DNA of 42,369 bases, from assembly GCA_965368175.1 (NCBI GenBank), contig CBDULX010000003.1, positions 1 to 42,369 of the forward strand. Reading direction: 5' to 3'. How positions within the stretch are numbered: position 1 is the first letter of the stretch; the number at the start of each line of letters is the position of its first letter. Below are positions 1 through 42,369 of this stretch, in pieces. The position numbers were made by a program, and so were the translations under genes. This DNA comes from an uncultured Gammaproteobacteria bacterium (lineage in GTDB: Bacteria > Pseudomonadota > Gammaproteobacteria > SZUA-229). The notes beneath the pieces are model-generated. The model was not told the origin of the DNA. It worked only from the letters and a program-made list of their open reading frames with translations, and made no database searches.

Positions 1-304
1 AGCGGAACACCTCGGGGCGCTTGTCGGCCCAGGCCTTCGCCAGCTCGCCCGAGCGGTGGGGCGAGCCGTCGTTGACGAAGATCACCTCAAGATGCTTCAA
101 TCCGCCACGCTGGCGCAGCACGCTATGGACGAAATCATCCAGATACTCCTCGACCTTGTAGATCGCCACGACCATCGAGAAGGTCTGCGGCGAAGCGGAG
201 CGTAGCTGCAGCCAACCGATCAGGTCGCGATCCTTGATGTATCGCCGGGTGGACCAGACTTTCGTGAGGGCCTGGATGATCGTCTTGCGAATGTCGCGGA
301 GCAT
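1..304 (-). CDS. Glycosyltransferase family 2 protein, N-terminal part (runs off the left edge)
   Basis: Not in the ORF track; my translation from ATG at 304: MLRDIRKTIIQALTKVWSTRRYIKDRDLIGWLQLRSASPQTFSMVVAIYKVEEYLDDFVHSVLRQRGGLKHLEVIFVNDGSPHRSGELAKAWADKRPEVFR. Contains the GT2 N-terminal signature (S-V-V-x-x-Y-x-V-E-x-Y-L ... EVIFVNDGS). Confidence 0.85.
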   Translation of the reverse strand, partial: MLRDIRKTIIQALTKVWSTRRYIKDRDLIGWLQLRSASPQTFSMVVAIYKVEEYLDDFVHSVLRQRGGLKHLEVIFVNDGSPHRSGELAKAWADKRPEVFR

Positions 305-395
305 GCTGCCCACCTATGGTCAGAGGTCGATTGCCGTGGCTGGAACGATGCTGAAAGGCTTGGCGGTTGAACGTGGGCGGTGCGCCGCCCGTCGC

Positions 396-1262
396 TCAGC
401 GGGTCTGGCGCGACATCTGCACGGCCAGGATGCCGCCGGCAATGATGATGACACCCAGGATGTCGGCCCAGCCAAGCCGTTCGCCCAACAGGGCGGCGGC
501 AATCGCCACGCCGAAGAACGGGTTGAGAAAGTGGAACGTGGCCGCCTTGACCGCGCCGATGCGCCCGACCAGCACGAACCAGACCCATGTGGCCAGAACG
601 CCGGGGACAAGCGTCGTGTAGGCAAAGGCGCCCAGAAGGCGCGGGGTCCAGTTCACGGCGAACTCCTCGAACATGAGCGAGGCGACGGCAAGGATCGCCG
701 CGCCGACGAACATCTGGAGCCCGACGATCATCATGACATTCCCGCCCGAAGAGGCCCCGCGCACCGTCAGCGTGGCCGCCGTCAGCGCAAGCGCCGCGAT
801 GAAACACAGCGCAAGGCCCACGATATCGACCCCGCCCGACAGACGCGCGCCCATGATCACGGCAACGCCGATCACCCCCGCGAACAGGCCGGTCAGGCCG
901 AGCGGGCGCAGCCTTTCGTTGAACAGCAGCCAGCCGAAGAAGGCCACCATCAGTGGCATGGTCGATGCGATGATCGAGGCAAGCGACGCCTCGATCCATT
1001 GCATCGCGACGAAGTTGAGTCCGAGGTAAATGGCGTTCTGGCACAGCCCGAACACGAACGTCGCGCGCCACTGTGCGCGGGTCAGCCGGCAGGTCTGCCC
1101 AAGCGCCAGGGCGATGCCGACGCCGATCATGCCGGAAATGAGGAACCGGATGGCCAATGACGCCAACGGTGGCGCGTCGGCGACGATCATGCGCGCCGAC
1201 GTGAACGCGGAAGACCACATCAGGGCAAAGGCGAGGCCCATGCCGATTGCGCGCAAGTCCAT
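396..1262 (-). CDS. DMT/EamA family transporter
   Basis: 288 aa, about 10 hydrophobic segments, two EamA repeats (WSSAF, LAIRFLISG, FHFLNPFFGVAIAAALLGE); GC-rich codon usage. Confidence 0.9.
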   Translation of the reverse strand: MDLRAIGMGLAFALMWSSAFTSARMIVADAPPLASLAIRFLISGMIGVGIALALGQTCRLTRAQWRATFVFGLCQNAIYLGLNFVAMQWIEASLASIIASTMPLMVAFFGWLLFNERLRPLGLTGLFAGVIGVAVIMGARLSGGVDIVGLALCFIAALALTAATLTVRGASSGGNVMMIVGLQMFVGAAILAVASLMFEEFAVNWTPRLLGAFAYTTLVPGVLATWVWFVLVGRIGAVKAATFHFLNPFFGVAIAAALLGERLGWADILGVIIIAGGILAVQMSRQTR

Positions 1263-1266
1263 GTTG

Positions 1267-1395
1267 CTCGATGGTCAGGTACAGATATTAAAAGGCCTGG
1301 AGTCCGGTGCACGCATTATGGTGTACAGCAAGCAGGAACTGAGCAGTCGTAGTCGCATCAGCATTGTCGATCATCTGGTGGACGCTGCACCATGA
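1267..1395 (+). CDS. C-terminal fragment of an efflux periplasmic adaptor (membrane fusion protein); 5' part missing at the junction
   Basis: LDGQVQILKGLESGARIMVYSKQELSSRSRISIVDHLVDAAP* resembles MFP C-termini (V-x-I-L-x-G-L-x-x-G-x-x-V-V); stop overlaps the permease start (ATGA). Confidence 0.7.
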   Translation, partial: LDGQVQILKGLESGARIMVYSKQELSSRSRISIVDHLVDAAP

Positions 1396-2576
1396 TCAGT
1401 CTTGCGGGCCGCGACGTTATCCATGCCTGGGGCAAGTTCGTCTTCACTGGCATGGGGCTGGGTTTACTCATCGGCGTCACCCTGACCATGGCCGGTGTTT
1501 ACCGTGGCATGGTGGATGATGCCAAAGTGCTATTGAATAACAGTGGCGCCGATCTGTGGGTGGTGCAGAAAGACACCCTCGGCCCCTATGCTGAATCCTC
1601 CAGCCTGTATGATGATGTGTATCGCAGTATCCTTAGTATGCCGGGGGTGGCCCAGGCCGCCAATGTCACCTACCTCACCATGCAGGTTCGCCAGGGCACC
1701 CGTGATGTCCGGGCCATGGTGGTTGGTATCGTCCCCGGTGGTCCGGGTGCTCCCAGCTATCTGGTAGCCGGCCGACAAATTACCCGCAGTCATTATGAAG
1801 CAGTGGCCGATGTGGCCACCGGTTTCAAACTGGGACAGGTCATACACATACGCCGCAGTAATTACACCATTATTGGTCTGACCCGCCGTATGGTGTCTTC
1901 CGGTGGCGATCCTATGATATTTATTCCACTCAGAGATGCACAGGAAGCCCAGTTCCTGAAAGACAACGATGCCATTATCAGCCAGCGTAACCGCACCTCG
2001 AACAACCCGGCTTTCAACCAGCCCGATGTACTGAATGCGGTAATTGATACCCAGAGCAGTAATCCCTATGTCAATGCCGTGCTTGTGCAGATCAAGTCCG
2101 ACTACAGTCCAGAACAGGTAGCCGAACCCATTCGTCGCTGGAAACGTCTGCAGGTTTATACCCGCGCTCAAATGGAAGAAATCCTGGTGGCCAAGCTGAT
2201 TGCTACCTCATCGAAACAGATCGGCATGTTTCTGGTGATTCTTGCCATCGTGAGTGCGGCCATAGTCGCCTTCATTATCTACACCCTGACCATGGGTAAA
2301 ATTCGGGAAATCGCCGTACTAAAACTCATCGGCACCCGTAATCGCACTATCGCCAGCATGATCATGCAACAGGCGGTGGGGCTGGGCATCATTGGCTTTT
2401 TTGTGGGTAAAATATCGGCCACCTTCTGGGCCCCCCTGTTCCCCAAATATGTATTGCTGGAACCCGGGGATGCCCTGCGAGGATTTCTAGCCGTGGTGAT
2501 TATTTGCATTCTGGCCAGTGTGCTGGCAATTCGAGCGGCCCTCAAGGTGGATCCCGCCGAAGCGATTGGTGGTTAA
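1392..2576 (+). CDS. ABC transporter permease (MacB/FtsX type)
   Basis: N-terminal TM helix, large periplasmic loop (ADLWV), C-terminal FtsX domain (REIAVLKLIG, ALKVDPAEAI). Confidence 0.9.
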   Translation: MISLAGRDVIHAWGKFVFTGMGLGLLIGVTLTMAGVYRGMVDDAKVLLNNSGADLWVVQKDTLGPYAESSSLYDDVYRSILSMPGVAQAANVTYLTMQVRQGTRDVRAMVVGIVPGGPGAPSYLVAGRQITRSHYEAVADVATGFKLGQVIHIRRSNYTIIGLTRRMVSSGGDPMIFIPLRDAQEAQFLKDNDAIISQRNRTSNNPAFNQPDVLNAVIDTQSSNPYVNAVLVQIKSDYSPEQVAEPIRRWKRLQVYTRAQMEEILVAKLIATSSKQIGMFLVILAIVSAAIVAFIIYTLTMGKIREIAVLKLIGTRNRTIASMIMQQAVGLGIIGFFVGKISATFWAPLFPKYVLLEPGDALRGFLAVVIICILASVLAIRAALKVDPAEAIGG

Positions 2577-2577
2577 T

Positions 2578-3288
2578 ATGAACGATAGAGGTATTCACAT
2601 TGAAGGAATGCGCAAACGTTATGGCGAAGGTGATACCGCGGTAGAAGCGCTGAAAGACGTCAACATGAAAGTGCTGCCCGGTGAAGTGGTCGGATTAATC
2701 GGCCCCTCGGGTTCCGGCAAGAGCACCTTGCTCAAATGCCTGGGGGCGGTGATTGAACCCACTGCAGGCCGCATGACACTTGGTAAGGATATTATTTATC
2801 AGGATCGCTGGCGGATAAAAGATTTACGCGCCTTACGTCGTGACAAGATTGGGTTCGTGTTTCAGGCGCCTTATCTCATCCCGTTTCTGGATGTCACCGA
2901 CAATGTTGCCCTGCTGCCTATGCTGGCTGGACACAAGAACGGTGAATCTCGTCAGCGAGCTGTTGAATTACTGGAGGCGCTGGACGTGGCCCACCGTGCC
3001 AAAGCCATGCCTTCCCAGCTATCCGGTGGTGAACAGCAACGAGTGGCCATTGCCCGCGCCCTGGTGAATCAGCCACCGGTGATTCTGGCCGATGAACCCA
3101 CCGCCCCCCTGGACAGTGAACGTGCCATGGCGGTGATACGCATCCTGAACAAAATGGCCCAGCAGTACCAGACCGCTATTATCGTGGTCACCCATGATGA
3201 AAAAATAATCCCGACCTTCAAACGTATTTATCATATTCGAGACGGTCGTACCCACGAAGAAGCCGGTGAAGGTCGGCCATTTGATTAA
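2578..3288 (+). CDS. ABC transporter ATP-binding protein (MacB/LolD-like)
   Basis: Walker [36 protein letters not shown]; ATG at 2578 directly after the permease stop. Confidence 0.93.
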
Positions 3289-3315
3289 ACATATTTACAC
3301 AGGAGCAAGAGCACC

Positions 3316-3807
3316 ATGACATTACATCACAGAATATTCACTGTAATTATCAGCAGCTGTATATCTTTGGCATTTACTAGCCCAATACAGGCAGAAACCG
3401 GAGTTATCGATCACCATAATCACGATACACATGCTGCCTCAGGACTCAGTCTCGACCAGGGTAAAAAATGGCAAACCGATGCACCACTCCGCAAGGGCAT
3501 GCAAAGCATCAATGATGCGGTTAAAAAAGCCGTGCCTGCATTTCATCATGATGTGCTGACCAGTAAAGAGGCTGAACAACTGGCTAAACAGGTTAATGAT
3601 CAGGTGACCTATCTGGTGACCAATTGCAAACTGGAGCCCCAGGCGGATGCTGTTTTGCATGTGCTGATCGGAGAATTATTAAGCAGCGCCGAAAAGCTGT
3701 CTAAAGACCCCTTATCAAACCGGGGCATGCCAGGCCTGGTAAAAGTACTACAACTATACCCAGTCTACTTTGATCATCAGGGATGGAAGGGCGTTACTGA
3801 CGAGTGA
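3316..3807 (+). CDS. Exported His-rich helical protein, DnrO-like
   Basis: Signal peptide, HHNHDTH tract, motifs KWQTDAPLRKGM, CKLEPQADAVLH, YFDHQGW; AGGAG RBS. Confidence 0.65.
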   Translation: MTLHHRIFTVIISSCISLAFTSPIQAETGVIDHHNHDTHAASGLSLDQGKKWQTDAPLRKGMQSINDAVKKAVPAFHHDVLTSKEAEQLAKQVNDQVTYLVTNCKLEPQADAVLHVLIGELLSSAEKLSKDPLSNRGMPGLVKVLQLYPVYFDHQGWKGVTDE

Positions 3808-3882
3808 TTGTATGCAAAACTTACGCTGATCAAAACTATAAATGATTGTGTTAGCTATCAACCACAAACGATTAACTATTTT

Positions 3883-4068
3883 TTATTTAGCTTCATTTCT
3901 GGTTTTACCGCAGCGCAGGCATTTATAAACCGTGACCAGTTTTCCCCGTTTGCTGTCGAACACCTGGTCCTTGTCGATTTGCCATTTGTGAAAACCACGC
4001 AGACACAAAGTGTTGCCTTTGTGCTTTTCGGAGGGTTTCTTTTTTTTGAAGGGAAGTATTTCGGCCAT
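3883..4068 (-). CDS. Small basic hypothetical protein with probable Zn ribbon
   Basis: 61 aa; C-x3-H-x-W and C-x2-C-G-K motifs. Confidence 0.65.
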   Translation of the reverse strand: MAEILPFKKKKPSEKHKGNTLCLRGFHKWQIDKDQVFDSKRGKLVTVYKCLRCGKTRNEAK

Positions 4069-4077
4069 TGGAAAAAT

Positions 4078-4258
4078 AGTTATAAGTTATAAGTTTCAAG
4101 TTAAGAGCGTAAGCCCTTGAGAAGATGGACAATCCCACGAAAACGGAAATCCAGTATCTCATTAAGGCACTGGACTCCTGGGCCTAACTACAGCTCACAC
4201 GGAATGACGGCAAGTTAAGTGTTTTTAACTTGCAACTTACAACTTAAAACTTTCAACT
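4078..4258. repeat. Inverted heptamer (AGTTNNA) arrays enclosing a degenerate REP-like palindrome
   Basis: Left agttata-agttata-agtttca-agttaag (4078-4105); right tttaact-tgcaact-tacaact-taaaact-ttcaact (4224-4258); inner aatcccacgaaaacggaaatccagt...actggactcc...ggaatgacgg. Confidence 0.7.
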
Positions 4259-5551
4259 CTTTATCCTGTATTCCGCCGAGCGGGCATGAGCCATCAAGCC
4301 CTCACCCCGAGCCAGCACCGACGCGGTTTTCCCGAGCACGGAAGCGCCTTCGGCTGAGCAGTTGATCAGGCTGGAGCGTTTCTGAAAATCATACACGCCC
4401 AGGGGCGAAGAGAATCTTGCCGTGCGCGAGGTTGGTAATACATGATTGGGACCGGCACAGTAATCACCCAGGGCTTCGGCGGTGTAGCGACCCATGAAGA
4501 TAGCGCCGGCATGGCGAACTTTTTTCAACCATAGATCAGGATCATCCATAGACAATTCCAGATGCTCGGGGGCGATGTAGTTAGCCACTTCTATGGCCTG
4601 ATCCATATTCTCAGCAGTAATCAGCACACCACGGTCTTTCATAGACGCTCGGATAATTTCATTCCGAGGCATTTCCTCAATCAGCTTGTCGATGCTGGCT
4701 TTTACCTGCGCCACATAAGCCGCATCCGGGCACACCAGAATTGACTGTGCATCTTCATCATGCTCGGCCTGGGAAAACAGATCCATAGCAATCCAGTCGG
4801 GGTCGGTTTTGCCATCACAGATAACACAGATTTCCGAAGGGCCGGCAATCATGTCTATGCCGACAGCACCGAACACCATGCGTTTGGCAGTGGCCACATA
4901 AATATTACCGGGGCCGACAATTTTATCCACCTGGGGTATGGTTTCAGTGCCATAGGCCAATGCGGCCACGGCCTGAGCACCACCGATGGCAAACACACGA
5001 TCAACGCCGGCAATGGCTGCGGCACTCAACACCAGATCATTCACTTCACCGTCCGGGGTCGGCACTACCATGATCAGTTCCGGCACGCCGGCCACTTTGG
5101 CCGGAATAGCATTCATCAGTACTGAAGATGGATAGGCAGCCTTGCCACCGGGCACATAAAGCCCCACCCTGTCCATCGCGGTTACCTGCTGGCCCAGCAC
5201 CGTGCCATCGGCTTCGGTGTAAGTCCAGGACTCCATAGTCTGATGTTCGGCATAGGCACGAACCCGTTCCGCTGCAATCTCCAGCGCCTGACGCTGATCT
5301 TCCGGGATGGCTTTAAGTGCTGCCTTCAGGCGTTCCGGTGCAATTTCCAGTTCACTAAAGTCTTTAACATTGAGTCGATCAAACTTGTTGGTGTATTCAA
5401 CCACCGCAGCATCACCTTTCTGCCGCACATTCTTGATCACCTCATTCACCACATTAAAGACCTGATCGTTAGATACCGAGTCCCAGGCCAGCAAAGCATC
5501 GAGTTGTGACCAGAAATCTACGTCCTGAGTGTTGAGCTGCCTTATATTCAT
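4253..5551 (-). CDS. hisD: Histidinol dehydrogenase
   Basis: [48 protein letters not shown] motifs. Confidence 0.97.
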
Positions 5552-6180
5552 GACTTAACCGCCTTACGCATTTGTTCAACCATGGTCTGAATACGATCAT
5601 GCTTCATTTTCAATGAAGCCTTGTTCACCACCAGACGCGAACTGACATCGGCAATGTGATCGATCGGTTTCAGACCATTGGCTTTGAGAGTATTACCAGT
5701 ATCCACCACATCCACAATCAAATCCGACAGACCTACTATCGGTCCCAGCTCCATTGAGCCATATAACTTGATCACTTCGACCTGCTGCCCCTGTTCGGCA
5801 AAATAGCGGCGCGCCACATTGACAAACTTGGTGGCCACCCGGAGGCGTCCGCCATGGTGCTTAAAATTATTCATGCCCGCAGTCATCAGTTTGCAGCGGG
5901 CGATATTCAGGTCCACCAGCTCATAAAGGCCTTCACCGCCATGCTCCATCAGCACGTCCTTACCCGCCACACCAAGATCAGCTGCGCCGTACTGCACATA
6001 AGTAGGCACATCGGTGGCGCGAATAATCACCAGCTTAACGTCATCCTGGTTAGTGTCCAGGATCAACTTACGGCTTTTTTCCGGATCGTCTTTCGGAGAA
6101 ATACCTGCCGCGTCCAGTAACGGCAGGGTCTCTTTGAATATACGCCCTTTGGACAGGGCGATGGTTATAGTGTTATTCAT
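5548..6180 (-). CDS. hisG: ATP phosphoribosyltransferase, short form (needs HisZ)
   Basis: [41 protein letters not shown]; 210 aa. Confidence 0.96.
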
Positions 6181-6204
6181 TGCACTCTATATTCTATGTT
6201 GTAC

Positions 6205-7494
<1,290 letters not shown>

Positions 7495-7732
7495 CTATGC
7501 CCGACCACTGAATTGATGGGTAATAGCGACATACCATGCCCGGGCAAAAACCCGCCATAGTTCGGTGACGTTATGATACTTGATTTACCACCCTCATTGC
7601 TGGACCTTTTTCATCCAATCCAGAAAAAATGCCCTTAATGGGGGTGTGAGCAGCTGATTTTGACCGGAAAATCTGAAAAATAAAGAATCAGCCAGCAACG
7701 CCAGTTGCCCTGCTAGCTGACACTATTATGTA

Positions 7733-8350
7733 TTACGAGGTAGTCTTCTCTTCGTATTTGCTCTGTAATTTTTTAATCAGTCCATCCATACCCACATTGC
7801 GGATGTCCGATGCAAAACTGTTTCGATAATTGGTGACCAGGCTGATGCCGTCAATCTTGATATCATAAACTTTCCAGATTTCATCCTTAATGCGCAAACG
7901 GTAATCAATAGGAATAAGGGGTCCGGTATCCTGCTTGATCTGGGTCTGCACTACCACAGTACGCTTATCTTCTTCGGGTGGCTGGTAGGGCAAATACACT
8001 ATAACCTGATTGGTGTATTCGGACAGCGATCGACCGTAGGTTCTCACCAGCAGAATTTTAAAGGCCTCCACAAAAGCTTCCTGCTGCTTCTCATTGGCAT
8101 CCCTCCAGTGCTTGCCCAGAGCCAGTTTGCTCATGGCACGAAAATCCATATGTGGAAGAATGATGTCATTCACCAGTTCAAATACTTTGTCCGGGTCCTT
8201 GTCGTATACAGATTTGTTCTTTTTCAGGGTGTTCAATACCTGATCAGAGGTCTGCTTGATCAACTGATCCGGCGTCAGTGCCTCTGCCTGGGTCACACTC
8301 AATACAGACAGCAGCAACATTAGCAGTATATTGTTATAAGTTTTTTTCAC
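7733..8350 (-). CDS. mlaC: Phospholipid-binding periplasmic protein MlaC (Ttg2D family)
   Basis: Signal peptide; DFRAMSKLALGKHWR, WKVYDIKIDGISLVTNYRNSF; GTG start overlapping the mlaD end. Confidence 0.9.
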   Translation of the reverse strand: MKKTYNNILLMLLLSVLSVTQAEALTPDQLIKQTSDQVLNTLKKNKSVYDKDPDKVFELVNDIILPHMDFRAMSKLALGKHWRDANEKQQEAFVEAFKILLVRTYGRSLSEYTNQVIVYLPYQPPEEDKRTVVVQTQIKQDTGPLIPIDYRLRIKDEIWKVYDIKIDGISLVTNYRNSFASDIRNVGMDGLIKKLQSKYEEKTTS

Positions 8351-8807
8351 CTGTTAAATCCTCCTGACCCCTGGAATAAAGTAGCTGACCAATCACCTGC
8401 TCGAAAACCAGTGCAGGCTGGGTTAATTTGATCAGTTCACCGGATTGAAGATATGCCTCTTCTGCGCCGGGATCAAGTCCAATGTAATGTTCTTCCAGCA
8501 ATCCGGAGGTTAAAACACTGGCGCTAGTGTCTACGGGGAGCTGATGAGCATGCTCGATTAACATCGACACCACTGCGGTATAGTCATCATTGTTGTAATC
8601 GATATCGGTGACCTTTCCCACAACCGCACCATCAACCATAATACTTGAGTTAACTTTCAGGCCACCGATATTCTCAAATTCAGCTTTCACCAGATAACCA
8701 TTACTGGCCAGGCCACCCAGGCTGGGCACCAGCATATAAACGACTATTAGAACCAGTGAGACCAGCAAGCCCTTCATAATATTAATTGTACAATTATTCA
8801 TTTTCAT
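8334..8807 (-). CDS. mlaD: MCE-domain protein MlaD (divergent)
   Basis: TM anchor, FENIGGLKV, GAVVGKV, TSGLLEEHYIGLDPG, LTQPALVFEQVIGQLL. Confidence 0.85.
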   Translation of the reverse strand: MKMNNCTINIMKGLLVSLVLIVVYMLVPSLGGLASNGYLVKAEFENIGGLKVNSSIMVDGAVVGKVTDIDYNNDDYTAVVSMLIEHAHQLPVDTSASVLTSGLLEEHYIGLDPGAEEAYLQSGELIKLTQPALVFEQVIGQLLYSRGQEDLTGEKNL

Positions 8808-8929
8808 CCGTCATTATTTGTCAGCGATTAACATTATCAGATGTTCCATATTTGATCATAACCAGCTGCATGAAGATTGCTGTTAACAGGAACACAGAAA
8901 ATCAACTTCTCTATTAACAAACAACTAAA

Positions 8930-9139
8930 GGACACCTCTATTAATTATGGATATGCCAGATTGAGATTTAAAATTCGCCAGATCAAGACGCGGATCGCAT
9001 CTAATAGCAAGCTATTTGCAAAGATAACGTATAGGACATACTAATGCCACGGGTGCAGGGATGCACAGTAGTGGCTTGTAAAGTAGAGATGGCGAATTTT
9101 AAACTCAAGATGCATATTCATGAATTAATAGAGGTGCTC
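8930..9139. mobile_element. ~210-bp nested palindromic MITE-like element
   Basis: Outer arms cacctctattaatt.atggatatgc / gcatattcatgaattaatagaggtg; second arms ttgagatttaaaattcgcca (8961-8980) / tggcgaattttaaactcaa (9090-9108); inner hairpin gccacgggtgcagggatgcacagtagtggc. Confidence 0.7.
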
Positions 9140-9172
9140 TGAACATTTTGAATAATGAATAAACAAATCAGG

Positions 9173-9766
9173 TCAGAAACCCATTAACTCGACCAGCGTT
9201 TTGAATGCCTGTAATTTTTCAATAGCCAGGTATTTATCACAGAGTAACACGGCAGCCAGATCATCGGATTGCAGGTGAAGATTATCCAGCCACTTTCTTT
9301 GTTGTCGTAAATCGGCATCAGCTAGTTCAATGATGGCTAGAGTCTGTGCCTTACCATTTACGGCTTTCAAAAACTTTACGGGTTCTTCCGTATCCGGTAA
9401 CACATAAATCGGACATGGAAGATCAACAGCCTGATCCGCATCGCAAATCACACCTCCCAGTAGAGAACCAAAACCTGCACAGTGACTGGCGAACACCTGG
9501 GCATCCCCTGATGGTGGATATTCCAGATAAAACCGAAACCGTGGAGACACTTCCTCACACCAGTGCTCTACATCATAATCTTCTGGCCAGCACCGGGCAG
9601 GCACCATCACCGAAGAAAACTCATTGGCGTAAAACCCCAGCCGCCAGTCTTCCGGACAATCTTCCGGATAAAATGAAGGCACCCAGTACTTGTGCTGCCA
9701 GCCACAGGCACCCACTCTCAGTCCATAATCACTATTATCGGCCTGTGCATCAGAATCGTGTATCAT
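9173..9766 (-). CDS. DUF72-like protein (short, divergent C-terminus)
   Basis: N-terminal VGACGWQHKYW..FYPED.PEDWRLGFYANEF matches the DUF72 N-terminus. Confidence 0.7.
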   Translation of the reverse strand: MIHDSDAQADNSDYGLRVGACGWQHKYWVPSFYPEDCPEDWRLGFYANEFSSVMVPARCWPEDYDVEHWCEEVSPRFRFYLEYPPSGDAQVFASHCAGFGSLLGGVICDADQAVDLPCPIYVLPDTEEPVKFLKAVNGKAQTLAIIELADADLRQQRKWLDNLHLQSDDLAAVLLCDKYLAIEKLQAFKTLVELMGF

Positions 9767-9794
9767 TGCCTGCTCTGTTTAGATTGATGACTAC

Positions 9795-10772
9795 GTGGAT
9801 ATGTTAATTGATATTGCCGCCATTTTGGCAGGTTTCGGCTTACTGATGTGGAGCTCCGATTTTTTCGTCACCGGGGCCTCGGCCACCGCCCGTAATCTCG
9901 GTGTTTCGCCATTGATCATAGGCCTCACCATTGTCGGTTTTGGCACCTCTGCCCCGGAAATCATGGTCGCCGCTATTGCTGCCAGCGGTGGCAATCCTGG
10001 CCTGGCTGTGGGTAATGCCATTGGTTCAAACATCACCAATATCGCCCTGGTACTGGGTATTACCGCCATTATAGTTCCGCTTAGTGTGCATTCTTCCCTG
10101 TTGAGACGAGAATATCCGTTGCTGCTACTGGCCACCATACTCGCTTGCCTGTTGCTGGCAATAGACAATCGGCTGGATCGAATAGACGGACTGATAATGG
10201 CCGTAGCTCTACTGGGTATTTTATACTGGCTTGTGAAACACGCCATGGCCAACCGCAACACAGACCCTATTATTGAAGAATTCGAACACGAAATTCCGGA
10301 CCATATGCCCATGCCCAAAGCCCTGGCTCTGCTAGTTGTGGGCCTGCTAATTCTGCTGGCCAGCTCCAAACTGCTGGTGTGGGGAGCAATAAATGTGGCG
10401 TTATCGCTGGGTATCAGCGATCTGATTATCGGCCTGACCATTGTTGCCATTGGCACCAGTCTGCCGGAACTTGGCGCCTCTATTGCAAGCGTCCGCAAGA
10501 ATGAACCGGACATCGCTATGGGCAACCTCATCGGCTCCAATATGTTCAATACCCTGGGGGTGCTGGGCACCACAGGTCTGATTCAGCCCAGCATACTGGA
10601 TACAGGAGTGCTGACCCGAGATTTACCATTAATGTTTATTCTCACCATAATCCTGTTTATTATGGCCTTTGGCTTCCGTAACAAAGGCACCATAACCCGG
10701 TTCAAGGGTAGTATGCTGTTTGCCATATTTATCGGCTATGAGATGCTGTTGTTTTTCAACGCCACTGCATAA
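9795..10772 (+). CDS. yrbG: Calcium/sodium antiporter (CaCA family)
   Basis: Two alpha repeats GTSAPE...GNAIGSNITN and GTSLPE...GNLIGSNMFN; directly upstream of kdsD. Start may be ATG 9801. Confidence 0.92.
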   Translation: MDMLIDIAAILAGFGLLMWSSDFFVTGASATARNLGVSPLIIGLTIVGFGTSAPEIMVAAIAASGGNPGLAVGNAIGSNITNIALVLGITAIIVPLSVHSSLLRREYPLLLLATILACLLLAIDNRLDRIDGLIMAVALLGILYWLVKHAMANRNTDPIIEEFEHEIPDHMPMPKALALLVVGLLILLASSKLLVWGAINVALSLGISDLIIGLTIVAIGTSLPELGASIASVRKNEPDIAMGNLIGSNMFNTLGVLGTTGLIQPSILDTGVLTRDLPLMFILTIILFIMAFGFRNKGTITRFKGSMLFAIFIGYEMLLFFNATA

Positions 10773-11755
10773 TGGAAAAAACTTTGAATCCTGAACAATT
10801 AAAACGACTGGGGCTGGCGGTGATTGAGACCGAACTGGCGGCCATCGAAGCACTGAAACCCCGGATCGACAACAGCTTCATTCGCTCCTGCGAAATCATG
10901 ATGGGCTGCCAGGGCCGAGTGGTAGTCATCGGCATGGGAAAATCCGGCCATATCGGTAATAAAATTGCGGCCACTTTAGCCAGTACCGGCACACCTGCAT
11001 TTTTTGTTCATCCCGGTGAAGCCAGCCATGGTGACCTGGGTATGATCACTGAAAAAGATGTGGTGATTGCGCTGTCTAATTCCGGTGAAACCGGCGAAAT
11101 CCTTACGATTATCCCCATCATTAAGCGACTGGGCGTGCCACTGATTAGCATGACAGGCAAACCCCATTCCACACTGGCCCGTGAATCCGATGTCAATATC
11201 GATGTGGCAGTAGAAAAAGAAGCCTGCCCGCTGGGACTGGCCCCCACCTCCAGCACCACCGTCGCGCTGGTGATGGGTGACGCCCTGGCGGTAGCCCTGC
11301 TGGACGCTCGAGGTTTCACAGAACAGGACTTTGCCCTGTCACATCCCGGTGGCAGCCTGGGTCGTCGGCTATTACTGCACGTATCCGATATCATGCACAC
11401 TGGCGAGCAGATTCCCAAAGTAACCGTCGATGCCAGCATGCGCGACGCCCTGCTGGAAATGACCAAAAAAAACCTGGGCATGACAGCAGTTGTCGATGCT
11501 GAGAACAGAATTCTGGGCATATACACAGATGGCGACCTGCGCCGCACACTGGATAAAAACATCGATGTGCATACCGCAGGTATCGAACAGATAATGACCA
11601 GGCACTGCAAAACCACCCGGCAGAACAAACTGGCCGCAGAAGTGATAAAGCTGATGCAGGACAACAAGATCAATGCCATGCTGGTAGTCGATGACGAAAA
11701 CAAACTCATCGGCGCTCTCAACATGCACGATCTACTCAGGGCTGGTGTGGTATAA
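10772..11755 (+). CDS. kdsD: Arabinose-5-phosphate isomerase (KpsF/GutQ)
   Basis: GMGKSGHIG, HPGEASHGDLG, APTSST, HPGGSLG; two CBS domains. Confidence 0.96.
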   Translation: MEKTLNPEQLKRLGLAVIETELAAIEALKPRIDNSFIRSCEIMMGCQGRVVVIGMGKSGHIGNKIAATLASTGTPAFFVHPGEASHGDLGMITEKDVVIALSNSGETGEILTIIPIIKRLGVPLISMTGKPHSTLARESDVNIDVAVEKEACPLGLAPTSSTTVALVMGDALAVALLDARGFTEQDFALSHPGGSLGRRLLLHVSDIMHTGEQIPKVTVDASMRDALLEMTKKNLGMTAVVDAENRILGIYTDGDLRRTLDKNIDVHTAGIEQIMTRHCKTTRQNKLAAEVIKLMQDNKINAMLVVDDENKLIGALNMHDLLRAGVV

Positions 11756-11854
11756 CAACCACCGCCATTGAACACGAATACACTATTTTCCAGCATTCGG
11801 ATCAGCACTAAAACTACAACCGCATCCGACACCAAGGGAGCAGAGGTTTAAACC

Positions 11855-12382
11855 ATGCAAGATATTTTACAAAAAGCCGCCAATATCAAACTGGTGATCT
11901 TCGATGTAGATGGTGTACTCACCGATAGCACATTATTTATTGGCGACGACGGTCAGGAGTACAAGGCCTTTAATTCCAAAGATGGACACGGCATGCGCAT
12001 GTTGCAGGACGGCGGCGTGGAAATCGCCATCATCACCGGTCGCGTATCAAATGTTGTGGAGCACAGGATGAGGGATCTGGGCATCAAACGAGTATATCAG
12101 GGCAAGCGTGAAAAACTGCCGGCTTATGAAGAGCTGTTGAAAGATGTACAGCTGAGCCACGAGGAAGTAGCCTATGTGGGTGACGACGTAGTAGACCTGC
12201 CGGTGATGTGCAAGGTAGGCCTGGCCATATGTGTACAGGACGCCCACCCTCTGGTGAAACGTCATGCTCACTGGATCACTGAACGAGGGGGCGGCAAAGG
12301 TGCAGGTCGTGATGTGTGCGAACTGATACTGGAAGCCAGGGGCAAGCTGGATGACATGCTGGCATCCTACATTACTCGTTAA
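11855..12382 (+). CDS. kdsC: KDO 8-phosphate phosphatase
   Basis: HAD motif FDVDGVLTD, ITGR, YVGDDVVDLP, GGKGAGRDVCE. Confidence 0.96.
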   Translation: MQDILQKAANIKLVIFDVDGVLTDSTLFIGDDGQEYKAFNSKDGHGMRMLQDGGVEIAIITGRVSNVVEHRMRDLGIKRVYQGKREKLPAYEELLKDVQLSHEEVAYVGDDVVDLPVMCKVGLAICVQDAHPLVKRHAHWITERGGGKGAGRDVCELILEARGKLDDMLASYITR

Positions 12383-12390
12383 TCGGTCCC

Positions 12391-12948
12391 ATGAAACGAA
12401 CCATCAGTCTCATTCTCATATCGGCACTGGCCCTGCTTAGCTGGTGGTTCCAGGACATCTGGAAAGAAGCCCCCATTATTAAACCTGAGAAGGACGAGCA
12501 TTTTCCGGATTTCTTCATGGAAAACTTCACAATCACCAGTATGGATATCAACGGCCAGCCCAATTATATTTTGCGTGCAACAAAAATGCTGCATTATGCC
12601 GATGACGACAGCTCAGAACTGGAACAGCCACGTATTCAGTTCCTCAGCGAAAAAGGTGACTGGACCATCACAGCCGAGCATGCACTGATACTGGAAAAAA
12701 CCAGACAGATACAACTGAAAACCAATGTTCAGCTCAGCCGCAATGCCAGTGCCCAGCAAACACCTATGACCATCGACACCGAGTATCTCAGTATCAATAC
12801 TGAAACCGAAATTGCTGAAACCGAGTCTCTGGCCCAGGTCAGCAGTAAGGGTCTGTCTATGACCAGCAAAGGCCTGGTGTATGATGGTCGAAATGGAATT
12901 CTTAAACTGGTATCGGAGGTTAAAGGCATTTATGAAGTCACACACTAA
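12391..12948 (+). CDS. lptC: LPS export protein LptC
   Basis: Single TM anchor, PDFFMENF, HYADDDSSELEQP; canonical position. Confidence 0.9.
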   Translation: MKRTISLILISALALLSWWFQDIWKEAPIIKPEKDEHFPDFFMENFTITSMDINGQPNYILRATKMLHYADDDSSELEQPRIQFLSEKGDWTITAEHALILEKTRQIQLKTNVQLSRNASAQQTPMTIDTEYLSINTETEIAETESLAQVSSKGLSMTSKGLVYDGRNGILKLVSEVKGIYEVTH

Positions 12949-13471
12949 ATTCATCCTGTACGTTCTGGCCCTGCTATTGTCAGCACCGGTGATGGCAAAA
13001 TCCTCAGACGTGGAACTTCCCATGGAAATCGAAGCCGACTCGGTGGAAGTTCGTGAGCAGGAAGGCATCAGCATTTATAAGGGCAACGTTATAATTACAC
13101 GTGGCAGCACGCTTATTAAAGGCCAGTTGATACATATCTATCAGAAAAATAATGTTATTGACCGCATCAGGGTGGAAGGTGATCCTGCCTCGTTCAAACA
13201 ACTTAACGATCTGAATCAGGAAATTCTTGCCCAATGCCTGGATATGGAATACCTGAGCTCAGAAGGCATACTGGTACTGAAAAAACAGGCCCTGCTGGTA
13301 CAGCACAATAACCGTTTCACCAGCGACCACATTGTTTACAACACTCGTAAAGATTTAGTACAGGCTGGCAGCGAAGATCAAAGCAACGGTAACGGCAAAC
13401 AACGGGTCACCATCACCATTCAACCCGAACAAACCAAACAACCTGAAAAACCCATACACAGCGAACAATAA
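12932..13471 (+). CDS. lptA: LPS transport periplasmic protein LptA
   Basis: Start at ATG 12932 (MKSHT) gives a signal peptide; [33 protein letters not shown]. Confidence 0.92.
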
Positions 13472-14196
13472 TGCATACCCTCCGGGCAGAAAATCTGGTT
13501 AAAAGCTTCCGCACTCGAAAAGTAGTGGATCAGGTATCCATGACTGTGAACAGTGGCCAGGTAGTTGGTCTACTGGGCCCCAATGGCGCCGGAAAAACCA
13601 CCAGCTTCTACATGATGGTAGGATTGATTGCAGCCAACAAAGGTCGCATTTATCTCAATGACAGGGACATCACCCGGCTCCCCATGCATACCCGTGCCCG
13701 CATGGGTATAGGTTACCTGCCACAGGAAGCCTCTGTATTCAGAAAACTCAGTGTGGCCGATAACATTATGGCCATACTGGAAACCCGAAAAGACCTGGAT
13801 CGCAAGGCACGTAAACAGGTGATGCAGGAACTGCTGGACAAACTGCAAATTGACCATATCCGTGACAATAACGGCATCAGTCTGTCCGGTGGTGAGCGCC
13901 GCCGAGTGGAAATCGCCCGAGCCTTGGCGGCTGCACCCAGGTTTATCCTGCTGGATGAACCTTTTGCTGGCGTAGACCCTATCTCTGTACTGGAAATTCA
14001 GCGTATAATCCGCCAGCTCACGGAAATGGACATAGGCGTACTGATTACAGACCATAATGTCAGAGAAACTCTGGGTATCTGTCAGAAAGCCTACATTCTC
14101 AGTTCCGGCCAGGTGATTGCCGAAGGTAGTCCTGAGGCCGTACTGCAAGACCAGCAAGTTAAAGATGTTTATCTAGGTCAAAACTTTAGTCTCTAA
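13471..14196 (+). CDS. lptB: LPS export ABC ATPase LptB
   Basis: [46 protein letters not shown]. Confidence 0.97.
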
Positions 14197-14228
14197 TAGT
14201 GCTATCATTAAATTGTAGACAAAATAAA

Positions 14229-14245
14229 TTGCATGAATTTTGCAT
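14229..14245 (+). promoter_or_regulatory. Possible imperfect sigma-54 (-24/-12) box upstream of rpoN
   Basis: TTGCATGAATTTTGCAT versus consensus TGGCACGNNNNTTGCW; correct spacing but TG instead of GG. Confidence 0.3.
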
Positions 14246-14320
14246 AGGGGTTGATTTCCTCCTAATGCGCTGACAACGTGAACACCCAACAGGTTACCGG
14301 CTAGAAGTTTTACTATTAGA

Positions 14321-15826
14321 ATGAAGCAGTCCCTTCAGCTCCGTATCGGTCAACAGCTAACCATGACCCCCCAGTTGCAACAGGCAATTCGATTGCTGCA
14401 ACTGTCAACGCTCGAATTACAGACCGAAATTCAGGAAGTCCTCGAGTCCAATCCCATGCTGGAGATCGAAGACGACAATACCGATACTGGCCCTGCAGCA
14501 AACGGCGCAGACAAGAAAAACGAAGCCGCTCAGGAAGACCTCGCCCGCAGTGATAAGCAGCAGACAGACAACTCCGACACTCAAGCTCTGGACATCAACG
14601 AAAATCGGGAAATCCCCGATGATCTTCCTGTGGACACGGCCTGGGAAGACATCTATGACATCCCCATCAACAGTGGCGGCAATGCCGGCGGCGATGACGA
14701 TTCGACCAGGGATTATCTGGAAAACCGGAGCGGCTCCAGTGAGTCACTTATCGACCACCTGGAATGGCAAATTCACCTGACCTCCATGAGCAATACCGAT
14801 CGCTGTATTGCCATGACCATTCTCGATGCAATCGATGAGGACGGATACCTGAAAGAATCGGTGGAAGATATTCATAGCGGCCTGATCGATGAACTGGACA
14901 TCGAACTTGATGAAATAGAAGCAGTGCTCCATCTGATCCAGCACATGGATCCATTGGGTGTTGCCTCCCGAGACCTCCGTGAATGTTTACTGATTCAGCT
15001 GCAACCATTCCCACAGGACCTTCAGCTAGTGGTTCAGGCCCGCAAAATTATCAGCGAGTACCTGGAACTTCTGGGTAATCACGACTATGCCAAACTTAAA
15101 CGCTACACCCGGATGTCTGAGACTGAACTATCCGAAGTCATCAGCTTTATACAGTCACTAAATCCCAGACCCGGCGCCCTGATTGATACATCCTCTACCC
15201 AGTATGTGGTACCAGATGTTTTTGTACGCAAGGAAAAAGGTCGCTGGCGAGTAGAGCTGAATGCCGACACCGCGCCCAAACTACGTATCAACCCTTTGTA
15301 CGCCAGTTATGTTAATCGTGGACGTGGCAATGATGACAATACCTTCCTGAAAAATAACCTGCAGGAAGCACGCTGGTTCATCAAAAGCCTGCTGAGTCGC
15401 AACGAAACCCTGATGCGGGTAGCCACCTCCATTATTGAGCACCAGCGTACATTTCTGGAATACGGTGACGAGGGCATGAAACCCCTGGTATTACGTGACA
15501 TAGCCGACGAGCTGGAACTCCACGAGTCCACTATCTCACGGGTAACCACTCAGAAATATATGCATACACCTCGTGGTGTGTTTGAATTCAAGTATTTCTT
15601 CTCCAGCCATGTCGGTACTGCTGACGGTGGAGAATGTTCAGCGACAGCGATCAGAGCCATGATCAAAAAGCTGATTGACAAAGAAGACCCCCGAAAACCG
15701 ATGAGCGACAATAAAATTGCCGGTCTTCTGGTCGAACAGGGCATTAACGTGGCACGTAGAACTGTGGCAAAATATAGAGAAGCCATGGTGATACCGCCAT
15801 CCAATGAACGTAAACGCCTCGCCTGA
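14321..15826 (+). CDS. rpoN: RNA polymerase sigma-54 factor
   Basis: QQLTMTPQLQQAIRLLQLS, HESTISRVT, RpoN box ARRTVAKYRE. Confidence 0.98.
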   Translation: MKQSLQLRIGQQLTMTPQLQQAIRLLQLSTLELQTEIQEVLESNPMLEIEDDNTDTGPAANGADKKNEAAQEDLARSDKQQTDNSDTQALDINENREIPDDLPVDTAWEDIYDIPINSGGNAGGDDDSTRDYLENRSGSSESLIDHLEWQIHLTSMSNTDRCIAMTILDAIDEDGYLKESVEDIHSGLIDELDIELDEIEAVLHLIQHMDPLGVASRDLRECLLIQLQPFPQDLQLVVQARKIISEYLELLGNHDYAKLKRYTRMSETELSEVISFIQSLNPRPGALIDTSSTQYVVPDVFVRKEKGRWRVELNADTAPKLRINPLYASYVNRGRGNDDNTFLKNNLQEARWFIKSLLSRNETLMRVATSIIEHQRTFLEYGDEGMKPLVLRDIADELELHESTISRVTTQKYMHTPRGVFEFKYFFSSHVGTADGGECSATAIRAMIKKLIDKEDPRKPMSDNKIAGLLVEQGINVARRTVAKYREAMVIPPSNERKRLA

Positions 15827-15853
15827 GGTCATCACACAAGCTAAGGAGTCCTT

Positions 15854-16165
15854 ATGCAAATCAACCTGACTGGACACCATGTTGAAATCACTGATTCTCT
15901 CCGTAACTACGTAGAAGAAAAAATGGAACGCGTCGAGCGTCATTTTGATAAGGTAACAAATACTCACGTCATTCTCTCTGTGGAAAATGTACGACATAAA
16001 GCAGAAGCAACAGTTAATATGAGTGGCAACAATATTTTTGCCGAAAGTACCGAAGACGATATGTACAAAGCTATCGACTCTCTGGTCGACAAACTGGACA
16101 GACAGGTGAAAAAACATAAAGAAAAAATCACCAACCATCATCACAAGCAGCCCGAGCTGCAGTGA
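15854..16165 (+). CDS. hpf: Ribosome hibernation promoting factor (HPF/RaiA)
   Basis: MQINLTGHHVEITDSLRNYV, DMYKAID, KLDRQVKKHKEK. Confidence 0.95.
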   Translation: MQINLTGHHVEITDSLRNYVEEKMERVERHFDKVTNTHVILSVENVRHKAEATVNMSGNNIFAESTEDDMYKAIDSLVDKLDRQVKKHKEKITNHHHKQPELQ

Positions 16166-16182
16166 GTACAAAAGGTTAAACA

Positions 16183-16653
16183 ATGGATATTAACCGGCTA
16201 ATTGCTCCTGACCGCGTTATCTGCCTTGACCAGATCAGCAGTAAAAAGCGATTACTGGAAAAAATGGGGCAAATGCTCAGCCTGGGCGCAATTGACCTGG
16301 ACCCTGCGGACATCTTCAATAAACTGATTGAAAGAGAACGCCTGGGGTCAACGGGTCTCGGTCATGGGGTGGCATTGCCCCATGGCCGTTTAGGTATTAA
16401 CGATACAACTGTCGGCGCCTTTATCAAACTTGATACTCCGGTCGATTTTGATAGCTCCGATGGTCTGCCCGCCGACCTGATTTTTGCTTTACTGGTACCG
16501 GTAGAACACACCGAAGAGCACCTTCAGATACTGGCATCACTGGCCGGCATGTTCAGCGACAGTGAATTCTGCAGGAAGCTTCGTGAATGCAAAAACAACG
16601 AAGACTTATTCAAACTGCTCTCCGGCTGGTCAGCCACAAGTATCGCTTCCTGA
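16183..16653 (+). CDS. ptsN: PTS EIIA-Ntr
   Basis: SKKRLLE, RERLGSTGLGHGVALPHGR, HLQILA. Confidence 0.93.
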   Translation: MDINRLIAPDRVICLDQISSKKRLLEKMGQMLSLGAIDLDPADIFNKLIERERLGSTGLGHGVALPHGRLGINDTTVGAFIKLDTPVDFDSSDGLPADLIFALLVPVEHTEEHLQILASLAGMFSDSEFCRKLRECKNNEDLFKLLSGWSATSIAS

Positions 16654-16665
16654 GCGGGAACTCAA

Positions 16666-17601
16666 ATGCATAACCGACTAACACCGCAAGATCTTTTTGA
16701 TCATTTACAACAACACATTGATCTGCACTGGATAGCCGGCAAGCAACACGCACAACGCATTATCAAACGCAACCTGCATTTAAATTACCAGGCCACTCTC
16801 ATTGGCCACCTCAACCTGATCCACCCTAACCGGGTTCAGGTCATTGGTAAGACCGAATGGAGTTATTTAAATAATTTACAGAAATCTTCCCGACAGGACA
16901 TCCTTAAACAGATATTTAACCGACGTACTGCCGCTATTATTGTTTGCGACAGTATCGAAGTTCCGGACAACCTGATTGATCTAGCCGACTACAATCAAAC
17001 ACCCTTGTTTGCCAGCGAACTCAACAGCCACGAACTGATCGACAGTATTCGCTTTTACCTGTCAAACCTGCTGGCGGAAAATACCATTATTCACGGTGTT
17101 TTTATGGAAGTTATGGGTACCGGTGTATTACTCACCGGCCCCAGCAGTGTCGGCAAAAGTGAACTGGCACTTGAACTGGTTACCCGCGGCCATCGTCTGG
17201 TCGCCGACGACGCACCCATATTCACCCGCATCGGCCCCAACATACTCAACGGCACCTGCCCGGAAGTACTAGAGGATTTCATGGAAGTGCGCGGACTGGG
17301 TGTGCTCAATATCCGTAAAATGTATGGCGATAACTCGATTAAAAAGAACAAATACCTGCGCCTGGTGATTCATCTTGAACGCATGAAAATAGCAGACCGA
17401 CAGCAGCTTGACAGGCTCTATGGCTGTCGAACAGTGCACACTATTCTAGACATCGACATTCCGCAAGTAATGATACCGGTCGCCTCAGGTCGAAATCTGG
17501 CGGTCATGGTTGAAGCTGCTGTTCGGAACCATATATTGATGGAAAATGGCCACAACGCCAGTGACGAATTCATTCAACGACAAAGCCAGTTTATAATATG
17601 A
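16666..17601 (+). CDS. hprK: HPr(Ser) kinase/phosphorylase
   Basis: HGVFMEV, GPSSVGKSELALELVTRGHRLVADD, MEVRGLGVLNI, GRNLAV. Confidence 0.95.
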   Translation: MHNRLTPQDLFDHLQQHIDLHWIAGKQHAQRIIKRNLHLNYQATLIGHLNLIHPNRVQVIGKTEWSYLNNLQKSSRQDILKQIFNRRTAAIIVCDSIEVPDNLIDLADYNQTPLFASELNSHELIDSIRFYLSNLLAENTIIHGVFMEVMGTGVLLTGPSSVGKSELALELVTRGHRLVADDAPIFTRIGPNILNGTCPEVLEDFMEVRGLGVLNIRKMYGDNSIKKNKYLRLVIHLERMKIADRQQLDRLYGCRTVHTILDIDIPQVMIPVASGRNLAVMVEAAVRNHILMENGHNASDEFIQRQSQFII

Positions 17602-18455
17602 AACTGATTATTATCAGCGGGCTATCCGGCTCCGGAAAAACAGTGGCCCTGCATACCCTGGAAGATGAAGGCTATTATTGCGTCGATAACCTGACCCTGA
17701 GCCTGTTACCCAGCTTCATCGAACAAATAGTCGAACATGAATTTAAAGCCTACGATCTCGTGGCAATTGGCATAGATGCTCGCAGCGGCAGCCAGCACCT
17801 GGATAGTTTCAGTGACATTATTAAAAATCTTAAAACTTCACACATCAATATTGAAGTGGTGTTCTTCCAGGCTGAAAAGAATACCCTGATCAAACGTTTC
17901 AGTGATACTCGCCGCAAACACCCATTAACCCGAAGTGGTGCACCACTGGCTGAAGCCATCGATATTGAAACCAGCTTGCTGCAACCAATCTCTACTACCG
18001 CCGATCTCATTATCGACACCACCAACACCAACATTCATCAGTTGCGGGAACTGATCAAACAACGCATACTCAATCGACCCAAAAATGAACTCTCACTGTT
18101 GATTCAGTCGTTTGGTTTTAAAAACAGCGTGCCCGCCGATTCTGATTTTGTGTTCGATGTACGCTGCCTGCCCAATCCACACTGGGAACAACGCTTACGG
18201 CCACTCACCGGACAGGATCCGGAAGTACAAAAATTTCTGCAGGATAAAGAAGATGTAATCTCCATGCTGGATCAAATCACCCAGTTTATGGAATACTGGA
18301 TACCAAAATTTGCCGAACAAAACCGTTATTACCTGACCATTTCGGTGGGTTGCACTGGTGGCCAGCACCGCTCGGTATATATTGCCGAACAACTGATAAA
18401 ACGCCTGCAGAACAGTTACAATAATATTTCATTACGTCATAGAGAAGTAGAATGA
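17598..18455 (+). CDS. rapZ: RNase adapter RapZ
   Basis: SGLSGSGKT, YCVDNL, FDVRCLPNPHW, GCTGGQHRSV. Confidence 0.96.
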   Translation: MKLIIISGLSGSGKTVALHTLEDEGYYCVDNLTLSLLPSFIEQIVEHEFKAYDLVAIGIDARSGSQHLDSFSDIIKNLKTSHINIEVVFFQAEKNTLIKRFSDTRRKHPLTRSGAPLAEAIDIETSLLQPISTTADLIIDTTNTNIHQLRELIKQRILNRPKNELSLLIQSFGFKNSVPADSDFVFDVRCLPNPHWEQRLRPLTGQDPEVQKFLQDKEDVISMLDQITQFMEYWIPKFAEQNRYYLTISVGCTGGQHRSVYIAEQLIKRLQNSYNNISLRHREVE

Positions 18456-18844
18456 ACGTCGGCTTATTACTGATCAGTCATCAGGCTGTTGCCAGCAACT
18501 TGTTAACAACAGCCAATAACATGCTCGGTAACTGCCCGATAAATATCCGGGTACTGGAAATACCCCTTGATGCATCACTGGAAGATTCGCAGCAGCAGGC
18601 CAGTCAATTAATCAACCAGCTCAACCAGGGGGATGGAGTACTGATACTGAGCGATTTATATGGCGGGACACCGAGTAATATTGCTCACTTCATCATAGAC
18701 CAGGTGAGTACCAAAATGGTGTCGGGCTTGAATTTGCCCATGCTGATAAAAGTTTTGAATTATCCAGAGATAAGCCTGGAGGAAATGGCTGCCAAGGCCA
18801 TAAGTGGTGGCCAGGCGGGCATACAACTGTGTGATTGCAAGTGA
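18452..18844 (+). CDS. PTS EIIA, mannose/fructose family (stand-alone)
   Basis: GLLLISH, DGVLILSDLYGGTPSN, SGLNLPML. Confidence 0.9.
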   Translation: MNVGLLLISHQAVASNLLTTANNMLGNCPINIRVLEIPLDASLEDSQQQASQLINQLNQGDGVLILSDLYGGTPSNIAHFIIDQVSTKMVSGLNLPMLIKVLNYPEISLEEMAAKAISGGQAGIQLCDCK

Positions 18845-18849
18845 ATTAT

Positions 18850-19125
18850 ATGACTGAAGTAACTTTACCGATCGATATTATCAATAAACTGGGCATGCAT
18901 GCTCGAGCAGCAGCAAAATTCGTAAACACCGCATCCAGTTTTACCAGTGATGTGGAAATCGAACGCAATGGAAATAGAGTGAATGGCAAAAGCATTATGG
19001 GCGTAATGATGCTAGCTGCCTCCAGAGGCACTCAAATTATTTTGCATATACACGGCGATGATGCCAACGACTGTAGCGATGCGCTGAAAACCTTAATCAA
19101 CAATAAATTCGACGAGGATGAATAA
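18850..19125 (+). CDS. ptsH: HPr family phosphocarrier
   Basis: NKLGMHARAA (His15) and NGKSIMGVMML (Ser46); ATG at 18850. Could also be called NPr/ptsO. Confidence 0.92.
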   Translation: MTEVTLPIDIINKLGMHARAAAKFVNTASSFTSDVEIERNGNRVNGKSIMGVMMLAASRGTQIILHIHGDDANDCSDALKTLINNKFDEDE

Positions 19126-19134
19126 GGCCAAATC

Positions 19135-20883
19135 ATGAGTGTAATGTTCAATGGTACAGGGGTATCGAAAGGCATCGCCATAGGCACGGCCTATGTCCTG
19201 TATCGTGAACAACCGGAAGTACCGGAATACCTGATCGATGAAGAACGCATCGATCATGAAATCAGTCGATTCATCCTCGCCCGCAAAATTGCCTTGCAGC
19301 AGTTGAATGACATTAAGCAAAAAGTGTCCGGCGGTGTGCCACAGGACATTACCCAGTTTATTGATACCAGCCTGTTAATGATCGAAGACCCGGTACTGGC
19401 CGATGGCACTATTAACTACATCCAGAACAAGAGCCGCAATGCGGAATGGGCCCTGCAGGTTCAGTGCGAGCGACTGGTGAAAGTATTCGATGAAATGGAT
19501 GACCCCTATCTTAAAACCCGAAAAGATGATGTCATCCATGTAGTACAGCGCATTCAACGTTGCCTGATCGCAAGCATTGATCCCGAACTACCGGATGACG
19601 ATGAAGATCATATGAAAGGCCGTATCATTGTGGCCGATGACCTGACTCCGGCTGACACCTTATTGATGCAGCATCAGAAAATAGCCGCTTTTATCACTGA
19701 ATACGGTGGCCCCCTGTCTCACACCGCCATCCTCGCCCGCAATCTGGGCATCCCGGCCATTGTCGGCGTGCATCACGCCAAACAAATGATCCATGCCGGC
19801 GAAATGCTGGTGGTTGATGGCCAGCGCGGCATGATCGTCGCCGACCCCGACCGCAACACTCAGCGCCATTTCCGTAAGCTGCAAAAAGGCGAAAAACAAC
19901 GCCGACAAAACCTTTTTGATCTGAAGAACAAACCGGCAGTTACCACCGACGGTCATAGAATCACCCTGTACGGTAACATAGACCGTCCTGACGACATACG
20001 CGCAATGCGCCAGTACGACCATACAGGCGTTGGCCTCTACCGTACTGAAATGTTATTCATGGAAATGAATGAAAATCCACCTGAGGAAATCCAGTTTGAA
20101 ACCTATCGCCGGGCTTTGCGAGCGCTAAAAGGCCACCCTCTCACCATCCGTACCGCAGATTTGGGGGCCGATAAGGAAATGGACAGCAGCCTGCAGCACG
20201 GCCCACTGGCCCATAATCCGGCCATGGGATTACGCGCCATACGGCGTTGTCTAAAAGAGCCGCGTCAGTTTATGCGCCAGCTTCGAGCCATTTTACGTAC
20301 CGGTGCTTATGGCCGGGTACGCCTGATGATTCCTATGCTCACCTGCATCAGTGAACTGGAGCAGACCCTGGAACTGCTGGAACAGGCCAAGGAGGAACTG
20401 AGGGAACGCAAGGTCCGCTTCAATCCCGATATCCAGATAGGCGCAATGATCGAAGTACCCGCGGCTGCACTGTCGGCACAGAATTTTGCAGAAAGACTGG
20501 ATTTTCTCTCCATCGGCACCAACGACCTTATCCAGTACACACTGGCGCTAGACCGTATTGATGATGAAGTGAGTTATCTCTACAAACCCCTGCATCCAGC
20601 CGTACTCAAGCTGATCGACATCACCCTGCAAGCCGGCCAGCAAGCGAGCATACCTGTATCTATGTGTGGCGAAATGGCTAGCGACCCCATCTACACTCGC
20701 CTGCTGCTAGGTCTGGGATTGAAATGTTTCAGCGTGCAGGCCAACAGCCTGCTGGAAATTAAACATATAATCCGTCAGAGTCGCCTCGACAAGCTTGCCC
20801 CTGAAGTGCGTAAACTACTCAAACATGCCTGCACTTCAGATATCGAACACGGAGTGGAAATACTCAACCAGAAATTTAGTTAG
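19135..20883 (+). CDS. ptsI: PEP-protein phosphotransferase (Enzyme I, no GAF domain)
   Basis: GGPLSHTAILAR, GVGLYRTE, NPAMGLRAIR, SIGTNDLIQY, CGEMA; 582 aa. Confidence 0.95.
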   Translation: MSVMFNGTGVSKGIAIGTAYVLYREQPEVPEYLIDEERIDHEISRFILARKIALQQLNDIKQKVSGGVPQDITQFIDTSLLMIEDPVLADGTINYIQNKSRNAEWALQVQCERLVKVFDEMDDPYLKTRKDDVIHVVQRIQRCLIASIDPELPDDDEDHMKGRIIVADDLTPADTLLMQHQKIAAFITEYGGPLSHTAILARNLGIPAIVGVHHAKQMIHAGEMLVVDGQRGMIVADPDRNTQRHFRKLQKGEKQRRQNLFDLKNKPAVTTDGHRITLYGNIDRPDDIRAMRQYDHTGVGLYRTEMLFMEMNENPPEEIQFETYRRALRALKGHPLTIRTADLGADKEMDSSLQHGPLAHNPAMGLRAIRRCLKEPRQFMRQLRAILRTGAYGRVRLMIPMLTCISELEQTLELLEQAKEELRERKVRFNPDIQIGAMIEVPAAALSAQNFAERLDFLSIGTNDLIQYTLALDRIDDEVSYLYKPLHPAVLKLIDITLQAGQQASIPVSMCGEMASDPIYTRLLLGLGLKCFSVQANSLLEIKHIIRQSRLDKLAPEVRKLLKHACTSDIEHGVEILNQKFS

Positions 20884-21085
20884 CGGTATTCGTTAACAAA
20901 ATCCCCTGCGGCCACTTGCCGTCGTTTACATCTCGGCATAGACTAGCGCCGTCAGTATTAGCACATACTACTAAGCTTTATGAGAGTTCAGAAATTATGG
21001 GGTAGACATCTACCGGTACGTAACCTGTCATCCATATATTGACCCGTGTCTTAATTATCTCCCGTGAGCGATGATACTGAATAAC

Positions 21086-21166
21086 CAGGGAACCTCTGAT
21101 TATGCCTTTTTGTAGTAAGTTGCGATGAGTGTTCATATTTTTCACGACCTGATCAGATCCTCCCTG
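21086..21166. mobile_element. MITE copy (GGAACCTCTGA family), degenerate right end
   Basis: cagggaacctctgattatgcc ... gacctgatcagatcctccctg. Confidence 0.6.
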
Positions 21167-21203
21167 AACAAACAGGCAACGCCAATCGAACAATGGGCTT
21201 GAA

Positions 21204-22565
21204 ATGATAGATAAACCGGACACTGCTGAAAACACAGAAAATAAAATACAGGCGCTGTCTGATGCCCTGGAGTCCGGCACCCTGTATACAGCCCGTGGCA
21301 TGCTCAATGCCCTGCATCCTGCAGAAATCGCTCTGCTACTCGAATCTCTCCCCCCGCGTAATCGCGACCTCACCTGGGAACTGGTGAGTGACGATAACAA
21401 GGGTGAAGTATTAATCAGCCTGGGCGAAGAAGCGCGTGCTCTGCTGGTAAAAGACATGTCCCATGAGGCCCTGGTCAACGTCACCGAAGGTCTGGATCTG
21501 GACGACTCCGCTGACTTCATTCAGTCATTGCCCGATGCCCTCATCAACCGGGTACTGCAATCTCTCAACAGCCAGCACCGAGCGCTGCTGGAAACAGTAC
21601 TCTCCTACCCGGAAGACAGTGCCGGTGGTCTGATGAACACCGACACCATCACCATACGCCCGGAAGTGACCCTGGATGTGGTATTGCGTTATCTGCGCCT
21701 GCTGGGTGACATACCCAATCTTACCGACAGCATGATTGTGGTGGATCGAGCCAACCATTACCTGGGCACCCTGCCCCTGTCACAACTGCTCATTAACGAG
21801 CCCCACTTCACTGTGGCCGAAATCATGGACGACGAGTCCGAGTCTATACCCGTCACCATGCCCGACACCGAAGTTGCCAAACTGTTCGAGACCCACGACC
21901 TTATCTCCGCACCGGTGGTAGACAGCAATAATTACCTGCTGGGCAGAATCACCGTCGATGATGTGGTAGACGTTATCCGTGACGAAGCCGACCACTCATT
22001 ATTAAGCATGGCAGGTCTGGCTGACGAAGAAGACCTGTTCGCCCCGGCCATACCCAGCAGCTATCGACGTGCTATCTGGTTAGGCATTAACCTCATTACC
22101 GCTTTCATGGCCTCCTGGGTCGTTAGTAACTTCGAAGCCACCCTGGAAAAAGTAGTCACCGTCGCCATCCTCATGAACGTCGTCGCCAGCATGGGCGGCA
22201 TCGCCGGCAGCCAGACCATCACCCTGGTGATACGCGGACTGGCACTGGGCCAGGTCAGCAAAAACAACCGACGCTGGTTACTCAACAAGGAAATCGTCGT
22301 TGGCTTACTCAATGGCGCACTCTGGGCCATTGTGGTAGCCGCCATCGCCACACTCTGGTTCGGTGATTTCTCCATCGGCCTGGTCATCGCCGCCGCATTA
22401 ATTATCAATCTTTTCTTTGCCGCAACCTCGGGGGTGGTCATACCCATAGTGTTACGCAAAGTAGGTATAGACCCTGCGATAGCGGGCAGTGTCATACTCA
22501 CTACGGTGACAGATATTGTAGGGCTGCTGGCGTTTCTGGGATTGGCGACTGTGTTTTTGTTATAA
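21204..22565 (+). CDS. mgtE: Magnesium transporter MgtE
   Basis: LHPAEIA, YPEDSAGGLM, CBS pair, GRITVDDV, GGIAGSQ, IDPAIAG, TTVTDIVG. Confidence 0.96.
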   Translation: MIDKPDTAENTENKIQALSDALESGTLYTARGMLNALHPAEIALLLESLPPRNRDLTWELVSDDNKGEVLISLGEEARALLVKDMSHEALVNVTEGLDLDDSADFIQSLPDALINRVLQSLNSQHRALLETVLSYPEDSAGGLMNTDTITIRPEVTLDVVLRYLRLLGDIPNLTDSMIVVDRANHYLGTLPLSQLLINEPHFTVAEIMDDESESIPVTMPDTEVAKLFETHDLISAPVVDSNNYLLGRITVDDVVDVIRDEADHSLLSMAGLADEEDLFAPAIPSSYRRAIWLGINLITAFMASWVVSNFEATLEKVVTVAILMNVVASMGGIAGSQTITLVIRGLALGQVSKNNRRWLLNKEIVVGLLNGALWAIVVAAIATLWFGDFSIGLVIAAALIINLFFAATSGVVIPIVLRKVGIDPAIAGSVILTTVTDIVGLLAFLGLATVFLL

Positions 22566-22731
22566 GTTATAACAGAGCATTCGTAATTTACAGGTTTATA
22601 AAGGCACGCTCGTGCTTAAGCACGATGCAAAAAACCGTTACATTGCCTGTAACTAACCTGAAAGTAATTGAAAACCCCCGTTTCACCCAGACCTGGTATG
22701 CTTTATTATTGTAATAATGAAACGATATATA

Positions 22732-22783
22732 GAACGGCGCAATTTACCGAAATATACGGTGTTCGTAGATTACACTGTTATGC
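22732..22783 (+). other. attI-like (or terminal attC) integron recombination site
   Basis: gaacggcgcaatttaccgaaatatacggtgttcgtagattacactGTTATGC; the core GTTATGC (22777-22783) is just before the RBS of cassette 1 and nearly complementary to that cassette's inverse core GTATAAC. Confidence 0.5.
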
Positions 22784-22798
22784 AATAAAGGAATAATT

Positions 22799-23101
22799 AT
22801 GAAGCATTACATAATTGTTGAAACAAATGTTACCAATCCAGGATGGATTCCTGATTATTTAAAAAATGTAACACCTATGGTTGAAAAATTCGGTGGTAAA
22901 TATCTAACTAGAACATCGAATATTCAATTACTAGAAGGAAACAGTGAAATACCTCAATTTTCGTTAATCGCAGAGTTTCCATCTAAAGAAAGTGCCACTA
23001 ATTTTTATAACAGCACTGAATACGAGCCCTACAAAAAAGCAAGGCAAAAGGGCTCGAGCAGCAAATTTCTACTTGTTCCAGCTGAGGGCACAAACGTATA
23101 A
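22799..23101 (+). CDS. DUF1330 domain protein (gene cassette 1)
   Basis: YIIVETNVTNP...FGGKYLTR...LEG...AEFPSKESA..FYNS.EY; AT-rich; stop codon lies inside the attC inverse core. Confidence 0.85.
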   Translation: MKHYIIVETNVTNPGWIPDYLKNVTPMVEKFGGKYLTRTSNIQLLEGNSEIPQFSLIAEFPSKESATNFYNSTEYEPYKKARQKGSSSKFLLVPAEGTNV

Positions 23102-23176
23102 CAAGTCGGTCAAATTGTTCGCTATCACTCACTCGGACCGCCATAAAGCGGAGGCCATTTACCTATAACGTTAGCT
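23096..23176 (+). other. Integron attC site (intact)
   Basis: R'' GTATAAC; L'' ggtCaaat pairing with L' atttacc with one extra base; central gttcgctatcactcactcggaccgccataaagcgg; R' GTTAGCT; 81 bp. Confidence 0.82.
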
Positions 23177-23188
23177 TAATAAAAAACC

Positions 23189-23656
23189 ATGGGAAAACCT
23201 ATATTCGAACAAACAAGCAATATTAACGACCCCATTGAAGAGTACCTGTCTAATTCAATCATCGATTATGGCAAAGCACAACTCAATGACGAATTACCAC
23301 TAAAACTTTACTGTAGCTGTAAATCTAACCAAGGGGAGTTACTTGGTGCGGTTATGGGCACAAAAACAATAAACTTATTCTTTATCTCACACATCTTTGT
23401 TGATAAAGAATATCGAAGAAAAGGCATTGGAACTAAGTTACTATCACAAATCGAAATCAAAGCTAAAAATATCGGCTGCAATATTATCAGACTCAATACT
23501 TTCAATAACTTATCTCAAAATTTTTATTTAAATAATGGCTATTCAGAAACCACACGTATCAATAGTTATATGAGTGGCTTTGACCTGGTGTATTATGAGA
23601 AAACAATCAGCCAGGTGCATAAAATCGTTCGCTACCGCTCACTGGACCCGCCATAA
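23189..23656 (+). CDS. GNAT family N-acetyltransferase (gene cassette 2; C-terminus reads into a decayed attC)
   Basis: IFVDKEYRRKGIGTKLL (motif A), LNTF...NFYLNNGY. Confidence 0.88.
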   Translation: MGKPIFEQTSNINDPIEEYLSNSIIDYGKAQLNDELPLKLYCSCKSNQGELLGAVMGTKTINLFFISHIFVDKEYRRKGIGTKLLSQIEIKAKNIGCNIIRLNTFNNLSQNFYLNNGYSETTRINSYMSGFDLVYYEKTISQVHKIVRYRSLDPP

Positions 23657-23686
23657 AGCGGCGACCCTTTATGCTAAACCCTATGC
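23609..23686 (+). other. Decayed attC site
   Basis: Same core as attC1 (gttcgctaccgctcact.ggacccgccataaagcgg); gcataaa/tttatgc arms kept; R'' and R' boxes mutated. Confidence 0.7.
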
Positions 23687-23710
23687 TAATTAAATAATAA
23701 GCAACATTGT

Positions 23711-24607
23711 ATGACAATATATATTCTCGGAACACTGACAATACTATTACCGCTATTGCTTATTGCATGGCTCTCATTCAGCAGGGTAAATAGTAAACTT
23801 GAATGGTTTCTGAGGCTCATATTTGTAGGGAGTATTGTGCTTATCTGTTACAGAATCGGCACATGGTCAATGACCAGCTATTACATCAGGTTCGTTATCG
23901 TGACAATTTACGCAGGCTCAGCACTTTTTTCATTTCATCATATCCGTGCCGGACCCTGGCATATACCTAAAGAACAGTGGTTTCGCGTTGGCATTACCGC
24001 TCTATTCAGTTTGTCAGGCATAACATTAAGTGCTTTAACGCTTACTGGAGCCTCGTATTCAGGCACTAACATAGTCAGCCTGGAATTCCCATTTGTTCAG
24101 GGCAGTTATTATGTAATACAGGGCGGTAGCAATATAATAACAAATCCGTTTCATAGCATGTCACCGAATGGAAAATATGCTATCGACATTGTTAAAATAA
24201 ATAATCAAGGCAACAGGGCTACGACCCTTTTTCCGAAAAAACTCGATCAGTATCATATTTTTGGTGAGGTAGTTCACAGTCCATGTGAAGGTAGAGTTAC
24301 AACAATTGTTAGCAATTTACCGGATAATATTCCCGTAAGTGTGGATCGGAAACACCCTGCTGGGAACCACATTGTTATTGAATGCGGCAGCATTAAAGTA
24401 ATGCTCACACATTTAAAAGAAGGCAGCCTGATTGTCAGTAAAGGTGATAACGTTAAAGAGAGCCAGCCTGTCGGAATGGTTGGCAATTCTGGTTACACGG
24501 ATGAGTCGCACCTTCACATACAGGCTAATAGCCATGATGGAAACCCAGTTGCAATCATGTTTGGTGGAAGGTTTCTTTCAATTAATGACTTATACGTTAT
24601 TAATTAA
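23711..24607 (+). CDS. Membrane-anchored M23 family metallopeptidase (probable cassette 3)
   Basis: About 4 N-terminal TM helices; FH...YAID, AGNHIVI, HLKEGS, GMVGNSGYTDESHLH; followed by GCCTAAC (24614-24620), an attC inverse core. Confidence 0.82.
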   Translation: MTIYILGTLTILLPLLLIAWLSFSRVNSKLEWFLRLIFVGSIVLICYRIGTWSMTSYYIRFVIVTIYAGSALFSFHHIRAGPWHIPKEQWFRVGITALFSLSGITLSALTLTGASYSGTNIVSLEFPFVQGSYYVIQGGSNIITNPFHSMSPNGKYAIDIVKINNQGNRATTLFPKKLDQYHIFGEVVHSPCEGRVTTIVSNLPDNIPVSVDRKHPAGNHIVIECGSIKVMLTHLKEGSLIVSKGDNVKESQPVGMVGNSGYTDESHLHIQANSHDGNPVAIMFGGRFLSINDLYVIN

Positions 24608-24674
24608 CTCATGGCCTAACCGGGCAAATAAAAATACACATCCTGACTCCGATCTTTCATAACATGAGGTAGAA

Positions 24675-25028
24675 ATGAAAATTGCTGTAACAAGTCAAAA
24701 CCGTAAAACCATAACGGAACATGCAGGCCGATGCAGAAAGTTCTGGGTATTCAATATTGAGAACAACAAGATTGTTGATAAACAACTTCTTGAACTTCCA
24801 AAAGAGCAGGCATTTCATGATAGCTCAGCGCATGAGCCACATCCTCTGGATAATGTAGACGTCATAATTACAGGAGGTATGGGCCAGGGACTGATGATGC
24901 GACTCGAAAGGAAAGGCACTAAAGGCATAGTAACGAAAGAAAGTGACCCCGAAAGGGCTGTTTTACTTTATCTTAATGGCTCGCTACGCAGTGAACAATT
25001 TCATCAGCATGGTCATGAACAGCAATAG
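24675..25028 (+). CDS. NifB/NifX (FeMo-cofactor-binding fold) family protein
   Basis: MKIAVTS..ITEHAGRCRKF, DVIITGGMGQGL, His-rich tail; GAGG RBS. Confidence 0.8.
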   Translation: MKIAVTSQNRKTITEHAGRCRKFWVFNIENNKIVDKQLLELPKEQAFHDSSAHEPHPLDNVDVIITGGMGQGLMMRLERKGTKGIVTKESDPERAVLLYLNGSLRSEQFHQHGHEQQ

Positions 25029-25413
25029 CGGCCTGAGAATTACATATACTTATCCACCCACATAATGTGCGAACTTAAACCCCTGCCTACCTGGGGTCAA
25101 TTATTGCTTTTTATAATTACTAATATAACCCTGTAATTATCGCGAATATTAGAATACATCAACATAATACTCTACCATTTAATTTTAGTGGCAAATCCTG
25201 TTTACAAATACTTTTCTGCATATAGGATATATATAACAGTTTAGCGCATGATTTTATCAGCAAACTCTTAAGCCATTCACAATGTTAAATACAATAACAA
25301 AAGCAAAATGAATATGCATGGAAATGACGTGCTTTTTAACTAATATTAATATCTGCACGTATCGACCGATACTAAGGTATATACTCGTACTAACATTAAC
25401 AGGTAAAGATAAT

Positions 25414-26100
25414 TTGTCTACTGATAACACAACGGATAGCAACAAACACAGTAATGGTTTTACAAAAGAGCTACTGGAACTTGCCCTGAAGTCGAGTGGT
25501 GATTCTGTATGGTTCTGGAACATTGAATCTGGTGAGCTCGTATTTGACCGAAACTGGATAAAACACCTGGGTTACAAGCCCAGCCTGTTCAAACTCACTT
25601 TTGAATGGTGGGACAATAACATAAAACCTGAACACAAACCTGTATTTGAAACCGCCTTCAATGACTACCTGGAAGGTCATAAAGACAATTTCGAAATAGA
25701 GTACCAGATACGCACTAACACTGGTGACTGGATATGGGTGTGGGCAATAGGCAAATGCATTGAATACGGCAATGATGGGAAACCATTGATATTCATCGGC
25801 ACACATCGAGATATTACAAGAATAAAAAATAATGAATATACTCTAACCAGCCTCACAAATGATTTAGAACAAAAGGTATTAGAAAGAACCCAGGAGCTGG
25901 AAAATGCTTTGCATGAAATCAAAACCTTACAGGGCATTATACCTATTTGCGGTTATTGTAAAAAAATTAGAGATGACCAGGGTAGCTGGAATCAACTTGA
26001 AAAATACATATGCGAACACTCTAACGCGGCCTTTAGCCATGGAGTCTGCCCTGATTGTTATATAAAAATCATTAATGACAACAGTAAACCCAATAAATAA
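25414..26100 (+). CDS. PAS/PAC domain protein with C-terminal Cys/His (Zn-binding) module
   Basis: PAS_3 motifs (WFWN, EYQIR..GDWIWV..G, GTHRDIT); coiled coil; IPICGYCKKIRDD..W...FSHGVCPDC. Start uncertain (TTG 25414 with AGGT upstream; frame open from 25318). Confidence 0.8.
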   Translation: MSTDNTTDSNKHSNGFTKELLELALKSSGDSVWFWNIESGELVFDRNWIKHLGYKPSLFKLTFEWWDNNIKPEHKPVFETAFNDYLEGHKDNFEIEYQIRTNTGDWIWVWAIGKCIEYGNDGKPLIFIGTHRDITRIKNNEYTLTSLTNDLEQKVLERTQELENALHEIKTLQGIIPICGYCKKIRDDQGSWNQLEKYICEHSNAAFSHGVCPDCYIKIINDNSKPNK

Positions 26101-26304
26101 AACTCAGCGCACTAATTATGACTGACTCATCCAATAGATTTGAGGCATCAAACTGCTGTGATCATCACAAGTTAAAAAAAGCAGAGTTGAACCTATAATT
26201 ATTAAACTATTTGAAAAACAACTACCAACTCAACAAAAAGAAGCTATAAAAATACATTAAATCAATATCACAACAGTTTATATTATAACTAGAGGAATAT
26301 AATT

Positions 26305-26706
26305 ATGAGCATGATGAAAGAATTCAAAGATTTTGCAGTGAAAGGCAATGTTGTTGACATGGCTGTTGGTATCGTTATTGGCGCGGCATTCGGTAAAATT
26401 GTTTCAGCCCTGGTTGCAGGTGTACTCATGCCTCCAATAGGAGTGCTATTAGGTGGGGTAGATTTTTCCAATTTGGCATATATAGTTAAAGAAGCTGCAG
26501 GCGATGCACCTGCTGTAGTAATTAGCTATGGAGCCTTCATTCAAACTGTCATCGATTTTGCCATCATCGCTTTTGCTATATTTATGGTGGTTAAGGGAAT
26601 CAACTCTCTTAAGAAAAAAGAGGAAGCTGCGCCTAAAGCCCCACCAGAACCTTCAGTAGAAGAAGTTTTACTTACGGAAATACGTGATTTATTGAAAGCG
26701 AAATAA
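26305..26706 (+). CDS. mscL: Large-conductance mechanosensitive channel
   Basis: [37 protein letters not shown]. Confidence 0.97.
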
Positions 26707-26856
26707 CAGGAAATTCTTCTCAACATATCATATAACAACATCATCAACCCGGTCTGTAAAATTTTTTGTAACTATCGATACAACGAATTCTACTGCCGTT
26801 TATAACAAACCTTATATATTGAAGTTATCCATGGAGCAAAGATACAGCTAGCTTCC

Positions 26857-26930
26857 CTAAGGAACTTCTGATTAAGTCTGATTGTTTTAGCCAGCATAAA
26901 ACAATCATGACTTGAACAGAGGCCCCCTAA
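26857..26930. mobile_element. MITE copy with CTAA direct repeats
   Basis: CTAA-ggaacttctgattaagtc-tgattgtttta..taaaacaatca-tgacttgaacagaggcccc-CTAA; lies between convergent mscL and RND genes. Confidence 0.7.
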
Positions 26931-26954
26931 GTCGATGAGGCATATAAAAAACCA

Positions 26955-29900
26955 TCAGGTCTGATCATGATTATGGTCTCTTGCCATCAAAATGTAGAAC
27001 GCGGGCAAAATAAACAAAGTAAAAAAGGTACCTATGCCCAGTCCAGCGGCGATGGTCATACCAATATGAAAGCGACTGACTGCCCCTGCACCGGTGGCGA
27101 TTAATAGTGGGAACATGGCAACGATTAGTGCAACCGTGGTCATGAAAATGGGCCGCAGGCGAATAGTGGCGGCTTTTTCAACAGCTTCACGTTTGGACAG
27201 ACGCTCATTAATTTGCAGCTTGTTGGCAAACTCAACTATCAGTATGCCATTTTTGGCCACTACACCTATCAGGGTAATCAAACCAACCTTGGTATAGATA
27301 TTCAGTGACAGCGCGTTCACCTCAAACATAATAAACAGTAACGCTCCTGCGGTTGCCAGTGGTACTGAAACAAGGATAATTGCCGGATCACGCCAGCTTT
27401 CAAACTGTGCGGCCAGTACCAGATAAATAACCAGTAACGACATAAACATGGTTATGGTCAGTGCTGAACTCTCCTGGGCATACTGGCGTGAATCCCCTAG
27501 ATAATCATAACCATAGCCTTTGGGCAAACTCTGTTTTGCCAATTCAGTGAGATGCTCCAGTGCATCACCCAGTGCTACATCTGGAGTGGTTACACCCTGA
27601 ATAACCAGTGAATTTAATTGCTGGAACTGAGTACGGTCGGTGGGCTCCACCGATTGCTTCATGGTGACAATGGTGGATAGGGGCACCAGATTCCCCGCCG
27701 CACTGCGCACATAATAATCCTTGAGCATTTCCGCATCGCGACGGTAATCCCTCGACACCAGCGGTATAACCTTGTAACTGCGACCTTCCATGCTGAAGCG
27801 GTTAACATAACCACCACCCAGTAATGTACCCAGGTTACGGCCGATACTGGCCATGCTGATACCCAGGTCGCCCGCACGGTCACGGTCAATTTCGATACTT
27901 ATGGTGGGCCGGTCAATATCAATGGATTTTTCCAGGAACATAAACTGGCCACTGGCCATGGCCTGACCCATCAGCTGGTCCGCCACTTCAACCAGTTCTT
28001 CATAACTGCGATCAGTAGTAACTACAAATTGCAGAGGTGCCCCGCGTGACGGGGTGGGAATACTCGGACGCGGGAAAACAAAGCTGCGAAAACCGGCCAC
28101 CTGACTGAGCATGCCAAACAGCGGACCCTGCACTTCTTTCTGCTCTCGCTCGCGCTGTTCCACCGGTTTCATCTTAAAGCCGCCGAAAATTTGCCCCGGT
28201 GTGAAACCCAGGATATAAAAACTCTCATTGAATTCCGGAAAGGTTTCAAAACCAGTCTGTATTTGTTTACCATAGGCCTCAAGATATTCCAGTGTAGCTG
28301 TACGCGGGCCGGTAGCGCTAAAAAACAGGATGCTCTGATCTTCATCAGGTGCCAGTTCATTTTTGCTGTTCATGTACATCAGGTAATTTGAAAATAAAAT
28401 GAGCGCACCCAGTGCAACCATAATTCCAACACTGTTCAGCGCTTTATGTAGTACGCGACTATAACCCTCGGATAACCAGTTAAAAGCTTTTTCGACCTGC
28501 TGCTCAAAGCGGCCCTCTCCGCCGTGTTCGCTTAATACTCGCGATGACAACATGGGTGAAAGGGTTAAAGCAATGACGCCAGAGATCAATACCGCACCGG
28601 TGAGTGTGAAGGCAAATTCTATAAACAATGCACCGGTGAGACCGCCCATAAAACCGATGGGTGCATACACGGCGAGCAACGTAGTGGTCATGGCAATGAT
28701 AGGGATAGCAAGTTCACGCGCCCCCTTAAGTGCGGCCTCCATACGGCCTTCACCACGCTCGATGTGGCGATGAACGTTTTCTACCACGATGATGGCATCA
28801 TCCACCACCAGGCCAATCGCCAGTACCATGGATAACAGAGTAAGCAGGTTAAGCGAATAACCAAGCAGGTACATCAAGAAAGCCGCACCAATCATCGCCA
28901 GAGGCACTGCCACTGCGGGAATAATTGCCGCGCGCAATGAACCCAGGGTGAGATAAATCACCACCAACACAATGAGCACGGCTTCAATGATGGTTTTGTA
29001 AACTTCGGTGATGGATGACTTGATAAACTGACTGCCATCATAAGGCACCTTGACCTGCAAGCCCTGTGGTAACTGTGCCTCAACTTTTGGAATGAGATTG
29101 TTAACGGCATCGGCGACGGTGATGGGATTGGCGCCTGGTGCCTGCTCAATAGCGATGAACACCGAGGGAATACCCTTGTACCAGGTACTGGTATTATAGT
29201 CATCCGAACCCAGTTCGGCTTTAGCAATATCCTGTAAACGAACCAGTGCGCCATTTTCACTGCGCACTACCAGTTTGCGGAAATTTTCCGGGTCATTGAC
29301 ATCGGTGGTAGTGGTCAGGTTAATGCTCAGGTATTTATCTTTGGTGGAGCCTATACCCGCCTGATAGTTATTATTGAGCAACACATTAACAACATCTTCA
29401 CCGGTCACTCCCAGCGCCGCCATGCGTTGCGGATTCAGCCAGATACGCATGGCAAACTGCGAGGCAAACAGACGCGCCTTGGCGACACCGGGCAAGGCCT
29501 GCAATTGCGGTTGCACCACACGCAATACGTAATCGCTGATTTGCGGCCGCGGTACCGTATCACTGAAAAACGCCAGATACATAAGCGCTGTTCGATCACC
29601 GGTCGTGGATTCGATAATCGGATCTAGTGCCTCGGCGGGCAATTCACCACGCTTGCTGGCAACCTTGGCCTGTATCTCGGCGATTGCGGCATTGGGATCG
29701 TAGTTGAGGCGCATTTGCGCTTCGATAGTGGACACTCCCTGCGCACTGGTAGACGAAATAAAATCAATGCCATTAGCTTCAGACATCGCCTGCTGTATTG
29801 GCGTAGTTATAAAGCCTTTCACCAGTTCTGAACTGGCACCCGGATAAGCAGTGGTTACTGTGATAACGGTATTCTTTATTAGTGGAAACTGGCGTACCTC

Positions 29901-29996
29901 CAGCAAACCGAGTGAGCGCAAGCCCATCAACAGAATTAACAGACTAATAACGGTTGCCAGTACCGGGCGATGGATGAAAATGTCAGTGAACTTCAT
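26955..29996 (-). CDS. RND efflux permease (HAE1, MexW/MexI-like)
   Basis: FIHRPVLATVISL, AIGLVVDDAIIVVEN, KNGILIVEFAN, RLRPIFMTT; 1013 aa. Confidence 0.95.
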   Translation of the reverse strand: MKFTDIFIHRPVLATVISLLILLMGLRSLGLLEVRQFPLIKNTVITVTTAYPGASSELVKGFITTPIQQAMSEANGIDFISSTSAQGVSTIEAQMRLNYDPNAAIAEIQAKVASKRGELPAEALDPIIESTTGDRTALMYLAFFSDTVPRPQISDYVLRVVQPQLQALPGVAKARLFASQFAMRIWLNPQRMAALGVTGEDVVNVLLNNNYQAGIGSTKDKYLSINLTTTTDVNDPENFRKLVVRSENGALVRLQDIAKAELGSDDYNTSTWYKGIPSVFIAIEQAPGANPITVADAVNNLIPKVEAQLPQGLQVKVPYDGSQFIKSSITEVYKTIIEAVLIVLVVIYLTLGSLRAAIIPAVAVPLAMIGAAFLMYLLGYSLNLLTLLSMVLAIGLVVDDAIIVVENVHRHIERGEGRMEAALKGARELAIPIIAMTTTLLAVYAPIGFMGGLTGALFIEFAFTLTGAVLISGVIALTLSPMLSSRVLSEHGGEGRFEQQVEKAFNWLSEGYSRVLHKALNSVGIMVALGALILFSNYLMYMNSKNELAPDEDQSILFFSATGPRTATLEYLEAYGKQIQTGFETFPEFNESFYILGFTPGQIFGGFKMKPVEQREREQKEVQGPLFGMLSQVAGFRSFVFPRPSIPTPSRGAPLQFVVTTDRSYEELVEVADQLMGQAMASGQFMFLEKSIDIDRPTISIEIDRDRAGDLGISMASIGRNLGTLLGGGYVNRFSMEGRSYKVIPLVSRDYRRDAEMLKDYYVRSAAGNLVPLSTIVTMKQSVEPTDRTQFQQLNSLVIQGVTTPDVALGDALEHLTELAKQSLPKGYGYDYLGDSRQYAQESSALTITMFMSLLVIYLVLAAQFESWRDPAIILVSVPLATAGALLFIMFEVNALSLNIYTKVGLITLIGVVAKNGILIVEFANKLQINERLSKREAVEKAATIRLRPIFMTTVALIVAMFPLLIATGAGAVSRFHIGMTIAAGLGIGTFFTLFILPAFYILMARDHNHDQT

Positions 29997-31093
29997 TCGC
30001 TCCTGATCTCCGCATCATTGAGCTCGACCTGGTTATCAACCATAACGGGCATTCCGTCACGCAGTTTCACCAGGCCGGTGCGTACCACCTGTGCACCTTC
30101 CTGCAAACCTTTAACGGCTACCCTTCCATTACGTATTTCACCTGTATCGACCGGTGTACGCTTGACCATGAGCATCTGCTGCTCATTTTTGTTAATAACG
30201 AACACAAAATTTCCATAAGTATTAAAACTGATCGCAGTGCGCGGCAGTGTTAATACTGATTGTGCCTGATCGGTAATGGTTTCCACCTGAGCGAACATTC
30301 CTGGGCGCATGACCTTGTCGGAATTTTCTAATGTGGCGCGGATTTTCAGTGTGCGGGTACCGGTATCGATACCTGGGTTTAATGCACTGATCTCACCAGT
30401 GAAAATCTGGTTGGGAATTGCATCCAGCTGCAGTCTCACCTCCTGCCCGGTTTTTAATCGGGATAAATAACGCTCCGATAATGTGTAGTCTACATAAATG
30501 GGATCCAGTGCCTGCAGGCTGACGATAGGGCTACCCGCCTCGATAAACTGTCCAAGATCGACCTGACGTATGCCGGCCAGACCCGCAAAAGGCGCACGAA
30601 TTATTTTACGACTGATAATGGCTTCCTGCTGTTTTACCCGGGCTCGGGCGGCATCATGACGTGCTTCGGCCTCATCATATTCCGATTTGGATATAACTCG
30701 TTTTTTCAGCAGGTCGGCGGCACGGTTGAACTGTATCTGGGTTAGTTTGCTCTCTGCACGCAGCGCTTCCAGCGCAGCCAGATCCACAGAATTCTCCAGC
30801 CGAACCAGTATCTGACCCTGCTCAACCGGTTGTCCGGACTTAAATATAACCTCACTAACAATACCGTTAACTTCGGTACTTACATTAATGCCGTTGATGG
30901 CCACCAGTGAGCCGACAGATTGAAGTGACGGCTGCCAGTACTCCTGTTTTACTTCGGTCGCTGCAATCACCGCAGGTGGGAAGCCCTGTGGAGTTGCGGA
31001 CTGTTGCATCATCCTTTGCCAGACCATAAAACCCGTAAAGCCAGCGACAATGATAACCAGTAATCCTGTTGCAATGATCAATCGTTTTGACAT
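29993..31093 (-). CDS. RND efflux periplasmic adaptor (MFP)
   Basis: TM anchor, lipoyl half-motifs, IRAPFAG..GIRQVDLGQ, TRTLKIRA, RPGMFA. Confidence 0.93.
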   Translation of the reverse strand: MSKRLIIATGLLVIIVAGFTGFMVWQRMMQQSATPQGFPPAVIAATEVKQEYWQPSLQSVGSLVAINGINVSTEVNGIVSEVIFKSGQPVEQGQILVRLENSVDLAALEALRAESKLTQIQFNRAADLLKKRVISKSEYDEAEARHDAARARVKQQEAIISRKIIRAPFAGLAGIRQVDLGQFIEAGSPIVSLQALDPIYVDYTLSERYLSRLKTGQEVRLQLDAIPNQIFTGEISALNPGIDTGTRTLKIRATLENSDKVMRPGMFAQVETITDQAQSVLTLPRTAISFNTYGNFVFVINKNEQQMLMVKRTPVDTGEIRNGRVAVKGLQEGAQVVRTGLVKLRDGMPVMVDNQVELNDAEIRSE

Positions 31094-31275
31094 GCCCTGG
31101 GTTTCCCTTTAAATGACAAATTTAGCAAGTTAACTATAACTCGCAGCATATACTAAAATAAACCCGTAATGAGTAAATATATACAATCAGAGCCTAAGGA
31201 AAATGGCCATGCTTAAAAGCTTATAATAATAAATTATGCCATTCCTGCTTACTGTTAACGGGGCAAATTAAACTG

Positions 31276-31294
31276 GACTTAATCAGAGACTTCC
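31276..31294. repeat. Solo right end of the MITE family
   Basis: gacttaatcagagacttcc, similar to gacttattcagaggttcc of the 40770 copy. Confidence 0.5.
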
Positions 31295-31593
31295 TGTCAT
31301 CGGAGTCCACTGAATTTCGGTTAAACAACATCCGGGAAAGACAAGGCACATTCATGCTTCGTCTTAATTTAGTGCCATGACTGTCTAAGTAGTGGTTTCT
31401 AATATTAGAAGTTCTGTGCAAACATGAATCAGCAATTGAGTGCCTCTCCTGAAACCCGTTACGGGCCAATATTTCTCTGACATTATGAATATAAACTATT
31501 AATATATACTCATAATAAATATATGGATTTCAATCGAAGCTGAGCTTTTGATTGTTATCCAGCAGTTCCCCAATAACCCCATGGGATGGCGTT

Positions 31594-33801
31594 ATGGACA
31601 AAATAGTTTCATTGATAATGCACCTCATGCGTAGAAACCCGGCCCTGGGCGTTTCCGGTTTGTATGGCGTCATGTCCCTGATCTGGATATTATTTTCCGA
31701 CCAGCTGTCATTACTTATCTCGCAAGACCCTGAATCTCTTATCCATATACAGATGCTTAAAGGCATGGTTTTCATTGTGATTACCACACTGATTCTGTAT
31801 CTATTTTTAAAAAACATATTTGATCGTTATGCTGCCAGCGAACAACACATTAAACAGAGCAATGAGCGTTATCTGTCACTGGTTGAGTCGACCAGCGACT
31901 GGATCTGGGAAGTGGACAAAGATGGCTTTTATACTTATGTCAGTCCTAAAATAAAAGATTTGCTGGGTTACGAACCCCAAGAAATTTTAGGAAAAAGCCC
32001 AACTGACCTGATGCCGGAACAGGAAGCAGAGCGAATTACCAGGATATTGAGAAAATTATTTGCAGCACATGAACCAATAATTAACCTGGAAAACATCAAC
32101 CTGCACATAGATGGTCACCCGGTAATACTGGAAACCAGTGGCGTCCCATTACTCGATAACAAAGGAAAACTGCTGGGCTACCGCGGCATCGACCGTGACA
32201 TTACCGAGCGTAGGCAGTTTGAAACCAGGGCGAATGAACTGGAACGTAAATTCATAACTTTATTAGGGAACTTACGGGGTATGGCTTATCGTTGCCATAA
32301 TGATCACGACTGGACCATGGAATTCATAAGCGATAACTGTCAGGCGCTCACTGGTTACCATATCGACGATCTCCAGTTCAGCCAGAACATTTCCTACAGT
32401 GACCTCATACACCCGGATGATCGAAATATGGTGTGGCAAACTGTACAGCAAAGACTGGCTATGGACTTACCATTCCAGCTGGAGTATCGCATTCAAACCT
32501 TATCCGGTGAGATCAAATGGGTGTGGGAGCAGGGAATTGGGATTAAAGATCCCAGTAACATGCTGATTGCACTGGAAGGCTTTATTACCGATATTACGGA
32601 GCACAAGCTCGCAGAACAGGAAAATGAAAAACTTCAGTCACAATTACGCCATGTACAAAAAATGGAAGCTATCGGTACCCTGGCCGGGGGTATAGCCCAT
32701 GATTTTAACAATCTCCTCACGCCCATCATAGGTTACACCGAACTGGCTATAGAAACCCTGAAAAACAATACAAAGGTTACCACAAATCTGCAACAGGTCC
32801 TCAAAGCCTCAGAACGAGCCAAGGACCTCGTTAAACAGATACTTTCATTCAGTCATCATAGTGATCATGAACGAATACCTGTTCAGATTAATCTGGTTGT
32901 CAATGATGCAATGAAATTATTACGAGCCTCCATCCCGACAACTATAGAAGTCAGACAGAACATCAACTCTAACTGTGGCTATGTACTGGCAGACTCTTCC
33001 CAAATGCATCAAATTGTAATGAATCTGTGCACCAATGCTTACCACTCTATGCGTAATGAAGGTGGCGTTTTGCATACCAGTCTTGAAAAAGTAACCGTCA
33101 ACCCAGAGCAAGCCAGTCTAATAAGCGTTCAACCGGGTGCTTTTATTAAACTTTTAGTCAGCGATACCGGCCACGGCATGGATGAGCAAATCATGGAACG
33201 CATTTTTGAACCTTATTACACTACCAAATCAGAAGACGAAGGCACAGGCCTGGGGCTATCTGTTGTTCATGGCATCGTTCGCAGCCATGGCGGTGGCATT
33301 TCTGTCAGCAGTATAGTTGGTGAAGGCACTAAGTTTGAAATCTATTTACCACAAATCAGTACAGCCAGTCCACAACCTGGAATAGACACGCTTGAACCCA
33401 TTCCATTAGGTAATGAACATATCATGTTAATCGATGATGAAGAATCTATCGTTCAAATGGAAACCAGTCTGCTGGAAAACCTGGGGTACAAAGTCACCGG
33501 CATGACCAGCAGTAATGAAGCACTGGCCATCTTTGAAAGCCAGCCGGATGATATCGACCTGATCATCAGCGATATGACAATGCCACATATGACAGGTGCA
33601 GAACTGGCTATAAAATTCCTGAACATAAGACCAAACATGCCTATTATTTTATGCACCGGTTTCAGTGAAATAATCAACGAAGAGAAGGCCAGAGAAATCG
33701 GCATTCAGGCGTACATTAAGAAGCCTGTACACAGGAAAGACCTGGCCATTGCGGTACGAAGAACACTGGATAGTTCCATGAACTCTCCGCCAGTTAATTA
33801 G
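31594..33801 (+). CDS. Hybrid sensor histidine kinase (2 TM, 2 PAS, HisKA, HATPase, REC)
   Basis: [34 protein letters not shown], receiver LIDDE/SDMTMP/KP. Start uncertain (31552-31627). Confidence 0.93.
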
Positions 33802-33923
33802 TCAGAAGATTTTTTCTACTAATACCAAAAAAGTCAGACCTTGATATCAACACTTACCTCACTTGATTCTGATTGTGTAACACGCACATCACAAGGATAA
33901 ACGTCGAAGGGGCGAACGCACAA

Positions 33924-34178
33924 ATGTCTAAAATAGCATTCTCAAAAGAAGAAAGAGAAATCCTTGTTCGAAAAATCCAGCTCTACTTTAGCGAAGAACT
34001 TCACCAAAAAATTGGTCAATTCGATGCCCAGTTCCTGCTTGACTTCATCTCAGATGAAATTGGACCCTATTATTACAACCTGGGTTTATATGATGCTCAG
34101 GCTGTATTAGACAGTAAGCTCGAAAATATAGTCGAGGCTATCTATGAAATTGAAAAACCGACAGAGTTTGTCAGGTAA
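33924..34178 (+). CDS. DUF2164 family protein
   Basis: IQLYFSEEL..IGQFDAQFLLDFI..IGPYYYNLGLYDA; ATG 33924. Confidence 0.85.
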   Translation: MSKIAFSKEEREILVRKIQLYFSEELHQKIGQFDAQFLLDFISDEIGPYYYNLGLYDAQAVLDSKLENIVEAIYEIEKPTEFVR

Positions 34179-34577
34179 ATACTTTAACCAACTAATCAAT
34201 TTCCACAGCTGATCGCTCAAAATTTGTTTTCGTAGAACAAACTAACAATCTCGACTTTTAACACATATGAGCATTGCGAGTATTATGAAGACGAATTCAT
34301 TGCCGGAGAATATACCATTAGTATCTGAAGAGACTCTCTGATCCATGGCACACGCTCACCACGTTTGAAAAGATTGACAATAAATCATCACCGTGGTTAA
34401 GAGGCAGATGACAGACAATACATTTTAAAAATTTAATAGCAAATAACGACTAAACGAGCAAGCATTATATTTCGCGTCCGAAACTGATGCTATTTCTCTT
34501 TCCAGAAAGTCGAAAAATGTCCTCCGCTTCCTTAGAAGTAATACATCAGGTGACTCGCCGTTATTAATATAACACCT

Positions 34578-35021
34578 CTAATGCACTGGCAAATGTTCAG
34601 GCAAATGATTACGAATATCATCCGCACTATGCAAAGTAAGATTTTTGTCTAATTCAAAACAGATAGATTTTCTAACTGCATCTGACAACTGGTTTCGTAT
34701 CTCACCAAGAAAAGCGGGTGCCGATATAATTAACAATTTCTTAAATTTGTTTGCCTGGTAAGCTTCATCCAGATGTCTGGCAATCCATTTGGCAAAAACA
34801 GTCATTTCCTGCTCCCTGGGTTCAGTCTCATCCTGATATGCATGACCACCAGCACCAGCTGCACCCGCATTTTTACCAGGCAGATCACTGACCATCAACT
34901 GATCATGCAATCGCCCTTCGGGATGTGATATCGACTCTATCTCCTTCAATGCTGAAGTCGGTGTTTCTGCAGAAAAGATACGCCCTCGGCTACTGTCTGC
35001 AACAAGTACCCAGCTTTTCAT
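34578..35021 (-). CDS. Host-attachment family protein (baeRF-like, eRF1-related fold)
   Basis: WVLVADSSRGRIF, SDLPG, FAKWIA, LLIISAPAFLGEIR, ELDKNLT; AGGAG RBS. Confidence 0.85.
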   Translation of the reverse strand: MKSWVLVADSSRGRIFSAETPTSALKEIESISHPEGRLHDQLMVSDLPGKNAGAAGAGGHAYQDETEPREQEMTVFAKWIARHLDEAYQANKFKKLLIISAPAFLGEIRNQLSDAVRKSICFELDKNLTLHSADDIRNHLPEHLPVH

Positions 35022-35596
35022 TTGTACACTCCTTATTTAGGCATTGATTAAACATACAATAATATACATCAACTACACATAAAACATCGAAAAATTGTAG
35101 CTATCGGTGTATCAATTTTATTCAGCTCAATATAACAATCAACTGACAGACGAATCAGTCAATAAAATGCATTCTTACTATAGAGCAAACATAAATGCGT
35201 ATACAAGTACTCTCTCACATAGAGTTCAGCAGAAAAAATTCTATGGGCCTGTTTCTTTAATTATGTATACGTTAACCTGATTACAGATTGCGCTAATATT
35301 AGAAACAGCTACTTTCTAGATATAAATTTAAATACTACTTTTTCTATCCTTATTACGCTTGATAGAAGTTAATTATTATTATGACTGCCGACTAATTGTA
35401 ATCAGTAATTGTACTTATATTAAGACATTAAATTAATTTATAGTGTGGTGCTCAACCATAAAACCTACGGCCGACGTTTTACGCTGCTATAAAGTGCACA
35501 ACCAAAAGACGTTACAGTTGACGAACATCAACACATAAAGACCTTAAGTCACGTTAAGCTTTTTATAATTGATAAGGCTAACATGGAATCATCGAC

Positions 35597-35842
35597 ATGA
35601 CACAGTCTCTTAACCTAAAACAGGTAGGTGCACCGGATCCTGAGCTTAAAAACTCCCCCGTCATTATGGAAATCGACGAAGAACGTGAATACATGAAACA
35701 GGAAATACCAGGTGAGCCGGTATGTTATTTTAACAATGAAAGCTATGGCAATGGCAGCTTAATCTGCAGCAGCAATATATTGTTACGTTGTGATCATGGT
35801 ATCTGGATACAGTCGGGAACCTGCGATCCTGAAAATCTGTAA
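35597..35842 (+). CDS. Small Cys-containing hypothetical protein (DUF1496-like)
   Basis: CYFNNESY..G..IC....LLRC..G.W...GTC. Confidence 0.7.
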   Translation: MTQSLNLKQVGAPDPELKNSPVIMEIDEEREYMKQEIPGEPVCYFNNESYGNGSLICSSNILLRCDHGIWIQSGTCDPENL

Positions 35843-35938
35843 CATCTCAGAAGACGTGATTAAATCTCGTAAAATCCACCTTTATTGGTATCCATTTCTC
35901 AAAATAGTTTGATATTATCCCACGTTAGTGAGCTGGCG

Positions 35939-36433
35939 ATGAAAAAAATCGGGAAACATACAAGATTCAAAAGATTTACTAAAGATGTTCTGGTCCATAC
36001 GCCATTCATAAAAATGGTTATCTTACTGGTAGTATTATGGCTGTTCTTTTCTACTGGATTATATCTTGCAGAGCGGCATACTCCGGGAGCCGTTGTGACA
36101 TCGTTTGTTAACGCCTTATACTGGGGTGTGGCCGCTTTCTCGACCGCTGGCATAGCTGATACTCCAAAATCTGGTGTTGCTCAATTGGTAGGTGGCATCT
36201 GGATAATAGTAGGTTCAACTCTGTTCTTTGGCACAATTGTAGCGACAGTAACCACGTATTTTATGCGTCCTCTGCAACGTCCCGGAAAAAGAATAATCGA
36301 TTCCATAGAATACAATCTTGAGCAACTGGATGAATTATCAATCGAAGAACTGGATTTACTAAAAGAAACTGTCGACACACTCATTATTCATGTTGAACAC
36401 TTAAAAAAGAAGCAAACATTAAAATCACAATAA
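35939..36433 (+). CDS. Two-TM potassium-channel-family protein (Ion_trans_2) with atypical filter
   Basis: TM1, FVNALYWGVAAFSTAGIAD.P, TM2, C-terminal acidic helix. Confidence 0.8.
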   Translation: MKKIGKHTRFKRFTKDVLVHTPFIKMVILLVVLWLFFSTGLYLAERHTPGAVVTSFVNALYWGVAAFSTAGIADTPKSGVAQLVGGIWIIVGSTLFFGTIVATVTTYFMRPLQRPGKRIIDSIEYNLEQLDELSIEELDLLKETVDTLIIHVEHLKKKQTLKSQ

Positions 36434-36491
36434 CTGTTAGTTGCATATATCTGCGATTAGCAAGTAGCAGACTGATCAAAAAATTTAAAAC

Positions 36492-36588
36492 TTTGCCACA
36501 AAGGCACAGAGAACACAGAGTTATTTATAAGTACGTCCTAATACAACTACGACTGTTTTCTCTGCGTTCTCTATGCCTCTGTGGCAAA
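36492..36588. repeat. Inverted repeat of 9-bp CACAGAG-type units
   Basis: tttgccacaaaggcacagagaacacagag / ctctgcgttctctatgcctctgtggcaaa; 26 of 29 positions complementary. Confidence 0.8.
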
Positions 36589-36649
36589 TCTTTTGATTTC
36601 AAGTTAGTTAATGTCAGCTACAGGGTGTTAAAAGACACTCAGCTCAGCC

Positions 36650-36707
36650 CAGACCTGAATTGTCAAATTAAGTTTAAGGCTATTTAAAATGTGTCAGATC
36701 AGGTTTG
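36650..36707. repeat. Degenerate inverted repeat downstream of deaD
   Basis: cagacctgaattgtcaaatt / aatgtgtcagatcaggtttg; 15 of 20 complementary. Confidence 0.4.
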
Positions 36708-36793
36708 AACCACTATCGATAAATCACCCAATGTTACCACTGCTGGCGTATTATTCTGCGAATTTCAATACAAACTGCAATTGACTCATCGAA

Positions 36794-38632
36794 TCAATTT
36801 TCCTGCACTTTTTTCTTAATGATTTTTAAAGTCCCTGCGTCATCTTTCTTTCGTCTTTTCCCTTTGTCCTTGTTTTTACCTTTATGTTTGCTTTTATCTT
36901 TAATTTTAGATTTAGGCTTAGATTTAAGCCTGGGTCGTTCATCTGACTTCCCGGGCCCGCCTTCCTGCGATAATCGGGAAATATTTAATTGCTGTCCCGA
37001 TACCCAGGCCTTTTTCAATATATTGATACTGTCTTTGGGCATATCTTCAGGTAAATCCACCAGACTGTAATCATCATAAATATCGATTCGCCCGATGAGT
37101 TTGCTGTCAATGCCGGCTTCGTTCGCGATAGCTCCGACGATATTGCCAGGCAAAACCTTATGCTTACGACCAACTTCAATGCGGAAACGAACCTTACCTT
37201 CATCAGGCCGCGATTCTTTTTTGGAGGAGCGCTCTCGCTCTTTCCGTACTGGTTTTTCACGTCTTTGGGCTGGTTCTCTGTCCCAGCTGTCCTTTGATTT
37301 CCTTTCCGGTTTATTTTGCAACAGGAAAGGCGAATCACCTTGCAGCAACTGGGCAAGTGCGGCGGCAATTTCCAGTGCCGGTACATTGTGTTCCTGCTGG
37401 TATTGCTCAATCATCTGATAAAAATGCCCCAGCTCTTCAGTTGCCAGCGTATCGCTTATGCGTTGCTTGAATTGCACAATGCGTTTGTCATTGATCAGCT
37501 CAGTCGAAGGCAGCTCCATCATTTCGATTTCTTTCCTGGTGGCTTTTTCGATGGCGTGAAGCAAACGCTTTTCACGCGGAGCCACAAACAGGATAGCATC
37601 GCCTTTCCGGCCTGCACGACCCGTACGTCCAATACGATGCACATAAGACTCTGTATCATGTGGAATATCATAATTCACTACGTGACTAATACGCTCTACG
37701 TCGAGACCACGTGCGGCGACGTCGGTGGCAATAAGAATATCCAGTTTGCCTTTTTTAATATTTTCAATAGTACGCTCGCGCAGGTTTTGCTGGATGTCAC
37801 CGTTGAGGGGTGCTGCCGCATAACCGCGCGCCTCCAGCTTTTCTGCTAATTCAAGTGTTGCAATTTTGGTACGCACGAAAATAATCATGCCATCAAAAGG
37901 CTCAGCTTCGAGGATACGGGTTAATGCATCCAGTTTATGCATACCACTTACTGGCCAGAAGCGCTGACGAATGGTATCGACCGTTGTGGTTTTACTCTTG
38001 ATAGTAATTTGTTCGGGTTCATTCAAATATTTCGTCGCAATACGGCGAATTTGCTGTGGCATAGTGGCCGAGAACAGAGCAATTTGCCTTTTATCTGGTG
38101 TCTGCTCAAGTATCCACTCCACATCATCGATAAAACCCATACGTAGCATTTCATCGGCTTCATCCAGCACCAGTGTACTGAGTTTATCCAGTTTTAAGGT
38201 GCCACGACGCATATGGTCCATCACACGACCCGGCGTTCCCACCACCACATGTACACCACGCTGCAGAGCATGGATTTGTCCACGGTAATCCTGACCGCCA
38301 TAAACGGGTAACACATGAAAACCTTTCAAATGCTTGGCGTATTTTTGAAATGCCTCCGCCACCTGGATAGCCAGTTCACGGGTGGGCGCCAGCACTAACA
38401 CCTGCGGATCTTTCTGGCTTAAATCGAGCATGGATAACAGAGGCAAAGCAAAAGCCGCCGTTTTACCTGTACCTGTTTGTGCCTGCCCCAGCACATCCTT
38501 GCCTGCCAGCAATAAGGGAATCGTTTGAGCCTGTATGGGTGAGGGGGTTTCATAACCTACGTCATCCAGGGCTTTTAGAATTGAGTCATTAAGCGCCAGT
38601 TGATTAAAAGCGGTTATTGTGTCGGTTGTCAT
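36794..38632 (-). CDS. deaD: DEAD-box RNA helicase DeaD/CsdA
   Basis: AQTGTGKT, PTRELA, DEADEMLRMGF, SAT, HRIGRTGRAG, DbpA RNA-binding domain (GNIVGAIANEAG), Lys-rich tail; ATG 38632. Confidence 0.94.
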   Translation of the reverse strand: MTTDTITAFNQLALNDSILKALDDVGYETPSPIQAQTIPLLLAGKDVLGQAQTGTGKTAAFALPLLSMLDLSQKDPQVLVLAPTRELAIQVAEAFQKYAKHLKGFHVLPVYGGQDYRGQIHALQRGVHVVVGTPGRVMDHMRRGTLKLDKLSTLVLDEADEMLRMGFIDDVEWILEQTPDKRQIALFSATMPQQIRRIATKYLNEPEQITIKSKTTTVDTIRQRFWPVSGMHKLDALTRILEAEPFDGMIIFVRTKIATLELAEKLEARGYAAAPLNGDIQQNLRERTIENIKKGKLDILIATDVAARGLDVERISHVVNYDIPHDTESYVHRIGRTGRAGRKGDAILFVAPREKRLLHAIEKATRKEIEMMELPSTELINDKRIVQFKQRISDTLATEELGHFYQMIEQYQQEHNVPALEIAAALAQLLQGDSPFLLQNKPERKSKDSWDREPAQRREKPVRKERERSSKKESRPDEGKVRFRIEVGRKHKVLPGNIVGAIANEAGIDSKLIGRIDIYDDYSLVDLPEDMPKDSINILKKAWVSGQQLNISRLSQEGGPGKSDERPRLKSKPKSKIKDKSKHKGKNKDKGKRRKKDDAGTLKIIKKKVQEN

Positions 38633-38833
38633 GTGTAATACCTGAAAATAAATGAAATACGTGGAACGCCAGAATACCTGGCTGGGGAGAATCACAGTTT
38701 ACGCTAATATTAGAAGAAATTGTGCCCTGAGCTCATTTTTTACTGTTTTATTTTATTTACAAATAAACTGCGACCATTCCTGGCTTCTTACGTCTATATC
38801 ATTGAGTAAACAATTTTTAAATGAGAATCGACC

Positions 38834-39346
38834 ATGAAACGCTTCCATATACACATTGCAGTAGAAAACCTGCCCGAAAGCATTGATTTTTATAGCAAAA
38901 TGTTTGCCACGGCACCTACAACAGAACGATCAGATTATGCAAAATGGCTGCTGGATGATCCGGGTCTCAATTTTGCCATTTCATCACGGGGCCATGCCAG
39001 CGGAATCAATCACCTTGGCTTTCAGGTTGATACACAGGAAGAGCTTGAAACACTCAAACATCTTGCTGAAACGGCATCAGATGACAAAGTACTGGATCAG
39101 GGTAAGACTTCCTGTTGTTATTCAAATAGCGAAAAACACTGGACAATTGACCCCCAGGGACTGGCATGGGAACATTTTCATACACTTTCTGAGGCAATCG
39201 ATTTTGGTGTTGAATCCTCAGCACAAACTGGCGCCTGCTGTATTCCAGTTAGAGGATCTGAGCAGGATAATGCACAGTCAAAAAGCCAGTGCTGTATCCC
39301 TAAATCAGAAACTGGCACCGCCACTTCCACTCCATGCTGTGATTGA
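38834..39346 (+). CDS. ArsI/CadI-family VOC metalloenzyme with Cys-rich tail
   Basis: RFHIHIAV, DYAKW.LDDP.LNFAIS, NHLGFQV, SCCYS.SEKHW..DPQG..WEHF; tail CC..CC..CC. Confidence 0.88.
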   Translation: MKRFHIHIAVENLPESIDFYSKMFATAPTTERSDYAKWLLDDPGLNFAISSRGHASGINHLGFQVDTQEELETLKHLAETASDDKVLDQGKTSCCYSNSEKHWTIDPQGLAWEHFHTLSEAIDFGVESSAQTGACCIPVRGSEQDNAQSKSQCCIPKSETGTATSTPCCD

Positions 39347-39361
39347 GCCGCTGACAACACT

Positions 39362-39943
39362 ATGACCCAGAACCCTGACCAGCCAGACAATCTTGCCGAG
39401 TCCTTCCAGCTTCTACGACGTGGTTTGCTGGCTTACTTTAATCACAAGGTCAGCAATCAGGCCATTGCGGAAGATTTATTGCAGGATGTTTTCCTTAAGG
39501 CGATCACTGCAAACCAGAATAATACTCTCCCAAAGAATGTCAGGAGCTGGATCTATACTATTGCAAACAACACCCTGATTGATTTCTATCGATCAAAAAA
39601 GCCTGCGATGGCTATTCCGGAAAACCAGGCAACAGACGACAGCTCCGATGAACTCGTACGGCAGGAGTTATCAGCCTGCCTGCTTCCGCTTACCCGTCAA
39701 TTACCCGACATATACAGAGACACCCTGATTGCTACCGATATTGAAGGGAGAACTATGAAAACCGTTGCGAAAGAATTAAAACTTTCAGAATCTGCCATTA
39801 AGAGCCGGGCAAGCCGGGCAAGACAATTACTAAAACTAAAATTACTCGAGTGCTGCCATATCGAGTTAGCGACTAACAACTCAGTAACTGACTACCAGAT
39901 CCAGACAACTGCAGGATCTGAGCATTGTCATTGTGATGACTGA
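39362..39943 (+). CDS. sigZ: ECF sigma factor, SigZ-like
   Basis: AEDLLQDVFLK, WIYTIANNTLIDFYR, CLLP...LPDIYR, KSRASRAR..LK..LLECC. Confidence 0.8.
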   Translation: MTQNPDQPDNLAESFQLLRRGLLAYFNHKVSNQAIAEDLLQDVFLKAITANQNNTLPKNVRSWIYTIANNTLIDFYRSKKPAMAIPENQATDDSSDELVRQELSACLLPLTRQLPDIYRDTLIATDIEGRTMKTVAKELKLSESAIKSRASRARQLLKLKLLECCHIELATNNSVTDYQIQTTAGSEHCHCDD

Positions 39944-40133
39944 CAAGTTCCTGATATTCGCTTATCAGGTCTGGTTTAACAATGATTTATTTTATTTAGA
40001 ACACCCCCTATTAAACGATAACGAATGATTATTTAATATCAGACTATTGTTCATAGCATACTTTTGGCCTTATACTTGGCGCTAACATTGTTTCAAAATA
40101 AAATAAACAATTTTAGCTAAACAAGGACATTTT

Positions 40134-40751
40134 ATGAAAAAACTCTTATCTGTAATTTTTATGTCACTTACCGTTATAGGTTGCGCTACTCTATTCTCAC
40201 CCAGCTCAGATACAATAAAATTAGTTTCAGACCAGAACAATATCACCGCCTATTTAGATGGTGTCCGTCTCGGGACATTACCACTTGAAGTATCTCTTGA
40301 ACGGGATGTCTTCAATCACAAATCTTTTACCTTCAAAAAACCAGGCTATAAAACACTGGAAGTACGTGCAAAAAAATCATTCAATAAAATTTCTTTCTTA
40401 AATCTTACATCTGGACTTTCCTGGACAACCGATGCAGTTAGTGGAAATATGATGGAGTATTCACCAGGACAATACCTGATTGAACTTGAGCCTTTGAATG
40501 TTTCACAATTCGACCGCAAAGAGCTCGAATTAAAATACTTTATTGGATCACAGTTCAGAAACATTCAAACTGATTTAGCACGTGGTAAAGGAATCCATAT
40601 AGATACATTGTTTGTGCTGGTAAATGACACTTACAAACAATCGGGCAATGTAATTAATCCCAGGCTTAAAACCACATTAATTACCAGTAAAAACCCTGCT
40701 GAGTTTATAAATGCATTACTAAGCAGCATTAAAACTAACACATCGACTTAA
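40134..40751 (+). CDS. Lipoprotein with PEGA-like domain
   Basis: Lipobox VIGC; YLDG..LGTLP, FKKPGY, DAVSG; C-terminal DLARGKG.HIDTL. Confidence 0.7.
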   Translation: MKKLLSVIFMSLTVIGCATLFSPSSDTIKLVSDQNNITAYLDGVRLGTLPLEVSLERDVFNHKSFTFKKPGYKTLEVRAKKSFNKISFLNLTSGLSWTTDAVSGNMMEYSPGQYLIELEPLNVSQFDRKELELKYFIGSQFRNIQTDLARGKGIHIDTLFVLVNDTYKQSGNVINPRLKTTLITSKNPAEFINALLSSIKTNTST

Positions 40752-40769
40752 AACCTCTGCCGATAACCA

Positions 40770-40826
40770 GGGAACCTCTGATCAAGTCTCATGGCTTTAT
40801 AAAGTCAGACTTATTCAGAGGTTCCC
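40770..40826. mobile_element. MITE copy (best-preserved inverted repeats)
   Basis: gggaacctctgatcaagtct ... agacttattcagaggttccc. Confidence 0.75.
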
Positions 40827-41214
40827 ATCAAATCCAGAGAGTAATAGTCGCTTAAATTAGCCATTATTGCTCTCCATTCCCTTCTTTCCAGTATTTATAA
40901 AATCTATAGGAAAATCTCCCACCAGCCTGAATTTTTAAACCCTCTAATCAAAGATCATATTCATCATAAGCCTGACACCATGTCAAACTCCTGTAACACA
41001 CAAAACTCAATAACTTACAAACTAAATGTAATGTTTTTTCGTGAAATATCTCTCTAACTGGAAACTATACTCATCAGCTAAATTAAACGTTTCCTAAATC
41101 ACTTAAAAATGAATACATCTTTGTGATGCACTTAAAAGTTAATTTGATTTATGTCTCCTATTGTTAACAACATTATCAGGCCAGTCCTGCATTCACAGTT
41201 TATAGGTAATCGCG

Positions 41215-42369
41215 ATGTTGAAGTCCATTAAGAGCATATTGTTCACGGTTTTGTTTTTTTACGCATTTGCAGCCAGTGCGAACTCATTCACACTGGTGCC
41301 TATATCAGATCCACCAGAACCACAAGAACCACCTCCGGTTCCCTCTGCCTTTGGCACTGTTGAAGGTACAGCAGGACTGGATTTCGAAATTCTTACGGGT
41401 GGCAATATTACAGTAAACGCGGGAGCTTTTACTGCGTCTGGGACTGTAGACAGTAACGGGAATTTTTCCCTTCCTGTTAGTGTTGATGACCCATTCTCTA
41501 TTAACGTAAACCTGGTTTTTAATGATTTTCTTCCCAATGTAAGGGTGAGTATGGAAAATAATACTCAACTTACTCAGGATGAAGTACGACCCTTTGATCT
41601 GACCCATCCATCCGGTCGCTTGCTCACCAGAGTCACTTTACTGAACGGCACACTTCAAAATATAAACGTATCGGCCAGTTCTTCAACCATAAACAACAAT
41701 GGCTTATCTCAATCTTTCACTGCTAATGGCAGTGCAAACCGCAACAATGATAAAGATCCAGAAATACTTTTCGCTATGCCATCGGCTATCATTACTACAC
41801 TGACAGGAACAATTGAGGCAACCAATAGCAATGGCTGTACAGTTAGTCGTGAGTTAGCTGAACAGAGCATTACTATTAATGATGCTTCTTTACCTGCTAA
41901 CACAGACCCGGAAACCCTGGAATGGACTGTTGATTTAAGCAACGACCCAACTACCTGCCCCACCGGCACGATTAGTGGCAATTTCAGCATCGATGGACTT
42001 GATGATATAGAAAACCTGTTTTCTCAACATCGACTGACATTCCAGGGGCCTGAAAGAACTAATATCAACATTAAAAATTCTAATACTGATCCTGTTTCTT
42101 TTCCTTATTTTTATACCACAGAACCTGTTTTAGAAGGTACTTATAAGACTATTGAAACCAGTATCTTCGTAAAACCATATAAGAGACTGAGTTTCCCCAG
42201 TACATCGATCGAAGTATTGGGCAACACAAATTTTGACCGCATACATGCTGTGGGTACATTGCATGGTAAAGTAAACTTAACAGGTGACTGGGACTATACG
42301 AATATTAGCGATGCGAGTGTTATTGCCTCCAGTTCCGAACCCGGTTCAACTGCAATTTCAATGCGTGCT
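41215..42369 (+). CDS. Large secreted beta-rich protein, N-terminal part (runs off the right edge)
   Basis: Not in the ORF track; open from ATG 41215 to the end: MLKSIKSILFTVLFFYAFAASA|NSFTLVPISDPPEPQEPPPVPSAFGTVEG...; signal peptide, Pro-rich linker, Thr/Ser/Asn-rich. Confidence 0.8.
   Translation, partial: MLKSIKSILFTVLFFYAFAASANSFTLVPISDPPEPQEPPPVPSAFGTVEGTAGLDFEILTGGNITVNAGAFTASGTVDSNGNFSLPVSVDDPFSINVNLVFNDFLPNVRVSMENNTQLTQDEVRPFDLTHPSGRLLTRVTLLNGTLQNINVSASSSTINNNGLSQSFTANGSANRNNDKDPEILFAMPSAIITTLTGTIEATNSNGCTVSRELAEQSITINDASLPANTDPETLEWTVDLSNDPTTCPTGTISGNFSIDGLDDIENLFSQHRLTFQGPERTNINIKNSNTDPVSFPYFYTTEPVLEGTYKTIETSIFVKPYKRLSFPSTSIEVLGNTNFDRIHAVGTLHGKVNLTGDWDYTNISDASVIASSSEPGSTAISMRA

Follow-up and report, generated by a model that had tools for sequence, protein, structure and literature searches.

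A short integron cassette array at a candidate docking site downstream of mgtE in an uncultured gammaproteobacterium

Downstream of the core gene mgtE, an uncultured gammaproteobacterium carries what we read, with a probability of about 0.78, as a short cassette array (DUF1330, GNAT, M23 and perhaps a FeMo-co-like gene) at a fixed site ~210 nt after mgtE, the cassettes having been delivered in trans by an integron integrase, IntI, whose gene lies elsewhere. Clusters of cassettes without an integrase are common, and their origin is debated between integrase loss, rearrangement and insertion in trans. The kind of element is already known; of greater interest is its reused docking site, which is integrase-distant. 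The locus presents several stages side by side, namely, an apparently intact attC, a dead attC fused to a reading frame and genes without a site, and would be a natural example of mobile cassettes turning into fixed chromosomal genes. Its left junction, which is reused by related genomes, is a candidate natural docking site for attC x genome insertion, a route put forward on the basis of laboratory experiments.

Gene layout of the array

The window is the whole stretch of DNA that was analysed, 42,369 bases, and corresponds to contig C3 of a 3.1-Mb assembly (317 contigs, 46% GC, estimated completeness 94%). GC content is 37–40% across the cassette genes and 33–40% over ~22.8–27 kb, versus 46% in the genome. 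The array genes are co-oriented with mgtE, orthologues of which are present in 90 of the 97 genomes of the family. The features are listed below, with the evidence for each.

21204–22565, + strand: mgtE, core gene and left flank of the array (Pfam MgtE, MgtE_N, CBS)
22650–22776, + strand: non-coding spacer conserved in the genus, ending in ...GTTCGTAGATTACACTG; left half of the putative docking site
22777–22783, + strand: GTTATGC core with crossover G/TT, predicted start of cassette 1; homology to the congeneric sequences G003 and L108 stops here
22799–23101, + strand: cassette 1 ORF, DUF1330 protein of 100 aa (Pfam PF07045, E 1e-21)
23096–23176, + strand: W1, predicted attC of cassette 1, 81 nt, apparently intact (37.3 bits with covariance model R1)
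23189–23656, + strand: cassette 2 ORF, GNAT acetyltransferase (Pfam GNAT, E 4e-13)
23609–23686, + strand: W2, predicted attC of cassette 2, eroded (aligned with intact copies in A2)
23711–24607, + strand: third gene, membrane-anchored M23 peptidase of 298 aa (Pfam PF01551, Peptidase_M23, E 1e-9)
24614–24620, + strand: GCCTAAC, possible R'' trace, not demonstrable (motif present, no R1 match)
24675–25028, + strand: Nitro_FeMo-Co-like gene, 117 aa, possible fourth, fully fixed cassette (Pfam PF02579)
25318–26100, + strand: PAS-domain gene, probably native right flank (linked to an AcrB-like gene on G003:C72)
26305–26706, + strand: mscL, separate variable module

The GTTATGC core, the stop codon inside R'' GTATAAC, R' GTTAGCT, the GNAT and M23 genes and GCCTAAC had all been reported in a first-pass annotation of this DNA, and each is found where that annotation placed it. 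The AcrB-like gene that follows mscL lies on the opposite strand. There is no resistance or virulence gene among the array genes, and a promoter and terminator scan gave signals no better than those of shuffled sequences. Contigs from four public marine-sediment runs (two studies) bridge every junction of the array, namely, mgtE–DUF1330–W1, W1–GNAT–W2, W2–M23–FeMo and M23 to mscL, indicating that C3 is non-chimeric at these points. No excision joints were seen in the contigs of the four runs, a type of data that cannot show rare forms. No RNA run was among the sequencing runs listed as containing this DNA.

attC sites and their repeat family

The box consensus of attC sites is RYYYAAC for R'' and GTTRRRY for R'. 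In W1, the stop codon of the DUF1330 gene (TAA, 23099–23101) is embedded in R'' GTATAAC (23096–23102), which is followed by the 5-nt spacer AAGTC and by the 8-nt L'' GGT[C]AAAT, in which the bracketed base is an extra, extrahelical one. In the second arm, L' ATTTACC pairs with L'', and a 6-nt spacer, TATAAC, precedes the 7-nt R' GTTAGCT (23170–23176). W1 keeps AAC in R'' and GTT in R', each box having one off-consensus base. The covariance model R1 was built from 35 attC sites in integrase-adjacent arrays of six relatives (training alignment A1, canonical R and L pairs), and the genome to which the window belongs contributed no sequence to it. The training sites were picked inside the arrays by a box-and-pairing scanner, so that the geometry rewarded by the model was set beforehand by the scanner. 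As an attC detector in its own right, this scanner was rejected as unspecific, with 1,497 matches genome-wide.

With filters off, R1 matches the + strand at exactly 23096–23176 over all 78 model positions, with 37.3 bits and E 2.2e-6 in 47 kb. Genome-wide, the E-value is 1.5e-4, and W1 is the third of seven matches at E ≤ 1. W1 has the geometry of the 35 integrase-adjacent sites, several of which also share its AAGTC spacer. By these measures, 23096–23176 is a predicted canonical attC that ends cassette 1. The first-pass annotation had described this segment as an intact 81-bp attC with an extra L-box base, had proposed a covariance model as its check and had considered cassette 1 the least decayed; the full-length R1 match agrees with the first claim and passes the check, and W1 is the sole site of the array that passes R1. 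Rfam at the gathering threshold has no match in the window. The minimum-energy fold of the W1 bottom strand (−6.7 kcal/mol, z −0.16) is not the canonical hairpin, and the constrained-fold probability is 0.0017 versus a median of 0.012 in the 35 training sites, nine of which are lower, placing W1 inside the training range, in its lower quartile.

W2 is 73% identical to W1 over 73 nt, and R1 gives no match to it even at E ≤ 10. The L boxes and the central hairpin are kept. R'' has lost three nucleotides (TAA), reading AGC - - - C versus AGCTAAC in the homologous GNAT cassette of the relative G067, and R' is CCTATGC versus GTTATGT or GTTAGGC in intact copies (GTT to CCT). W2 thus lacks both conserved triplets of an attC, AAC and GTT. 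In G067, the GNAT homologue is a cassette flanked on each side by an R1 match, and it terminates at the TAA within R'' AGCTAAC. Because this TAA is lost in the window, the GNAT frame extends for 14–15 extra codons into W2 and terminates within the central hairpin loop. Since the integrase needs the AAC and GTT triplets, W2 is predicted to be non-excisable. It is the relic of an attC, now a dead site. The alignment with intact copies, the loss in R'' and the CCT for GTT in R' uphold the earlier description of the second attC as a mutated homologue of the first.

Five W-type copies were found in the genome with nhmmer. Besides W1 and W2, C135 has one and C50 has two, of which one is truncated by the contig start. 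All five are located at the 3' ends of small ORFs. Further attC matches in the same genome are on C125, C201 (two), C109, C45, C50 and C135. When one genome from each species was scanned for the exact pattern, the W-type core turned up in two further MAG records (CAWECS010000007.1 and JAOUNS010000015.1), in both cases within dense arrays: L087 has 12 R1 matches at E ≤ 1e-4 in 6,033 bases, and L086 has four at E ≤ 1e-6 and two weaker ones. The L086 copy, which ends in ...TTTATGCTAAAC/GTTATGT, shows what W2 and the C135 copy look like when intact. Six copies were aligned (A2), and pairing in the canonical register reaches 76.9% of cells versus 27–41% in slid registers; seven pairs have changes on both sides, which with six sequences is only indicative. 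BLAST with W1 over the family finds matches in only four of the 97 genomes, its own included; attC sequences are too lineage-specific for BLAST. R1 attC matches are present in 82 of the 97, and the element kind is therefore common in the family.

The W1/W2 core has 3- to 20-fold the local depth in the four sediment runs, suggesting that this attC type is common in those communities. Sediment contigs match W2 up to 23679 and then continue with GTTAGCC and another gene in three runs and with GTGAGCC in the fourth; W2-type copies with an intact R' are therefore present in the same communities. In run X7, one contig (depth 6.3) lacks 3 nt at 23100, in R'' of W1, a single observation.

It is very improbable that the sites are ordinary REP- or terminator-like intergenic repeats of a plain low-GC island, with a coincidental likeness to attC. 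Short repeats are abundant in the genome (for example, at 26857–26942), W1 folds no better than shuffles and the simple scanner sees attC-shaped boxes everywhere. However, the match to the independent model has E 2e-6, the genome has only five copies, all at the 3' ends of small ORFs, and the same repeat occurs in arrays of 12 and four strong attC sites in other MAGs. The canonical register also beats the slid ones, and the left junction falls exactly at G/TT. As only W1 passes R1, the reading as an array is supported by homology for the second site and by context for the third and fourth genes.

Left junction and origin of the cassettes

The junction is located ~210 nt downstream of mgtE. In the congeneric genome G003, mgtE is 93% identical and the spacer is 72% identical up to the junction; the two spacers are common as far as ...CTGTTATGCAA, after which G003 has a different ORF. 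Two metagenome contigs, L108 and L103, encode mgtE 93–94% identical to that of the window and also contain the spacer block. L103 stops 4 nt short of the junction. L108 reads ...GTTCGTATATGACACTG/TTAGGG and continues with a glyoxalase-like gene, beyond which there are a weak attC (18.0 bits, E 0.077) and a further three small genes in the same orientation. The sequence ...GTTCGTAKATKAnnCTG is thus common to the window, G003 and L108 and is followed by three different first genes, with the switch at G/TT. From this comparison, GTTATGC at 22777 is a real cassette junction, at which close relatives switch cassettes. What would be expected of a docking site, that is, the same site, different cassettes and a crossover at G/TT, is seen here in three sequences only.

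For the comparison of mgtE loci, 19 loci were fetched, and G003 and G053, with less than 1.5 kb of downstream sequence, were left out. None of the array genes is found within ~8 kb downstream of mgtE in the remaining 17 relatives, which belong to other genera and have at least 1.9 kb of downstream sequence. The usual neighbours downstream of mgtE in other genera are genes that in the present genome are located on C118 and C121. Constant gene content after mgtE, which the first-pass annotation had named as grounds against a cassette array, is thus not observed: the 17 relatives are without the array genes, and G003 and L108 differ from the window.

BLAST of the mgtE spacer against the attI region beside the G003 intI shows no similarity, and by a by-eye count 10 of the 17 bases left of the crossover agree. 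The attI cores of relatives read ...TGTAG/TTAKGC or ...CACTG/TTATGT. An exact-pattern scan of the metagenome contigs for the junction gave no matches. A short attC candidate at 22729–22783 was rejected, with no R1 match and a fold z of +0.25.

There is no integrase within 19 kb on either side of the array. A six-frame search of the 42-kb contig has no match to TIGR02249 or PF00589, in line with the earlier claim that no intI is adjacent. Over the assembly, the best TIGR02249 score is 75 bits versus a cut-off of 265, so that no intI is detected in this 94%-complete genome, and PF00589 matches are confined to C204 and C68, both XerC/D-like. IntI is above the TIGR02249 cut-off in 58 of the 97 genomes of the same family. 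The G003 intI contig is syntenic with C29 of the present genome, which has other genes at that place.

These results bear on two other origins. The array could be the decaying remnant of a complete integron from which the intI–attI module between mgtE and the first cassette was deleted, in line with the former integron array proposed in the first-pass annotation. Integrons are widespread in the family, with intI above the cut-off in 58 of 97 genomes, the GTTATGC core resembles the R box of attI, with similar attI cores in relatives, and intI loss is among the origins of CALINs listed by Cury et al. (2016, PMC4889954). However, the ~210-nt spacer, conserved in four sequences of the genus, contains no recombinase fragment, the G003 intI is on another contig, at a place where the syntenic C29 has other genes, and in other genera mgtE is followed by unrelated genes. 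We consider this origin unlikely and favour insertion in trans, because the conserved 210-nt spacer is too short for an intI relic and the congener has its intI elsewhere.

Less improbable than such a deletion, although still doubtful, is that the array belongs to an active integron split by rearrangement, with cassette 1 still mobile and an intI that the organism has but the 94%-complete assembly lacks; the array would then not be truly integrase-less. In relatives, the contigs that carry intI tend to be short and to end at arrays, the genome has the further attC matches on C125, C201 (two), C109, C45, C50 and C135, the depth of the W-type core is 3- to 20-fold the local value in the four sediment runs, and the 3-nt deletion variant in R'' of W1 in one run suggests a polymorphic site. 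Against this stand the lack of any IntI-specific match in 3.1 Mb, with only two tyrosine recombinases, and the lack of intI at the place syntenic with that of G003; W2 and the farther sites are dead whatever the integrase.

Under delivery in trans, the cassettes would arrive singly, brought by an IntI encoded elsewhere, such integrases being common in the family. IntI would recombine the folded bottom strand of the attC of a circular cassette with the conserved double-stranded site after mgtE, which may be attI-like or attG-like, IntI binding and recombination there being putative. The newest cassettes would adjoin mgtE and the older ones lie farther off; with no integrase activity nearby, older attC sites would erode and their genes become ordinary chromosomal ones. 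The gradient from an intact site through a dead site to no site with distance from the junction fits a scheme in which new cassettes enter next to mgtE, as they do at an attI. Expression by read-through from mgtE is plausible but hypothetical. A more detailed version, which we hold tentatively and at somewhat less than even odds, is that the conserved spacer downstream of mgtE serves as an orphan, integrase-distant docking site, whether a natural attG hot spot or a second attI-like site, kept in the genus and serviced in trans, where a satellite array was built under mgtE read-through. Cassettes would enter at the mgtE side and be domesticated step by step through small deletions and substitutions in the R boxes, of which the 3-nt loss in W2 and the 3-nt deletion in R'' of W1 in one sediment population would be examples.

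Sedentary chromosomal integrons, such as the VCR arrays of Vibrio, have homogeneous attC families, an adjacent integrase and tens to hundreds of genes. The present array is similar in having a lineage attC with a conserved central sequence, the W-type core being present on C3, C50 and C135 and in two MAGs. Unlike the VCR arrays, it has no adjacent integrase, only three or four genes and decaying sites. A complete integron would have intI and attI beside the first cassette; here, mgtE lies 210 nt upstream of the junction.

CALINs are defined by Cury et al. (2016, PMC4889954) as at least two detected attC sites less than 4 kb apart with no nearby integrase. Similarly to the CALINs described there, the array consists of co-oriented small promoterless genes between attC-type sites, has no intI or intI pseudogene within 10 kb, is small and has cargo that is unknown or housekeeping-like rather than resistance. 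Unlike in that definition, only one attC is detectable by model, the other sites being recognisable only via intact homologues. A two-site count would combine W1, detected by R1, with W2, recognised by homology only. Classified by model detection, the locus would be one attC (a SALIN) with eroded remnants, and by homology it would be a decaying CALIN. The decaying CALIN of the first-pass annotation is supported, with a reservation: the lack of an adjacent integrase, the W1 attC and the mutated homologue W2 hold, whereas a strict CALIN has two detected attC sites and R1 detects one here.

Small CALINs and SALINs were proposed by Loot et al. (10.1101/2022.09.11.507474) to arise from integrase-mediated insertion at double-stranded genomic sites. 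The present locus resembles the SALINs and attC x attG insertions of that account, being a cassette with a single detectable attC outside an integron and downstream of a chromosomal gene. It differs from the attG sites presented there, which are many and scattered, in having one site reused in attI-like fashion in three related genomes, with several cassettes in a row, and is known from sequence alone.

Distal genes and right border

The best homologue of the M23 gene, on G091:C288 (39% identity), is flanked by weak R1 matches of 18.9 and 13.5 bits. M23-like genes are found in 11 of the 97 family genomes, DUF1330 homologues in only three. The lone GCCTAAC after the M23 gene had been read earlier as an R'' box. 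The motif is present, but its occurrence is compatible with chance and it has no R1 match: the + strand of the window (42,369 bases) contains 33 RYYYAAC motifs, corresponding to ~0.05 expected in the 67-nt gap after M23. GCCTAAC with the 62 nt that follow was also rejected as an attC, having no R1 match and a fold z of +0.88, indistinguishable from chance.

The array may include a fourth gene, the Nitro_FeMo-Co-like gene at 24675–25028, at which no attC was found. In G003, a homologous gene is found by itself on a separate contig, C243, and the homology does not extend beyond 24659–24985; PAS and AcrB-like genes are together on one contig (G003:C72) in the same relative order. Since PAS and AcrB-like genes are linked in G003, and the FeMo-like gene and mscL are elsewhere, each alone on other contigs, the right end of the variable segment probably falls within 25029–25392. 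The search of the PAS, FeMo-like and mscL loci of G003 found no attC.

The whole low-GC island up to mscL was also considered as one array, and its right part was rejected on the PAS–AcrB-like linkage in G003 and on the lack of attC at the three G003 loci. Nine of the 97 family genomes have mscL, and the copy of another genus shows 93% identity, with homology limited to 26223–26802. An attC-like trace after mscL (26730–26817) scores only 13.2 bits with R1 (E 0.73). Short repeats are abundant in this genome, and one example lies a little farther downstream, at 26857–26942.

A possible variant of the intact attC and further sites in the genome

A loss of 3 nt at window position 23100, in R'' of the intact attC W1 (23096-23176), is found in a single contig of depth 6.3 from X7, one of four public marine-sediment sequencing runs whose contigs were matched to the window. 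This loss would delete the AAC triplet of W1 and is similar to the 3-nt loss in the eroded attC W2 (23609-23686). It may reflect polymorphism within the population, with some copies of the attC inactivated. Additional attC hits or copies of the W-type repeat, the core common to W1 and W2, are present on other contigs of the genome to which the window belongs:

C125:8307-8400, attC hit or W-type copy
C201:2005-2085 and 2351-2432, attC hits or W-type copies
C109:8260-8343, attC hit or W-type copy
C45:4174-4261, attC hit or W-type copy
C50:1-57 and 513-613, attC hits or W-type copies
C135:5664-5744, attC hit or W-type copy

The R boxes of the C135 copy, ATATAAT and ATTATAT, are complementary, and the conserved G is replaced by A.

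Apparent cassette sharing and integron integrases

The start of contig C50 falls within an attC, and the contig opens with cassettes. L108, a metagenome contig that has the window's spacer after mgtE but other cassettes, carries a GST-like gene (2215-2889) in its mgtE-linked array, and this gene displays 78% identity to the gene at C50:2654-3310. One cassette pool appears to be common to these different arrays. Many of the integron integrases of the family, including that of the congener G003, are encoded in open frames of 450-500 aa, which means that they are extended at the N terminus by about 150 aa. The G003 contig carrying intI (L024, G003:C277) begins exactly at what is presumed to be the crossover of attI (CTGTT when read on the cassette strand), and this point is preceded by three TCTGTAATATCAG-like repeats.

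The mscL module, the adjacent repeat and base composition

Two features accompany mscL (window 26223-26817):

26730-26817, attC-like trace 3' of mscL (13.2 bits, E 0.73, covariance model R1; R' is CTTATAT)
26857-26942, short interspersed repeat between mscL and the AcrB-like gene

The mscL gene is found in just 9 of the 97 family genomes and its flanks differ from genome to genome, with the protein being 93% identical in a genome of another genus (G026); it behaves as a gene-sized mobile module. The repeat downstream is present in at least 25 copies in G003 and in many in the genome under study, and its depth across the four sediment runs is 41-182, versus about 6-9 nearby. It is a REP- or MITE-like element with no relation to attC. 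Elsewhere in the window, GC content reaches 64-66% at the start (1-1200), and further low-GC stretches (37-39%) are located at 33600-36600 and 40200-41400.
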